This document shows, one piece after another, positions 1 through 64,000 of a stretch of DNA of 64,000 nt (within the stretch, counting starts at the first letter, position 1; each line of letters starts with the position of its first letter). The translations under genes were made by a program, and so were the position numbers. Under the pieces are notes generated by a model that worked only from the letters and a program-made list of their open reading frames with translations, had not been told where the DNA came from and searched no databases. Origin of the DNA: Kiritimatiellia bacterium (GTDB lineage Bacteria; Verrucomicrobiota; Kiritimatiellia; RFP12; UBA1067); NCBI GenBank assembly GCA_050949565.1, contig JBMNFY010000017.1, positions 1,056,001-1,120,000 of the forward strand, read 5' to 3'.

Positions 1-587
1 ATGCCGACGATCGGCCCCTCAGCGGGCAGCCCGAAACGCTGACGCGCGGCGGCACGGGACACAGCGGTGAAGCGTTCCGGATCGATCCCATTGTGGACCA
101 CGCGGATCCGGCCGAGGATGCGTGGCGAAAGGATTTCCACCAGGTATTCATCCACCGCGCCCGAGACAGCAATGATGCGCGAGGCCCTCTTTGCCGCATC
201 GCGAGCGACCACGGTCGGCAGCCGTACGTCGCGCACATGCCACACCAACGGGATGTTTGATGAGATTGTGCGGGACGCGAGAAAAGCGGGAAGGCTGTTG
301 GCGTGAACGATATCCGGCTTGACGGTGTGGGCAATCCGGTAAATCGTACTGGGTGCGCGCATCAGCTTAGCCGCCGTTGAGAAAAGGCCCCGCCCGCGCC
401 GCGACGCACGCAATGGCGATACAGGAAAAACCGCGACACCGCTTGCCGACAAGCGGTCAAACAAGGGTCCCTGCGGAACGGCAGCTACAACCTCAACTCC
501 GTGCGACGGCAATCGGGCACACACTTCGAGCAGACTGTACTGCGCACCCCCCAGTTCAGAAACTAGGTCAACCCACAACACACGCAT
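1..587 (-). CDS. Glycosyltransferase family 4 (GT-B), 3' end runs off the window
   Basis: Manual translation from ATG 587 (not in ORF track): MRVLWVDLVSELGGAQYSLL...VKPDIVHANS...WHVRD...IIAVS...RIRVVHNGIDPERF, typical GT4 N-terminal domain motifs. Confidence 0.85.
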   Translation of the reverse strand, partial: MRVLWVDLVSELGGAQYSLLEVCARLPSHGVEVVAAVPQGPLFDRLSASGVAVFPVSPLRASRRGRGLFSTAAKLMRAPSTIYRIAHTVKPDIVHANSLPAFLASRTISSNIPLVWHVRDVRLPTVVARDAAKRASRIIAVSGAVDEYLVEILSPRILGRIRVVHNGIDPERFTAVSRAAARQRFGLPAEGPIVG

Positions 588-719
588 AGAAGGGAAATGA
601 TACCAAATCATCCCCAAATTCAAAAGTCGGAAATTGAAAAATGAGTTCACTCCGTAGTAAACGATATTGCTCTATCCGGCGCAACGGCAAGCACAAGGCA
701 ACGCAGAACGCCTTCATCA

Positions 720-1477
720 TCACGGCACCCAATCAAGCCAGACACAGAACCGCCACTTGTTTTCATGCCAGAGAACCGTGACATTGCCCCAATCTTTGTC
801 CCCCCCCCCGCCGATGGGCTTGATTCGGGAACCTGCATCCACAAATTGGTGGCCGCTGGCCCATCGGAGCTATATGTGAACCCGAGAATGCTTGGCGGAT
901 AATACGTCTGGTCACACAAGTCCGACATGATTTGCGGTGCAAGATTGACGATCGCGTTTGACTCGGCATTCGCGTCCGGGAGGGCATTCTTAAACATAAT
1001 GTAGTCGGGCAAAGCATTTGACGACATGCCAGGAAAGTTCGTTGACGAGACGAACGCCACAAACTCATAGGCTGCGGCCACGATGTTTGAGTTCGCGGCG
1101 GCGAACGCGAAGGCGTTGGTGTAGGCGTCGCTGAGTTTTTTGGGGATATGTAAAGCCAGACCTGCTGCACCGCTTGACACGACGTTGTCGGGGAAGTCGA
1201 TTGTCTCTGGATAATACGGGGTAATGTCTGGATTGTGAAGATGCGCGACAAAAGCGGGGTCATCAGCACCCAGCCTGAACTGCGTCGCTTTTCCCCACTC
1301 ACTCAAGCATATCCGCAAATCAGCCGTGATCGCCGACTTAGCCGATTCGGAAAGATTGGTGTCAGCAAACGCGAGGTTGATCGCGTTTGAGTGTGTCCCG
1401 TAATAAACGACATTGCTTTGGCCGGTGCAGTAGCAAGCACAAAGCACGGCGGCAATTAAAACGGTCGGTGTTTTCAT
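720..1477 (-). CDS. Locus A partner (immunity-like) paralogue 6, exported; apparent frameshift in a G10 run at 800-809
   Basis: Signal peptide MKTPTVLI..CACYCTGQSNVVYYGT and family hinge SDAYTNAFAFAAANSNIVAAAYEF; changing frame at the C10 run restores the family ending DWGNVTVLWHENKWRFCVWLDWVP* (stop at 720) instead of the ORF-track tail to 647. Confidence 0.8.
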
Positions 1478-1480
1478 GGG

Positions 1481-2230
1481 TTATTGCGGTAGCTCATAAT
1501 GCGGATTCTTTTCCCAAATGCTGAATTTCCACTTCCCGTCATGCCAGATGGCGGTGACTGGCCCCCATTCGATATATCCGCACACGGGGGATGACGAGGG
1601 GATGTAGAGCCACAGATTGGTCGGCGCCGGCCCTTCTGGACTGTAGTGGAAGCCGAGAACGCTCGGCGGATAGTAGGATGACCCATGAACGGAATTTGTC
1701 AGGTCGTGGAACGCCAACTGATATAACTGCGGTGTGGCTTGGTTGAACAGGAAGTAATTTGCTATTTGGTTGGAGGTGACGCTTAAAAAATTGGTTGAGG
1801 AGACGAATGCCACGAATTCATAGGCTGCGGCCACGATGTTGGAGTTGGCGGCGGCGAACGCGAAGGCGTTGGTGTAAGCGTCGCTGAGTTTTTTGGGGAT
1901 ATGTAAAGCCAGACCTGCTGCACCGCTTGACACGACGTTGTCGGGGAAGTCGATTGTCTCTGGATAATACGGGGTAATGTCTGGATTGTGAAGATGCGCG
2001 ACAAAAGCGGGGTCATCAGCACCCAGCCTGAACTGCGTCGCTTTTCCCCACTCGCTCAAACACACCCGCAAATCAGCCGTGATCGCCGACTTAGCCGATT
2101 CGGAAAGATTGGTGTCAGCAAACGCGAGACTGATCGGGCTTGCGTTCGTCCCGTAGTAAACGACGTTGCTCTGCCCGGCGCAATGGCAAGCACAAAGCAT
2201 AACGGTAATTAAAACGAATTTCGTTTTCAT
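1481..2230 (-). CDS. Locus A partner paralogue 5, exported, 249 aa
   Basis: Signal peptide, GQSNVVYYGTN, central hinge, WHDGKWKF end motif. Confidence 0.85.
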   Translation of the reverse strand: MKTKFVLITVMLCACHCAGQSNVVYYGTNASPISLAFADTNLSESAKSAITADLRVCLSEWGKATQFRLGADDPAFVAHLHNPDITPYYPETIDFPDNVVSSGAAGLALHIPKKLSDAYTNAFAFAAANSNIVAAAYEFVAFVSSTNFLSVTSNQIANYFLFNQATPQLYQLAFHDLTNSVHGSSYYPPSVLGFHYSPEGPAPTNLWLYIPSSSPVCGYIEWGPVTAIWHDGKWKFSIWEKNPHYELPQ

Positions 2231-2242
2231 GTCAGTATTCCC

Positions 2243-2581
2243 CTATGGCAGAACAGGGCGTCTTTTGACGTACTTGTCTGTGTTGGGCCCCACGTAAATG
2301 CAGGGGCGGTTGAGATTGCGGTTGATGTCCGTGGACAGCACCGGATTGCCATCAAGTTGCAAAGCGCGGATGAACGGATAAACATCTTGATCTCTGTGGC
2401 TTTTTGCTGACGAGGGTATCCCCAGTGAATCGAATGGTGCGTACAGGTCGGCTGTCCCTGCCGCGATCGGAGCAGTAATGAGTTGTCCTTGGTCGTCATA
2501 CATCGCCTGGTGCCCATGCTTGTCGGACACCGGGTTTGAACGCATCTCGTACTTCGCGTCATGGTGCAAATACGTGTCCAT
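2243..2581 (-). CDS. Orphan C-terminal tip cassette (AMOP-like), near-identical to the tip of 6073-8193
   Basis: MDTYLHHDAKYEMRS...HGHQAMY...AAGTADLYAPFDS.GIPSSAKSHRDQDVYPFIRALQLDGNP...RRPVLP aligns with the last ~110 aa of the 706-aa protein. Confidence 0.8.
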   Translation of the reverse strand: MDTYLHHDAKYEMRSNPVSDKHGHQAMYDDQGQLITAPIAAGTADLYAPFDSLGIPSSAKSHRDQDVYPFIRALQLDGNPVLSTDINRNLNRPCIYVGPNTDKYVKRRPVLP

Positions 2582-2616
2582 GGGTTAAAAAACAAAAAAA
2601 CAGGTGTCTTGCGTTC

Positions 2617-3393
2617 TCACGGCATCCATTCATTCCAAGAACAAAACACCCATTTGCCATTGTGCCAGAGAACGGAATAACCTGACCACTCCATCATATT
2701 GTTAGAGGGAAGTGTCGAACTTGGAATATTTAACCACAGATTGGAGGCCGAAGGTCCCTCTGGGCTATAATAGAAACCCAGAACACTCGGAGTGTAAAAG
2801 GTCTGGTAGCATAACCCCGGAATGATTTGCGATGCAAGGCGAACGATCTCGTTTGACTCGGTGATGGTTTCGGAATACTTGTTTTTAAGCAGGATGTAGT
2901 TCGGCAAAGCGTTCGACGAGAGGGAAACAAAATTACTGGATGAAATGAACGCCACGAACTCGTAGGCGGCGGCCACGACGTTGGAATTTGCGGCGGCGAA
3001 CGCGAAGGCGTTGGTGTAGGCGTCGCTGAGTTTTTTGGGGATATAAAGGGCGGGGCCTGACGGGGTGTTTGTGACACCTTTAGGAAATTCAATGTTTTCT
3101 GGATAATGCGGGCTGATGGAGGGACGTTCAAGATAGCCGATCAGTCCCGGCTCATCGGCACCGAGATCAAGGCTTAAGTACGTCTCTTTGCCCCATTCGC
3201 TCAAACATATCTGCAAATCAGCCACAATAGAAGCCTGCGCTGACACGGAAAGGCTGGCGTCAGCAAACGCGACATTTATCGGGCTTGCGTTTGTCCCATA
3301 GTAAACGACGTTACTCTGTCCGTGACACTGATTGACCAGTAACAACACGGATACGAAGAGGATGGAAGGACTAACTGTTTTTTTGATTTTCAT
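2617..3393 (-). CDS. Locus A partner paralogue 4, exported, 258 aa
   Basis: Different signal peptide but same GQSNVVYYGTN, hinge and WHNGKW motifs; start overlaps the stop of the upstream orphan tip. Confidence 0.85.
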   Translation of the reverse strand: MKIKKTVSPSILFVSVLLLVNQCHGQSNVVYYGTNASPINVAFADASLSVSAQASIVADLQICLSEWGKETYLSLDLGADEPGLIGYLERPSISPHYPENIEFPKGVTNTPSGPALYIPKKLSDAYTNAFAFAAANSNVVAAAYEFVAFISSSNFVSLSSNALPNYILLKNKYSETITESNEIVRLASQIIPGLCYQTFYTPSVLGFYYSPEGPSASNLWLNIPSSTLPSNNMMEWSGYSVLWHNGKWVFCSWNEWMP

Positions 3394-3758
3394 CGTTGTT
3401 TTCCTGTTGGTAAAACGGGGCGCCTTTCGACGTACTTGTCCGTGTTGGGTCCCCTGTAAATGCAGGGGCGGTTGAGATTGCGGTTGATGTATCGAGGGAG
3501 CACCGGATTGCCATCGAGTTGCAACGCTCTAAGAAACGGTTGGACATCTTGTTTCAAATGCTTATTCCCTGTCCTTGCGCGCAACGTGTCGTTGGCATGG
3601 TATGGAGCCGCAATATCCGCCGTTCCTGCGGCGATGGGAGTTTCAATCAGCACGCCATTCGCATCGTATGTGGCCTGATGGCCATGCCCACCTGAAATAG
3701 GACCCGAGCGCATCTCGTACTTCGCGTCATGGTGAAGGAAGGCGTCTTTCGTTCTCAC
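3390..3758 (-). CDS. Orphan C-terminal tip cassette (divergent AMOP-like variant)
   Basis: GTG 3758 overlaps the upstream stop (GTGA); RTKDAFLHHDAKYEMRS...GHGHQATYD...AAGTADIAAPYHANDTLRARTGNKHLKQDVQPFLRALQLDGNP. Confidence 0.75.
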   Translation of the reverse strand: MRTKDAFLHHDAKYEMRSGPISGGHGHQATYDANGVLIETPIAAGTADIAAPYHANDTLRARTGNKHLKQDVQPFLRALQLDGNPVLPRYINRNLNRPCIYRGPNTDKYVERRPVLPTGKQR

Positions 3759-4498
3759 GGCACCCAACTGTCCCAGATGCAGAACTTCCATTTGTTGTCA
3801 TGCCAGATGGCAGGAAAGGCATTCCATCCTTTCTCATCCATATAACGAAGAGGGATCGAGCAAGGAACAAGCATCCATAAATTTGTAGCGGCAGGCCCCT
3901 CGGCACTGTATTGAAAGCCCAGAATGCTGGGGGGGTAAAACGTTTGACACCGTAACTCGGATATGGTCTCCTGTGCGTCGGCAATAATCTCGTTCGAAGT
4001 GGTGTTTTTTTGCAGGACATAATTAGGAAGGTCATTGGAAGAAATGGCAACAAAGTTGCTGGAAGAGACGAACGCCACGAACTCGTAGGCGGCGGCCACG
4101 ATGTTGGAATTTGCGGCGGCGAACGCGAAGGCGTTGGTGTAGGCATCGCTGAGCGCCTTGGGAATCTGCAGTGCGGGGCCTGACGGGGTGTTTGTGACAC
4201 CATCAGGGAAGTCAATGCTTTCTGGATAATGCGGGCTGATAGAAGGACGTTGAAGGTAGCCGATCAGCCCCGGCTCATCGGCACCAAGATCAAGACTTAA
4301 ATACGTCTTTTTGCCCCACTCGCTCAAGCATATCTGCAAATCAGCCACAATGGAGGCTTTTGCCGACACGGAGAGGTTTGGGTCAACGAATGAGACGCTA
4401 ATCGAACTTGCATTGGTTCCGTAGTAAACGACGTTACTCTGTCCGGCACAATGGCAAGCACAAAGCACGGCGACAATTAAAGCACTCGTTGTTTTCAT
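3755..4498 (-). CDS. Locus A partner paralogue 3, exported, 247 aa
   Basis: Signal peptide MKTTSALIVAVLCACHCAG, hinge, WHDNKWKF. Confidence 0.85.
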   Translation of the reverse strand: MKTTSALIVAVLCACHCAGQSNVVYYGTNASSISVSFVDPNLSVSAKASIVADLQICLSEWGKKTYLSLDLGADEPGLIGYLQRPSISPHYPESIDFPDGVTNTPSGPALQIPKALSDAYTNAFAFAAANSNIVAAAYEFVAFVSSSNFVAISSNDLPNYVLQKNTTSNEIIADAQETISELRCQTFYPPSILGFQYSAEGPAATNLWMLVPCSIPLRYMDEKGWNAFPAIWHDNKWKFCIWDSWVP

Positions 4499-4510
4499 GT
4501 CGGTATTTCC

Positions 4511-4570
4511 TCAAGGCAGAACCGGGCGTCTTTCGACGTACTTGTCCGTGTTTGGCCCCGTGTAGATGCC
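4511..4570 (-). pseudogene. Remnant of a tip cassette (last ~18 codons)
   Basis: Encodes IYTGPNTDKYVERRPVLP* followed by the same GGAAATACCGAC-ATG spacer found after the main gene (6061-6072). Confidence 0.75.
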
Positions 4571-4581
4571 TTTCAGGATTC

Positions 4582-5313
4582 TCAATCGCGCCATACGCAG
4601 AATTTCCATTTTCCATCATGCCAGATGGCGGAGAAGGCATGCCATCCTTTCCCGTCCATATAACGAAGAGGGATCGAGCACGGAACAAACATCCATAAAT
4701 TTGTAGCGGCAGGCCCCTCGGTACTGTATTGAAAACCTAGAATGCTGGGGGGGTAGTACGTTTGACACCGTAACTCGGATATAGTTTCCTGTGCATCGGC
4801 AATAATCTCATTTGTGGTGGTGTTCTTTTGCAGGACATAATTGGGTAGGTCGTTAGAGGAAATCGCAACAAAGTTGCTGGACGAGACAAACGCCACAAAC
4901 TCATAGGCCGCAGCCACGATATTGGAGTTCGCGGCGGCGAACGCGAAGGCGTTGGTGTAGGCATCGCTGAGTTTTTTGGGAATATGCAGGGCATAGCCGC
5001 ATAAATCGCTGGACACAACATTATCAGGGAAGTCAAGCGTTTCAGGATAATATGGTGTGATCTTGGGATTGTAAAGATGCGCAACAAAAGCGGGATCATC
5101 AGCGCCAAGCCTGAACTGCGTCGCTCTCCCCCACTCACTCAAGCATATCCGTAAATCCGATGTGATGGCCGATTTAGCGGATTCTGAAAGATTGGTATCT
5201 ACAAACGCGAGGCTGATCGGGCTTGCATTTGTCCCATAGTAAACGACGTTACTCTGTCCGGCACAATGGCAAGCACAAAGCACGGCGACAATTAAAACGG
5301 TCGGTGTTTTCAT
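4582..5313 (-). CDS. Locus A partner paralogue 2, exported, 243 aa
   Basis: Signal peptide, hinge, WHDGKWKF. Confidence 0.85.
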   Translation of the reverse strand: MKTPTVLIVAVLCACHCAGQSNVVYYGTNASPISLAFVDTNLSESAKSAITSDLRICLSEWGRATQFRLGADDPAFVAHLYNPKITPYYPETLDFPDNVVSSDLCGYALHIPKKLSDAYTNAFAFAAANSNIVAAAYEFVAFVSSSNFVAISSNDLPNYVLQKNTTTNEIIADAQETISELRCQTYYPPSILGFQYSTEGPAATNLWMFVPCSIPLRYMDGKGWHAFSAIWHDGKWKFCVWRD

Positions 5314-5319
5314 GGGGTG

Positions 5320-6060
5320 TTACGGTCGAGTATAAAAGGGATTCTTTTCCCAAATGCTGAATTTCCACTTTCCGTCATGCCAGATGGCGGTGACTGGCCC
5401 CCATTCGATATATCCGCACACGGGGGATGACGAGGGGATGTAGAGCCACAGATTGGTCGGCGCCGGCCCTTCTGGACTGTAGTGGAAGCCGAGAACGCTC
5501 GGCGGATAGTAGGATGACCTGTGGACTGAATTTGTCAGGTCGTGGAACGCCAACTGATATAACTGCGGTGTGGCTTGGTTGAACAGGAAGTAATTTGCTA
5601 TTTGGTTGGAGGTGACGCTTAAAAAATTGGTTGAAGAAACAAACGCCACAAACTCATGGGCTGCGGCCACGATGTTGGAGTTGGCGGCGGCGAACGCAAA
5701 GGCGTTGGTGTAGGCATCGCTGAGCGCCTTGGGGATATGCAGAGCCAAACCTGATGCGCCGTTTGACACAACATTTTCAGGGAACATTATGTCTTCGGGG
5801 TAATGCGGACAGTGGGTAGGGTTGTCGATGTATCCGACATACCCCCCCTCGTTCATCATGCGCAATTCGCCCTTCCCCCACTCACTCAAGCATATCCGTA
5901 AATCCGCCGTGATCGCCGATTTAGCGGATTCTGAAAGATTGGTATCTACAAACGCGAGGCTGATCGGGCTTGCATTTGTCCCATAGTAAACGACGTTACT
6001 CTGTCCGGCACAATGGCAAGCACAAAGCACGGCGACAATTAAAGCACTCGTTGTTTTCAT
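5320..6060 (-). CDS. Locus A cognate partner (paralogue 1), exported, 246 aa
   Basis: Directly downstream of the 706-aa gene with an RBS (AAGGA); signal peptide and family motifs. Confidence 0.85.
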   Translation of the reverse strand: MKTTSALIVAVLCACHCAGQSNVVYYGTNASPISLAFVDTNLSESAKSAITADLRICLSEWGKGELRMMNEGGYVGYIDNPTHCPHYPEDIMFPENVVSNGASGLALHIPKALSDAYTNAFAFAAANSNIVAAAHEFVAFVSSTNFLSVTSNQIANYFLFNQATPQLYQLAFHDLTNSVHRSSYYPPSVLGFHYSPEGPAPTNLWLYIPSSSPVCGYIEWGPVTAIWHDGKWKFSIWEKNPFYTRP

Positions 6061-6072
6061 GTCGGTATTTCC

Positions 6073-8193
6073 TTAAGGCAGAACCGGGCGTCTTTCGACG
6101 TACTTGTCCGTGTTGGGTCCCCTGTAAATGCAGGGGCGGTTGAGATTGCGGTTGATGTCCGTGGGCAGCACTGGGTTACCATCAAGTTGCAAAGCGCGGA
6201 TGAACGGATAAACATCTTGATCTCTGTGGCTTTTTGCTGACGAGGGTATTCCCCGTGAATCGAATGGTGCGTACAGGTCGGCTGTCCCTGCCGCGATCGG
6301 AGCAGTAATGAGTTGTCCTCCTATGTTGTACATCGCTTGGTGCCCATGCCCGCCGGACGTCGGTTTTGAACGCATCTCGTACTTCGCGTCATGATGAAGG
6401 AAGGTGTTTTTCGCTTCGGGAGCATGCCATCGTCCGCCGATGCCGAAAGGATTGGGTTCCGGATCGACGGCATTTGTGGTTCCATTGGAAATATTGATGG
6501 TGATGCTGGCAAACGGGCGCGGCAGGTTTGTCGTCCAACTGATGTCGGCGTTTTGCGCGTACCAATCATCGAATTTTGCCTGTGTGTCAGACCTGTTGAC
6601 GACCACCCAAAGCTTGTCGAAAATAACGCCTGGTTCCGAATCATTGGGCTTGTAGTGCAGCTTGACCAGCGAAATGGCGGGCTTAAATTCCTTAGGATTT
6701 TCGCCAAAGATCAGTTCGCCGTTGCCGTTGACCGTCAGGTTGTCGGAGGTGAAGCTCAGCTTGTCAATATTAGGCATGTTCAGATAGCAGTCGTCCAGCA
6801 GGTCGAACAAGTCAATCTTCTCGCCGGCGCTCCAGACCACGCCGAGGCAGTGCTCGGTGGGGTTGAGGTCGGTCTTGTCGGGCCCGATGTAGGGGAAGAT
6901 GTTGCGGGTGTTGACGGCGGAGTGACTGAAGCCGATGTCCCAACGCGGCCCGCCGTCACAGATGCAGCCGATCCCGCCGCAAAGGGATGAATCGTGGTAA
7001 CCCGGCTCGTGCCAATAGTTTTGTTCCGCGCCGAAGACCCCGCCGACGGCCTCGCACAGCCTGACCCGGAAGATGACCCTGCCGTGCAGGAAGGGGTAGG
7101 CCGCGTTCGCCACGGGCTGGGTCACCGTGCACTCGATGCAGGGCTGCCGCGCAAAGAAGGTATCCAGCGCGTCCTCTTTGGGGATGAGCGGGGTGTCGCC
7201 CTTGACGCCGTTCATCGCCATGCTGACGGTATCGCAGCCGATCATCGCGTAATCCGGCCAGGTGCACGAGTCATTTTCGCACAGGCAGTACCAGCCGCTC
7301 CCGCCCAGGAACACTGTGCCATCCGTCATGCGCAGGGGCTGGACCGTGACGGACGGGGCCGGTGTATCCAGAGGGCGGACGGGACCGGCGGGCGGCGGCG
7401 CGAGCAGGAGGAGGCCGTTCACGCTGTCCGGGTTGCCGGGCGGGGGCGGCGGCGTCTGGCCGGCCGTGAAAACGACGGTGTTGGCGTGCGCCGGAAGGAC
7501 GGACATTTCGCAGAGCCACGGCCCGTTGGTCGCGCCGGGGAGTTCCGCGAGCGTTCCGGGCAGGGGGTCGAGCGTGAGCGTGACCGGCCCGCCGTAGGCC
7601 GCCCGGAGGCGCACGCGGCCGGTCCCGGCCCGGACCGGGAAGCTGTTGGTCGTGAGCGCGTCGCCCACCGTGAGCCACACGGGCCGGTCGGTGCGCGTCT
7701 CCAGCCAGAAATCCACGGTGCCCGCCTCCTCCGAGTAGGGCGGCGTGTTGTAGACGAATCCCGAGTAGGCCACGGCAAAACCCTCCGTGTTGGTGGCGGT
7801 CAGCCTCTGCCACGTCTGCGCGTCCCAGCCCAGCCACGCCAGCCACTGGGCGTGGCTGACCGTCGGCACGACCCGGAAGGCGGCGTCCAGCCCCGCGCCG
7901 CGCTTCTCGAGGTCCGACCAGCCGTCGCCCATGGTCGAGAAGGTGCGCGGGTCGGAGCCGAAGGCGAACTCCTCCAGGTCGGTCAGCCCGTCGCCGTCCC
8001 GGTCGAGGTGGGAGTCCGCGACGGCCGGGTCGCTGAACGTCCTCCGCTCCCAGGCGTCGGGGATGCCGTCGCCGTCGGTGTCCGCCGCGGGCAGCCCCGC
8101 GTCCTGATACCACTGGGGAAGGGCGGCCCGCCCCGGCAAGACCGCGGCCAGCAAACCGGCCGCTGCGCAACAGATTGGAAGCATGGTTTTCAC
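6073..8193 (-). CDS. Large exported protein: DxDGDG Ca-binding (thrombospondin type-3-like) loops, Cys-rich middle, variable AMOP-like C-terminal tip
   Basis: Signal peptide; DTDGDGIPDAWE and DRDGDGLTDLEE; several Cys pairs; C-terminus duplicated as orphan cassettes downstream; GC content visibly drops below ~6790. Confidence 0.8.
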   Translation of the reverse strand: MKTMLPICCAAAGLLAAVLPGRAALPQWYQDAGLPAADTDGDGIPDAWERRTFSDPAVADSHLDRDGDGLTDLEEFAFGSDPRTFSTMGDGWSDLEKRGAGLDAAFRVVPTVSHAQWLAWLGWDAQTWQRLTATNTEGFAVAYSGFVYNTPPYSEEAGTVDFWLETRTDRPVWLTVGDALTTNSFPVRAGTGRVRLRAAYGGPVTLTLDPLPGTLAELPGATNGPWLCEMSVLPAHANTVVFTAGQTPPPPPGNPDSVNGLLLLAPPPAGPVRPLDTPAPSVTVQPLRMTDGTVFLGGSGWYCLCENDSCTWPDYAMIGCDTVSMAMNGVKGDTPLIPKEDALDTFFARQPCIECTVTQPVANAAYPFLHGRVIFRVRLCEAVGGVFGAEQNYWHEPGYHDSSLCGGIGCICDGGPRWDIGFSHSAVNTRNIFPYIGPDKTDLNPTEHCLGVVWSAGEKIDLFDLLDDCYLNMPNIDKLSFTSDNLTVNGNGELIFGENPKEFKPAISLVKLHYKPNDSEPGVIFDKLWVVVNRSDTQAKFDDWYAQNADISWTTNLPRPFASITINISNGTTNAVDPEPNPFGIGGRWHAPEAKNTFLHHDAKYEMRSKPTSGGHGHQAMYNIGGQLITAPIAAGTADLYAPFDSRGIPSSAKSHRDQDVYPFIRALQLDGNPVLPTDINRNLNRPCIYRGPNTDKYVERRPVLP

Positions 8194-8203
8194 GTCATCG
8201 CAC

Positions 8204-9188
8204 TCATTTTAGGAGAAGCACCGACCCCCACACAAGCCCGTAGCTGAGTCCCGCGTCGATCGCGGCCCGGCGCTGCTCCGGCGAGGCGGGGTGCGGGGCA
8301 AGACCCCAGCGGATCGAGAGATAGTTGGCCACGCCCGCCCGGACATCCGCGTCCGGCGGCGTGTTGAACCCCACGATCTCCGCGATCTCCCCCCCGCCAG
8401 CCGCGATTCCAGGCGGGGCGTCCGGCTGTGCCGCCGAAAAACATTTCGGTGAGATCGGCGGGACTTTCGAAGTCGACGGCGACAACCTGCCACTGCTGCG
8501 GGATGAATTGCTGTGTCAGCGACAGCTCCGCCGCCCCCGGCTCCGTCTGGCGGCTGCCGTCGGAAACGAGCCGCAGGCGCGCCGTTTCCGGCGCGTCAAC
8601 GAGCGTGGCGAGGTCGGCGGCGTCCCCGCGCGTCACGAGCATGAGGGTCTGGACCGTGACCGCCGCGACATTGGAGAAACAGACGGGGGAGACGGGGTTC
8701 GTCGCGTTGCCCGCGAACGAGAGCGCGTTGAGCCTGGGCGTGGCGGGCACGGCGGCGGGCAGGCTCCAGCCCGGCTCGCCGCTGAACGCGGCCGCGACCC
8801 TGGGGTCGGCGGCGAGTGTGGCCTGGAGCACAATGCGGGAGGGTTCGGACTGGACGCCGGACGGTCCGCCCTGCGTCGCGGGCAAGGGCGGCTGCGTTGA
8901 GGGCGAGGCGGGCTGCGCCTGTTGTTGCTGAGCGACCGCGCCGCCCGCCGGCTGTCCGGTGTGCGGCGACGCGGCGGTGCTGTTCACGTTGGTCGGCTTC
9001 TGCGCGACCACCGTGCAATACACGCATAACACGGCCATGATGGCCTTCGTGGAAGGCGGCAAGGTTGCCCAGTTCCGCCATACGTCGCGGAACCACCCGC
9101 GCTCCAAACCGAGGGCGATGAACCAGAGCGTCCACAGGATGCTGACCGTGATCACGCAATAAAGGTATGAAGGAGTTGGCATATCCAA
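8204..9188 (-). CDS. Membrane-anchored leader protein with LamG/ConA-like C-terminal segment; apparent frameshift at 8389-8395
   Basis: Two N-terminal hydrophobic segments and a P/Q/S linker; removing one G from the G7 run joins ...WNRGWRG to EIAEIVGFNTPPDADVRAGVANYLSIRWGL...WGSVLLLK*, a LamG-like GxIAExxxF...YLxxxWGL pattern. Confidence 0.65.
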
Positions 9189-9275
9189 ATAACGTTAGAG
9201 CTGACTCTGGGCGGCTCTTTCTTGGGCCAGAAGGTGACGACTGCCCCCGCCCTTGCGCCACCTCCACATTCAATC

Positions 9276-9388
9276 ACACGGGGACTCTACTACATCACGG
9301 GCCGATCAGTCAACCCGAAAGCGGTTTCAAACGGCGAACGGCACAGCACGTTGACGGTCTGTCGACTAAAATGATAGAGTCCCAGTGT
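9276..9388. promoter_or_regulatory. Divergent sigma70-like promoter pair
   Basis: Minus strand TTGACT-N18-TAGAGT (9313-9284) towards locus A; plus strand TTGACG-N18-TAGAGT (9351-9380) towards the hydrolase gene. Confidence 0.45.
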
Positions 9389-9453
9389 ATCGCAAGTGAT
9401 GTTTCGTATGTTTCTTGGTATGGTGAATCGCTGAAACTATATGGGGGAGAATC

Positions 9454-11463
9454 ATGATGTCATGCTTTTATCGTTGGAGCAGTGTGTTGATCGTTTCTGT
9501 AGGGGCAGTTTTTCTGATCCGCACCGCGCTATGCGAAGCCGTTGTTCCACCGTTGGAACTCATCGCTGTCAGTGATGCGGTGCGCGTGTTTGAAGATGGA
9601 TATGGGTTCACCAACAATCAAAGTCAGGCCCAAGAAATCAACGTATTCGGGTTGCGGAGCGAGACCATCTCAGCGCAGTGTGTCGTGCGCGCGGGGCGCG
9701 ACCTGCCCAAATTGACAGCCACATTGACCCCACTGAAAAAGGAGGGAAGCAATGCCCAAATCCCTGTTGAAAACCTGACTTGGAGGTTCGTGACGGACAT
9801 TCTCGTGTTGACGAATACGCCCAGAATGTGGGTGTCTGACCTGACGCGCCCGGCACCTGCCCGCTTCCCCGACTGCCTGTCTGAAGATCGTCAGTGTGCG
9901 GTGACCAATGGCGCGCTGAAAGCGATTTACCTGACGCTGCGCATACCGGCAGACGCGGAGCCGGGAGAGTACCGCGGTCATTTGAAGGCCAGTTCCGACG
10001 ATGTCGCCGCCACATTGCCCATCACGCTGAACGTGTACCCCCTGACGATGCCCGAACAACGGCACCTGCTGGTGGTTGAGTGGATGTCCACCAGACATTT
10101 TAAAAAGTTTCACGAGGTAGAGTCGGATCAATCAGATCGTTACTGGCAAATCCTGCGGGCTTACGCAAAGAACATGGTCGAACACCGGCACAACACGTTC
10201 AAGATCAGCCTTTCGCTGATTAAAACCACGGTGGATGAGAATGGCAACTACAGCTTGGACTTCTCTGAGTTCGACCGGTATGCGCAGGTTTTTTGGGAAA
10301 CAGGCCTCATGGATGCGATGGAAACCGGCTTTGTGGCGCGGCATGTCCCAGGCGGATGGTATAGCCCTGAAATCAAGATATATGACTTTTTCACGGTCTA
10401 CAACAAGGCCGACGGCAAGGCGCAAAAGGTTCCCGGCGAGGAGTTCTTGGCCAAGTTCCTGCCGCTTTTCGTCAACCATTTGCGCGAGAAAAAGTGGCTC
10501 GACAAGACGTTTTTCCACATTTGCGACGAACCCGCCAACCACAACATTACGCACTGGCGGAAGGCCTCCGAATTTGTACATCGCTGTGCGCCGGAACTCC
10601 GCAGGATTGACGCGATCGAGACGCCGCACTGTCAGGACCGGTTGGAGGTCTGGGTTCCCAAACTGGACCATCTTTCGACGTGGCAGGGCGCCTTCGAGGA
10701 GGCGCAACGGCGCGGCAATGAGCTGTGGTTCTATACGGTGGGCATCTATCAGGGCGGCGCGTTGATGAACAAGACCGTGGACGTTCCGCTGATCGACACG
10801 CGACTGATGCATTGGCTCAACTACCGTTACCAGCTTAAAGGTTATCTGCACTGGGGGTTCAATGCCTGGACCGATGACCCGTGGGAAGCGCCGGGACTGC
10901 ACCGCGGCGACGGTTGGCATGTGTACCCCAAACGGGATGGATTGCTGGATTCATTGCGCTGGGAACAGATGCGCGACGGCCTTCAGGATTATGAATGCCT
11001 GTGGTTGCTGGAAGACAAGATCCGCCAGATCGCGGCGTCGCTCAGCCCGCAGGTGGCCAAAATGATCGAGCCCACCCGGCGCGGTCGGGAGATCGCGTCC
11101 CGCGTTGTGCGCTCTTACACAGACTTCAGCCGCGATCCACAAATCCTCTACGCTGCCAGACGCCAAGCGATCGAAGAGACACTGGCCATGGATGCCGCGC
11201 CCCGTATCATCCTTCAAACATTCCCGCCGGAGCACTCCGTGACGGCACGAAATTGCGCGATTGATGTCCACGGCTGGGCTGAACCCGGAACGCGCCTGAA
11301 AATTAACAATGGTAAAGAAGCGGTGCCCGTGGCAGATGACGGCTCGTTCTTCGCGCGTGCCCATCCTTCACGTACTACGGGAATCGTTGAATTCGAGGCA
11401 GAAAATGCGAAGGGAGAACGTAAAACTTTCAGCCGCTGCTTCCGCCTGCAAACATCCCCGTGA
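9454..11463 (+). CDS. Secreted glycoside hydrolase-like protein with DUF4091 domain (GH123-like)
   Basis: Signal peptide; ICDEP acid pair; GYLHWGFNAW...GDGWHVYP...SLRWEQMRDGLQDYE. Confidence 0.75.
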   Translation: MMSCFYRWSSVLIVSVGAVFLIRTALCEAVVPPLELIAVSDAVRVFEDGYGFTNNQSQAQEINVFGLRSETISAQCVVRAGRDLPKLTATLTPLKKEGSNAQIPVENLTWRFVTDILVLTNTPRMWVSDLTRPAPARFPDCLSEDRQCAVTNGALKAIYLTLRIPADAEPGEYRGHLKASSDDVAATLPITLNVYPLTMPEQRHLLVVEWMSTRHFKKFHEVESDQSDRYWQILRAYAKNMVEHRHNTFKISLSLIKTTVDENGNYSLDFSEFDRYAQVFWETGLMDAMETGFVARHVPGGWYSPEIKIYDFFTVYNKADGKAQKVPGEEFLAKFLPLFVNHLREKKWLDKTFFHICDEPANHNITHWRKASEFVHRCAPELRRIDAIETPHCQDRLEVWVPKLDHLSTWQGAFEEAQRRGNELWFYTVGIYQGGALMNKTVDVPLIDTRLMHWLNYRYQLKGYLHWGFNAWTDDPWEAPGLHRGDGWHVYPKRDGLLDSLRWEQMRDGLQDYECLWLLEDKIRQIAASLSPQVAKMIEPTRRGREIASRVVRSYTDFSRDPQILYAARRQAIEETLAMDAAPRIILQTFPPEHSVTARNCAIDVHGWAEPGTRLKINNGKEAVPVADDGSFFARAHPSRTTGIVEFEAENAKGERKTFSRCFRLQTSP

Positions 11464-11481
11464 TCGGCAACACAACCGGGA

Positions 11482-11576
11482 CTCTTGCAAAACCCTTTGC
11501 TTGCAAGTGTGGCACGGGCATCTTGCCCGTGTGTTTCATGGGCGAGACGCCCATGCCACGAGGCGTTTTGCAAGAG
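11482..11576. repeat. REP-like nested palindromic intergenic element
   Basis: Outer inverted repeat CTCTTGCAAAAC...GTTTTGCAAGAG enclosing the inverted pair GTGGCACGGGCATCTTGCCCGTG / CATGGGCGAGACGCCCATGCCAC; degenerate relative at ~15102-15163. Confidence 0.65.
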
Positions 11577-11710
11577 CCTCAACCGACAAAAAAACAGCGA
11601 GGTTGCTTGCACTGCCCAACGATTTGTTGTAAAAAGCAAGTGAATCTGGAGGGAGGTTTGGGTCGGGGTGTGTTCACGCCCTGAGTGTTAGCAAGAAGAG
11701 GATCTGAACC

Positions 11711-12246
11711 ATGGATACAGAATCTGACCGTCCGCAACGCGATCAGCATCCCACAGCAGATGCATCGGCAATGGAACAGCGAACAGACTGCCCATCATGC
11801 GGCAATGCCGTCTCCGATCCAGTCATGCCGTCTCCCCCTCCTGTACCACAAACATCGAGCGAAATTATGTTCTGCCCGAAATGTGGACAGCAGAACCTGG
11901 AAAACAACTTCAGATGTACGCGCTGCGGGTTTGTCCTTCACGACCCCGCACAGCCGCAATATGTCGTCACGGATGACAACACGCTGGCGGGCTGATCCCA
12001 TACAAGAATGTGCAAGCGTTATTGGCATACTACTTGGGGGTCTTCTCGCTTATCCCATGTATCGGCATTCCCCTCGGAATAGCGGCGCTGGTACTGGGAA
12101 TCAAAGGTCTGAAGTATGCCAAGCTTCATCCCGAAGCCAAGGGTAAAGCGCACGCATGGGCAGGAATTATCTTGGGCACACTCTGTGCCGTCGCCTATAC
12201 CCTGCTGACGCTGATCGTGGCGTCGGTGTCATTCATGTTTGGATGA
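11711..12246 (+). CDS. Zinc-ribbon + DUF4190 membrane protein (apparent 1-bp frameshift at ~11985-11992)
   Basis: CPSCG and FCPKCG...CTRCG knuckles; the frame change gives GGLIPYKNVQALLAYYLGVFSLIPCIG...GKAHAWAGIILG. Confidence 0.7.
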
Positions 12247-12279
12247 TGGATGTGTCCAACTAACAGAAAGGAACGAGAC

Positions 12280-12638
12280 ATGTACTGCAGGAAATGTGGC
12301 ACACAGAATGATGACAACGCACACCTGTGTATCAAGTGCGGCGAGGTGCTTCAGCAGATCGGTGGGGCAGGCGACCCTCCGGTGAAAATTCCCAATTACC
12401 TCGCGCAATCCATTCTGGTGACGCTGTTCTGTTGCATGCCGCTTGGCATCCCCGCGATCATTTTTCCGCTCAGGTGAACGGTAAGATTCAGGCGGGCGAT
12501 ATTCCCGGTGCGCTGGAGGCGTCTCGCAAAGCCAAGGTTTGGGCCTGGTGGTCGTTCGGGATCGGCCTCATTTCATCGGTACTCTATGCCATTAGTGTAA
12601 TCGTTGGCATGTTCGTCGAAACCGCAGGTGCCCGATAA
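12280..12638 (+). CDS. Zinc-ribbon + CD225/dispanin-family membrane protein (apparent 1-bp frameshift in T5 at 12461-12465)
   Basis: MYCRKCG...CIKCG; PNYLAQSILVTLFCCMPLGIPAIIF|SAQVN...GDIPGALEASRKAK.W is the CD225 pattern. Confidence 0.75.
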
Positions 12639-13023
12639 ATTGGTTCGAGAAAAGAAACGCTCTCTGGCGGCGCTCATCATTGGGGGGGCAGTCGCCTTCA
12701 CAGCACTCTGTGTCTTGTACGCCGTCAACCCCTCAAAATCGCAGCTGTTTCCGCCGTGCCCCCTGTATCGGTTGACCGGCCTGTACTGCCCGGGTTGTGG
12801 TTCGCTACGGGCAACGCACTCGCTGCTTCACGGAGATCTTAAGGGCGCGCTCGGCATGAATCCGCTGATGGTTCTTTCCTTGCCCATCCTTGGCCTTCTT
12901 TTGATGCGGCCGCGTTGGGCATATTTACGGTGGATGCCGTGGGCCGCATTCGTACTTCTGGTCGTCTATGGCGTTGCCAGAAACATCCCGATGTGGCCGT
13001 TCACCTTGCTTGCGCCAAGATGA
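12604..13023 (+). CDS. DUF2752 family membrane protein
   Basis: PPCPLYRLTGLYCPGCGSLRATHSLLHGD...NPL; true start may be slightly downstream. Confidence 0.85.
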   Translation: MACSSKPQVPDKLVREKKRSLAALIIGGAVAFTALCVLYAVNPSKSQLFPPCPLYRLTGLYCPGCGSLRATHSLLHGDLKGALGMNPLMVLSLPILGLLLMRPRWAYLRWMPWAAFVLLVVYGVARNIPMWPFTLLAPR

Positions 13024-13026
13024 CGT

Positions 13027-14358
13027 TCAGCTAATTTCGCGCGCAGTGCGGCGGGGACGGCGGCGGCGGGAGCGGCGGCGCGTACCGCTGCTCTCCTTTT
13101 CAGCATCGCGCGGCGCGTCCGTGTCGTCCCGCGTTTCGCGCTGTGCGCGCTGGCCCGCCTGCTGCGCGTACAATGCCTGCCACTCATCGAGACAAGAGTG
13201 ATCGGCCTTCTCGGCGGTCAGCAGGATACGCTGGAAGGCCAGCGCTTCCGGAAAACTCGGGTGAGAAAGAAAACGACGGCCGCGTCCTTTGGTCGGCGAG
13301 TCGGCGAACCGGCGCGGCACGTCCATCAATGCCTGTGCCGTGTAGAGCGTGGCTTTGGGGATGTGCAACCGCTGCGTCACGGTGTGCAGTGCCCGACGCG
13401 CGACATGCTGCCGGTTGACGCGGCCATTCGGACTGCGCCGTTCCTCCTGCCGCAACAGGCTGAAAAAAAACGGGTAGATGAGACAGGCGAGACGCACGCC
13501 GTTGGAAAGCTCCTCGTTGGCGGCATCGGCATCAAGTGCGCCCAGATAGTCCCAAAGCGGCGACTTCTTGCCGCCCGATTCTTTAATGTAGGCGTCCAAC
13601 TCCGGCAGCAGATCACCCAGCAGTTCATACTCCCACAGTAGCATGAACGCGGCGCGGGACGAGCCGAACGTAAAGAGGCGAAAGATCTCCTCGCAGAGAC
13701 GGGGCGCAGAGGCCTTGAGAATGTCGGCGTGATGTTTCAAGATGGCCTTGCTGCTGGCGCGGTCGACCGTGAACCCCAGACGCGACGCAAATTTGACGGC
13801 CCGCATCATGCGCACCGGGTCTTCGCGGAAGCGGATGTTAGGATCGCCGATACACCGCAACAGCCGCTTCTCAAGGTCTTTCAGGCCGCCCACATAGTCG
13901 ATCACAGAGAAGGTTTTGATGTCGTAGAAAAGCCCGTTCACTGTGAAATCACGGCGCTTGGCGTCCTCCTCCGGCGTGCCGAAGGTGTTGTCTTCGGTTT
14001 GGTACAGGCCGTTTTCACTCTCCACTGTATCGGGCTGACGCCGGAAGGTGCTGGTTTCGATCACCTTGCGTCCAAAGACGATGTGTGCCAACCGGAAACG
14101 CCTACCGATCAGAAAGCAATTGCGGAACAGGCGGCGGATCTCATTTGGCCGCGCATCCGTTCCGACATCAAAATCCTTGGGCTGGCGGCCGAGCAACAGG
14201 TCGCGCACGCTACCGCCAACAAGATAGGCGACGTGCCCGGCTTTTGCCAGGCGATAGAGCACTTTCAGTGCGTCGGGATCAATGTTTGAGCGTGAAATAC
14301 AGTGTTCAGCGCGTTCGCAGATCACGGGCGCGTCATTACGTTTAAAAAAAGGAATCAT
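13027..14358 (-). CDS. pcnB: Poly(A) polymerase I
   Basis: YLVGGSVRDLLLG..PKDFDV, LIGRRFRLAHIVF (PAP-specific loop), RRDFTVN, FREDPVRMMRA, Arg-rich tail; start taken at MIPFFKR. Confidence 0.9.
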   Translation of the reverse strand: MIPFFKRNDAPVICERAEHCISRSNIDPDALKVLYRLAKAGHVAYLVGGSVRDLLLGRQPKDFDVGTDARPNEIRRLFRNCFLIGRRFRLAHIVFGRKVIETSTFRRQPDTVESENGLYQTEDNTFGTPEEDAKRRDFTVNGLFYDIKTFSVIDYVGGLKDLEKRLLRCIGDPNIRFREDPVRMMRAVKFASRLGFTVDRASSKAILKHHADILKASAPRLCEEIFRLFTFGSSRAAFMLLWEYELLGDLLPELDAYIKESGGKKSPLWDYLGALDADAANEELSNGVRLACLIYPFFFSLLRQEERRSPNGRVNRQHVARRALHTVTQRLHIPKATLYTAQALMDVPRRFADSPTKGRGRRFLSHPSFPEALAFQRILLTAEKADHSCLDEWQALYAQQAGQRAQRETRDDTDAPRDAEKESSGTRRRSRRRRPRRTAREIS

Positions 14359-14497
14359 CGTGCAAATCGTTCGTTCATGTTTACAACAACCGGGCAAGTA
14401 TGACAAAAAGCCCCCCCCGAAACAAGTTGGTTTCTGGTTTTGACTTACCACCGCGGTATCGCGGTTTGACCGCGCGTGCTTATTGAATCGTAAGGCA

Positions 14498-15025
14498 CTA
14501 ATTTCCCCAACGGCCGTTGTGCACGAAATCCGGATTGAAGCGCGTACGGGGCGCAGGCGTTTCCGCCGGTCGACCGATGGAGATCGCGGCGATCGGCAGG
14601 ATCGCCTCGGGCACACCGAACAGGCGGCGAATACCGGTCACGCGGTCTTCGTTCGGGTGGACACCCAGCCAAACCGCACCGAGCCCAAGCAGATGCGCGG
14701 CTATCAGCAGATTCTGGACGGCGGCTGAACAGTCCTGTAACAGGTAGGAGAGTTCTTGGCGATTAGCCTGCGCCTGATCGCCGCAGACAATGATTCCGAG
14801 AGGAGCGTGACGGAGCATCTTGCCGTACGGCAGCAGGTCCGCCAACGCATCGAGGTCCGCGCGCTCGCGTACCACTAGAAAGCGCCACGGATCGCACGCC
14901 CTGGCGGACGGCGCGGCCATCGCAGCCTGCAGTAGAGCGCGAAGCTCATCATCACTGACCGCCTCGCCTTGACGGTAAACGCGAACACTGCGCCTTTCTA
15001 AGAGGGGAAGAATCTTATCGTTCAT
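14498..15025 (-). CDS. Nitroreductase family protein
   Basis: RRSVR.Y, AAMAAPSA...PWRF, QDCSAAVQNLLIAAHLLGLGAVW. Confidence 0.9.
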   Translation of the reverse strand: MNDKILPLLERRSVRVYRQGEAVSDDELRALLQAAMAAPSARACDPWRFLVVRERADLDALADLLPYGKMLRHAPLGIIVCGDQAQANRQELSYLLQDCSAAVQNLLIAAHLLGLGAVWLGVHPNEDRVTGIRRLFGVPEAILPIAAISIGRPAETPAPRTRFNPDFVHNGRWGN

Positions 15026-15291
15026 AGGTCACTCCTTCTTTCATTTTCTGTTCCAAACGATCATAACAAAACCGCCCCAAAACGCAAATTGCAGATTGCG
15101 GCTCTTGCACCCCGCACGTGGCATGGGCGGTCCGAAGCACACGGGCAGGATACCTGTGTCACATGAAGGTTCAACCCTTTCCAAAAAAATAACTGAATGG
15201 TGGACATGACGCAGAGGCGGAAATATGCTTTAATAGCTACGCTGAACTGGATAGAAGGCCCGCAGACAAGTTGTTAAGTACGGGGGATAGC

Positions 15292-16083
15292 ATGCACATT
15301 GTTGTTTGTGTCAAACAGGTTCCGGATACGACGAATGTCCGTATCAATCCGGAGACCAATACGTTAATGCGTGAAGGGGTGGAAAGCATCATCAACCCCT
15401 TCGATGAATTCGCTTTGGAAGAGGCGCTCAAGCTGAAGGATGCCCACGGTGCGCGCGTCTCGGTCGTCTCGATGGGACCGCCGCAGGCGGAGGTCGTGTT
15501 GCGCGAGGCCATGGCCCGTGGCGCTGACGATGTGGTGTTGCTGACCGACCGTGCCTTTGCCGGCGCGGATACGCTGGCCACCTCGTATGCGATCTCGCAA
15601 GCGATCAAGAAGATCAACGCGCGGCCCGATCTGGTGCTCTTCGGAAAACAGGCGATCGACGGCGACACCGCGCAGGTGGGGCCCGGCGTCTCGGAGTTTC
15701 TGGGCTACCCGCTCGTCACGTATGCCAAGTCGATCAAGGTCGAGGGCGATACGTACACCGTCGAGACCATGATGGATGAGGGCGTGGACGTGATCGAAGG
15801 GAAGCTGCCTGCCGTGATGACCGTCGTTAAGGAGGCTTCGACGCCGCGCTTCGCCACGCTCAGCGGCTGGATGCAGGCCAAGAAGGCCGATATCCCGCGC
15901 TGGGGGGCGAAAGATGTCAATGCGGACCTTACCATGTGCGGGCTGGATGGATCGCCCACCAAGGTGGTCAAGATCTTCGCACCGCCGGTTAAGACTGGCG
16001 GGACGCGCATGGATGGCCGCGAGCAACCTTCGGCGGCGGTTGACGCGATCGTGAAACTGTTGCAGGAAAAGGGAGTGGCATAA
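15292..16083 (+). CDS. etfB: Electron transfer flavoprotein beta subunit
   Basis: MHIVVCVKQVPDT, INPFD..ALEEAL, DRAFAGADT, GKQAIDGDTAQVGP. Confidence 0.95.
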   Translation: MHIVVCVKQVPDTTNVRINPETNTLMREGVESIINPFDEFALEEALKLKDAHGARVSVVSMGPPQAEVVLREAMARGADDVVLLTDRAFAGADTLATSYAISQAIKKINARPDLVLFGKQAIDGDTAQVGPGVSEFLGYPLVTYAKSIKVEGDTYTVETMMDEGVDVIEGKLPAVMTVVKEASTPRFATLSGWMQAKKADIPRWGAKDVNADLTMCGLDGSPTKVVKIFAPPVKTGGTRMDGREQPSAAVDAIVKLLQEKGVA

Positions 16084-16085
16084 TT

Positions 16086-17288
16086 ATGGCAGACGCACCG
16101 ATTTTCATTGATCCCGAGAAGTGCCGGGGTTGCAAGAAATGTATTACTGCGTGCCCGTTCGACGCGCTTTACATGGAGGGCAAGTTGGCGGTGGTCAAGC
16201 CGGACGAGTGCCGCGCCTGCAACGCCTGCGTTAAAGCCTGTCCGTTCAAAGCGATTGTCTCGACAGCGGCCGAGACCCCGAAGGCCGACCTCAGCGCTTT
16301 CAAGGGCATCTGGGTCTTTGCTGAGCAGCATCAAGGCAAGGTGCAGGAGGTGGCGTATGAGCTGCTGGCCACAGGCCGTCGTTTGGCCAAAGACCGTGGT
16401 TGCGAATTGGCGGCCGTGGTGTTGGGCCACAACGTCAAGGATTCGGCAGCGCACCTGATTGCGGCCGGTGCCGACAAGGTTTATATGGTCGATCAGCCCG
16501 AACTGGCTGCGTACGAGGCGGATGTCTACACCGACGCGCTCAACCAGTTGATCGCGAAATACAAGCCTGAAGTGGTTCTCGCGGGTGCCACGGCGGTGGG
16601 GCGTGCCTTCTTTGCCAAGGTGGCGGTGCGTGCGCGTACCGGCCTGACGGCTGACTGCACGGCGCTGTCGATCGACAAAGAGAGCTATCTGTTGCACCAG
16701 ACCCGTCCGGCGTTTGGCGGCAACATCATGGCTACCATCATGACGCCCAACCATCGGCCGCAGATGGCGACGGTGCGTCCGAAGGTCTTCAGGATGGCAC
16801 CGCCCGATCCCAAACGCAAGGGCGAGACGCTGATCGAGGCGCTCAAGTTGGTCGCCGGCAACACGCGCATCATCAAGACCGAGCGCAGCTCATCGAGCGT
16901 GAATATCGCCGAGGCCGAAATTATCGTGGCCGGCGGACGCGGCCTGAAGAAGGCCGAGAATCTGGAGCAACTCAAGCGTCTGGCCGACTTGCTCGGCGGC
17001 GTCGTGGGCGTGTCGCGCGCCTGCGTGGATGCCGGCTGGATCTCGGCCGCGTATCAGGTGGGGCAGACCGGTAAGACCGTGTGCCCGAAGCTCTATTTGG
17101 CGTTCGGCATCTCCGGCGCGATCCAGCATCTGGAGGGCATGCGTGGAGCCGATACGATTATTGCGATTAACACCGATCCCCATGCCGCGATTTTCAATGT
17201 GGCGGATCTCGGGATCGTAGGCGACCTGTTTGAAATCCTGCCGATGCTGATCGAAGCGATCGAGGCAAAACACAACGGCGCGAAATAA
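16086..17288 (+). CDS. etfA: Electron transfer flavoprotein alpha subunit with N-terminal 2x[4Fe-4S] domain
   Basis: CRGCKKCITACP and CRACNACVKACP; TGLTADCT, RPAFGGN, QVGQTGK, GISGAIQH. Confidence 0.95.
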   Translation: MADAPIFIDPEKCRGCKKCITACPFDALYMEGKLAVVKPDECRACNACVKACPFKAIVSTAAETPKADLSAFKGIWVFAEQHQGKVQEVAYELLATGRRLAKDRGCELAAVVLGHNVKDSAAHLIAAGADKVYMVDQPELAAYEADVYTDALNQLIAKYKPEVVLAGATAVGRAFFAKVAVRARTGLTADCTALSIDKESYLLHQTRPAFGGNIMATIMTPNHRPQMATVRPKVFRMAPPDPKRKGETLIEALKLVAGNTRIIKTERSSSSVNIAEAEIIVAGGRGLKKAENLEQLKRLADLLGGVVGVSRACVDAGWISAAYQVGQTGKTVCPKLYLAFGISGAIQHLEGMRGADTIIAINTDPHAAIFNVADLGIVGDLFEILPMLIEAIEAKHNGAK

Positions 17289-17323
17289 GTCAGGAAACCG
17301 GAATTTTTTGGGGAGAAGGCATT

Positions 17324-18961
17324 ATGGCGAACACGACGAAACAGCCGATTCACACCGACATCCTCTGCGTAGGGGCTGGCGTTGCCTCGCTGGCGACAGC
17401 GCTGGCGTTGCTGCGCACGCTCAAGGCGCAGGCGAAAGGGTCTTTGCCGCGTGTGACGATCATTGAGAAGGGCCGCAATGTGGGCAGCCACGTGCTGTCC
17501 GGCGCGGTGATTGACATGAGTGGGTTCGAAGGGCTGCTGACCAAGGAAGAGGCCGACAAGATACCGGTCGAGGCGCGCGTTACCACTGAAGCGTTCCACA
17601 TGCTGTTCAACGCGACGAGCGCGATGAAGATCCCGTGGGTCCCGCCGATGATGCAGGCGCACGGCTATCCGGTCGGCTCGTTGACCAAGCTCACGCAGTA
17701 TCTGGCGCAGCTCTGCGAACAAGAGGGCGCAGAGGTTTACGCCGGTTTCGCTGCGACCGAGCTGATCGAGGACAATAAAGGCCGTGTGATCGGTGTCAAG
17801 ATCGGCGACAAGGGCCTGGATCGCGAAGGCAAGCCGAAGAGCAACTACACGCCGGGCGAGGAAGTCTACGCCAAGGTCGTGGTGTTGGGCGAGGGCGCTT
17901 GCGGCATCCTGACCGACAAACTGATCGCGCGTAAGGGCTTGCAGGGGCGGCGCGGCCAGTCCTACGCCGTGGGCATCAAAGAGGTGATCGAGATTCCGGC
18001 CAACGAGGCGCGGAGCGGCGAGATCGCCCACACGTTTGGTTACCCGGCCGACTGGAGCACCTACGGCGGCGGATTCATTTATCATATGTCGCCCACGCAG
18101 GTGTTAGTCTGCTACGCCTACGCGCTGGACTATGCTCATCCCGAGGTCGACCTACACATGCTCTTCCGCAAGTTCAAGGCGCATCCGGTGGTGGCCGAGC
18201 ATATCAAAGGCGGCAAGGCCGTGGCCTACGGCGCCAAAGTAATCCCCGAGGGCGGTGTCTACTCAGTACCACAGGTGGTCGCCGACGGCGCGTTGATCGT
18301 GGGTGACGGCGCGGGTCTGGTGGATACGTTGCGCATTAAGGGTATTCACATCGCGGCGCAGTCCGGTCGCGCGGCGGCAGAAACGCTGGCCGAGTGCTGG
18401 AACAAGAATGACTTTTCGTTCGAGGCGCTCAAACCCTACGGCGAACGGCTCAAGCAGACCCAAGGCTGGAAGCAGCTCGAACGCGTCAAGAACGTGCGCG
18501 CGCCTTTCTCGACCAACCTGTTGCTTGGCGTGATGAGCGCGGGCTTTGCTTGGGCGACCTTCGGCAAGTTCCCCTTCTGGATGGTGCCGATGGCCCCCGA
18601 CCACGAGGAAACGCTACCGCTCAAGGGCGGACGCATGCCGGAGCCCGAGAGCATGGAGACCAGCCCACTCTCGCCTGACCGTCTGACCGACGTCTTCATG
18701 TCCGGTACGATCCACGACGAGGATCAACCGTGCCACCTGAAGATTCTGGACCGCGCGAAGTGCGAGGAGTGCATCAAGGTCTACGGCGCGCCCTGCCAGC
18801 GCTTCTGTCCGGCTGAGGTGTACCGTTTAGAGGATGGCCACATCCATGTGGACTTCTCCAACTGCCTGCACTGCAAGACCTGTCAGATCAAGGATCCGTA
18901 CCAGAACATCGAGTGGACCTTCCCGCAAGCCGGCGACGGTCCGCGCTACACGCGCATGTGA
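17324..18961 (+). CDS. ETF-quinone oxidoreductase (FixC/FixX-like fused architecture)
   Basis: VGAGVA FAD site, GSHVLSGAV, KGIH.A..SG, C-terminal CQRFCPAEVY and NCLHCKTCQIKDP. Confidence 0.9.
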   Translation: MANTTKQPIHTDILCVGAGVASLATALALLRTLKAQAKGSLPRVTIIEKGRNVGSHVLSGAVIDMSGFEGLLTKEEADKIPVEARVTTEAFHMLFNATSAMKIPWVPPMMQAHGYPVGSLTKLTQYLAQLCEQEGAEVYAGFAATELIEDNKGRVIGVKIGDKGLDREGKPKSNYTPGEEVYAKVVVLGEGACGILTDKLIARKGLQGRRGQSYAVGIKEVIEIPANEARSGEIAHTFGYPADWSTYGGGFIYHMSPTQVLVCYAYALDYAHPEVDLHMLFRKFKAHPVVAEHIKGGKAVAYGAKVIPEGGVYSVPQVVADGALIVGDGAGLVDTLRIKGIHIAAQSGRAAAETLAECWNKNDFSFEALKPYGERLKQTQGWKQLERVKNVRAPFSTNLLLGVMSAGFAWATFGKFPFWMVPMAPDHEETLPLKGGRMPEPESMETSPLSPDRLTDVFMSGTIHDEDQPCHLKILDRAKCEECIKVYGAPCQRFCPAEVYRLEDGHIHVDFSNCLHCKTCQIKDPYQNIEWTFPQAGDGPRYTRM

Positions 18962-19201
18962 CCCGGCGCCGCACAACAGCGCGGCGCGCGGAGTTGACAT
19001 TTAGGATTTGGGATTTAGGAGGTTTTGGCAGTGTCGCCAGTCGCCTGTCGGCTTTCCCCTTGTTGCAACCACGCAGTGGTTCGCAACGGTAAGTGTAAAG
19101 GCCTTGGCATTGCTCACCACTCGCCCCGCGCTGTGCGCGGATTCAGCTTTCATGAAGTTTCATGTGTTTCATGGTTTCACTTCAGCGTTGAGCGTTCTAC
19201 C

Positions 19202-20098
19202 TCAAAACACGCGCTGTAGCGCCATGCGGAATCCCGGTGCAGGGGTGCCGTGCATGGCCACGGTGTTGTCCAGCTGGTCGGCATACGTCTGCGGACGCAG
19301 TGTTACGCGGCCGGTCAGGATCCATTCGCGGCCCAAGAGGCGGTTAACACCTTGTCCCAGATGGTCGATCGGATCAAGCAGGAACAACGAAATGCCGCCG
19401 ATGGTCTTTGATCCCAAGACCCGGCTGTCATTCTCTTCGATTCTTTGCTCGCACCGGTACGCCCATTCACCGTAGATCCACCCGCCCAAGGGTGTGACAA
19501 ACAGGTCCTGTATTGAGGGACGCTCGGCAAAGGCCTCGATGCCGTACTCCCAGAAGAACGTGGACATCAACGTGGTGTAGACAAACGAATCCCACTGGTT
19601 GTACCCAGATTTGCGCGCCATCATGTAGTAAACGCCGCCGCAATAGGTGTGCCCGACGTAGTTGATGGCCCAGTCATCTTTGTCCCATACCGGGCTCCGA
19701 GAGACGTTCTTCCACCAGCGGCTGGGCAGATCCTCGATGCCGTCGTCGCGGTCCCAGTTGGTAACGCTTTCAGGCATGCAGTAAAGCACGCCGGCGGCTG
19801 CAACGCCCGCACCGAGCAGCAGCGTGGTCTGTGAGCGCAAACGCCGGCCATCGGCATTTTCCGAGGTGATGAACCACGGTGACGACTTGGCTGCGTCATC
19901 CATCTGTGCCGCGTCCTGATTAAGGTTCAGCGGCTCGGCTGCAGTTTCGACGTTCTCGGCCTGCTTGGCTGTCGCGGCGTTCGCGGAAATTTCAGCGGCT
20001 TCCTCTTGCTGTGCCAGCACGACCTGCATGGCGGGCACGGCAAGAAACAGAGCACCAAGAAGGGTTAAAAGCAGATTGATCGCTTGTCTGTTTTTCAT
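19202..20098 (-). CDS. DUF3943-like outer-membrane/secreted protein
   Basis: Signal peptide; WDKDDWAINYVGHTYCGGVYY..AR, WEYGIEAFAERPSIQDLFVTP; terminal Phe. Confidence 0.75.
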   Translation of the reverse strand: MKNRQAINLLLTLLGALFLAVPAMQVVLAQQEEAAEISANAATAKQAENVETAAEPLNLNQDAAQMDDAAKSSPWFITSENADGRRLRSQTTLLLGAGVAAAGVLYCMPESVTNWDRDDGIEDLPSRWWKNVSRSPVWDKDDWAINYVGHTYCGGVYYMMARKSGYNQWDSFVYTTLMSTFFWEYGIEAFAERPSIQDLFVTPLGGWIYGEWAYRCEQRIEENDSRVLGSKTIGGISLFLLDPIDHLGQGVNRLLGREWILTGRVTLRPQTYADQLDNTVAMHGTPAPGFRMALQRVF

Positions 20099-20379
20099 AG
20101 CGCATAACCTGTTTTGTCGTTTACAGAATAACTACGCTCACGGGGTGTTACCCGCACCGACGGATGCAAGATAGCAATTCCGTGTGGCTATGTCAAAAAA
20201 GGCGTCCACACGATGCGCGGAAGGCGGAGTTAATATTCAGGAATTGGCCTGAATGTCACGCGTTCGACTCGCATGAGCCTTGTCACCGAACGATTACGCG
20301 GCTATACTATCCGCCACACCTTAGAGAAGAGAGAAGGGCGGAGGTTCGCCTGCTCGCGGGTGAAACGGGAGTCTCTTTT

Positions 20380-21810
20380 ATGGCAAACACGGTCTCGCGC
20401 ACGAAACACACAAACTCGGCACTGCTGTATATCGTGATTGTTTCGGCTTTGGGTGGATTTTTGTTCGGCTTCGATTCCGGCGTGATCTCCGGTTGTGAGA
20501 AGGCGATCCAGAATGAATTCCAGCTTTCGGGCTTCTGGCATGGCTTCACGGTTTCCGGTGCGTTGATCGGAACGATCTTCGGCGCGTTCGGCGTGGGGTG
20601 GCCTTCTGACCGCTTCGGCCGTCGTCCAACGTTGATGCTGATGGCTGTCCTGTTCCTGATCTCGGCGGCGGGTTGTGCATTTTCCAGTTCACAGCCGATG
20701 CTGGCCTGGATGCGTTTCATCGGCGGCCTGGCCATTGGCGGCTCGTCGGTCGTGGTGCCGCTTTACATCGTGGAAGTCTCGCCGGGACCGGTGCGCGGGC
20801 GCTTGGTGGCCATGAACCAACTCAACATCGTCTTCGGCATCCTGATCTCGTACGTGTCGAACTACTTCGTCGCCAAATTCATGCTGTCGGGAAGCTGGCT
20901 GGGCAGGGCATGTGAAAGTCTGGCCAAGGTTTTCACCTCGAACCCCATGACGACCGAAGAGGTGATGTGGCGCGTGATGCTGGGCGTGGAGTGCATCCCG
21001 GCGATTCTCTTCCTGGTTCTGCTCTTTACCATTCCGGAGTCGCCGCGCTGGCTGGTGCGCGCGGGCCGCAAGCGTGAAGCGGGCGAAGTGCTTGAACTGG
21101 TGGGCGACCCCGATCCGGGGCAGACGCTTGTGGAGATCGAAGAGACGTTGGCGGAGACGGAGCGCATCGGGAACGTGCCGCTCTTCCAGCGGCGTTACTT
21201 GAAGCCGATTGTGCTGGCCTTCTTCATCGCCTTCTTCAATCAGGTCTCCGGCATCAACGCCATCAACTACTACGCGCCGCGCATCTTCGAAAACTTTGTC
21301 GGTGCCCAGGCCGCGCTGGCTGCGACCATCGGCGTCGGCACGGTCAATCTGATCTTCACGATGCTGGCTTTTCTGATCATTGACAAGTTCGGGCGACGCG
21401 TCATGATTATCGGCGGGTCGATCGCTATGACGCTGATGCACCTTCTGGTGGCATGGCAACTCTCGCTCGGCGATCAGGCCAACGCCGTGCTCGCCATCGG
21501 CGGGATTCTGGGGTTCATTGCCTTCTTCGCCATCTCGTCCGGTGCGGTGATCTGGGTCTTCATCTCAGAAATCTTCCCGAACGCCGTGCGCGCCAAGGGG
21601 CAGGCATTCGGTTGCTTTGTCCATTGGTTCATGTGTATGCTCATCTCGTGGGCCTTCCCGGCGGTGGTCGAGCGCGCCGGCACCTACGTCTTCGGCTTTT
21701 TCGCCGTGATGATGGTCTGCCAGATCATATTCGCCATCCGCTGGATGCCGGAGACCAAGGGCGGCACGATCGAGGACATCGAAAAGCGACTGGGCATTGC
21801 TCAGAGTTAG
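20380..21810 (+). CDS. MFS sugar porter (XylE/GalP-like)
   Basis: LGGFLFGFDSGVISG, DRFGRR, PESPRWL, FFNQVSGINAINYYAP, DKFGRR, PETKG. Confidence 0.92.
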   Translation: MANTVSRTKHTNSALLYIVIVSALGGFLFGFDSGVISGCEKAIQNEFQLSGFWHGFTVSGALIGTIFGAFGVGWPSDRFGRRPTLMLMAVLFLISAAGCAFSSSQPMLAWMRFIGGLAIGGSSVVVPLYIVEVSPGPVRGRLVAMNQLNIVFGILISYVSNYFVAKFMLSGSWLGRACESLAKVFTSNPMTTEEVMWRVMLGVECIPAILFLVLLFTIPESPRWLVRAGRKREAGEVLELVGDPDPGQTLVEIEETLAETERIGNVPLFQRRYLKPIVLAFFIAFFNQVSGINAINYYAPRIFENFVGAQAALAATIGVGTVNLIFTMLAFLIIDKFGRRVMIIGGSIAMTLMHLLVAWQLSLGDQANAVLAIGGILGFIAFFAISSGAVIWVFISEIFPNAVRAKGQAFGCFVHWFMCMLISWAFPAVVERAGTYVFGFFAVMMVCQIIFAIRWMPETKGGTIEDIEKRLGIAQS

Positions 21811-21906
21811 GATTTAGGAGTTAGGAGTTGGAATGGCTCTCACAGAGGCACAGAGGTTTTTGGAATTTGGACACGATTGACGTGATTGACAATCAGGAGG
21901 TAAGCT

Positions 21907-24030
21907 ATGACACCGCGCATACAAGCTTTGTTGGAACACATCCTTGAAAAGCGACACGCCGCGCTGCGCCGCGATGTGACGTGGACGCTGGCTGAACGCT
22001 TCTGCCAAGAGGGTGTCGCCCCGGAGCGCCGCGCGGCCGAAGGGCTGCGCGCCATGCTGGCGGCGGAACAACCGGCGTTCCTTCCCGGTGAGCGTATCGC
22101 CTTTATCCGCACTGTCAAGCAGATCCCGGATCTCTACACACCGGCCGAGATGGAAGCACTGCGCAGCGAGGCCTTCTATGCCGAAAAGGGCTACGTCTTC
22201 AACATCTCGCCGGATTACGCGACGACGATCCGCGAGGGTCTGGACGCGCGGCGCGCGGAAATCACGGCGCGTCTGCAGCGGGCCAAGGATGAGGGCGATG
22301 ACGCGGGCGTGGCGTTTCTGGAGGCTGCCCTTTCGGGTGTTGATGCCGTGCTTGATCTGGCGGAGCGTTACCGCGCCGCCGCGCAGGAGCAGGGACTTAC
22401 CGAAATCGCGGAACTCCTTGCGCACGTGCCGCGGCAGGGTGCGACCACCCTGCACGAGGCGCTGCAATTTTTGCGCATCCTGCACTACACGCTCTGGTGC
22501 GAAGGCGAGTACCACAACGGCTTCGGGCGCTTCGACCAATACATGTGGCCGTACTATCAGGCCGACATCGCCGCTGGACGCCTGACCGCCGACACGGCGC
22601 TGGAACTGATCGAGGAGTTTTTCCTGAGTTGCAATCGCGACAGCGATCTCTACGTCGGTGTGCAGCAAGGCGACAACGGCCAAAGCATGATGCTGGGCGG
22701 CATGGACCGCGACGGTAAGGATGCGTTCAACGATCTCTCACGCCTTTGCCTGAAGGCGTCGTGTGAGTTGGCTGTGATCGATCCCAAGATCAACCTGCGC
22801 GTGACCTCCAACACCCCGATGGAGGTGTTGGAGGCCGGCACCGAGTTGACGCGCCAAGGACTGGGTTTCCCGCAATACGCCAACGACGACGTGGTGATCC
22901 CTGGGTTGGTGCGTCACGGCTATGCGCTCGAAGACGCGCTCAACTATACGGTGGCGGCCTGCTGGGAGTTCATCATTCCGGGTTGTGGCATGGACATCCC
23001 GAACATCGGCGCTGTCTCCTTCCCAGCCGCGGTGGACCGCGTACTGCGCACCAGCCAGGCCGCGACCTTCGAGGCGTTTATGGCGGACGTGCGCGCCGAC
23101 CTCATGGCCGAGGCGGATCGCCTGGCCGCGACCTTCGCGACGGTCAAAATCCTGCCCGGTCCCTTTGTCTCAATTATGTGCGACGGACGTGTCGAGGCTG
23201 CGCGCGATGTGTGCGAGGGCAACCGCTACAACAATTTCGGCATCCACGGTACCGGGCTTTCGACCGCCGTCGATTCGCTGGCCGTGATCCGTCAACTCGT
23301 GTTCGAGGAGCGTGCGCTGGATCTGCGTGCGTTGGCGGCCGCAGTCGACAGCGATTTCGCGGAACAGCCCGAATTGCTGGCCAAAGTCCGTTTTGGCGTG
23401 CCCAAGATGGGCAACGCTGAGATGGCCGTTGACCTGCTCGCCAAAGAGGTGCTTGATGCATTCGCCGATTCGTGGAAGGGGCGCAAGAACGGGCGCGGCG
23501 GTATCTACCGTTGCGGCACCGGATCGGCGATGTATTACATCTGGCACGCCGACGAGTTGCCCGCCTCGCCGGATGGGCGATTGGCCGGTCAGCCCTTCGC
23601 TGCCAACTACGCGCCGTCGCTGAACGTGCCGGTCAAAGGACCGCTATCGATTATCGAGTCCTTTACGGTGCCGGACTTGGGGCGCGTAATCAACGGCGGG
23701 CCGCTGACCATCGAGATCCACGACAGCGCCTTCAAGGAGCGCGACGGGATCACCAAGGTCGCGCAACTGGTGAAGTACTTCATTGATCGCGGCGGCCACC
23801 AGTTGCAGATCAACGCGACCAATCGCGATCGGCTCAAGGACGCGCAGGCACATCCCGAGGCGCACCGCAATCTGATCGTCCGCGTGTGGGGCTGGAGTGG
23901 CTATTTCGTCGAACTGGACAAGCCATATCAGGATCACATCATCCAGCGTGTTGAACTGACGGTCGGTGGCGGCAACGCCCCCAGTGTGCAGAAAAAGCCG
24001 ACGGGCGCGACGCGGATGCCGCAACCCTGA
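21907..24030 (+). CDS. Glycyl radical enzyme (PFL superfamily), substrate unknown
   Basis: GRFDQY, single Cys loop VAACWE, SPDGR, C-terminal LIVRVWGWSGYF glycyl loop. Confidence 0.88.
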   Translation: MTPRIQALLEHILEKRHAALRRDVTWTLAERFCQEGVAPERRAAEGLRAMLAAEQPAFLPGERIAFIRTVKQIPDLYTPAEMEALRSEAFYAEKGYVFNISPDYATTIREGLDARRAEITARLQRAKDEGDDAGVAFLEAALSGVDAVLDLAERYRAAAQEQGLTEIAELLAHVPRQGATTLHEALQFLRILHYTLWCEGEYHNGFGRFDQYMWPYYQADIAAGRLTADTALELIEEFFLSCNRDSDLYVGVQQGDNGQSMMLGGMDRDGKDAFNDLSRLCLKASCELAVIDPKINLRVTSNTPMEVLEAGTELTRQGLGFPQYANDDVVIPGLVRHGYALEDALNYTVAACWEFIIPGCGMDIPNIGAVSFPAAVDRVLRTSQAATFEAFMADVRADLMAEADRLAATFATVKILPGPFVSIMCDGRVEAARDVCEGNRYNNFGIHGTGLSTAVDSLAVIRQLVFEERALDLRALAAAVDSDFAEQPELLAKVRFGVPKMGNAEMAVDLLAKEVLDAFADSWKGRKNGRGGIYRCGTGSAMYYIWHADELPASPDGRLAGQPFAANYAPSLNVPVKGPLSIIESFTVPDLGRVINGGPLTIEIHDSAFKERDGITKVAQLVKYFIDRGGHQLQINATNRDRLKDAQAHPEAHRNLIVRVWGWSGYFVELDKPYQDHIIQRVELTVGGGNAPSVQKKPTGATRMPQP

Positions 24031-24050
24031 AGGAGCCGGGGGACGGCGTA

Positions 24051-26000
24051 ATGACCACATGTTCGACACTTCGCCTGACGTTCGCGGTTTTCGGGCTTGT
24101 GGTCTGCGCCGGTCCGGTCTGCGGCGGACAGATTGCGGGCGTGGTCGTGGACGCCGGTGGCGTACCGCTCTCGCGCGCCTGGGTCATGACCTGCAATGGG
24201 CAGATTGTCCAGTCTGGAACGGACGGTGCTTTTACGATCGACGGTCTGGCGGACGGCGGCTATGCGGTCAAAGCGGTTTTCCCGGGCATGGCGGATGCGG
24301 TTTCCGCGCGGCTTGCGGTCACCTCGGATGTGCCGGTCACCTGCCGCCTGCAAATGACGCCGTCCGAAACGGCGGTCGTCTTTGGCTGTGTCACGGATGC
24401 GGTAACGGGTAAAGGTCTCGCGGCTTGGTTTGAAGCCCGAAGCGACTCAAAACCCATACGGTGGTTCGACGTGGCGGGCCGGCTTTATGGCGGGCGAACC
24501 GATCTACCGTCCGGGGTCTGGCATCAGGCTAATCGTCGTTTCTGGACCTCCGGCATGTTTGCTTTCTCGGCTGATCCGGGTCGGTTGCGCTTGACGGTTC
24601 GGGCGGACGGTTATGCACCGGTCACCGTTGAACGGGACTTGCGGGCGGGAGGTCAGGAATCACTCGCTATCGCCCTGAAGCCGTTGTTCGATCCTGCGGC
24701 AGCGGGATGGTACAAAGGCGATTTCCATGCGCATGGTGTTCATGGCGAGCGGTTCTACGATGTGAACATTCCCATGATCGCCTTCATGCTCCGCGCCGAG
24801 CATTACCGCTGGTTCTATCTCTCTTCCGACTTCAACAACGATGGCGTCCGCGTCGACGCCGCGTCGGCGGCTGCGGGTGCGAGCGGCTCCGATCTTCTGC
24901 TCTTTCTGAACGCGGAGTATCCGAAGACGGCTGGCGGCCATGTCGGCTCGGTCGGGATCGGGCCGCCAGCGAAACCGCGTCCCTATCCGCGTTACGCGAA
25001 CATCGAGGTGATCAAGGCTGACATCGTAGATCAAGGCGGTGCGGCTGTCCCGGTTCATCCGCTCTACGGGCACATGCGCTCCAGAGAGTTGCCGTTCATG
25101 CTTCTCGGTGCGCCGGAGTTGATCTGCGGGTTCGATTTTTACACGTCGTGGAATCCGGCGAGCGAAAAGACCTGGGCGCTTTTTCTCAACAAGGGCTACC
25201 GCCTCTGCCGGACGGCCACCAGCGACGCCGCCTTTGATCTGGGACGGACACCGGGAACGATGGGTGCCACCTTCATCCGTCCGGCCGACGGTCGGCTGAG
25301 TCGCGAGAGTGTCGTCGAGGCGTTTAAAAGCGGCCGGACGACGATCTCTTGGGACGGGGTGTTGCTGCTGTTCACAGTCGACGGCGCGGACTGTGGCACG
25401 GTTTTCCCCATAGAAGAAGCGGTGCGGAAGGCCGTCGTCACGCTTCACGATACGCCCGGCAAAAAACGGCTCGTGACGGTCACGCGAAATGGCGAAGTGT
25501 TCAAACGCATCCCGGTGACGGTGCCCGAGAGCGGCGTGACGGAGGTGCGCTTCGATCTCAGCGAGCGCGAGAAGACGTGGTACTCGGCCACATGCTCGGA
25601 AGACGGAAGGCTTGAGAAGGTCGTTGCGGCTTCGAGCCCCTTTTACTTCGGAGATTGGCGCACGCCCGTTCCCGTGCGTGCGCAGGTTACGGTAAAGGTG
25701 TTCGACGCCGAGACGCGGACGCCGCTTGATGCCGAAGTCTGCCTGTGCGACACGCAACAGACCGATGGGGTGTTCCGCACACAGGAAGGCGCTGCGCGTA
25801 TTGAGGCGCGGGTTTTTCACCGGCTCCGTGCGCGGCTTGCCGGTTACGAAGATGCGGAATCAGGAGTTCTCGGAGCACCGGCGATCCGCACTTTCATCGA
25901 CGCGCTCTCTGCGGAGGATCTTCAGTCATGGGAGACCTATGAGCAGGCGAAAGCGTTGCTGCAAACGGTCGAGTTGTCCCTGTTTTTAAAGCGGAAGTAG
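24051..26000 (+). CDS. Secreted PHP-like metallohydrolase with carboxypeptidase-regulatory-like beta domains (CehA/McbA-like)
   Basis: Signal peptide; N-terminal Ig-like repeats; GWYKGDFHAH, GGH, VHP, ATSD. Confidence 0.65.
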   Translation: MTTCSTLRLTFAVFGLVVCAGPVCGGQIAGVVVDAGGVPLSRAWVMTCNGQIVQSGTDGAFTIDGLADGGYAVKAVFPGMADAVSARLAVTSDVPVTCRLQMTPSETAVVFGCVTDAVTGKGLAAWFEARSDSKPIRWFDVAGRLYGGRTDLPSGVWHQANRRFWTSGMFAFSADPGRLRLTVRADGYAPVTVERDLRAGGQESLAIALKPLFDPAAAGWYKGDFHAHGVHGERFYDVNIPMIAFMLRAEHYRWFYLSSDFNNDGVRVDAASAAAGASGSDLLLFLNAEYPKTAGGHVGSVGIGPPAKPRPYPRYANIEVIKADIVDQGGAAVPVHPLYGHMRSRELPFMLLGAPELICGFDFYTSWNPASEKTWALFLNKGYRLCRTATSDAAFDLGRTPGTMGATFIRPADGRLSRESVVEAFKSGRTTISWDGVLLLFTVDGADCGTVFPIEEAVRKAVVTLHDTPGKKRLVTVTRNGEVFKRIPVTVPESGVTEVRFDLSEREKTWYSATCSEDGRLEKVVAASSPFYFGDWRTPVPVRAQVTVKVFDAETRTPLDAEVCLCDTQQTDGVFRTQEGAARIEARVFHRLRARLAGYEDAESGVLGAPAIRTFIDALSAEDLQSWETYEQAKALLQTVELSLFLKRK

Positions 26001-26006
26001 GAGATC

Positions 26007-26933
26007 ATGTCGGTCGAAGGTGTCATTTTCGAAGTGCGCGAGTTCTGCCTGCACGACGGGCCGGGCATACGGACCACGGTCTTTTTCAAGGGATGCCCGC
26101 TGCACTGCGTCTGGTGCCAGAACCCCGAGGGGCTATCGCCCAAGCCGCAACTGCTGGTCAACACCGCACGTTGCGAGCAATGCGGCGCGTGTCGGCGTGT
26201 CTGCCCCTCGCCCGATGCTTGCACCGCTTGCGGTGCGTGCGTGGCGGTCTGTCCGCAGGGGTGCCGCCGGTTGTGCGGTCGCCGCGTTACCGCCGAGGAG
26301 CTGGCGACGGAGTTGAACACCAAGGCGGCCTTCTTTCAGGCGTATGGCGGCGGCATCACCTTCTCGGGCGGCGAGCCGTTGGCCCAGCCCGATTTCATGG
26401 TCGAGTTGGCCGGTCGACTGCGCCCCGTGCATCTGGCGGTCGAGACCTCCGGGTATGCCGCGCCCGATGATTACCGCCGGGCGGTGGAGGCGGTGGACCT
26501 GGTGCTCCAGGACCTCAAGCATCCCGACCCCGCGCAGCACGCCCGTTTCACGGGAGTGAATCCGCAACCGATCTTCGAGAATCTGGCATGGCTCAAAGCG
26601 AGCGGACGGCCGTTCGTCGCGCGCATTCCGCTGATTCCGGGCGTCAACGATGCACCGCAGCAACTTGCGCGCTTCGCCGAGTTGCTGCAGGGGCCGTCCG
26701 GTCTGGAACGCGTGGAGCTGTTGCCGTATCATCTGACCGCCGGTGCGAAGTACGCGCTGGTCGGCAAGACTTACGCGCCGCCGTTCGACGAGACGGTCAC
26801 GCCTGTGCCGGACCTGTCGGTGTTTGCGGCGCGTGGCCTTCCCTGTCGGGTGATGCAGCACGGTGTGCCGCACACTGCGGCTGAGACAGACGGAACATGT
26901 GAAAACGAAAACGGAAAAGGACAAGAAACATGA
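26007..26933 (+). CDS. Glycyl-radical enzyme activating radical SAM protein
   Basis: HDGPGIRTTVFFKGCPLHCVWCQNPE, ferredoxin insert, GGITFSGGEP, LLPYH. Confidence 0.93.
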   Translation: MSVEGVIFEVREFCLHDGPGIRTTVFFKGCPLHCVWCQNPEGLSPKPQLLVNTARCEQCGACRRVCPSPDACTACGACVAVCPQGCRRLCGRRVTAEELATELNTKAAFFQAYGGGITFSGGEPLAQPDFMVELAGRLRPVHLAVETSGYAAPDDYRRAVEAVDLVLQDLKHPDPAQHARFTGVNPQPIFENLAWLKASGRPFVARIPLIPGVNDAPQQLARFAELLQGPSGLERVELLPYHLTAGAKYALVGKTYAPPFDETVTPVPDLSVFAARGLPCRVMQHGVPHTAAETDGTCENENGKGQET

Positions 26934-28336
26934 AACAGAGCAGACGAGATTTTCTAGCCGGGACGGCCTGGATGGGTATGGCGGCACTTTCGGCGGGGTG
27001 CATTAGCAAGGGATCGGGGCTTGCCGGCCTCGGTCGCGGCGCGGGTGCACCGATGCACGGATTTCGCGTGGCACCGATGAAAAAAGTGCGTGTGGGCATG
27101 ATTGGCGTAGGCTCGCGCGGCACGGGTGCCGTACGCCGTATCGCGCAGATTCCGGGTTGCGAGATCACAGCCTTGAGCGACATCAATCCGAAACGCCTTG
27201 ATGAAAATCAGGCGTGGCTGAAAGAGCGCGGATACAAGGCACCGAAAGAGTGGAGTCGCAACGGGGACGAGGAGGCGTGGAAGGGGCTTTGCGATTCAGA
27301 CGTCTGCGATGTCGTCTATTCCGCGACGCCGCGCCCGTTGCACGCGCCGATTAACGTTTATGCGATGGATCATGGCAAACACGTTCTCCAAGAGGTGCCC
27401 GGCGCGTTCAGCCTTGAAGAGTGCTGGGCGACGGTCGAGGCCGCAGAGCGCAACCGTCGCCACTGCATGATGCTGGAGAACTGCACCTACGGCGAAGAAG
27501 AGATGCTCGCATTCAACCTGATCCATAAGGGCAAGCTCGGCGAAGTCGTTCAAGCGGAGGTCGGGTATCAGCACGATCAGCGCTCGCTCCAGTACAATCC
27601 GCGCGACGGCCGTTTCTGGCGCATCGATCGCCACTTGCATCATCACGGCAACTACTATCCGACGCACGGACTGGTGCCTGCCGGGCGTTGCTTGGACATC
27701 AACCGTGGCGACCGCTTCGAATACCTTGTCTCGATGGAGACGAAGTCGGCCTCCTTCGAGCAGTTCGGTCGCGACAACTTCCCGGCCACCGACTGGCGGC
27801 ACAGCGCAAAGATGGTCAGGGGCGACATCAACATGTCGATGATCCGCACCGCGAAGGGCAAGGTCGTCACGCTTGCCCACAACGTCTGCACGCCGCGCCC
27901 GTATGATCGCGGCAACCTCTATATGGGCACGAACGGGATTTTCCGCAGCTATCCGTCACTGCTCATGTCGTGGGAAGAAAAGACCGGCGACAACGGCGCG
28001 CATCAGTATTTCCCGGCTGACAAGGCGCTCAAGATCAAAGAGGAGTACCGGCATCCCTTCTGGAAGGTCGCGGGCGACATCGCTAAAAAAGTGGGTGGCC
28101 ACGGCGGCATGGATTTCATCATGGACCTACGCTGGGCCTACTGTCTGCAGAACGGCTTGCCGCTGGACACCGATGTCTACGACCTCGCGACCTACTCCTC
28201 CATCGTTGAACTTACCGAGAAGAGCGTCAACGCCCGTTCGGCGGCGATCGACTTCCCGGATTACACGAAAGGCGGATGGAAGACCGCGCAGCCGTTCACC
28301 GTTGACGAGATCGACATCAGCAAGTTCGGGTGGTGA
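26930..28336 (+). CDS. Tat-exported NAD-dependent glycoside hydrolase GH109 (Gfo/Idh/MocA fold)
   Basis: SRRDFL Tat motif; IGVGSRG; MMLENC.Y; YPTHG; PRPY; GGHGGMD. Confidence 0.85.
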   Translation: MKQSRRDFLAGTAWMGMAALSAGCISKGSGLAGLGRGAGAPMHGFRVAPMKKVRVGMIGVGSRGTGAVRRIAQIPGCEITALSDINPKRLDENQAWLKERGYKAPKEWSRNGDEEAWKGLCDSDVCDVVYSATPRPLHAPINVYAMDHGKHVLQEVPGAFSLEECWATVEAAERNRRHCMMLENCTYGEEEMLAFNLIHKGKLGEVVQAEVGYQHDQRSLQYNPRDGRFWRIDRHLHHHGNYYPTHGLVPAGRCLDINRGDRFEYLVSMETKSASFEQFGRDNFPATDWRHSAKMVRGDINMSMIRTAKGKVVTLAHNVCTPRPYDRGNLYMGTNGIFRSYPSLLMSWEEKTGDNGAHQYFPADKALKIKEEYRHPFWKVAGDIAKKVGGHGGMDFIMDLRWAYCLQNGLPLDTDVYDLATYSSIVELTEKSVNARSAAIDFPDYTKGGWKTAQPFTVDEIDISKFGW

Positions 28337-28387
28337 GCGGTCGGTGACCGAGGAGTTAGGAGGGAAGTCTGGAAGGAGAAAAAGCAG

Positions 28388-29335
28388 TCACGATGTTTCA
28401 TGCACTTTTCTCCGCCGCAAGACGAGCCACGCCGCTACCACTGCGACAATCCCCGCGACGATGGCGATAGCGACCTTCACGGGGCTTCTAGCGGGCGCAT
28501 CACCCGGCAACGGCGGCAGGTCGGGGAAACTGTCTCGGAGGTCGGTGAGGTCGGACGGCGGCAGTTTTTCGAGCTCCGCTTTGATCGGAGCGAAGTGTCC
28601 ATCCATCTGGCCGGTCATGTCATGCATGTTTTGCTTTCCCGCCAAATAAAGCCGCTGGCGGCTGTTCGTATATGCGGGCAGACTCCGTTGCAAGAACTCG
28701 TCGGCCTGCACCATTGCAGAAGCGTTTGTCGTGGATAAAGCTCTAGCGAGAAAATAACCATTTAGCTCTTTTTTCTGCTCCTCTGAAAGCTCCCTTTCCG
28801 ACATGTGCATCAAAAACCACTCCAGCATTAGGCTCTGCATGGGCAACCCTTCCTCTCCTCCCATATCATCAGGTTGCAACGCTACCATCCGCTTCAAGAA
28901 CGGGAAGGAATCGAACCCGCAACTAACGATGTGAACGCGAACGGCATCCAGACGATTGTGTTCAGTGTGAGCGGTCAGAGCCATGCGCTCGATGAACGGC
29001 AGCCAGCGCTTGTCCTGCGTGCGGCCAAGCAGAACAAGCATTTGGTTGCACACCCCATCCCAGTTCCCCCTCGGCGCATCCTGCTTGTCGGGGTCCTGAT
29101 TATCGTTTGCCGTTATAGCCATCCATTCCACTTCCGGCAAAATGTCTTCGAGCGTCAGATTCTCGCGCTTCAGAAAACCCATCAGATCCGCATAGCGAGA
29201 ATCTACTGTCCGATATGATTCTCCGCCCCATTGCCGTAATTTTTTCCGAACACGCATGACCTGATTGCTGTCCATTTCCGCAAAGCACACGCCCGCAAGA
29301 GGCAGAACTACCAACAGAATAATCCAACGTTTCAT
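28388..29335 (-). CDS. Locus C cognate partner: signal peptide, variable helical body, conserved C-terminal membrane anchor
   Basis: ATG 29335 after AAGGAGAG; ends DLRDSFPDLPPLPGDAPARSPVKVAIAIVAGIVAVVAAWLVLRRRKVHETS like the locus B partners. Confidence 0.8.
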   Translation of the reverse strand: MKRWIILLVVLPLAGVCFAEMDSNQVMRVRKKLRQWGGESYRTVDSRYADLMGFLKRENLTLEDILPEVEWMAITANDNQDPDKQDAPRGNWDGVCNQMLVLLGRTQDKRWLPFIERMALTAHTEHNRLDAVRVHIVSCGFDSFPFLKRMVALQPDDMGGEEGLPMQSLMLEWFLMHMSERELSEEQKKELNGYFLARALSTTNASAMVQADEFLQRSLPAYTNSRQRLYLAGKQNMHDMTGQMDGHFAPIKAELEKLPPSDLTDLRDSFPDLPPLPGDAPARSPVKVAIAIVAGIVAVVAAWLVLRRRKVHETS

Positions 29336-29354
29336 CAGCGCTCTCCTTTCACCA

Positions 29355-32300
29355 TCAATGCACGGGTTCCCCCGCCTCCATGCTATTCCGGCCCACGGAC
29401 ACGGGGCCGAGCACAAGATTTGTTTGCGCGGGCGATCCAAGCCCTACGCCGTACACGCTACCACGGGGAATGTTGATCGCCACCGTTGTTTCCGGCTCGC
29501 CACCTCCGTACATCAGCAACCGCTCGCTATTGAAGTCGGCTTGCTGGAGTCCCGGCGGATAGTAGCCGCCACCCCAGTCGGCACTACTCAGGCGATCTGA
29601 TCCGACTTCTCCTGAAACGCTGAGACCGTCGTCGCTGTTGTAAATGTCCACAAGGCCGCACTCGTGCATCAGCTCGTGCGCCAGTGTGTGTCCCGTGGCT
29701 AGGCGGCCAAGAACCAGCCCCAGGCCTCTTGCGTTAAATCCGAGCGTGTCGTGTCCTCCGCCATATTCAATTATATCTTCCACGAAGTAAAGTTCGACCC
29801 CGCCGGTATTGTTCGTGCAATCCAACAGTTGCCAGACTGTTGAACCATTGGTCACGACATTGTCCGGCGGCAGATTCAGCTTGTACCAGTCGTTGCGATT
29901 CGTGTAGTTGATTGTCCCGTTCCACGCGAGCGTTATTGCGACTTGCCACAGAATCTTATTGGCGTCCGCAATCATTCCAGCGATGCGGGAGGGAGTGGCG
30001 GGAGTGTACCCAGCGGAGTGCCTCGCGACCCACACAGCTACAGGCACGGTCTTGGGTTGCAAGACTTCCCCCACGAAGAAGGGCCGGACGTGGGGCGGGG
30101 TGATGACGAGGCCTTTGATATCCACCTCCAGCCGGAAGGCGCCGGTCGATGTCGCAGTCACGGCGATTTCGGGGCCGGTGTTGCCGCCGGCGAAGGCGAC
30201 GCGCCCCGCGCCCTCCTTGATCGTCCAGGTGATGTCGGCGTCGGGCACGGCGCCGCCGGGCACCTCGACCTTGAAGCGGGCGGTGCCGCCCAGCGGCATG
30301 CCGCTGGTGTTGTACACGTGCCCGTCGGCGTCGGTCGCGGTGATGACCGGCGCGGCGATGGTTTGCATCGCCTCGAACGCGAGGTTGGTCGAGACGCTGC
30401 CGGGGAGGGCGCCGGGCAGTCCGTAGGCGACCGTGAAGAGGCGCTGCCCCGTCAGGGCGGCGGCGTAGCGCACCTCGGCGGTGCGGTTGGTCCCGGCGGT
30501 GTATTTGGCCAGCCACTCGGACGCCGCGTAGGAGTCCTGCAGCGGCTCGTACTGCCCGGTCTGGCGGTTTCTGACTCTGGCCGAGGCGGCGTCCGTGTGG
30601 CCGCTGAACGTGAGCGTGCCGCCGCCGTCGGCGGGGACGCGGGTCGTGACGGACAGGATGTTGGTGTGGCCGGCCTGCACGCGGGGCGGGGCGTCCGCCG
30701 GGGCGTTGGAGAGGCACACGCCCAGCCCGGCGACCGTGTAGCGGCCGCGGCTGAAGAAGCGCCCCGCCTGCCAGGTGAAGACGTCCGCCCCGGCCGAGGC
30801 GCTGGGGGCCGTGCCGGTGACGGTGAAGGCGCCCGAGGTTTCGGCGAAGCCCCCCGGCGCGGCGGAGAGGTTCGGGGTGCAGCGGAAGATCACGGCGGGC
30901 ACGGGGGGGGAGCTGCCGCCGGCGACGGTCTGCGTGCAGCCGCAGAGCATGCAGGCGCCGTCCAGCGGCGAGAGGCCCCTTCCCGGCGCGGGCGCGGCCG
31001 CGACCGTGTCGGGCGCGCCGCCCGCCAGCAGGAGCCGGCGGGGGCGGTCGACCGTGCCGGCGGCCTGTCCCGCGCTGTTGGTCGGGGTGCCCGTGTGGTA
31101 GGGGTCGAGGCACGTCGGGCACTCGCAGACGCCCGGCGATGCGCAGCGGCACAGGCAGTTGTTCGGCTCCGGGCAGCACGGGCACTTGCCGGGAGGGGGA
31201 TCGTTGAAGGGATCGCCTTCTTCCCCGCCCGCGAACACGCAGAGGTGGGCGGGCACCGTGTCGGTGTTCCCGCCGAACGCTTTCGCGGTGTTGTTTGTCA
31301 GGACGACCCCCAGCTTGACGGGGACCTGCACCGTGTGCATGCCGGGCGTCTCCGCCAGATGGGGGAACTTGCCCCTGAGGTACGTCTCGCTCACGCTGAA
31401 CGCCGGGGAGAGGCCGGGGGCGGTGCCGAAGCCGAAGGCCGCGACGCTCTTCGGCCGGGCGCCGACGATCCCCACGTTCACCGTGTCCCGCCCGGTATGC
31501 GGGCAGAGCGGCACGGGAGAGAACGCGTAATTGAAGTTGTGCATGGTGCCGTGCTTGGCGTTGCCCGGCGGAGGGGAGGCGGGCGCGGGCGCCGGGGGCG
31601 CGGCCGCGGGCGCGGGGGCGCCCGCCGGGGCGGGCACCCGGAAGACGTTGTCCGCGTCTTCGGCGACGGTGAGGGAGGAGGCCGCGGCCACCGTGACCGC
31701 GGCGTCGGCGGCGGAGGTCCCGGGGCCGGGGACCAGCGCGAACGGGACGTCCACACCCCGGGGGATGGCGACGCGCGAGAGCTGCGCCGTGCCCGGCGCG
31801 ACGGGCACGATGACCTCGCCGATGCGCAGCGCCGCCACGCCTGCGGAGGCCTCCAGCCGGGTCTCCAGCGTCAGCAGGGCCAGCCCCGCGCCGCCCTCCA
31901 TCCACGGGGGCGGCGCGGAGGCGAGCTGGACCGCGCCGACGACCCGCCAGAAGTCGTTGGTGCCGTCCCCCAGGCTGTCGGGGGTGAGCGGGTCGGTGCC
32001 GTATTTGAGGACCTCGTCGCCGTCGCTGAGGCCGTCGCGGTCCGTGTCCCGCTGGCGCGGGTCGGTGCGGTATACCATCAGCTCCTCCCAGTCGGTGAGG
32101 CCGTCGCCGTCGTGTCGGGGACGGCGGGGTCGAGGCGTCCGAAGGCGGTCCAGCGCAGGGCGAGCGCCGCGCCGCCGGGCGGGAGGGCGGCGGAGAGCGG
32201 CGCGCCGTCCGCGAAGGCGAAGGCCTCGCCGCCCCCCGCGTCCGCCGCGCCGATGAGCCAGTTGGTGACGGCGGAGAGGTCCGCGCCGGGCCGGGGGCGG

Positions 32301-33259
32301 ATGAAGTACTCGAAATCGCCGTCCGGGTGGAGGCGGCACTGGAGGTCGGCCTTGGCCTCCTCGATCCGCCCGAGCATCAGGCTGTTCCAGGTGACGGTGT
32401 GCAGGCCGCCGGTCCCGGCCGCGGACCAGAGCCGCCCTTCGGGCGGCAGGAGGCCCGAGGGGGTCTGCAGCACCGAGAGGACGCGGTTGGAGGCGGGATC
32501 GGGGAAGGCGGGCGCGGCGGGCGCGAGCCGGCCGGGCAGGCCGTCCAGCAGGAGCATGCCCGACGGCGCGGCGCACACGGCGGTGACGAAGCGGGAGTAA
32601 TCCTCGAGGCCGCCCGCGTTGAAGCCGGACGGCAGGGGCACCCACCAGGCATCGTCGTGGACGCCGTGCCCCGAGACGTAATCGGTGACGGTTGCGCCGG
32701 CGGGCGGCGCGAAGTCGTGGACGGCGTTGGTCGCGGCGTGCGTGAGCGCGAAGCATGCGTCGTACTGCGCCTGCGTCAGGCGGTTCGTGTAGCGCGGCGG
32801 CGGGACGAAGCCGTCCGCCGGGGGCGGCATGAGGCAGGCGGGCGGCAGGCCCTGGGTGGCCGACGCGGGCAACTGGCCCCGGGCGGACGGCGCGGACGCC
32901 TGGCCCTGCGTGGATGATGAGGACGGCTGGCCCTGGGCGGATGACGCGGGCGGCTGGCCTTGCGTGGATGACGAGGACGACTGGCCCTGGGCGGGCGGCG
33001 AAGGCGGCTCGGGCTTCGAGCCTCCGCAGCGGACCGCCTCCGCGAACATGAAGAGCACGGCCAGGACGACGAGCACGGAGGTGCGCCTGACCCAGTCGCG
33101 GAAGCGCCGGGTCTCCGCAAGGAGATACCGGAGCGCGCCGCACGCGGCGGGCAGGAGCGCGGCCGCGGCCAGGAACAGGCAGCACGCGCAGACGAGAAGA
33201 TGCCGCGCGCGGAGCAGCGCCTCTTCGTTCAGGAGTGAAAAGATTTTGGCGGTGTCCAC
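29355..33259 (-). CDS. Locus C large protein, paralogue of 50586-54509, with a different metzincin tip; 1-bp deletion at ~32112
   Basis: ORFs 32078-33259 and 29355-~32100 join into a near-copy of the 1307-aa protein (gtcgtgtc here vs gtcggtgtc in copy B); tip [17 protein letters not shown]...RLLMY. Confidence 0.8.
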
Positions 33260-33268
33260 GGCATCCCC

Positions 33269-33412
33269 CTATCTGTGGACGCATCTCTCGGTGTCGGCGG
33301 AGACGGGCGGCGGGACCGCCGTGCTGACGATGTCCGCGCCGGACACCAGAAGGGCGGCAGTGGCGGCCGCCAGAAAAACGGCGGCGCATCGGAATGTGGC
33401 AAAACCTTTCAT
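33269..33412 (-). pseudogene. Internally deleted copy of leader gene 54519-55112
   Basis: Nearly identical to the first ~46 codons (MKGF...DTERCVH), then jumps to the intergenic RBS; about 450 bp (equivalent to ~54522-54974) missing. Confidence 0.8.
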
Positions 33413-33556
33413 TGACAGAACCCCTCCCCCTCTTGCACGGAAAAGGCGCGAATCCCGCTCCGTGCGAAAGCGCAAAAATCAGCGTGTCGAGGGGTCTTTT
33501 CTATCTCATGCGTTCATTGCTCAGGCTGAACGTTCACCGCGAACGATCTGCCTCGG

Positions 33557-33585
33557 ATCATACCCTTTTCAGGCAATGACCGCAA
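33557..33585 (-). promoter_or_regulatory. Predicted sigma70-type promoter of locus C
   Basis: TTGCGG-N17-TATGAT inside a ~130-bp block conserved with 55290-55437. Confidence 0.5.
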
Positions 33586-33690
33586 CCGGTTTTTGCCAGA
33601 TTTTTGACCACGCGCCGCCGAGTTTTGAGTTCAAGGACCTTGCAGATGAAACAAGGTAGCGGTATGGTATTGGCACAAGAGGAGGATTGC

Positions 33691-35517
33691 ATGGACGGCA
33701 GGATAGCGAGACGGATTGCGACGAGTGGACTGTTGGTGTTGGCCGCGCTCAAGCTTGGTGCGAGCACGGTCGATGTCGCGGCGTATGGCGTGCGGCCCGA
33801 TACTGGCGAGAACATGACGCCCGCCATCAGCCGCATGCTGGCCGCTTGCACCAACGGCGGCGAGCGGATTGTGCTGCCGGCAGGACGCTACCTATTCCGG
33901 CCCGACCGCCCCGGCGAACGTACCACGGCCTTCTTGATCCGGGGTGCGCGCGGGCTGACGCTCGACGGCAACGGCGCGACGCTGATCTTTCACGGTTTGA
34001 TGAATCCTTTCCGGCTGGTCGACTCACGGCAGATTGAAGTGCGTAATCTATCGATCGATTGGGAGCGTCCGTTCATTACGCAGGGTACGATCCGCTCGGT
34101 GACCGACGAGTACGTTGACTTGGCCATTGACCGGCAGCACTACCCGTATGTGATTGAGGACGGACGGGCCTGGTTCACGGGCGAAGATTGGAAACGCGGT
34201 GTGGACGGCTACAACCTGCTCTACGATGCCGCCACCCGCGAGATCCTCTATAAGACCCGCGACAACGCATTGGGAATCGATTTCAACAAACGGGCGGAGG
34301 AGATCGCGCCCGGCGTGATCCGCTTCTTCGGCAAGCCCAAGATCAAGCCTCCCCTCGGTACGATCATCGGGCTCAACCATGGCCGCTACATCGTCAACGG
34401 GTTCGATGTGAACCGCTGTGCGGATGTGACGCTGCGCGACATCAGGGCCTACCATGTGTTGAGCCACGGCGTGGTCGCTTTGCGGACCGAGAACTTAACG
34501 CTCAACGCTTTCAACATTGTCGCGAATGAAGCGAAGGACCGCGTCTTCAGCGCGGTGGCGGACGGCTTTCACCTTGTCCACTGCAAGGGCGTGGTGACGA
34601 TCGAGAATTGTGCTCACACTGGACTGGGCGATGACTTTCTCAATGTCCACGGGCGCAACTGCGTGGTGCACAAACGGATCGACGACCGGACAGTGCTGGT
34701 TGATCGCGCGGAGTGTACGGATTCGGGTGACGAGGTATGGCTGCTACGTAAAAACGAATCGCAACGCCGCGAGGTGTGCCGGGTGGCCGCGATCAAGCCG
34801 GTTCAACTTGAGAACAAGCGGTGGGGCTATGAGGTCGCCTTCACCGAGGCGTTGCCGACGGATTTCCGCGAGGGTGACTTTTTTGAAAACAAGACGTGGA
34901 ATGCGCGTCTGATCTTTCGTCACAACAAAGTACTCCGGCGTCACCGCGCGCGCGGCATTCTGGTGTCGACACCCGAAAGCGCTGTGATCGAAAAGAACCT
35001 GTTCAGCACGGCGGGCACAGCGATTTTGATTGAGGGCGATACCGATTTCTGGTTCGAGTCAGGGGCTATCCGCGACCTGGTAATCCGCGACAACGTGTTC
35101 GAGAACTGCCTCTCCTCCGGCTCGGAGACCGGCGGCAAATGGGAGTGGGGCGAGGCGATCATCACGATCACCCCGTCGCACCGGCCGAACAGCGTGACGT
35201 GCGAGCCTTATCACCGCAACATCCGCATCGAAGGCAACACGTTCAAGACATTCGACATTCCGCTTGTGCGCGCCCGTTCAGTGCGCGGGCTCGTTTTCCG
35301 CGACAACACGATCGAACACACAACGGCCTTTACGCCCTTCGCTTGGCAGAAGGCGGCCTTTTGGTTCGACGGTTGCCGCGAGGTGACGGTGGAGCGTAAC
35401 GTCTATGCCGACACCTATGCCGGGCGGACGCTCTGGACGCAGCACATGGCCGAAAGCGATCTGAAGGTCACGGACTCCCGCGCATTCACGGTGCTTCCCT
35501 GTCCCGTCGAGAAATGA
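33691..35517 (+). CDS. GH110-like alpha-galactosidase (parallel beta-helix)
   Basis: RBS GAGGAGG; signal peptide; SIDWERP..TQG, ADGFHL..CKG, GDDFLNVHG, RARGILVSTP, WFESG. Confidence 0.8.
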   Translation: MDGRIARRIATSGLLVLAALKLGASTVDVAAYGVRPDTGENMTPAISRMLAACTNGGERIVLPAGRYLFRPDRPGERTTAFLIRGARGLTLDGNGATLIFHGLMNPFRLVDSRQIEVRNLSIDWERPFITQGTIRSVTDEYVDLAIDRQHYPYVIEDGRAWFTGEDWKRGVDGYNLLYDAATREILYKTRDNALGIDFNKRAEEIAPGVIRFFGKPKIKPPLGTIIGLNHGRYIVNGFDVNRCADVTLRDIRAYHVLSHGVVALRTENLTLNAFNIVANEAKDRVFSAVADGFHLVHCKGVVTIENCAHTGLGDDFLNVHGRNCVVHKRIDDRTVLVDRAECTDSGDEVWLLRKNESQRREVCRVAAIKPVQLENKRWGYEVAFTEALPTDFREGDFFENKTWNARLIFRHNKVLRRHRARGILVSTPESAVIEKNLFSTAGTAILIEGDTDFWFESGAIRDLVIRDNVFENCLSSGSETGGKWEWGEAIITITPSHRPNSVTCEPYHRNIRIEGNTFKTFDIPLVRARSVRGLVFRDNTIEHTTAFTPFAWQKAAFWFDGCREVTVERNVYADTYAGRTLWTQHMAESDLKVTDSRAFTVLPCPVEK

Positions 35518-35587
35518 GTGCGAAGAGGATGCTTGACGAGACTGGCTTTGGATTCTCAACAGCAACGGTTAATCGGCCTCCCGACGC

Positions 35588-37012
35588 TTACAGGAAAACC
35601 TCCTGCCTGTGCAACTCGGATCGAAGATCGGAATAGGCGAGTGAGCGTGGCGACGTCCCCTTGCGTGCGGACAGGGCAGCCGCGACACCGGCCGCCTGCC
35701 CTGTGACGAAACACGGACAAATAAGACGGAATGTGTCAATCGTATCGCCCGCGCCCAGGCAACGTCCCGCGCACAGGAGATTCTCCACCTTCTTGGGAAC
35801 GATCGCCCGATAAGGAACCGCCCAGGCGGCATGGGCGCCGTCATGCCCGAACCAGCCGATCGTCTCGTCGCCGAGCTTGCCTTCCGCGATCATCTTCCGG
35901 TCGACGACGACCTCGGTGTCGACGAGGCGCGTGGCCCGCGGGCCGATCTGGGACGCTGTCGCCGCGATGTAGACTTCCTCCCAGCCTGGTGTCTTGCGCA
36001 TCTCGCGCACCTCCTCCCACCAGTATTTACGGAACTCCACTTCCGCCCGGCTCAACTCGCGAATGTCCAAGCCGTTTGCGGGACGATCCACCGGCGGAAT
36101 ACGGACACTCCCCCACCACATCGACTTGTTCGCGGTGTTCGACCGTGTCGGCCACTTGCGCAGTCGCCCTTCCGGCGTCTTCGTGCCCTTCACGCGGTCC
36201 ATATTCGCCAACAGCACGTCATGGCCGATGCCGTGTGTGATCTGCCGGTAGTCGCCGCCGGCCCTGAACAGCATGTCCGCGTCACCGCTGCAATCGACGA
36301 TCTGTTTCGCGAGAATGGCCTGCCGTCCCTGCTTCGACTCGAAGACGATGCCCATCACGGTGTTTCCGTCCTGAATGACGTCAACGCCCCAGGAATGGAA
36401 GAACATCTCAACGCCGGCTTCCTGAATCATCGTGTCCATCAGGTACTTGGCCCCTTCGGGATCGACCGTCGGCTGCATATGCTTCTTGTTACCGGTTTTC
36501 GCCGGTTCAAACGTCGACACGTCCGCCCCCAGCGCATACGCGCGGTGCATGAACTCGCCGCAGATGCCGCGCGTGACGAGCGTCCAGTCGCCCCCCGCTT
36601 CCCTCCGGCAGGCGGAAAGCATGATCAGGACCATGCCGTTCGTGAAGAGTCCTCCGAGGGAGCCGTACCGCTCGACAAGCGCGACCTTCGCGCCCGCCCT
36701 CTTGGCCGCAATCGCCGCCGCAAAACCGGCCGTTCCGCCGCCTACAACAACGACATCTGTCTCATGGAAGACAGGAAGCCGATGGGCCGGTTCGAAAACC
36801 TCACCGTCTACGATCCGGCAGCTCGGCCCGTCCGTCATTGTGGGTTCGAGCGGGAAAATATTGCGTCCGAAGCTGGGATTCTTCGGATCGCCGATCGACC
36901 CGGCGGGCAACCCGGATTTCGAGGCGACAGGCTCATCCCCCACAACCTTTCCAGTCGCAAGCCCGGCGACTCCGATCCCCATGCTTCTCAGAAAATCACG
37001 TTTTGAAATCAT
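35588..37012 (-). CDS. Tat-exported FAD-dependent oxidoreductase
   Basis: SKRDFL signal; DVVVVGGGTAG; VDCSGDAD; VPYRAIVP...NLLCAGRC; GQAAG. Confidence 0.85.
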   Translation of the reverse strand: MISKRDFLRSMGIGVAGLATGKVVGDEPVASKSGLPAGSIGDPKNPSFGRNIFPLEPTMTDGPSCRIVDGEVFEPAHRLPVFHETDVVVVGGGTAGFAAAIAAKRAGAKVALVERYGSLGGLFTNGMVLIMLSACRREAGGDWTLVTRGICGEFMHRAYALGADVSTFEPAKTGNKKHMQPTVDPEGAKYLMDTMIQEAGVEMFFHSWGVDVIQDGNTVMGIVFESKQGRQAILAKQIVDCSGDADMLFRAGGDYRQITHGIGHDVLLANMDRVKGTKTPEGRLRKWPTRSNTANKSMWWGSVRIPPVDRPANGLDIRELSRAEVEFRKYWWEEVREMRKTPGWEEVYIAATASQIGPRATRLVDTEVVVDRKMIAEGKLGDETIGWFGHDGAHAAWAVPYRAIVPKKVENLLCAGRCLGAGDTIDTFRLICPCFVTGQAAGVAAALSARKGTSPRSLAYSDLRSELHRQEVFL

Positions 37013-37203
37013 AGCAATCTCCTTTGCCTTTGTTTTCTACCCTTTGGAATTATCATAACTGCGTTGGATGTGCAACTCCCAGATGCGATACAATCGCGTT
37101 GATTACTCTTGCAAGCGGGGCAGGGGTAACGGTATGGTGTCGGTAACAATGGCGTCAAAAGGAAGAGGGTGTTTGGCGAGAATGGTTTTGGAGCAGGATT
37201 GGT

Positions 37204-38391
37204 ATGACTAAACGGAAGGCGAAAGAGGATCATGCAAGGCTGCAGAGACGCGAAGAAAAGACCATGAAGGACGGTCATGCCGATCCATCGCAGAGGCTTT
37301 ATGACAAGGTGGCCGACGAAGATTCCGTGCGCCAGGGCTTCTATCGTGAAGTTGCCGAGATTTTGAAGACGGCCCGGGTTCATGCACATCGCGCTGCGAA
37401 TTTTATGATGGTCGAAGCGTATTGGAATGTGGGGAAGAAGATTGTCGAGGAGGAGCAATCGGGCAAAATGCGCGCCGCCTACGGTGAATTCCTCATTGAT
37501 CGGCTTTCGGCCAAGCTCAGGGAAGAGCTGGGACGGGGGTTCGATGTGACGAATCTGAAACGGATGCGGCAATTTTATGTTCTGTTTCCAAAAGGTGCCG
37601 CAGCGTGGCACCTTTTATCTTGGTCCCATTTCAAGGCGGTATTACGGCTAGAAACGGCGGAAGCCCGTACTTGGTATCTGCAGGAGGCCATGGAACAAAA
37701 CTGGTCGGTTCGTGCTCTGGAGCGACAGGTCAGATCGCTCTACTACGAACGGCTATTGATGAGCCGGGGCAAAGGAGATGAGGTCATGTCCGAGGCCCGG
37801 CAAAAAGCCGCAGAGGTCGCAACAGCGCCAGAAGACCTCATCAAAGACCCATACGTGCTCGAATTTCTGGGCATTCCTGATGCTCATGCGTTCCGTGAGT
37901 CCGAGTTGGAGCAGGCGATCATCGACAAGCTTCAGGCATTCCTGCTGGAGTTGGGCAAAGGGTTTGCCTTTGTAGCGCGACAACAGCGTATCCCCACGGA
38001 GACCAAGGATTTTTTCATCGATCTCGTGTTCTACAATTATCTGCTCAAGTGTTTCGTGCTGATCGACCTCAAGGCCGGTGAACTCACGCATCAAGATATC
38101 GGCCAGATGGACATGTATGTTCGCCTATACGAAGACCGGCATAAGAATCCGGGGGACAATCCAACCGTCGGCCTCATTCTCTGTACCGACAAAGACGCAA
38201 CCGTGGTCAAATACTCTGTGCTGAGCGAGAGCAAACAGCTTTTCGCCTCCCAGTACCGGCTGGTGTTGCCGACCGAAGAGGAGCTACGCCGTGAGATTGA
38301 ACGTGAACGTGATCTCGCAGTCCGAGAACAAGAGGAACGGTATGGGGGGATCGGGAGAGAGAATAGAGCTTCGCTCGAAGCCGCGAAGTAA
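37204..38391 (+). CDS. YhcG/DUF1016 PDDEXK nuclease-domain protein
   Basis: AYWNVG..IVEEEQ.G, LSWSH, WSVR.LERQ, KDPYVLEFL, LLELGKGFAFVARQ, IDLK, GQMDMY, GLILC; start may be 37264. Confidence 0.92.
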   Translation: MTKRKAKEDHARLQRREEKTMKDGHADPSQRLYDKVADEDSVRQGFYREVAEILKTARVHAHRAANFMMVEAYWNVGKKIVEEEQSGKMRAAYGEFLIDRLSAKLREELGRGFDVTNLKRMRQFYVLFPKGAAAWHLLSWSHFKAVLRLETAEARTWYLQEAMEQNWSVRALERQVRSLYYERLLMSRGKGDEVMSEARQKAAEVATAPEDLIKDPYVLEFLGIPDAHAFRESELEQAIIDKLQAFLLELGKGFAFVARQQRIPTETKDFFIDLVFYNYLLKCFVLIDLKAGELTHQDIGQMDMYVRLYEDRHKNPGDNPTVGLILCTDKDATVVKYSVLSESKQLFASQYRLVLPTEEELRREIERERDLAVREQEERYGGIGRENRASLEAAK

Positions 38392-38396
38392 GCGCA

Positions 38397-41300
38397 TCAC
38401 CACGTCCGAAAGACGCCGAACCAGCGGCGGCTGTTTGATTCGCTACCGACGACTCTCAACAGCAACGGCTCGCCCGGTGTCACCATCGTGGAGGATAGCG
38501 TCAGGGTGAACGTTCCGTATTCGGCGGTCGCGGTGTCGCGCACGTATGCGAGCGCCGCGGATTTGTCGGCGCTGGTCCACTCGGCGTCGTGTTGGCTGAT
38601 CGCCGGAATGTCGATGAGCTTGCTGTCGCCGACGTAGAGGGTGAAACGTCCCTGCGGTTCCGCGAAGTAGCCCATGCCGCCTTGCCACGTCACAACGGCT
38701 TGCGGTTTTGAGCGCACGTCGGCGGGCATCTTCCGCGTTTTCCAGATCAACTCGTTCTTGCCCGTTATGGCTCTGGCCACATCAAGCTGATACGTGCCTA
38801 GCGGCAGATTGTCATACCCGCTGTCGCCCGCCTTGACAGTCTCTTGCCAGCCGTTTTGAACCCCGGTCGATATCTTCACGGTGCCTTTGGGATTGAATGC
38901 GTCAGAACGCGCGTAACGGATCATTCCGTCCAGCAGACAGGTGCCCTCCGGTGTGCCGGACAGCACGTCCAGCCCGAATGTCATCAACACACGTCCCGCC
39001 TCTATGCGCGTTTCGGCGGCGTACAGGAAGTAACCTTTGCCGCCTTCGCCGACCACGATCATCTCATCCGGCAGCAGACCCGCAAACGGCAACGGCCAGC
39101 CTTGCTTCAAGATGCGGAACGACAACGGTGAGAGCGTCCCATCATGCGGGAAATCGCCGAGCGCCGGATGCCGCGCGAAGGCCGTCCCCACCTGATTCCC
39201 CATCCACCACCATCCCAGACTCACGTTCGGCGGACCTTTTGTGCCGTTGATCAGAATCACACGCCGACCTGCCGCCAGCGCCGCGCCGACATCCGGCGCC
39301 CCGAAGCGCGATATCAGAAGTCCGGCTTTCTCCGCTTCAGGCGTCCCGGACACGGCAAGTCCCGCATACATCTTTTCCAACGCGGGCAGCAGTTCCGGCG
39401 AAACGGCGATGCCCGCGCCATCCTGCTTTTCCCGTTTGGGGAACACCCAAAAGTCCCAGGTGTTGCGCACAGGATCCGGGGCGTTGGCTACGGCGACCTC
39501 AAGGACGGCATGCGACGGCTTAGCGACATTGGGCATGGTTATGGACGTTTCGGCAAACAGCCGCGTGCTGCCGAGTTCGACGTCGCCGCCGTCGCACTCG
39601 CCTTGCGCAAGCACGGCGTCTCCCGAGCGCAAGGCCCACTTGACGCGCGCCCCGGCCAGCGGCGCTTCGCCGTAATGCGTGATCCAGAACGTTGCCTTCA
39701 CCGCATCGCCGGACACAGCGATGCGGGTTTCGGGATCAGTCTTGAGCAGCAGCGCGGTCGCACTATTGAACTGGCGGAAATCCTCCGGTGTCGAGCCGTT
39801 GCGCTTCACGCCCCAGAACGGATCGAACAAGCCCTGTGCGCTGTAGGTGTCTCCTTGCTGGACGACCACATCGACGATGGTCCAGAAACTATAGCCGTCA
39901 CACGCCGGGTCCAGCCGCGCGGCTTCGACGCCGCGCTTCTGATAATACCGCTGTAGGGCGTGCTGCGCGTCCTGACAGGCGTCGCCCCAGCGCCGATCCA
40001 GACCGGCAGTGTTGAGCCATTCGTCCCGCTTCGCCATCGGCACGGGCGGCAACCACGATCCTGAAAAACGTTCTTCCAAGCGCGGGTCCTGTTTGACACT
40101 CAGGTTCAGGTATTCGTGCGCGACAAAAGGCGCGTCGCAAGTGACGCTCCCCGGCTTCCAGACGTTGATGGGGCCGTTGCGGAAATCGGAGTTCTCGGCC
40201 GTGTTGAAGGTTCCGTCCTGATGGAGCATGAGGCGGTCTGGGTCTAACCGCTTGGCCAGTTTGTAGAGTTCCTTGTCCAGCGGACTGCCGAGAAGCCCTT
40301 CGTTCCCCGTGCAGTATGTGGTGAACGATACGTAACGGCGGTAATGCGTGTAGAGTTCTTTCAAATCGCGCATCGGATCGAAGGTAAATGCCTCGGTCGG
40401 GTAGTCGCCGTAGTAGGGCAGTTCGGGCTGGACCATGATCCCTGCCTCGTCCGCGGCCTCGAAGTACTCGGGCAACTCGCAATGCGTGTGCAGGCGCACA
40501 TAGTTGAACCCGGCGGCCCGCGCGATCTTGAGGTGTTTGAGATGCGTCTCTTTTGAAGCCGGCGAGACCAGTGTGAGCGGATACACGCAATCGTCGCCGT
40601 AGCCGCGCACGAAAAACGGCTTGTTGTTCAAGAAGAAACGGTCGCCGCGCACCTCGATCTTGCGCACGCCGAAGCGCTCCGTCCAGCCGTGCACCGGCGT
40701 CTCACCTTCGCACAGTGTGATCTCCGCCACATAGAGATTCGGTGATTCAGGCGACCACGGCATAAAGGGGTCGAGCTTCACGCGGCAAACGACATCCGCG
40801 CTCTTTTTGCCGTCAGTAAATGTGACCACTTCCTTGCCAACTGCCGACTGCTGATTGCCGGTTGCCGATTGAATCGTCACGCGCAACACGGGGTTCTTCA
40901 ATCTGCCCGCTTCCGTGGCAGTTGCAATCGTCGCATGCACCTCAGCCGTCTGCTTGTCAAAATCCCCGCGCACCCAGGCGTCGTCGATACGCGTATCGGG
41001 CGTGGCCTCGATCTCGACATCGCGGTAGAGCCCGCCGAACCGGTGGACTGAACTGGCCAATCCTTTGCGGCTCGGCAGCACGTTGTTGGCCGAAGCCACC
41101 ACGACGGCTTGTGTGCCGGCCTGGACGAGATCGGTGATGTCATACTTGTAGGTGCCGCAGTAGTTGTCCACCCAAGCGACAGGCGTGTGGTTGACCCAGA
41201 ACCAGCCCTGCGAGCGTACGCCGCCGACCTTGAGCCAGATCCGCTTGCCTTGCCAGGCGGCGGGAATCTCGACCGTTTTGCGATACCATCCTTCGCCTTC

Positions 41301-41684
41301 GAAGATGTTGCGCAGCGGCTTGGCGCAGTGATCCCACTTGCAGTCCCACGAGTTGCCCATGCCGGGTTCGCCCACGCCCTGCGCCTCCCAACATCCGGGC
41401 ACTTGAATGGTTCTGGCATCCGGCCACGGCCGGTTGAAAAAACGATCCCATCCCGGATGACGGCGCGGGCGGACATTGGTGGGTTGCGCGACGAACTCCC
41501 ATTCGCCGCGCAGCGACACCACGCTCTGCAGCGACGACCGCACAGCAGGATTCACCACCGCCGGCAGCGCCTTGCGATAGCCCCACGTGTCCACGCCGGA
41601 GAGAGGGTTTTCTTCAGCGGACGCGCAAACCGCAACCCCCGTCAATGCGATCATTCCGGCCAGAACGGTTCTTTTTGTCATCAC
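38397..41684 (-). CDS. Secreted glycoside hydrolase family 2
   Basis: SLRGEWEF, VPGCWE, GWYRK, GGLYRDV, WSPESPNLY, FGVR, GFNYVRLH, GNE. Confidence 0.85.
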   Translation of the reverse strand: MMTKRTVLAGMIALTGVAVCASAEENPLSGVDTWGYRKALPAVVNPAVRSSLQSVVSLRGEWEFVAQPTNVRPRRHPGWDRFFNRPWPDARTIQVPGCWEAQGVGEPGMGNSWDCKWDHCAKPLRNIFEGEGWYRKTVEIPAAWQGKRIWLKVGGVRSQGWFWVNHTPVAWVDNYCGTYKYDITDLVQAGTQAVVVASANNVLPSRKGLASSVHRFGGLYRDVEIEATPDTRIDDAWVRGDFDKQTAEVHATIATATEAGRLKNPVLRVTIQSATGNQQSAVGKEVVTFTDGKKSADVVCRVKLDPFMPWSPESPNLYVAEITLCEGETPVHGWTERFGVRKIEVRGDRFFLNNKPFFVRGYGDDCVYPLTLVSPASKETHLKHLKIARAAGFNYVRLHTHCELPEYFEAADEAGIMVQPELPYYGDYPTEAFTFDPMRDLKELYTHYRRYVSFTTYCTGNEGLLGSPLDKELYKLAKRLDPDRLMLHQDGTFNTAENSDFRNGPINVWKPGSVTCDAPFVAHEYLNLSVKQDPRLEERFSGSWLPPVPMAKRDEWLNTAGLDRRWGDACQDAQHALQRYYQKRGVEAARLDPACDGYSFWTIVDVVVQQGDTYSAQGLFDPFWGVKRNGSTPEDFRQFNSATALLLKTDPETRIAVSGDAVKATFWITHYGEAPLAGARVKWALRSGDAVLAQGECDGGDVELGSTRLFAETSITMPNVAKPSHAVLEVAVANAPDPVRNTWDFWVFPKREKQDGAGIAVSPELLPALEKMYAGLAVSGTPEAEKAGLLISRFGAPDVGAALAAGRRVILINGTKGPPNVSLGWWWMGNQVGTAFARHPALGDFPHDGTLSPLSFRILKQGWPLPFAGLLPDEMIVVGEGGKGYFLYAAETRIEAGRVLMTFGLDVLSGTPEGTCLLDGMIRYARSDAFNPKGTVKISTGVQNGWQETVKAGDSGYDNLPLGTYQLDVARAITGKNELIWKTRKMPADVRSKPQAVVTWQGGMGYFAEPQGRFTLYVGDSKLIDIPAISQHDAEWTSADKSAALAYVRDTATAEYGTFTLTLSSTMVTPGEPLLLRVVGSESNSRRWFGVFRTW

Positions 41685-41896
41685 TTCTCCTCCGAAGGCG
41701 GCGGCTTGCCCATGCGTTCTTGATAGTCGGAACGGCTGGCGAGCGCTTCATCCACGGTAAGGTAAACCACCTTGCCGTCGCGCCAGCACGGCACGGGGAG
41801 GCCGGTCTGGCGGTATCCCTCGATCGCTTTCCAGGTAGCCTCGTCCATCGCTTGCACGACCAGCCGGGTTTCTTCTGACATCACGGGTGTCGCCAT
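41681..41896 (-). CDS. Small protein coupled to a zeta-like ATPase (putative antitoxin)
   Basis: 71 aa, overlaps the upstream ATPase; G.PVP.WRDGKVV motif. Confidence 0.55.
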   Translation of the reverse strand: MATPVMSEETRLVVQAMDEATWKAIEGYRQTGLPVPCWRDGKVVYLTVDEALASRSDYQERMGKPPPSEEK

Positions 41897-42654
41897 AGGG
41901 CAATCTCCAGTTTCATTTGGGCGAAGCGCACGGTATCGTACACGATGGCCTCATCGTTTTTCTCATAGACCAAGACGGGCTTCATTCCCGAATTATCGAA
42001 GATGCGGATTTTGTCCATGATGGCGGTATAGGTCTTTAGATTCTTCAGCGACCGATCATACCGCCGCCTCACATCCTGATCGGGAACCGCGTGTCCTCCC
42101 GTCGCAATGCGTTGTCGGATACGGGAGAGGAGCAACTCGCAACTGGGGGTCCAGAGATAGTACAGGTACAACCGGTAACCGGTTGAGCGCAGGTTTTTCA
42201 GCAATTCCAAATAGCCGAGGCCGGAGAGGGTGGTCTCAAATCCGAAATCCTTTTTCGCTGCCGACAGGGAGGCGATCCGTTCCAGAACAAGACGCCCAGC
42301 CCTGACAGCAGCCCGTGTCGCATCAAAAGGAGAGAGGCCCAGTGCGATCAGGTCGGGGTTGACAAACTCCAGACACGCCGCATAGCGTGGTAAAAAATGC
42401 AATGCGAACGTGGATTTTCCTGAGCCGTTCGCGCCGGCGACGATATGGCAGGCAGGGCTGTCAAATAGACGCGAGTCACCGAGAGACTCCCGCACTGCTC
42501 GTGTTGACGGATCAGTCGGCAGCAGGCATTCCGGCACGCCGATATCCGAGAGGATTGCATCAATCAACGCGCTCCGGTCCACCGGTTCGTTATCTGTCCC
42601 TCCAAGGGCAACAGTGTACGGATGGGGGTGCTTTATGTTCTCGCCCGTTTTCAC
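41881..42654 (-). CDS. Zeta-toxin-like P-loop ATPase/kinase
   Basis: IVAGANGSGKST, VNPD.IA, FETTLSG, R...GGH.VP...VRRRY.RS, FDNS. Confidence 0.8.
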   Translation of the reverse strand: MKTGENIKHPHPYTVALGGTDNEPVDRSALIDAILSDIGVPECLLPTDPSTRAVRESLGDSRLFDSPACHIVAGANGSGKSTFALHFLPRYAACLEFVNPDLIALGLSPFDATRAAVRAGRLVLERIASLSAAKKDFGFETTLSGLGYLELLKNLRSTGYRLYLYYLWTPSCELLLSRIRQRIATGGHAVPDQDVRRRYDRSLKNLKTYTAIMDKIRIFDNSGMKPVLVYEKNDEAIVYDTVRFAQMKLEIALWRHP

Positions 42655-42724
42655 AACACGCTTCCAAACTCAAAAACAGCACAAGGTTACACGTTTTCGG
42701 GCTCTCTTGCCAGATGTCTGATTC

Positions 42725-43762
42725 CTAACTTCCTGAGAGCACCTCGTCCAAGAATGCGCGGAGGTTCGCAGTCGACACGCCCGGCGGCAGGCCGCCGCCG
42801 CAGGAGAAGATCACGCGCGTATCATCCGCCGCTGCCGTCTTCATCGCTGCGACATGCTCGCGCACCATGTCGGGCGTTCCGGCTGCGAGGACATCGCGCG
42901 GCGGAATGTTGCCCAGCAGTGCCACTTCGGGCCCCGCCAGCGAGCGGATCTCTGCGAAGGCGTGTTCAAAGCTGAAGTTAAAGAGGTTCACGCCGATGGC
43001 GGCCAGTTGCGGCGCGCAACTCAAGCCATTGGCATCGTTGTGGAACAGGCGGACATCGCTGTCGATGGCGTCGAAGCCCCGCTTGAGGTACGGTGCCGCG
43101 AACGAAGCCACATCATCTGGGCCGATGAACCCCACGATGTCGTCAAGCAGCATGACCCCGCGGATCGTGGGGAACGTCGCGGCCTGTAGCTTGATCCAGT
43201 CTTCCAAGAACGCTGTGATCGTGTCCAGCATGGCGTGCGTCCCATCAGGGTCGAGTTGCATGGCCATCAGGAACTCGGTTGTGCCCATCAAGAACGAGGC
43301 GATGTTCAGCGGGCCGCGCGCCACCGCGAAACGGATCGCGTGGCCCTCGGCCTCAATCGCGGGCTGCGCCCGCACCAGACGGCGCAGCACGAACGGCAGC
43401 AATCCCGCAGCGTTCGGGTCCGGTTTTTCCAGTACCGGTGCCGATTCGCTACAGCGCGCGATCGGTTCCGCGAAGGGCAGTTCGTTCTCGTACCAGATCA
43501 GGCGAGTACCGAACGCGGACGGCTCGGTACACATCCCGTATTCCGACCAGAACCCCGGTATGAATATCGCCTCCGGAAACGTACGGATCGCCTTCAGGTT
43601 GGTTCCCAGCCAGACCTGCTCCGAGGCGAAATAGTCGAGGACCGTCGCTTGGCCGCTCCACCCCGGCAACCATGGACTGTCCGCGATGAATCCGCACAGC
43701 GGTTGCTCAAGCCGTGCTCCTTGCACCACCGCCAACAGCATCTCCCACTGAAGCTGAGTCAT
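42725..43762 (-). CDS. Uroporphyrinogen decarboxylase (URO-D/MtaA)-family protein
   Basis: RGPLNIAS.L.G, LDD, FHND, LLGNIPP, IFSCGGG.PPG. Confidence 0.8.
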   Translation of the reverse strand: MTQLQWEMLLAVVQGARLEQPLCGFIADSPWLPGWSGQATVLDYFASEQVWLGTNLKAIRTFPEAIFIPGFWSEYGMCTEPSAFGTRLIWYENELPFAEPIARCSESAPVLEKPDPNAAGLLPFVLRRLVRAQPAIEAEGHAIRFAVARGPLNIASFLMGTTEFLMAMQLDPDGTHAMLDTITAFLEDWIKLQAATFPTIRGVMLLDDIVGFIGPDDVASFAAPYLKRGFDAIDSDVRLFHNDANGLSCAPQLAAIGVNLFNFSFEHAFAEIRSLAGPEVALLGNIPPRDVLAAGTPDMVREHVAAMKTAAADDTRVIFSCGGGLPPGVSTANLRAFLDEVLSGS

Positions 43763-45165
43763 ACGCCACTCCTCGAAAGCCGTTCGTACGCCCGGCGTGT
43801 GCCGTACGGCGCACGCTCCGCGCGGGCCAGCATGGCATTCGCCGCATCATCGTTCACGAAACGCTCGGCCTTGGGATCCCATGTCAACTTGCGTCCCAAC
43901 TTCATGCCGATGTGCGCCAGCAGGCAAGCGCTGCACGAGCGGTGTGCCGTCTCGGCCGGCACCAGCGACTCGGCGCGCGATCGGATACAATCGATCCAGT
44001 TCTGGTGGTGCTGGCCACGGTGGCGGTAAAGCTTCACGTCGTTGTCACCGATCTCGCCTTCCAGCAGTTTCGGATCGCTCGCGTCGAGCGGTTTCAGGGT
44101 GCGGCCTGATGAACCAGGATCGGAAGCGGTGACCTTCTGCGAGCCGCGGCTCACGAAGATCCATCCCTTCTCGCCGATGAAGCGTATGCCGTTCGGGAAC
44201 TTGTCCCAGACGCGCATCGACGTGCCGTCAGCGTAGGTCAGTGTCACATCATAATCGCCATGCACGTCCCACAGTCCGCCGGTATGAAAAACACCTTTGC
44301 CTTCGATCGCCACCGGTCCGGTCGCTTCCCAGCCCATTGCCCAGTGCGCGATGTCGAGGTGGTGCGAGCCCCAGCCCGTGATCATGCCCGCGCCGAACTG
44401 CTCGCAGCGCAGCCAGCCCGGACGCGAGGTAAGCTTCGGGTCGTCCTGCTTGTGGACGCGGTCTTCGGTGTAGGGCACCTGCGGCGTGGAGCCCAGCCAC
44501 ATGTCGTAGTCCAGATTCTTCGGCACCGGCATGGTTTCCGTCCGACCACCGCCCGGATCGCCGGGCAGACCGATCTCAATGGTTTTGATCGTGCCGAGAC
44601 GCCCATTGCGCACCAACTCGCATGCGCGATGAAACTGCGACGAAGAGCGCTGCTGCGAGCCGAGCAAAAAGACGCGCCGGTTCAGGCGGATCGCGTCACT
44701 GAAGAGCCGTCCCTCGGTGATGGTCAGCGAAGCAGGCTTCTGCATGAACACGTCTTTACCTGCGAACGCCGCTTCCACGGCGGGCTGACTGTGCCAATGG
44801 TCAGGCGTCGAGATCGACACCGCATCGATGTCTTTGCGCGCGATCAACTCGCGATAGTCCCGGTGCAGTCCCACGTCAACAGAGGTGCCTTTGCTGGCGT
44901 AATGTTGGTCTAGATACGCCTTGCCCAGCGCCATCCGCTTCGTGTCCAGATCAGAGAGCGCGACAATCCGCACGCCACGACAAGTCAGAATCCCCGGCAC
45001 ATCCATGCCCTTGGCGATTCGCCCAAAACCGATCTGTCCCACTTGGATCGTCTTGCTCGGTGCCTCTTGTCCCAGCACTCGCGCCGGGATGATCGACGGA
45101 AACGCCGCCACCCAAACCCCCGCCACACCCGTCTTGATCGCCATTCTGCGTGTCATCCGTTGCAT
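43759..45165 (-). CDS. Tat-exported Gfo/Idh/MocA oxidoreductase
   Basis: TRR signal; IGFGRI, STPDHWH, QKP, GSQQRS, WGSHHLD. Confidence 0.9.
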   Translation of the reverse strand: MQRMTRRMAIKTGVAGVWVAAFPSIIPARVLGQEAPSKTIQVGQIGFGRIAKGMDVPGILTCRGVRIVALSDLDTKRMALGKAYLDQHYASKGTSVDVGLHRDYRELIARKDIDAVSISTPDHWHSQPAVEAAFAGKDVFMQKPASLTITEGRLFSDAIRLNRRVFLLGSQQRSSSQFHRACELVRNGRLGTIKTIEIGLPGDPGGGRTETMPVPKNLDYDMWLGSTPQVPYTEDRVHKQDDPKLTSRPGWLRCEQFGAGMITGWGSHHLDIAHWAMGWEATGPVAIEGKGVFHTGGLWDVHGDYDVTLTYADGTSMRVWDKFPNGIRFIGEKGWIFVSRGSQKVTASDPGSSGRTLKPLDASDPKLLEGEIGDNDVKLYRHRGQHHQNWIDCIRSRAESLVPAETAHRSCSACLLAHIGMKLGRKLTWDPKAERFVNDDAANAMLARAERAPYGTRRAYERLSRSGV

Positions 45166-45280
45166 CGTGTCGCCCTCCTCGTTTGGACCAACGTTGCCTT
45201 AAACCGACGTAGGAGACTACTTTAGCAGACACGGACGATGTTTTCACCTTTAAGATTCCAGTTTTGCATGCGCGCGGTCG

Positions 45281-45332
45281 TCCGCACGAAATAGAGTTCC
45301 ACCGCGTTGCCCATGCTGTTCGTGCTATCCAT
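45281..45332 (-). pseudogene. Truncated stub of a further metzincin tip cassette
   Basis: [18 protein letters not shown], then unrelated sequence; follows the partner stop with the TGACAGCATGG junction. Confidence 0.7.
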
Positions 45333-45336
45333 GCTG

Positions 45337-46242
45337 TCACGCCGCTTTGCGCACCCTTCTCCGCCGAACGGCGAGCCACGCCGCTACAGCGCACACCGCG
45401 AGCGCGACAAACCCTACAGCGACAGCGATGGCGACCTTCACGGGGCTTCTAGCGGGCGCGTCATCCGGCAATGGCGGAAGGTCGGGAAAACGCTTGCGCA
45501 AGTCGATGCGTTTTCTCGGAGGCACAGCCTCGATGCTTTGCTTGATTGGGAGGCATTTTTCCCGTTTCACTTCATTCTTCTTGTCTGCATCCAAGATATT
45601 TGTCCACAGGGTCAGCCTTTGCCAGCTTGTTGGATATCCCTCGCAATGCCGGAGAAGAAAATCATCCACGTGGCGAGCTTCCGAAGCAGAATACGCAAAC
45701 TGCGTATACATCACAAGAGCATCCACTAGCCGAGCTAACGTTTCCTTTGACATTTCGTTTTGTGCTATAGCAGCTTCAACTTTGTTCAGGCACGCAGGGG
45801 TTACTGCATAACGCCAACTGATGATCGTTTTATCTTCATCGTCGATCTTCAAAATCTTCGGCAGGAACGTAGCGCACTCCTCCCCCGTCGCGAGGGAAGC
45901 GTAGATTTCTGCGGCACGTGCGCGGATAAAGCGGGAGGCGTTCGTCATGAGGCTTTTCTCCTCCAAAAACGGGAGGGCCGCCCGGTCGCCCAGCTTTTCA
46001 ACCATGTTGAGCAACCCACAGAAATACGGCGCCCCCCCCCCCCAGTTTTCAGACGGGGGGTGTCCCTGATCGAGGGCGAGCACCGCCTTTTCATCTTGGT
46101 TGTACCGTTCAATCAAAAGGTCAAGGGTCCAGCCGTTCGCGAGCACCTCTTCGCGTCCCCCGCAAAGCCCGCCCCACGGGAACATAAGGGAGAGCAGGAG
46201 AAGCCGGATAAGGCTGTAGATGCTGTGTATTCGTAGTGCCAT
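45337..46242 (-). CDS. Locus B partner 4 (signal peptide, helical body, C-terminal TM anchor)
   Basis: RBS AAAGAGGAGG; LPFLEEKS..IRARAAEIY; conserved RIDLRKRFPDLPPLPDDAPARSPVKVA-TM-RRRR tail. Confidence 0.82.
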   Translation of the reverse strand: MALRIHSIYSLIRLLLLSLMFPWGGLCGGREEVLANGWTLDLLIERYNQDEKAVLALDQGHPPSENWGGGAPYFCGLLNMVEKLGDRAALPFLEEKSLMTNASRFIRARAAEIYASLATGEECATFLPKILKIDDEDKTIISWRYAVTPACLNKVEAAIAQNEMSKETLARLVDALVMYTQFAYSASEARHVDDFLLRHCEGYPTSWQRLTLWTNILDADKKNEVKREKCLPIKQSIEAVPPRKRIDLRKRFPDLPPLPDDAPARSPVKVAIAVAVGFVALAVCAVAAWLAVRRRRVRKAA

Positions 46243-46256
46243 GTTTAACCTCCTCT

Positions 46257-46712
46257 TTAATAGCTACCGGGATTCCGCTGGATAGCACTCTGGCCGACCC
46301 CGGCATTGCCCAACGTTCTGACGGTGCCGCCCCCGGCATGCCGCCACCCGTAGACGGTGCCGCGCGGCAGGCACACGCTTGCCGAAAGCGGGGGCTCGGG
46401 ACCAAAACCACCCGAGCGCATGATGAGCCGCGTGATCAACTCCCGCTGCGTCAGCCCCGGCGGATAGTAGCCCCCGCCCCAGTCGGCGGGGACACGCTCT
46501 GCGGAGACTGGCCCGGAGACCGGGTTGGGATCCGGCCCGCCGGGATTCTTGACGGTATAGATGTCTTCCAGCCCGCAGTCGTGCAGCACCTCGTGCGCGA
46601 TCACATTGGCATCACCGGCGGTCGCGATAACGATGCCCTCCGGCCAGCGTACCCCTCCAACCGCCCCACCCTCAAGCGTATCCACAAAGTATAGCTCCAC
46701 CACATTGCCCAT
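46257..46712 (-). CDS. Orphan metzincin tip cassette 3
   Basis: MGNVVELYFV...[15 protein letters not shown]...ADWGGGYY...RLIMRS. Confidence 0.8.
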   Translation of the reverse strand: MGNVVELYFVDTLEGGAVGGVRWPEGIVIATAGDANVIAHEVLHDCGLEDIYTVKNPGGPDPNPVSGPVSAERVPADWGGGYYPPGLTQRELITRLIMRSGGFGPEPPLSASVCLPRGTVYGWRHAGGGTVRTLGNAGVGQSAIQRNPGSY

Positions 46713-46716
46713 GCTG

Positions 46717-47694
46717 TCACGCCGCTTTGCGCACCTTTCTCCGCCGCAAGGCAAGCCACGCCGCTACCACTGCGACAATCCCCGTGCCGACAGCGATAGC
46801 GACCTTCACGGGGCTTCTAGCGGGCGCGTCACCCGGTAACGGCGACAGATCGGGAAAACGCTTGCGCAGGTCAGTGCGTTTTCGGGGGGGGGTGGCCTCA
46901 ATTGCCTCTTTGATTGGAAGATAGTTTTTTCTCTTCAACTCATTTTCTTTATCCTCGTCCAGTATCCTGCTCCATAACGATAAGCGCTGTTCGCTAATTT
47001 TGTAGCCGTAACAGTGTTTGACCAGAAAATCATCCACCCATGAGGCTTCGCTTGCATACGATGTGATTTGCGTATATGCCATAAGAAGCGACAAAAGCCG
47101 TTCTTCGGTTTCATCAGAAACAGAGTGGTTTGCAATCGCGGACTCCATTTTTCCCAAGAACAGAGGGGTGACCCTGGATCGCCAAAATCCCTTATCAGCG
47201 TTGATGCCAAAGGCTTTTCTCATGAACTCAATGCACTCCTCTACACTCGCGATATTGACATAGACCTCCGCAGCGGCAGAACGGATGGATCTTCGAATTT
47301 CAGGATCAAGGCTCTTTTCCTCCAGATAAGGCAGAAGCGAGCGGTCACCGGAGTGCGCCACAAGTTGCAACAGCCTGACCGCGTTGTTGGCAATTGATAT
47401 CCGTCCAGTGTTTTTCACGTAGGCGATATAGCCGTCAATCGCCTCCTTAGCAAGGTCGAGGATGCGCCGCTTGTCAACGCCTGCCTCCTCGCACCGCTTC
47501 TCCATCATCCGATAGTAGTCCGCCACGGTCGGCAGGTTCTGTTGGTGGGGGTCGCCCTCATTATCCGCCTCCATAAACACGATGCCTTCAAGCATGTCGC
47601 GTATGGCCTCGTCGTCGAAGGGCCTTGCGACCGGATTTTGAGCTGCGGACACCAGCGTGGCGACCGTGACGTAAAACAACAACACCTTTCTCAT
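46717..47694 (-). CDS. Locus B partner 3
   Basis: RBS GGAGGAGG; signal peptide; conserved C-terminal anchor. Confidence 0.82.
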   Translation of the reverse strand: MRKVLLFYVTVATLVSAAQNPVARPFDDEAIRDMLEGIVFMEADNEGDPHQQNLPTVADYYRMMEKRCEEAGVDKRRILDLAKEAIDGYIAYVKNTGRISIANNAVRLLQLVAHSGDRSLLPYLEEKSLDPEIRRSIRSAAAEVYVNIASVEECIEFMRKAFGINADKGFWRSRVTPLFLGKMESAIANHSVSDETEERLLSLLMAYTQITSYASEASWVDDFLVKHCYGYKISEQRLSLWSRILDEDKENELKRKNYLPIKEAIEATPPRKRTDLRKRFPDLSPLPGDAPARSPVKVAIAVGTGIVAVVAAWLALRRRKVRKAA

Positions 47695-47704
47695 ATCCTC
47701 CTCC

Positions 47705-48424
47705 TTACTCGCTGACCGGATTCTGATGACAGCCGGACAGGCCGACGTTCCTCAACTCCAACTCATCGGACGGATCACCCGTCGTGCTGAAATTGCGATA
47801 ACCCCACACACTCCCTGACGGAATGTCGGCCCGGGGGAGCGGCACGTTCGTGTAGCCCCCCGGACTCATGATCAGGCGGGCGACCACGAACTTCTGCATC
47901 AGCCCCGGCTCGTAATAGCCGCCGCACCAGTCGGACGGCAGCATTTCCGGCGCGCTCACGTCGGGGATGGAGACCTTGGTGCCCTGCGGAAGGATCGTTA
48001 TTTGGGGATAGATGTCAGCGAGGCCACAGGCGTGCAGCACCTCGTGCGCGATTGTGGTCGCATCGCCGTCTTGGGCTATGGCGATGCCTTTGATGCGCCT
48101 GACACCCTTGAGATTCACATTGTTATCCCCCGTGATCGTCTGTACGAAATACAGTTCCACGCCGCCGGTGCCCGACGAGCTATCCATGAGCGCGTCGAAT
48201 TCGTACACGGCCGCCGGCGTGGTGTTGCTCGGGTTCAGCCACGCGGCATTGTCAGCGTAATGCACCGTCCCGCTCTGGACCAGCGTCAGCCCGCGTTGCC
48301 ACAGGATCTTGTTGGCATCCGCCAAGAGGCCGGGGATCTCGGCGGCATCGCGGGCGGCAATCATGCCCAAGTCGTCTCTCACGATCCAGACGGTGACGGG
48401 CACGTTGACGGCGGGGCACGACAT
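47705..48424 (-). CDS. Orphan metzincin tip cassette 2 (long form)
   Basis: [16 protein letters not shown]...[29 protein letters not shown] matches the main gene; TIAHEVLHACGLADIY...RLIMSP. Confidence 0.8.
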   Translation of the reverse strand: MSCPAVNVPVTVWIVRDDLGMIAARDAAEIPGLLADANKILWQRGLTLVQSGTVHYADNAAWLNPSNTTPAAVYEFDALMDSSSGTGGVELYFVQTITGDNNVNLKGVRRIKGIAIAQDGDATTIAHEVLHACGLADIYPQITILPQGTKVSIPDVSAPEMLPSDWCGGYYEPGLMQKFVVARLIMSPGGYTNVPLPRADIPSGSVWGYRNFSTTGDPSDELELRNVGLSGCHQNPVSE

Positions 48425-48435
48425 TGTCCATGCTG

Positions 48436-49269
48436 TCACGCAGCTTTGCGCACCTTTCTCCGCCGAACGGCGAGCCACGCCGCTACCACTGCAACAATCC
48501 CCGCGATGATGGCGAACGCGACTTTCACAGGGCTTCTAGCGGGCGCATCATCCGGCAACGGCGGCAGATCGGGAAAACGCTTGCGCAAGTCGATGCGCTG
48601 TCTTGGGGGAATTTTGTCGAAGTGCGCCTTGATGGGATGAAACGTATTCGTCACCCATTCGTTGCCCTCCGTGGCGAACCGTGTGAGGCAAGCGCGTTGA
48701 ACACTGTTCGTGTACTGGGGCACCGCTTGTAGCATATAAAGGTTGATACGGTTTGCGGCGTCTCGCACATCGGTTTTTTGCATGATGGTCAGCAAAACGG
48801 TATGCACGCGCGACAGGGCATCGCTGGAGAGTCTGTTTTTCACCTCCGGCGTCAGCTTGTCGAGGTACTGTTGAATCAATAGCCACTTTCCCTGCTTGAC
48901 AGTGGGATCATCACAATATTTGGCTAAGAACAACACGCTATCCTCCACGTCCGCGATATCGACATACGTTTCTGCGGCGGCAGATCGGATAAGTTCATGC
49001 GTTTCAGGATCAAAACTTTTCTCCTTCAGGAACGGGAGTACTTCGCGTCCACCTTTTTGCCCGATGTTCGCCATCAGCGCGGCGGCGGCACCCACATTGT
49101 AGTTCGACCCGGCCTGAAAACTCGCTTCAAACTTACTGTATACCTCTAGCATTTCAGACAGCGGGCGGCGTGAATAATCCGCGTACTGGCTGGCCGTAAC
49201 CGTGGCGGAGTAAAGAATGATCGCGCAAACGATCAGGCGATACGATACTTGACGTGCATTCATTTTCAT
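48436..49269 (-). CDS. Locus B partner 2
   Basis: Close paralogue of 49734-50573 with the same anchor. Confidence 0.82.
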   Translation of the reverse strand: MKMNARQVSYRLIVCAIILYSATVTASQYADYSRRPLSEMLEVYSKFEASFQAGSNYNVGAAAALMANIGQKGGREVLPFLKEKSFDPETHELIRSAAAETYVDIADVEDSVLFLAKYCDDPTVKQGKWLLIQQYLDKLTPEVKNRLSSDALSRVHTVLLTIMQKTDVRDAANRINLYMLQAVPQYTNSVQRACLTRFATEGNEWVTNTFHPIKAHFDKIPPRQRIDLRKRFPDLPPLPDDAPARSPVKVAFAIIAGIVAVVAAWLAVRRRKVRKAA

Positions 49270-49275
49270 CCCTCC

Positions 49276-49737
49276 TTAGTGGCTTCCCGGGGTTCTTATG
49301 ATCGACGACTGGCCTACCTTGGCTGGACCCAGGATGGTCGGCGCTTCGCCGCCGAGCCACTCGTGATGCCATCCCCGGATATTTCCCGACGGCAGATCGC
49401 CACCTCTGGTCTCTTGCGGATCGAGGCGCGAGCACATCACGAGCCTTTTGATCAGGCCGTGCTGGAGCACCCACGGGTTGTAATAACCGCCGCCCCAGTC
49501 GGCAGGGATGCTCTGTTCCGCGACCAGCTCCAAAAGAGGGTTCCCTTGGCCGTCGGCGATGTAGATGTCCTCCAGCCCGCAGTCATGCAATACCTCGTGC
49601 GCGATAGCCCAGCTGCCTTCGCCGCTTGCGATCGCGATGCCCTTCGGGTGGCGCAGACCGGCATCCGCCCTTCCGTTCAGTGTCCGAACGAAGTAGAGTT
49701 CCACCGCGTTGCCCATGCTGTTCGTGCTGTCCATCAT
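49276..49737 (-). CDS. Orphan metzincin tip cassette 1
   Basis: [17 protein letters not shown] identical to the main gene; [16 protein letters not shown]...RLVMCS. Confidence 0.8.
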   Translation of the reverse strand: MMDSTNSMGNAVELYFVRTLNGRADAGLRHPKGIAIASGEGSWAIAHEVLHDCGLEDIYIADGQGNPLLELVAEQSIPADWGGGYYNPWVLQHGLIKRLVMCSRLDPQETRGGDLPSGNIRGWHHEWLGGEAPTILGPAKVGQSSIIRTPGSH

Positions 49738-50573
49738 CGCGGTGTTTCACGCACCCTTCTCCGCCGAACGGCGAGCCACGCCGCTACAGCGCACACCGCG
49801 AGCGCAACAATCCCCGCGACGACAGCGATGGCGACCTTCACGGGGCTTCTAGCGGGCGCGTCATCCGGCAACGGCGGCAGATCGGGGAAACGCTTGCGCA
49901 GATCAATGCGCTGTTTCGGGGGAATTTTGTCGAAGTGCGCCTTGATGGGATGAAACGTATTCGTCACCCAAGCGTTGCCCTCCGTGGCGAACCGTGTGAG
50001 GCAAGCGCGTTGAACACTGTTCGTGTACTGGGGCACCGCTTGTAGCATATAAAGGTTGATACGGTTTGCGGCGTCTCGCACATCGGTTTTTTGCATGATG
50101 GTCAGCAAAACGGTATGCACGCGCGACAGGGCATCGCTGGAGAGCCTGTTTTTCACCTCCGGCGTCAGCTTGTCGAGGTACTGTTGAATCAACAACCACT
50201 TCCCCTTTTTGACAGTGGGATCATCACAATATTTGGCCAAGAACAACACGCTCTCCTCCACATCCGCGATATTGACATACGCTTTCGCGGCGGCAGAACG
50301 GATAAGCTCGTGTGTTTCGGGATCGAAGCTTTCTTCCTCCAAAAACGGGAGCACTTCGCGCCCGCCCTTTTTCCCGACAGCGACCATCAGCGCGGCAGCG
50401 GCACCCACGTTATAGTTCGATCCGGCCTGAAAATTCGCTTTGAACCCACTGTATTCCTCAAACATTTTCGACAGCGGGTAACGCGAATAATCCATGTAAC
50501 GGCTGGCCACAGCCGACGCGGAGTAAAGAATGACCGCGCATATCAGGCAATATACAACTCGACGTGTATTCAC
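49734..50573 (-). CDS. Locus B cognate partner 1
   Basis: Immediately downstream of the main gene with RBS AAGGAGA; signal peptide and C-terminal TM anchor. Confidence 0.82.
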   Translation of the reverse strand: MNTRRVVYCLICAVILYSASAVASRYMDYSRYPLSKMFEEYSGFKANFQAGSNYNVGAAAALMVAVGKKGGREVLPFLEEESFDPETHELIRSAAAKAYVNIADVEESVLFLAKYCDDPTVKKGKWLLIQQYLDKLTPEVKNRLSSDALSRVHTVLLTIMQKTDVRDAANRINLYMLQAVPQYTNSVQRACLTRFATEGNAWVTNTFHPIKAHFDKIPPKQRIDLRKRFPDLPPLPDDAPARSPVKVAIAVVAGIVALAVCAVAAWLAVRRRRVRETPR

Positions 50574-50585
50574 CTCTATCTCTCC

Positions 50586-53500
50586 TTAGTAACTTCCCGG
50601 GGTTCTTATGATCGATGACTGGCCCACCTTGGCGGGACCTAAAATGAGCGATGTTCCGCCGCCGCCCGGACCGTGATGCCACCCACGGACATCCCCCGAC
50701 GGCAGGTCGGTACCAACGTCTTCCTGCGAGGTGAGAAAAGAGCGCATGATGAGCCTTTTGATCAGGCCGTGCTGGAGTACCCACGGATTGTAATAACCGC
50801 CGCCCCAGTCAGCGGGAATGCTCTGCTCCGCAACCAGCTCTAAAAGAGGATTCCCTTGGTCATCCGCAATATAGATGTCCTCCAGCCCACAGTCGTGAAA
50901 CACTTCATGCGCGATAGTTCTGCTGCCCGCACCGCTTGCAATCGCGATCCCCTTCGGGCGGCGAACCCCAGCGGCGTCCCCGCCTTCCAGTGTTTCCACG
51001 AAGTACAGTTCCACCGCATTGCCCATGCTGTTCGTGCTATCCATCATCGCGTCGATCACCGCGTTGGTCTCCGCAAGGACGTTTGTGTGGTTCCGCCATG
51101 CGTCATTGTCCAGATAGCGCACCGCTCCGCTCTGCACCAGTGTCAAGCCGCGTTGCCACAGGATTTTGTTGGCATCCGCCAGAAGGCCGGGGATCTCGGC
51201 GGCGTCGCGGGCTGGTTCGGTTTGATCAGTCTTTCTCACGATCCAGACGGTGACGGGCACGTTGACGGCGGGGAGGACGGTGCCGGTGAAATAGGGCCGG
51301 ACGTGGGGCGGCGTGATGACGAGGCCCTTGATGTCGACCTCCAGCCGGAAGGCACCGGTTGATGTCGCGGTCACGGCGATCTCGGGGCCGGTGCTGCCGC
51401 CGGCGAAGGCGACGCGCCCCGCGCCCTCCTTGATCGTCCAGGTGATGTCGGCGTCGGGCACGGTGCCGCCGGGCACCTCGACCTTGAAGCGGGCGGTGCC
51501 GCCCAGCGGCATGCCGCTGGTGTTGTACACGTGCCCGTCGGCGTCGGTCACGGTGATGACCACTTCGGCGATGGTTTGCATCGCCTCGAACGCGAGGTTG
51601 GTCGAGACGCTGCCGGGGAGGGCGCCGGGCAGTCCGTAGGCGACCGTGAAGAGGCGCTGCCCCGTCAGGGCGGCGGCGTAGCGCACCTCGGCGGTGCGGT
51701 TGGTCCCGGCGGTGTATTTGGCCAGCCACTCGGATGCCGCGTAGGAGTCCTGCAGCGGCTCGTACTGCCCGGTCTGGCGGTTTCTGACTCTGGCCGAGGC
51801 GGCCCCCGTGTGCCCGCTGAACGTGAGCGTGCCGCCGCCGTCGGCGGGGACGCGGGTCGTGACGGACAGGATGTTGGTGTGGCCGGCCTGCACGCGGGGC
51901 GGGGCGTCCGCCGGGGCGTTGGAGAGGCACACGCCCAGCCCGGCGACCGTGTAGCGGCCGCGGCTGAAGAAGCGCCCCGCCTGCCAGGTGAAGACGTCCG
52001 CCCCGGCCGAGGCGCTGGGGGCCGTGCCGGTGACGGTGAAGGTGCCCGAGGTCGCGGCGAAGCCTTCGAGCGGCGCGGCGGAGAGGTTCGGGGTGCAGCG
52101 GAAGATCACGGCGGGCACGGGAGAGCTGCCGCCGGCGACGGTCTGCGTGCAGCCGCAGAGCATGCAGGCGCCGTCCAGCGGCGAGAGGCCCGCCCCCGGC
52201 GCGGGCGCGGCCGCGACCGTGTCGGGCGCGCCGCCCGCCAGCAGGAGCCGGCGGGGGCGGCTGACCGTGCTGGAGGAGCCGGCGTCCGGATCTTCTGGAT
52301 CGTACGGGGCGTCCGTGTAGTAGGGGTCGAGGCACGTCGGGCACGTGCAGACGCCCGGCGATGCGCAGCGGCACAGGCAGTTGTTCGGCTCCGGGCAGCA
52401 CGGGCACTTGCCGGGAGGGGGATCGTTGAAGGGATCGCCCTCTTCCCCGCCCGCGAACACGCAGAGGTGGGCGGGCACCGTGTCGGTGTTCCCGCCGAAC
52501 GCTTTCGCGGTGTTGTTTGTCAGGACGACCCCCAGCTTGACGGGGACCTGCACCGTGTGCATGCCGGGCGTCTCCGCCAGATGGGGGAACTTGCCCTTGA
52601 GGTATGCCTCGCTCACGCTGAACGCCGGGGAGAGGTCGGGGGCGGTGCCGAAGCCGAAGGCCGCGACGCTCTTCGGCCGGGCGCCGACGATCCCCACGTT
52701 CACCGTGTCCCGCCCGGTGTGCGGGCAGAGCGGCACGGGAGAGAACGCGTAATTGAAGCTGTGCGTGGTGCCGTGCTTGGCGTTGCCCGGCGGGGGGGAG
52801 GCGGGCGCGGGCGCCGGGGGCGCGGCAGCGGGCGCGGGGGCGCCCGCCGGGGCGGGCACCCGGAAGACGTTGTCCGCGTCTTCGACGACGGTGAGGGAGG
52901 AGGCCGCGGCCACCGTGACCGCGGCGTCGGCGGCGGAGGTCCCGGGGCCGGGGACCAGCGCGAACGGGACGTCCACGCCCCGGGGGATGGCGACGCGCGA
53001 GAGCTGCGCCGTGCCCGGCGCGACGGGCACGATGACCTCGCCGATGCGCAGCGCCGCCACGCCCGCGGAGGCCTCCAGCCGGGTCTCCAGCGTCAGCAGG
53101 GCCAGCCCCGCGCCGCCCTCCATCCACGGGGGCGGCGCGGAGGCGAGCCGGGCCGCGCCGACGACCCGCCAGAAGTCGTTGGTGCCGTCCCCCAGGCTGT
53201 CGGGGGTGAGGGGATCGGTGCCGTATTTGAGGACCTCGTCGCCGTCGCTGAGGCCGTCGCGGTCCGTGTCCCACTGGCGCGGGTCGGTGCGGTATACCAT
53301 CAGCTCCTCCCAGTCGGTGAGGCCGTCGCCGTCGGTGTCGGGGACGGCGGGGTCGAGGCGTCCGAAGGCGGTCCAGCGCAGGGCGAGCGCCGCGCCGCCG
53401 GGCGGGAGGGCGGCGGAGAGCGGCGCGCCGTCCGCGAAGGCGAAGGCCTCGCCGCCGCCCGCGTCCGCCGCGCCGATGAGCCAGTTGGTGACGGCGGAGA

Positions 53501-54509
53501 GGTCCGCGCCGGGCCGGGGGCGGATGAAGTACTCGAAATCGCCGTCCGGGTGGAGGCGGCACTGGAGGTCGGCCTTGGCCTCCTCGATCCGCCCGAGCAT
53601 CAGGCTGTTCCAGGTGACGGTGTGAAGGCCGCCGGTCCCGGCCGCGGACCAGAGCCGCCCCTCCGGCGGCAGGAGGCCCGAGGGGGTCTGCAGCACCGAG
53701 AGGACGCGGTTGGAGGCGGGATCGGGGAAGGCGGGCGCGGCGGGCGCGAGCCGGCCGGGCAGGCCGTCCAGCAGGAGCATGCCCGACGGCGCGGCGCACA
53801 CGGCGGTGACGAAGCGGGAGTAATCCTCGAGGCCGCCCGCGTTGAAGCCGGACGGCAGGGGCACCCACCAGGCGTCGTCGTGGACGCCGTGCCCCGAGAC
53901 GTAATCGGTGACGGCCGCGCCGGCGGGCGGCGCGAAGTCGTGGGCGGCGTTGGTCGCGGCGTGCGTGAGCGCGAAGCATGCGTCGTACTGCGCCTGCGTC
54001 AGGCGGTTCGTGTAACGCGGCGGCGGGACGAAGCCGTCCGCCGGGGGCGGCATGAGGCAGGCGGGCGGCACGCCCCGGGTGGCTGACGCGGGCAGCTGGC
54101 CCCGGGCGGACGGCGCGGACGCCTGGCCCTGGGCGGATGACGGGGACGCCTGGCCTTGCGTGGATGATGCGGACGGCTGGCCCTGGGCGGGTGACGCGGG
54201 CGGCTGGCCTTGCGTGGATGACGAGGACGACTGGCCCTGGGCGGGCGGCGAAGGCGGCCCGGGCTTCGAGCCTCCGTAGCGGACCGCCTCCGCGAACATG
54301 AAGAGCACGGCCAGGACGACGAGCACGGAGGTGCGCCTGACCCAGTCGCGGAAGCGCCGGGTCTCCGCGAGGAGATACCGGAGCGCGCCGCACGCGGCGG
54401 GCAGGAGCGCGGCCGCGGCCAGGAACAGGCAGCACGCGCAGACGAGAAGATGCCGCGCGCGGAGCAGCGCCTCTTCGTTCAGGAGTGAAAAGATTTTGGC
54501 GGTGACCAC
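50586..54509 (-). CDS. Locus B large membrane-anchored/exported protein (1307 aa) with DxDGDG loops, Cys-rich region and C-terminal metzincin-type peptidase tip
   Basis: Two N-terminal hydrophobic helices then YGGSKP; 9-aa QGQ repeats; [12 protein letters not shown] and [12 protein letters not shown]; CPCCP..CLCRC..CTCPTC; [16 protein letters not shown] plus downstream LIM. Confidence 0.85.
54080..54245 (-). repeat. 27-bp (9-aa) degenerate tandem repeat in the trunk linker
   Basis: [54 protein letters not shown]; copy C (~32855-32995) has one unit fewer. Confidence 0.75.
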
Positions 54510-54518
54510 GGCATCCCC

Positions 54519-55112
54519 CTACTTGATCGTCAGGACGATGCCGTCGGCGCCCGCGGCGACCTCGGCCGCGCCCTCCACGCCGTGCCCGCGCGCGGTCACG
54601 CGCACCGTCCCGTTCTCCAGCGCGGAGAGCGGCACCCAGCCGGCCGCCCGCGCGCCGCACGCGGCGGGCGTCCCGTCGACCGACAGGACGAGGCGCGGGC
54701 CGGATGTCGCGGAGCGCAGCCACAGCACGGCCTCCAGCAGGCGCGGCCCCGCCGCGCCCGCCTCCTCCAGCCGCTCCCATGCGGACGCGCCCGGACGCCG
54801 GACGAACCAGACGCCGTTGTCCCAGCCCAGCGCGGCCGCCTGCTCGCGCAGCGAGAGCCGGCCGTCGCCGTCCGCGTCCGCGCCGAAGGCGATCGCGAGG
54901 CCGTTGGACGGCGAGGCGTTGAAAGACATCGAGACCTTGATGAAGTCCTTGCCGGCCAGCGGCGGCACGGCGAGGTGGACGCATCTCTCGGTGTCGGCGG
55001 AGACGGGCGGCGGGACCGCCGTGCTGACGATGTCCGCGCCGGACACCAGGAGGGCGGCAGCGGCGGCCGCCAGAAAAACGGCGGCGCATCGGAATGCGGC
55101 AAAACCTTTCAT
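54519..55112 (-). CDS. Locus B leader gene: secreted protein with a DADGDG loop
   Basis: ATG 55112, signal peptide, FGADADGDGRLS, ends GIVLTIK*. Confidence 0.7.
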   Translation of the reverse strand: MKGFAAFRCAAVFLAAAAAALLVSGADIVSTAVPPPVSADTERCVHLAVPPLAGKDFIKVSMSFNASPSNGLAIAFGADADGDGRLSLREQAAALGWDNGVWFVRRPGASAWERLEEAGAAGPRLLEAVLWLRSATSGPRLVLSVDGTPAACGARAAGWVPLSALENGTVRVTARGHGVEGAAEVAAGADGIVLTIK

Positions 55113-55399
55113 TGACGGAACTCCTTCCCCTCTTTGCACGGAAAGGGCGCGAACCCCGCTCCGTGCCTCAACCGAGGTACCGGCAAGCACCCACCAAGAA
55201 GCCCGGGGACGGGGCCGCGCCACGAGGGCGCGTCCCCGTGCATCCCGCTTCTTGGTAAAAACTGCCGGTCTTTCGGTTGAAGCGTCATGCGCGAAAGCGC
55301 AAAAATCAGCGTGTCGAGGGGTCTTTTCTATCTCATGCGTTCATTGCTTCATGCGTTCATTGCTCAGGCTGAACGTCCACCGCGAACGATCTGCCTCGG

Positions 55400-55428
55400 A
55401 TCATACCCTTTTCAGACAGTGACCGCAA
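55400..55428 (-). promoter_or_regulatory. Predicted sigma70-type promoter of locus B
   Basis: TTGCGG-N17-TATGAT, conserved with locus C. Confidence 0.5.
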
Positions 55429-55544
55429 CCGGTTTTTATGAGCGGTTGCGGCGCACAGAAACATTTGTATCGAAGGCAACACGTTCACGGCGTTTGACAT
55501 CCCGTTGAAACCGGAAGCCTGAGACCAAAAACGACGTTTCGGCC

Positions 55545-57413
55545 TTAATAGTGGCGGCTCGTGCGCCGGCGCTTTTGCGGCCAGGCGATGCGGAACCCTT
55601 CAAGGCGGCGCATCATCACTTCGCGTCCTTTGGGCGTGATGAAAACCATCCGGTAGGCGTCGGGCGTGACCGCCACGCATCCTGCGCCATGCAGGGCGTC
55701 GAGCATTGCGCGGATTTGCGCCACGCTCTTGTCGGGCATCAAACCGTAGGTTGAAAGCTGGTCTAGTGCGTGCCGCGTCAACGCCTCGTTGTTTTCACCG
55801 CGCAGGACTTGAGCGATGCGTTGTGCGCCAAAGCGTCCCTTCATGCGGGTCACGCAACTCAGAACCTTCTGGACCTCGATCCATTGTTCTTCGGTCAACT
55901 CGGTCGGCGGGTGCGGCGCACGGTACTGACAGCGGTCGCAGGCGGAGCAGGATGCAGACGATGACTGATCTCCGAAATAGTTGAGCATGAAGGCGTGGCG
56001 GCAGCCCGGATGATCAACGAAGCGCAACAGCGTTTCCAGCTTGCGTTCGTCGCGTTGGCGTTTCTCATCAAGTCCCGCCGCCAGGCGCTTGAGTTCTTTG
56101 AGGTCGGGGTCGGGGTTGGGCAGCAGGCGCGTTGTATAGGCACGGTTGCCCGGCAGGATTTCGCGATCAATCAGGCGCGCGCGCTCGATCAAGCCTAGAA
56201 TCGTCCGCACCTGCATCTCGTTGCTGATGCCGGCCAGCACGGACCATTGCTCGATCGACGCCGTGACCGGCTCGGCCTCGCATGCGTTACGTACTGTCTG
56301 CCAGACCGCGAGAATGGCATCGGAAGAAGGGTTCGCGCCGTCGATGAAAAAATGCTGCGTATGCACGTCGGCAAAATTGAAAAGAAGTTCACACCACGCG
56401 CTCGCGCCGTCGCGTCCCGCGCGACCGACCTCTTGGTAGTACGCTTCCAGACTACCGGGGATATCCCAATGCACGACGAAGCGGAGATCGCTGCGGTCAA
56501 CGCCCATGCCGAAGGCGTTGGTGGCGACCACCAATGGTGTGGCCTCAGCCATGAAACGATCTTGCGCGGCGGTGCGTTCGCCGTCCGTCATTGCGCCGTG
56601 GTAGGTGATCGGCGCGAGGCCTTCGCTTGCAAGGCGTGCGGCCACGCGATCGACCATCTTGCGCGTCGAACAGTAGACGATTCCGCAGCGATAGGTTTTG
56701 ATCGCTTGCATGAGCCGGGAGAATTTCTGATGGTGTCTTGCGCAGCGCGTCACGGCCAGATAGAGGTTTGGACGCGCGAATCCGGTGACCGAGACCGTGG
56801 GCGGTTCGCGTGGCGGTTCGCCCAGCCCCAGTTGCCGTACGATATCTTCGCGCACGTCCGGCGTTGCGGTGGCGGTCACCGCCAGCACCCGTGTGCTGCC
56901 AAGCTTGTCCAGCACCCGTTTCAAATTGAGATAGTCGGGCCGGAAGTCATGGCCCCACTGGCTGATGCAGTGCGCTTCGTCGACCGTGAAAAGCGACACG
57001 CGAGCCTGCGCCAGCGCATCGGCGAACCGCCGGTTGCGGAAGCGCTCGGGGGCGACGTACACGAGCTTGTAGCGGCCGGTACGCACGCCGTCGAGCCGGT
57101 ACGCCATCTCGGCACTATCCACCGATGAGTTGAGGAAAGTCGCGGCGATACCCTGCCGCTCCAGCGCGTCCACCTGATCTTTCATCAGCGCGATCAAGGG
57201 CGACACCACCACCGTCACGTCGGGCAGCAACAGCGCGGTCAATTGATAGCAGAGCGATTTGCCCGAGCCGGTCGGCATCACCAATACGACGTCGCGGCCC
57301 GCCAGCAGATTGAGGATCGCTTCGGCCTGTCCGTCGCGGAAGGCCTCGTATCCGAAATGCTGCCGCAATGCCTCGTGCAGGCGTTCAGGTGTCCATGGTG
57401 CGTCTGTCATCAC
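55545..57413 (-). CDS. recQ: RecQ-family ATP-dependent DNA helicase
   Basis: MPTGSGKSLCYQ, VDEAHCISQWGHDFRP, TATAT, ATNAFGMGVD, QEVGRAGRDG, Zn site C..CD.C, RQC winged helix; no HRDC seen. Confidence 0.92.
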   Translation of the reverse strand: MMTDAPWTPERLHEALRQHFGYEAFRDGQAEAILNLLAGRDVVLVMPTGSGKSLCYQLTALLLPDVTVVVSPLIALMKDQVDALERQGIAATFLNSSVDSAEMAYRLDGVRTGRYKLVYVAPERFRNRRFADALAQARVSLFTVDEAHCISQWGHDFRPDYLNLKRVLDKLGSTRVLAVTATATPDVREDIVRQLGLGEPPREPPTVSVTGFARPNLYLAVTRCARHHQKFSRLMQAIKTYRCGIVYCSTRKMVDRVAARLASEGLAPITYHGAMTDGERTAAQDRFMAEATPLVVATNAFGMGVDRSDLRFVVHWDIPGSLEAYYQEVGRAGRDGASAWCELLFNFADVHTQHFFIDGANPSSDAILAVWQTVRNACEAEPVTASIEQWSVLAGISNEMQVRTILGLIERARLIDREILPGNRAYTTRLLPNPDPDLKELKRLAAGLDEKRQRDERKLETLLRFVDHPGCRHAFMLNYFGDQSSSASCSACDRCQYRAPHPPTELTEEQWIEVQKVLSCVTRMKGRFGAQRIAQVLRGENNEALTRHALDQLSTYGLMPDKSVAQIRAMLDALHGAGCVAVTPDAYRMVFITPKGREVMMRRLEGFRIAWPQKRRRTSRHY

Positions 57414-57516
57414 ACGCCCTCGCGTAAGTTGCGCGTTGAAAGTTTTTTAGGCGCAGAGGTAAGACGCAGAGGCGCAGAGGTTTTTACGGGACAGCGTCGA
57501 GACCACCGCTGGGGAG

Positions 57517-57540
57517 GGACGAGCGTCTGCTCGTCCGCGG
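57517..57540. repeat. REP-like hairpin GGACGAGCGTCTGCTCGTCC (second copy at 59712-59735)
   Basis: Identical stem-loop on both sides of lnt. Confidence 0.6.
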
Positions 57541-57609
57541 ACAAGTGACACTTGTCCCTCCCGGTGCTCCGCGCTGAAACCTGAAAAACCATCCTTCCGC
57601 ACAGCGGAA

Positions 57610-57715
57610 GGCGGCTCGTGAGGACACTCGCCCTCCATTGCTCGTCCCGGCGGCTCGTGAGGACACTCGCCCTCCATTGCTCGTCCCGGCGGCTCGTGGG
57701 GACACTCGCCCTCCA
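57610..57715. repeat. 39-bp tandem repeat, about 2.7 copies
   Basis: GGCGGCTCGTGAGGACACTCGCCCTCCATTGCTCGTCCC at 57610, 57649 and 57688 (partial, one mismatch). Confidence 0.85.
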
Positions 57716-57855
57716 AATCACGTCAATCATGTCAAAAACCGAAAAAATATATGCCACACCCTTTTGCAAGACACGGTGTTGCGGGCGAGGACGCCCGCGT
57801 TCCCGACTCTCTGCTCCCCTTTTCACCAGAAACGCATGATCTTCGCGCATCCCTG

Positions 57856-59568
57856 TCACAACCGATTACCTCTATCGCACGCTGTCGGTTCCGCCTCCGC
57901 GACCTGCTGGTCGGCCTTGCGCCGCCGTATGCCGCTCGCCAGCAGCGCCAGCAGCAAGATCGCGCCGGGCAGTCCCAACAGGCGGTCGCCCCAGCGCGTG
58001 TAGGGCGCGTTGAGCGGTGTGTCCGCCACCGTCACCGGCGTCACGAAAAATCCGTCAAAGTCCATCGACTTACCGTTTGATTCCAGCCGCCTGACCCGTC
58101 CTACCGCATCCACGGCACACGTCACGCCGGAGTTGGCGGCCCGCACCAGCGGCACGCCATTTTCGACTGCGCGGAAGACCGATTGGTTGAGATGCTGGAG
58201 CGGCTCGATCGATCCGTTGAACCAAGCGTCGTTGGTCATCAGCACCAACAGCCGCGCACCGGCCTGCACTGCCGCGCGGCTCAGGCCCGACACGGTGTCC
58301 TCGAAGCAGATCAAGGGACCGAGCGCCAACGTCTCGCCAGCCGCGCGCGTCATGTGCAACACGCCGCCCTTGCGCCCCGGCGTACAGCTTACGCCGGTCG
58401 GCGCTAGCCGCTGAAGCACCGGTATGTGTTTGTCCAGTGGAATGTATTCGCCGAACGGAACCAGATGGTGTTTGCGGTAACGTCCTAACGCCTCGCCTGT
58501 GGCGGAGTAGAGCCAGGCGGCATTGTAGTAGAGGAGCCCCTGATGCGCGGCGGGCGTAACCGCCGTGCGCTCAAGTTCCAGCACGCCGGTCAATAATGGC
58601 GCGCCCGCCGCTGCGGCGCCTTCGCGGATGACACGCAGGGTCTCGGGCTCGTAGGGCACGGAACCCAGTACCGCCGTCTCGGGCCAGACCACCAGATCGG
58701 GACGGGTGGCACCGGCCAAGCGGGTCTGATTCACCAGCAGTTCCTGTTGGGCGCGCACGGCATCATCGTTCAGTTCGAAGACACAGGGCGAATTGGGCTG
58801 CACCAGTGCGATGCGCCAGACCGTCGCCTGCGCCTCCAGACGTCGTGCATGCTGAATCCGCATCGTGCCCCAGTACCAGCAGAAGACCAACAGCGCGATT
58901 GGCAGCATACTTTCCGCAGAAAGCAGCAGGCGGCCGCACCATCCAGGACGGGGCATAGGTTCGCCGGAACGGGGAGCTGTCAGACGCGCCAAGAAGGGGG
59001 TCGCTGCCCGTTCGACGATACTCGTGACCGCGCCGTTGACGGCGACCACAATCGCCGAGACGCCATACACGCCGAAGACGGAAGCCGCTTGGATGAGCGC
59101 CAGATTGTTCACTTGGCTCACGCCCAGAAAGTTCCAAGCAAACCCCGTAAACAACCAGCCGCGCACCCATTCGGCACCGGCCCAGAGCAACGGATCGATC
59201 ACCAGAACGGCGCACACGCGACGCCATCCCGGCGTTCCCCCGGCCCAGCGCCACACGCGGCCGGAAGCGTATGCGTAGGCGGCCATGAATGCCGCGCACC
59301 ACGCGGCCAGACCGAGCTGACCCAGCAGGACCAGCGGCCACGGTCCACCGTTTTTGATGATCGCCGGGAACCAGCTCAATGTTGCCACCCAGAAGATCAG
59401 GCCAGCCAGCCAGGTCCACCCTGCTGCCGCGCGAGGCGCGGTGTGACGGATCATCAGCATGATCGGCACCAGCGCTATCCAGGCGCTATCCGCCTGCGCG
59501 GCGGGCGGGAATGCCGCCCACAGCAAAATGCCGCTGAGCGCGGCCGCTGCGATGGTGAATACGATCAC
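57856..59568 (-). CDS. lnt: Apolipoprotein N-acyltransferase
   Basis: TM N-terminus, FTGFAW, VQPN, VWPET, YNA, KHHLVPFGEYIP, ICFE, TNDAWF, RAANSG. Confidence 0.95.
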   Translation of the reverse strand: MIVFTIAAAALSGILLWAAFPPAAQADSAWIALVPIMLMIRHTAPRAAAGWTWLAGLIFWVATLSWFPAIIKNGGPWPLVLLGQLGLAAWCAAFMAAYAYASGRVWRWAGGTPGWRRVCAVLVIDPLLWAGAEWVRGWLFTGFAWNFLGVSQVNNLALIQAASVFGVYGVSAIVVAVNGAVTSIVERAATPFLARLTAPRSGEPMPRPGWCGRLLLSAESMLPIALLVFCWYWGTMRIQHARRLEAQATVWRIALVQPNSPCVFELNDDAVRAQQELLVNQTRLAGATRPDLVVWPETAVLGSVPYEPETLRVIREGAAAAGAPLLTGVLELERTAVTPAAHQGLLYYNAAWLYSATGEALGRYRKHHLVPFGEYIPLDKHIPVLQRLAPTGVSCTPGRKGGVLHMTRAAGETLALGPLICFEDTVSGLSRAAVQAGARLLVLMTNDAWFNGSIEPLQHLNQSVFRAVENGVPLVRAANSGVTCAVDAVGRVRRLESNGKSMDFDGFFVTPVTVADTPLNAPYTRWGDRLLGLPGAILLLALLASGIRRRKADQQVAEAEPTACDRGNRL

Positions 59569-60095
59569 GGGAACACCGCCATCAGTGCATCGGCGAACAG
59601 ACTCATGCCGAAAGGATTGGGATGGTTGATGTTGTTCATCAGAAACCTCATGAAATTCCTTTTTTCGTCACTATACGGCGGCGCGGGACGGCCGTCAAGC
59701 GTGGGGTTGGCGGACGAGCGTCTGCTCGTCCGCGGCGGCGTAAACGCCGCCCACAGAACCCTGCCCACAATCTGGAGTGCGCGTGACAAGCGCCGCGCTG
59801 TGCGCGGGGCGCGGCACCGCTTTTCCTCAGCTCTGGGCGCGGAGGGGGTCCGGCACTGCAGGTGCTACGGGTGCTGCCGATCCTACGGGTGCTGCGGGTG
59901 GTGTCATGCACTCGGCGTCCAACAAGCCTTGTTAGAGTTAAGGCTGTCTTGCGCAAAATGCAGTATTATTTTTTCGCATTTTGCGATATGCGTTCCTAGG
60001 AATCTGCTATACTACGGTACAACCATGGAGTGGTTTTTACGCAGGTGTGGAAACACAGAAAAACGACAATGCGAACCGAAAACTGAGCGAAAGGA

Positions 60096-62510
60096 ATGGT
60101 CATGAAACAGTCATTCATAGCGTTTTGTCTCACATTGGTCATCGGCGCGGGGGCCGCTTCGGCCGCCGTGACGAACGTGTTCCACGTGGCCGCAGGCGAT
60201 GTAAAGACGGTGAAGGAAATCGTCACCGCAAACGGCTGGTCGTGGGCGGATGACGACTGGCTCCGGAAGACGGGGCCGGGCGAACTGACGGCTTCGGCAG
60301 ATTACAAAGATACGAAGATCAACCTGCTCATCGAAGAAGGGTCTTATGCCGTCCCAACAATTGTCCACACGAGGGGAGGGAGGCTAATCATCAGGGACGG
60401 CGCGACGCTTCGCGTTGGCGGTATCCAAGATGCAATGGGTGGCGACTGGTATGTTTCCTTCGCCGGTCACGGGACGGGGCAGGGCGATAACCTCGGTGCG
60501 ATCAGCGTGGGCGGCGGTTTGATGAACCCGATTTTTGGCACGGGCACCATCTGGGACATGGCGTCCGACGCGACGATCTACAGCTATGGCACGATGAATG
60601 CGGTCTTTTCGGGTGGGAGTGAAACTGTCGGTCCGACCCTCAATATGAACGGCCGCACGCTGACCCTGCGCGGCAAGGATGTGAACGCCGTGTTCCGTCC
60701 GCGGTGGTATTGGAAGATCATCAATGCGGGACCGATCATCGTGCGCAACGGCGAGTTTGCCCGCCACGACACGACGAACGACTTTACGCCCAATATCCCG
60801 CTGGTCTCCTTTACAGAAGGCGCTGTGATGGCTGCGTACGGGACATCCTCTCTCTGGGGGAAAGTGGACGCCTTCTCGTTTGAGGCGGGGACGTCGCTCG
60901 CTAAAGGGAAGCAGGGCGTATCGGGCGTAACCTTGACGATGAAGAAGGCGACGGGGCCGGTGGCTATTTCGTCCGATGCCACCGTGACGATCTCTCAAGA
61001 GTTCGGCGTACGCGGAACGGATCTTGTGAACGGGAAATGGCTCACGTCTGCCAATGTGCTCACGTTCACAGAAGGGTGCGAGCTTTCATTCGCGGATCTC
61101 GGCGATCTTGCGCTGTCGGCAGGGACGGTCTACACAGCGGCCACCTCGGTAGCTTCCATTGCGGGTGTGCCCACGCCTACGGGTGATGCCGCGATGCTCT
61201 TTACGGTGGCGAACACCGGCTCAGCGCTCACGCTCACGGTAAAGAGCGGCATCATTGACGTTGTTCGCGACTGGAACCTTCAGACGAACGATGTAAATGC
61301 CGCCGCGAACAACACAGCAGCCGTGGCAGCGCATGTGGCGGAAGTCGTGGACGGTACGATCCTCTATTTTCCGTCTGGTGACTACTGGTTCACGGACACG
61401 CTCGACCTTTCGTCCGTGACGGCGACGAACGTAAGGTTGTGGAATCCGGCGGGAACAGCCAAACTGCGCGGCGGTGTCAGGCTGGGTGCGGCGTCGAATG
61501 TGACGGTGGACGAGCTTGTGTTTTCGGGGTGTGCGGGGCCGGCGATCGTGGCGACGAACACGGCGGGACTTACCGTCACGGATTGCACCTTCGACAAGGT
61601 GGGCGGCTTGTATGAGGACGGCAAGAAGTATCTCTTCGCTGCCGTGAACGTGACCGATTTCAACGTGACAGCAGGTGCCTATGTGACGGATGGCATGCAG
61701 TATGACGGGCAAGGATTCTTTGCGGGCGGCACGCAAGCGGCGCTGAGCGAAGCATACGCGGATGCCGTCGTGGTGCGGGTGACGGCTAAAGAGCACTGGA
61801 CGTGGTGGTTGGAGACAACGAACCGGCTCGCTCTCGTGCCGGCCGCCTACAACGGCAAGACTTGGCGGAAGATCGGCGCGGGCTCTTTCGACTCCGACAA
61901 CACGGGCATTCGGGATGTCGGTATTGCCGCTGTCGAGATTCTGGAGGGTGCGTTCGTGGTGCGTGGTAACGATGCCTGTCTGGGCGTGGCGTATGGCCCC
62001 GTGCGCGTGCATAGCGGAGCAACGCTGACGCTCGCAGAAGCCGGGACTGCCGCCAACAACCGCAGCATCAGGATTGCGGGCAGCGGGTCCGGCGCGGCTT
62101 TTCCTGCTGTCCGCTTTACAGGGTCGGCTATCTGGAATAAGACATCTAATGTGCGTTGGATATTGGAAGATGATGCAGCGATGTATGCGTCGATGACGGG
62201 CGAGGATGGCTCATTTCTGCGGGGTGCCATTGAGATGAATGGGCACACGCTGACGCTGAAGGGCGTGACGGATTCTCACTTCCGTTTCGGACGCACGTTT
62301 CAATGGAATGGCGGCGCCTACGGCAAGATCAACCTCTTCGCCGGCGTGAAGCTGCCCGTGGCGGCGCTGGAAGTGGACGGCGACAAACAGAAGATGGGCC
62401 TCTACGGCTCGTCGTCCTCTGCGGCGGAGTATGTGCGCGACGACCTCTTCATGGGCGCGGGAGTTCTGCGTGTGGGTGAACCGATCGGCTTGATGATTAC
62501 CATTCGCTAA
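60096..62510 (+). CDS. Large secreted beta-helix-rich surface protein
   Basis: Signal peptide; two copies of an RKxGxG...MNGxTLTL module flanking a pectin-lyase-like LYFPSGDY segment; ends GLMITIR*. Confidence 0.65.
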   Translation: MVMKQSFIAFCLTLVIGAGAASAAVTNVFHVAAGDVKTVKEIVTANGWSWADDDWLRKTGPGELTASADYKDTKINLLIEEGSYAVPTIVHTRGGRLIIRDGATLRVGGIQDAMGGDWYVSFAGHGTGQGDNLGAISVGGGLMNPIFGTGTIWDMASDATIYSYGTMNAVFSGGSETVGPTLNMNGRTLTLRGKDVNAVFRPRWYWKIINAGPIIVRNGEFARHDTTNDFTPNIPLVSFTEGAVMAAYGTSSLWGKVDAFSFEAGTSLAKGKQGVSGVTLTMKKATGPVAISSDATVTISQEFGVRGTDLVNGKWLTSANVLTFTEGCELSFADLGDLALSAGTVYTAATSVASIAGVPTPTGDAAMLFTVANTGSALTLTVKSGIIDVVRDWNLQTNDVNAAANNTAAVAAHVAEVVDGTILYFPSGDYWFTDTLDLSSVTATNVRLWNPAGTAKLRGGVRLGAASNVTVDELVFSGCAGPAIVATNTAGLTVTDCTFDKVGGLYEDGKKYLFAAVNVTDFNVTAGAYVTDGMQYDGQGFFAGGTQAALSEAYADAVVVRVTAKEHWTWWLETTNRLALVPAAYNGKTWRKIGAGSFDSDNTGIRDVGIAAVEILEGAFVVRGNDACLGVAYGPVRVHSGATLTLAEAGTAANNRSIRIAGSGSGAAFPAVRFTGSAIWNKTSNVRWILEDDAAMYASMTGEDGSFLRGAIEMNGHTLTLKGVTDSHFRFGRTFQWNGGAYGKINLFAGVKLPVAALEVDGDKQKMGLYGSSSSAAEYVRDDLFMGAGVLRVGEPIGLMITIR

Positions 62511-62637
62511 TGGGTTGGAAAATCTGACGATGGCGTGTTTGACAAGACGTGTCAATCAAGGATAATGGCACGAAGTTCGTTTATGCCGCTCCGGCATTTG
62601 CGGGCACAGTGATCACTTTGCGCTGACAGAGGAAAGT

Positions 62638-63627
62638 ATGAGCAATCTGGAATTGAGCGGCAACCGGCGCGCCTTCATTGCGGCGGCGCTGACGGCCGGG
62701 GCGGCGGGAGCGTTGCCTGTGAGGGTGAGGGCGGCGGAGGCGGAGGCCGCTCCCATTCCCGGACGTGAAGGGTTGAAGGTGCGCGTGACGCCCTATTTTA
62801 AGGGCGGCTGGACGATGTACATGTTTGCGAATCGCGGCACCTCGCAGATGTTGTCGACGTTGTTCGTCTCGCCGTCCGCTAAGGTCGTGATGATTGATGG
62901 CGGTATGCCTGACGATGCCGCCTTCCTCTACGCCACGCTTCAGGCATTGGGCGGAACGGTCGACACCTGGTTCCTCACCCATGCGCACAGCGACCATTAC
63001 GGCGCGTTGGGAGAGATCATCAAAAAGCCGGCATGCGGCGGCTTGAAGATCGGGCGGGTCGTCTATTCGTTTCCGTCGCTTGAGTTCATCGCGCAAACGG
63101 AGAAGGCAAGCATCCCCTACGTGACGCCATTTCTTGAGAACCTCGCGCGGAGCGGGTTGCGGGTGGAGAAGCCGACCGTGGGTGGCGTGTTTGATTTCGG
63201 CGAGAGCTTGACGTTCGAATGCCTGAACGATTACGACCTGAGCATGCGCGTCAACTCGATCAACAACGCCGGCATCTGTTATCGCGTGATGAACGGCGGC
63301 TCGTCCATTCTCGTTACCGGTGACATCGGCGTGGAGCAAGGCGACAAGCTGCTGAAGATGCACCCTCCGGAAAAAATCAAGAGCGACATCGTGTTCCTCT
63401 CACATCACGGTCAGTGCGGCGTGAACAAAAACTTTTATGAGGTCGCGAAGCCCGAGGTCTGCGTGTGGCCGACGCCGCAATGGCTGTGGGACAACAACAT
63501 CAGCGGCAAGGGCTACGGATCCGGCCCGTGGCGCACGAACTACGTGAAATGCTGGATGCAGGATATCGGCGTGACGCGCCAGATCCTGCTGACGCAAGAT
63601 GCAGCACTTGGGCCGAAAACCAGTTAG
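62638..63627 (+). CDS. Tat-exported MBL-fold metallohydrolase (ComEC/Rec2-like)
   Basis: NRRAFI; MIDGG; THAHSDHYG; TGD; SHHG. Confidence 0.85.
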   Translation: MSNLELSGNRRAFIAAALTAGAAGALPVRVRAAEAEAAPIPGREGLKVRVTPYFKGGWTMYMFANRGTSQMLSTLFVSPSAKVVMIDGGMPDDAAFLYATLQALGGTVDTWFLTHAHSDHYGALGEIIKKPACGGLKIGRVVYSFPSLEFIAQTEKASIPYVTPFLENLARSGLRVEKPTVGGVFDFGESLTFECLNDYDLSMRVNSINNAGICYRVMNGGSSILVTGDIGVEQGDKLLKMHPPEKIKSDIVFLSHHGQCGVNKNFYEVAKPEVCVWPTPQWLWDNNISGKGYGSGPWRTNYVKCWMQDIGVTRQILLTQDAALGPKTS

Positions 63628-63640
63628 GTCATTGGGAAAT

Positions 63641-64000
63641 ATGAGCCGTTTTCTTTTTTTGATTTTTTGGATTTCCGCGGTCGTTTGCTCAGGCAATGCC
63701 GAAGAGCCGCAGGACGATGACACACCCGGACTCGAACTGGTGGGGACGAACATCGCCGCTCTGGGAGAGGTCACGCTTCTCGACCGTCCGCAAAGTGTTT
63801 TCGTGCTGACAAACCGTACCGATCAGACCCTTGCCATCCGCAGCCTGCGTCGTACGTGTGCGTGTATCACGGCTTCCGTAGATACCATGTCCGTTCCGCC
63901 TGGGGGTAGCGCCCGTATCACGATGGTTCTTGATCTGACCGGCATTCAGGGGTCTTTCAAACGCGCCCTTTGGGTCACGTTGGCCGACTCCGACCGTAAG
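63641..64000 (+). CDS. DUF1573 (Ig-like) domain protein, runs off the window
   Basis: Manual translation MSRFLFLIFW...FVLTNRTDQTLAIRSLRRTCACITAS...VPPGGSARI. Confidence 0.7.
   Translation, partial: MSRFLFLIFWISAVVCSGNAEEPQDDDTPGLELVGTNIAALGEVTLLDRPQSVFVLTNRTDQTLAIRSLRRTCACITASVDTMSVPPGGSARITMVLDLTGIQGSFKRALWVTLADSDRK

Follow-up and report, generated by a model that had tools for sequence, protein, structure and literature searches.

A very probable homolog of animal AMOP domains, nearly devoid of cysteine, at the C-terminal tip of a Kiritimatiellia protein, followed by partner genes and partial tip cassettes

The C-terminal tip of P0001, a protein encoded in the 64-kb stretch of Kiritimatiellia DNA analysed here (hereafter, the window), is with high confidence a divergent, nearly Cys-free homolog of the AMOP domain of animal proteins, a relationship that comes to light by sensitive methods only. 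The gene is followed by an array of partner genes and spare copies of part of the tip, and on balance we favor the reading that the tip is an effector which acts on the envelope, can be swapped and is paired with a cognate, immunity-like protein.

The full-length P0001 gene occupies positions 6073..8193 of the minus strand in the ORF list, which gives 706 aa from a GTG; translation probably starts at the ATG at 8184 instead, yielding 703 aa, and a 703-aa database entry beginning at Met4 is 100% identical to P0001 over the compared region. The protein begins with a hydrophobic leader, continues with TSP3-type Ca-binding repeats and a middle part rich in Cys, and ends in the AMOP-like tip. Pfam matched TSP3_bac (E 2.5e-8) and the Binary_toxB Ca-binding domain (E 5.1e-6), and NCBIfam gave weak matches in the TSP3 region only; the Pfam search found in P0001 neither a recognised delivery module, be it RHS (no RHS_repeat match at E ≤ 1), PAAR, CDI or another, nor a NIDO domain. 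The AMOP-fold domain, as delimited by structure and profile match to 9C6T, covers residues ~540-706 (~167-169 aa; 6076..6576, minus strand), and its swappable C-terminal two-thirds, delimited by tblastn and the tip alignment, correspond to residues 596-706 (6076..6408, minus strand). In this swappable part, conserved ends (HHDAKYEMRS and LQLDGNPV...DKYVERRPVLP) enclose a variable core.

Searched directly, neither the window protein nor its tip matched AMOP in Pfam at E ≤ 1 or E ≤ 10, the tip had no phmmer match in the PDB at E ≤ 10, and PF03782 gave 0 matches at E ≤ 10 across the organism's own genome; the hmmscan comparison with Pfam AMOP suggested in the initial annotation thus came back empty for the window protein, and profiles of its relatives, or a structure, were required. 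We attribute the empty direct searches to the divergence of the single window sequence and do not count them as evidence against homology. The AMOP alignment proposed in the initial annotation was reproduced by HMMER once relatives were included: a profile of 30 bacterial relatives (A1) had human Isthmin-1, 9C6T, as its top match in the PDB (E 9.2e-5; next E 0.13), and for a profile of nine RHS-type tips (A4) 9C6T was the sole PDB match at E ≤ 1 (E 4.4e-10). By hhalign the two profiles align with each other over 149 columns (probability 99.9, E 2.5e-32). Pfam AMOP was matched by five of the 30 A1 members (best E 2e-4) and, at E ≤ 1e-3, by none of 64 distant representatives. The tip domain is not a chance pattern, for it defines a family in which 393 representatives reach E ≤ 1e-3, 236 of them also E ≤ 1e-10 and 52 even E ≤ 1e-30. 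AMOP-bearing clusters also stood at ranks 1 and 3 in the ESM Atlas (scores 0.88 and 0.86), which we note as a lead only.

In the HMMER alignment the corresponding motifs (bacterial/ISM1) are LP..(CPC), A.Y(E/C)(M/I)RS, Q(A/C)(M/C)Y, QLIT..(A/G)AGT(A/P)(D/N)L and H...DV(Y/L)P(F/W). The motifs quoted in the initial annotation are all present, in order, within the last 169 aa of P0001, where they read W..W...LPRP, HHDAKYEMRS, HGHQAMY-NIG-GQLIT-API-AAGTADL, H-RDQ-DVYPF and KYVERRP; two of the quoted spacings were slightly off, the Trp-to-Trp spacing being 8 residues rather than 5 and the His-to-DV spacing 3 residues rather than 2. The description of the domain as an AMOP with its cysteines stripped out proved apt, in that the five ISM1 cysteines inside the aligned stretch pair with P/A, E and A/M of the window tip. 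The tip has one Cys (and six His) in its 169 aa, which rules out every one of the four disulfides of AMOP. Across the family the number of Cys per tip ranges from 1 to 4 in type 1 and from 3 to 9 in type 2, and the intermediates that pass the Pfam threshold keep some of the AMOP cysteines. The animal domain, according to the ISM1 report, has eight conserved Cys and four strictly conserved disulfides, C1-C8, C3-C6, C4-C9 and C5-C7 (PMC12000326).

The structure model of the tip (pLDDT 87.3, pTM 0.82), compared by Foldseek as had been proposed, matched ISM1 (9c6t_B, E 2.5e-4, probability 1.00; next Foldseek E 0.13) with modest TM-scores of 0.44 and 0.39, and VIA aligned model residues 29-195 with residues 296-441 of 9c6t_B (Z 10.6, rmsd 3.0, 128 residues, 25% identity), the next-best VIA match having Z 4.9. 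One might suppose, from the modest TM-scores, the lack of any of the four AMOP disulfides and the failure of the window sequence alone to find Pfam AMOP (E ≤ 10) or a PDB entry by phmmer, that the resemblance is convergent or accidental and that the bacterial domain has an unrelated fold. This we regard as highly improbable, given that three independent lines, namely the profile matches, the Pfam-passing intermediates and the structure (Z 10.6 against 4.9), single out AMOP, and that the order of the motifs is identical throughout. Nuclease, deaminase, peptidase and other toxin folds were also considered for the tip and rejected; none came near the ISM1 match in Foldseek or VIA.

Seven polar residues, H600, R608, Q619, D639, H656, D660 and R702, are invariant across the family, as are Y622 and Y698, and the seven persist in both bacterial subtypes, the window-type and the RHS-borne. 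Their cluster probably represents a catalytic or ligand site. A catalytic role for the conserved His, Arg, Gln and Asp, raised in the initial annotation, may be entertained from the conservation pattern, and that the bacterial tip is an enzyme rather than a binder is a possibility which we hold with more doubt than conviction.

The cassette array lies on the minus strand downstream of P0001. Directly after the full tip comes i1 (5320..6060), which encodes a 246-aa exported, immunity-like partner of V2 type alpha, and then i2 (4582..5313), a paralogous partner gene that no tip precedes, in this sense an orphan immunity-like gene. A remnant of the tip 3'-end follows (4514..4567), in which tblastn recovers the last 18 codons at 94% identity, and after it i3, another paralogous partner gene (3755..4498). 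Orphan tip 2 (3408..3773, within the ORF at 3390-3791; tblastn, 68% identity to residues 587-706) has a variable core of a different type from that of the full tip, and its partner, i4 (2617..3393), has a distinct V2 type. Orphan tip 3 (2246..2578; tblastn, 88% identity to residues 596-706), whose ORF at 2243-2581 begins with an ATG at the homology boundary, is followed by i5 (1481..2230), with a V2 95% identical to that of i1, and by the last partner paralog, i6 (647..1477), which has an aberrant C-terminal end. There the array ends; the adjoining gene is unrelated. The three tip copies counted in the initial annotation are accordingly real by tblastn, the 18-residue remnant being additional to them. 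Orphan copies repeat the residue 596-706 part of the tip domain, and the spare cassettes all belong to one tip family, each replacing only part of the domain. The genome as a whole has seven tip copies at three loci, four of the seven being partial orphans; locus B carries two orphan tips, and no partner gene follows the orphan tip at positions 57674-58018 of contig C1 in this locus. Full-length paralogs number three in the genome; their overall identity is 78-84%, whereas their tip cores differ.

Contigs assembled from public reads, some from RNA libraries, cover the locus in the window; such contigs cannot show transcription, strand or switching. Joints at which the sequence 'goes back' occur in them at 4410->3296 (two DNA runs) and 5170->1350 (one RNA and one DNA run), for which the paralogous loci B and C, or else other strains, are possible sources.

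The partner paralogs are exported proteins of ~245 aa, and a gene for one lies directly downstream of each of six of the seven tips in the organism's own genome. By HMM the family is found directly downstream of tips in six other genomes, and in one other MAG tip and partner carry adjacent NCBI locus tags; none of the 231 members of the partner family has a Pfam family. Between the variable core of the tip and the C-terminal half of the partner (V2) co-variation is strong (r 0.98, 15 comparisons among six tip-partner pairs), but as all six pairs belong to a single genome and share descent by duplication, the correlation is not to be read as a statistical test. With the intervening V1 of the partner the tip core does not co-vary (r -0.07); a correlation of r 0.92 seen for the leader region adjoining the tip is due to linkage.

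Might the array be nothing but a decaying tandem duplication in a polysaccharide-degrading anaerobe, the tip being a secreted domain of an ordinary kind, enzymatic or glycan-binding, and the downstream genes accessory ones (chaperones or inhibitors), with no switching and no conflict? i6 and one partner copy of locus B do look decayed, carbohydrate-related domains are found on other scaffolds of the family (Glucodextran_B in 4 and Laminin_G_3 in 1 of 64 representatives), and RNA-library contigs cover the locus, without proving transcription. We nevertheless consider this quite unlikely. The tip family is patchy, occurring by profile search in 18 of 401 genomes of the phylum (the Pfam AMOP cut-off is passed in 3 of the 401), and the tip and cassettes have a GC content of 0.49-0.55 against 0.67 in the N-terminal part of the gene. 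The partner genes, furthermore, are mosaics in which V2 tracks the tip type, the layout of the AMOP-like array recurs within the window with another tip family (HExxH), and relatives of the tip are found on RHS proteins.

AMOP-like relatives also form the C-terminus of two RHS-repeat proteins from the same phylum, 1696 and 1957 aa long, where they follow the RHS core end, a position typical of toxins; the Pfam AMOP scores of the two are 29.8 and 30.7 bits, the curated cut-off of PF03782 being 25 bits. RHS or YD-shell Pfam families occur in 9 of the 13 longer homologs of the RHS-type subtype, all 13 of them bacterial (the word pre-filter of this search makes the lack of eukaryotic proteins uninformative on animals), and RHS repeats are confined to the distant type-2 relatives. 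Two or more hydrophobic 19-mers are present in the ORF next downstream at seven of nine RHS-type loci, and one RHS-borne locus continues with an RHS orphan carrying a different tip. The window locus resembles those of RHS/YD-shell polymorphic toxins in its succession of tip, small downstream gene and orphans. It differs from them in that P0001 has neither RHS repeats nor an RHS core, its scaffold being a Sec-leader protein with TSP3 repeats, in that the orphans swap part of the tip and are all of one family, and in that the partners are ~245-aa exported proteins, not small membrane proteins. The use of the domain as a polymorphic tip, as the initial annotation had it, gains support from the cassette array, from the RHS-borne relatives and from the co-variation with the downstream gene.

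If the tip is indeed an effector with a cognate immunity-like partner, the bacterial AMOP fold would serve as a C-terminal effector module, which either takes the place of the toxin in RHS/YD-shell proteins or ends Sec-exported TSP3 proteins. The locus itself is built like a polymorphic toxin locus, with a full gene, its putative cognate partner, silent spare cassettes (each made up of the C-terminal two-thirds of the tip and a partner gene) and extra partners. Recombination at the conserved HHDAKYEMRS and at the conserved 3' end would then swap the variable core together with the matching partner, and the cassettes would in this manner be switched. Because every candidate partner is either exported or membrane-embedded, we infer for the tip a site of action outside the cytoplasm, presumably in the envelope or periplasm of the target cell, where the toxicity expected of it would be neutralised by the partner. 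Periplasm-acting effector/immunity pairs are known from interbacterial competition, for example the type VI amidase Tae3 with Tai3. The export of the window partners fits an envelope target of this kind; the tip fold is unrelated to known amidases. The i1 model (pLDDT 77) had no Foldseek match at E ≤ 0.001; its C-terminal half (residues ~118-238) is weakly NTF2-like in many VIA matches (Z up to 5.2), Tai3 among them (4hz9_B, Z 3.9), which we take as a weak hint at the fold, too weak to speak of kinship. Perhaps this NTF2-like half of the partner binds and blocks the variable loops that lie beside the cluster of invariant residues.

Partial-domain cassettes fit variation in specificity, and do so equally well whether the specificity serves escape from immunity or recognition. 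Let us consider, then, a polymorphic recognition or adhesion module, in which the tip binds the exported partner protein on sister cells and the cassettes diversify self/non-self or cohesion specificity. The co-variation of tip and V2 would be expected here too, the orphans exchange only loops of one fold, an adhesion role has been proposed for animal AMOP, NIDO, Ig-like and fn3 domains stand alongside the tip in other bacteria, and the TSP3 scaffold weakly matches, far under the cut-offs, MtsD (cell cohesion) and CglD (a gliding lipoprotein). Such a module would, however, leave the occurrence of the domain at the RHS toxin position, followed by small membrane proteins and by an RHS orphan with another tip, poorly accounted for; the seven invariant polar residues resemble an active site more than a variable binding face, and the surplus of tipless partner genes is better explained as a collection of immunities. 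We therefore regard a recognition or adhesion module as improbable, and keep the swappable effector with its immunity-like partner as the reading we favor. Across bacteria the scaffolds that carry the tip include RHS, NIDO/Ig, Glucodextran_B, fn3 and transglutaminase.

The AMOP domain of Isthmin-1 (9C6T; PF03782), which MUC4 and SUSD2 have as well, shares motif order and fold with the window tip and is, like it, extracytoplasmic, whereas the window tip is bacterial, is free of the four disulfides and comes with a cognate-type partner gene and spare cassettes. ISM1 retains Arg, Tyr, His and Asp of the bacterial constellation and departs from three of the seven bacterial invariants, H600 (K in ISM1), Q619 (H) and D639 (N). 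The first AMOP structure, that of ISM1, dates from 2025, and in the accessible part of its report the sole bacterial protein mentioned is streptavidin, for a resemblance of fold, and the animal domain is presented as a module for adhesion or binding rather than as an enzyme (PMC12000326). A tentative and rather doubtful proposal is that the animal AMOP domain of isthmins, MUC4, SUSD2 and Mesh may derive from a bacterial conflict effector, possibly along with NIDO, so that the H-R-Q-D-H-D-R set would be an ancestral catalytic site for an envelope or extracellular substrate and the animal form a disulfide-stabilised, partly disarmed descendant. Should it be true, it would offer the first biochemical handle on the molecular function of AMOP. 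Until now AMOP has been viewed as a module of animal adhesion, a picture that a bacterial family of 393 representatives alters: the family opens the role of the fold to genetic study, offers invariant residues to mutate and suggests a hypothesis on the source of the animal domain. For the conflict systems of anaerobic-digester Kiritimatiellia, it contributes a tip family and a family of exported partners, both of them new.

A NIDO-AMOP module is known from animal MUC4 and Mesh. NIDO (Pfam) accompanies the AMOP-like tip in three bacterial members, P0064 (E 2.9e-30), P0121 and P0194; in contrast to MUC4 and Mesh, the bacterial members place Ig-like and TSP3 segments between NIDO and the tip, and no vWD was seen in them. 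Our literature search, with subscription journals outside its range, found no paper that ties AMOP to RHS, polymorphic or other bacterial toxins or to prokaryotes. On at least one RHS protein, AMOP had already been flagged by precomputed Pfam annotation.

P0001, the 706-aa product of the minus-strand ORF at 6073..8193, is read from sequence and Pfam matches as a hydrophobic N-terminal leader followed by calcium-binding repeats of the TSP3 type (Pfam TSP3_bac, E 2.5e-8), a Cys-rich middle and an AMOP-like tip; a database form beginning at Met4 is 100% identical across the compared region. The initial annotation had proposed, motif by motif, a resemblance of this tip to the animal AMOP domain. 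All of the quoted motifs lie within the last 169 residues in the order claimed, with two of the spacings slightly off, and the tip contains a single cysteine. The Pfam scan proposed there gave no AMOP match from P0001 itself (whole protein at E<=1, tip at E<=10), phmmer of the tip against PDB returned nothing at E<=10, and the Pfam AMOP model had no match across the whole genome that encodes P0001. At the family level, a search of 1.84 billion proteins gives 393 representatives homologous to the tip at E<=1e-3, and a profile of 30 relatives (A1) finds as its best PDB match 9C6T, human Isthmin-1 (ISM1), at E 9.2e-5, the next being at E 0.13. The computed A1-9C6T alignment reproduces the proposed motif correspondence, and five of the 30 relatives match Pfam AMOP individually (best E 2e-4). 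The AlphaFold2 model of the tip made from this alignment is confident (pLDDT 87.3, pTM 0.82), and Foldseek, the other check that had been suggested, retrieves with it at E<=0.001 only two 9C6T chains (2.5e-4 and 3.0e-4). VIA, a structure search independent of Foldseek, aligns 128 residues of 9c6t_B among 48,161 chains (Z 10.6, rmsd 3.0 A, 25% identity). No nuclease, deaminase or other toxin fold rivals 9C6T, the next matches being at 0.13 in Foldseek and Z 4.9 in VIA. Each of three independent lines points to AMOP alone, so we consider a chance or convergent resemblance unlikely. The window tip is thus an AMOP-fold homolog that lacks two formal marks of membership, a score above the HMM cut-off and the cysteines, the latter because four disulfides are strictly conserved among animal AMOP domains according to the accessible part of the ISM1 structure paper (PMC12000326).

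The A1 profile detects the domain in 18 of 401 genomes of the phylum, roughly half of which carry a more distant subtype, type 2, distinct from the type 1 of the window; the Pfam AMOP model by itself finds 3 of the 401, every locus being also an A1 match. Two full-length type-2 proteins, of 1696 and 1957 aa, contain RHS repeats (E 4.1e-45 and 4e-10) and, beyond the end of the RHS core, a C-terminal Pfam AMOP match of 29.8 and 30.7 bits (curated cut-off 25) that still shows some of the cysteines of the animal pattern (LPDCPC or LPECPKC, plus NQCIY). RHS_repeat and/or PF25023, which we take to be the teneurin-like YD-shell family, occur in 9 of 13 longer type-2 homologs. Cysteines number 3-9 per domain in type 2 and fall to 1-4 in type 1. 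The two subtypes separate cleanly in the tree (support 100/98), and judging from their profiles they clearly form one family (hhalign probability 99.9, E 2.5e-32); the sole PDB match of the type-2 profile at E<=1 is again 9C6T (E 4.4e-10). Invariant in both are H600, R608, Q619, D639, H656, D660 and R702, together with Y622 and Y698. This polar set resembles an active site, perhaps a catalytic one, or a site of ligand binding; ISM1 retains Arg, Tyr, His and Asp of it and has K, H and N at the remaining three positions. The first ORF 3' of type-2 tips encodes a small membrane protein, with at least two hydrophobic 19-mers in seven of nine loci, and at one RHS locus an RHS orphan with an unrelated tip comes further on.

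Downstream of the P0001 tip lie six paralogous, leader-bearing genes of ~245 aa (i1 to i6), interspersed with two orphan tips, at 2246-2578 (-; tblastn, 88% identity to P0001 residues 596-706) and 3408-3773 (-; 68% to residues 587-706), and an 18-codon tip remnant at 4514-4567 (-; tblastn). HHDAKYEMRS, a conserved stretch within the AMOP domain, marks where the orphans start, and they stop with the conserved ...DKYVERRPVLP, and the variable part of the tips is a ~40-residue core around an invariant AGTAD motif. Two further such loci exist in the genome, on contig C1 and elsewhere on C17, bringing the tip copies to seven, four of them partial, and an i gene stands directly 3' of six of the seven. 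The exception is the last orphan of locus B (contig C1, 57674-58018), which has no partner and is followed by the gene of an unrelated zinc-ribbon-like protein. By HMM, the i family is also found directly 3' of type-1 tips in six other genomes, and in two more the downstream ORFs align with it below HMM significance; in one NCBI MAG the locus tags of a tip protein and an i protein are neighbours. At E<=1e-3 the i family numbers 231 members; Pfam assigns a family to none of them, and the 120 matches listed are named only 'hypothetical protein'. For a structure model of the i protein (pLDDT 77) no structural match reached significance; the C-terminal half bears a weak resemblance to the NTF2-like fold (Z up to 5.2).

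Mosaic in build, the i genes consist of a leader, the variable segment V1, a conserved central part and, as their C-terminal half, the likewise variable V2. Over all 15 combinations of six tip-partner pairs from this one genome, tip-core identity correlates with V2 identity (r 0.98) and with that of the adjacent i leader (r 0.92), and not with that of the intervening V1 (r -0.07); these values are descriptive and no test, since duplication links the pairs to one another. Selection on a cognate interaction would be expected to produce such a pattern, in which V2 is matched to the tip while V1 between them is shuffled. A non-toxic, polymorphic recognition or adhesion system would also accommodate this co-variation, along with swapping at the sub-domain level and the adhesion lore of AMOP; we consider it unlikely, the RHS-borne relatives and the invariant polar cluster being harder to square with it. 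Still less probable is a plain secreted enzyme with accessory downstream genes, against which stand the patchy distribution, the mosaic partners and a GC content of 0.67 in the N-terminal part of P0001 vs 0.49-0.55 in tip and cassettes. Most likely, the tip would be an effector of interbacterial conflict with an extracytoplasmic target, at the envelope or in the periplasm, the i protein as its cognate neutraliser and the orphans as a reservoir for exchanging the specificity-determining core; toxicity, neutralisation, site of action, catalysis and switching are our inference. What points to this reading is the toxin position of the tip on RHS proteins, candidate partners that are all exported or membrane-embedded, the spare tip-plus-partner cassettes and surplus partner genes piling up downstream, and an HExxH tip family in the window with the same layout.

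In a literature search with subscription journals outside its scope, we found nothing in the accessible text that ties AMOP to bacterial toxins or to an origin in bacteria, and nothing on polymorphic toxins in Kiritimatiellia; the accessible part of the ISM1 structure paper names streptavidin, for its fold resemblance, as the sole bacterial protein (PMC12000326). Precomputed Pfam annotation already flags AMOP on one RHS protein, and ESM Atlas holds one bacterial protein cluster with AMOP on 26% of members, so that databases implicitly contain part of the finding. It is a known fold joined to a known locus logic, the combination and the subtype being what we did not find described in the literature searched.

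The HExxH (metalloprotease-like) tips belong to a second cassette locus at 46717-54509 (-), where P0003 (1307 aa) ends in such a tip; after it, proteins of ~277 aa with a leader (49734-50573 and 48436-49269, -) are interspersed with orphan HExxH tips (49276-49737 and 47705-48478, -). P0002 (29355-33389, -) also ends in an HExxH tip and shares 79% identity with P0003 across residues 421-1337; the opening ~400 residues of its listed ORF, Arg/Pro/Gly-rich and encoded by DNA of 70-74% GC, look like an over-extended reading frame and not real protein. Directly upstream of P0001, a gene at ~8207-9107 (-) has a membrane-anchored product that includes a Pro/Gln-rich region; the gene is 96% identical to its locus B counterpart and broken across two reading frames near 8391/8392, for which a frameshift, a sequencing error and a programmed shift are possible explanations. 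The distant homolog P0046 (959 aa) has, as judged by eye, a like N-terminal region, TM plus Pro/Gln-rich, before a P0001-like body. Among other bacteria, P0064, P0121 and P0194 combine a Pfam NIDO domain with an AMOP-like tip in one protein; NIDO and AMOP also co-occur in animal MUC4 and Mesh. The AMOP-like domain is not invariably C-terminal, since in P0131 (552 aa) it is internal (residues 116-291) and precedes DUF6973 (E 5.8e-16).

Names of close homologs put the organism in Kiritimatiellia. The stretch is present in 20 of the 24 public runs listed, whose sources are metagenomes of anaerobic digesters, biogas and sludge, and six of these runs are RNA libraries; for two RNA libraries, contigs span 27 and 28 of the 30 bins, tip included, although contigs cannot prove transcription. 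Across 600-8300, contigs of two DNA runs and one RNA run connect module boundaries that belong to different i paralogs (4410 to 3296; 5170 to 1350), which may represent alternative mosaics from other loci or other strains.
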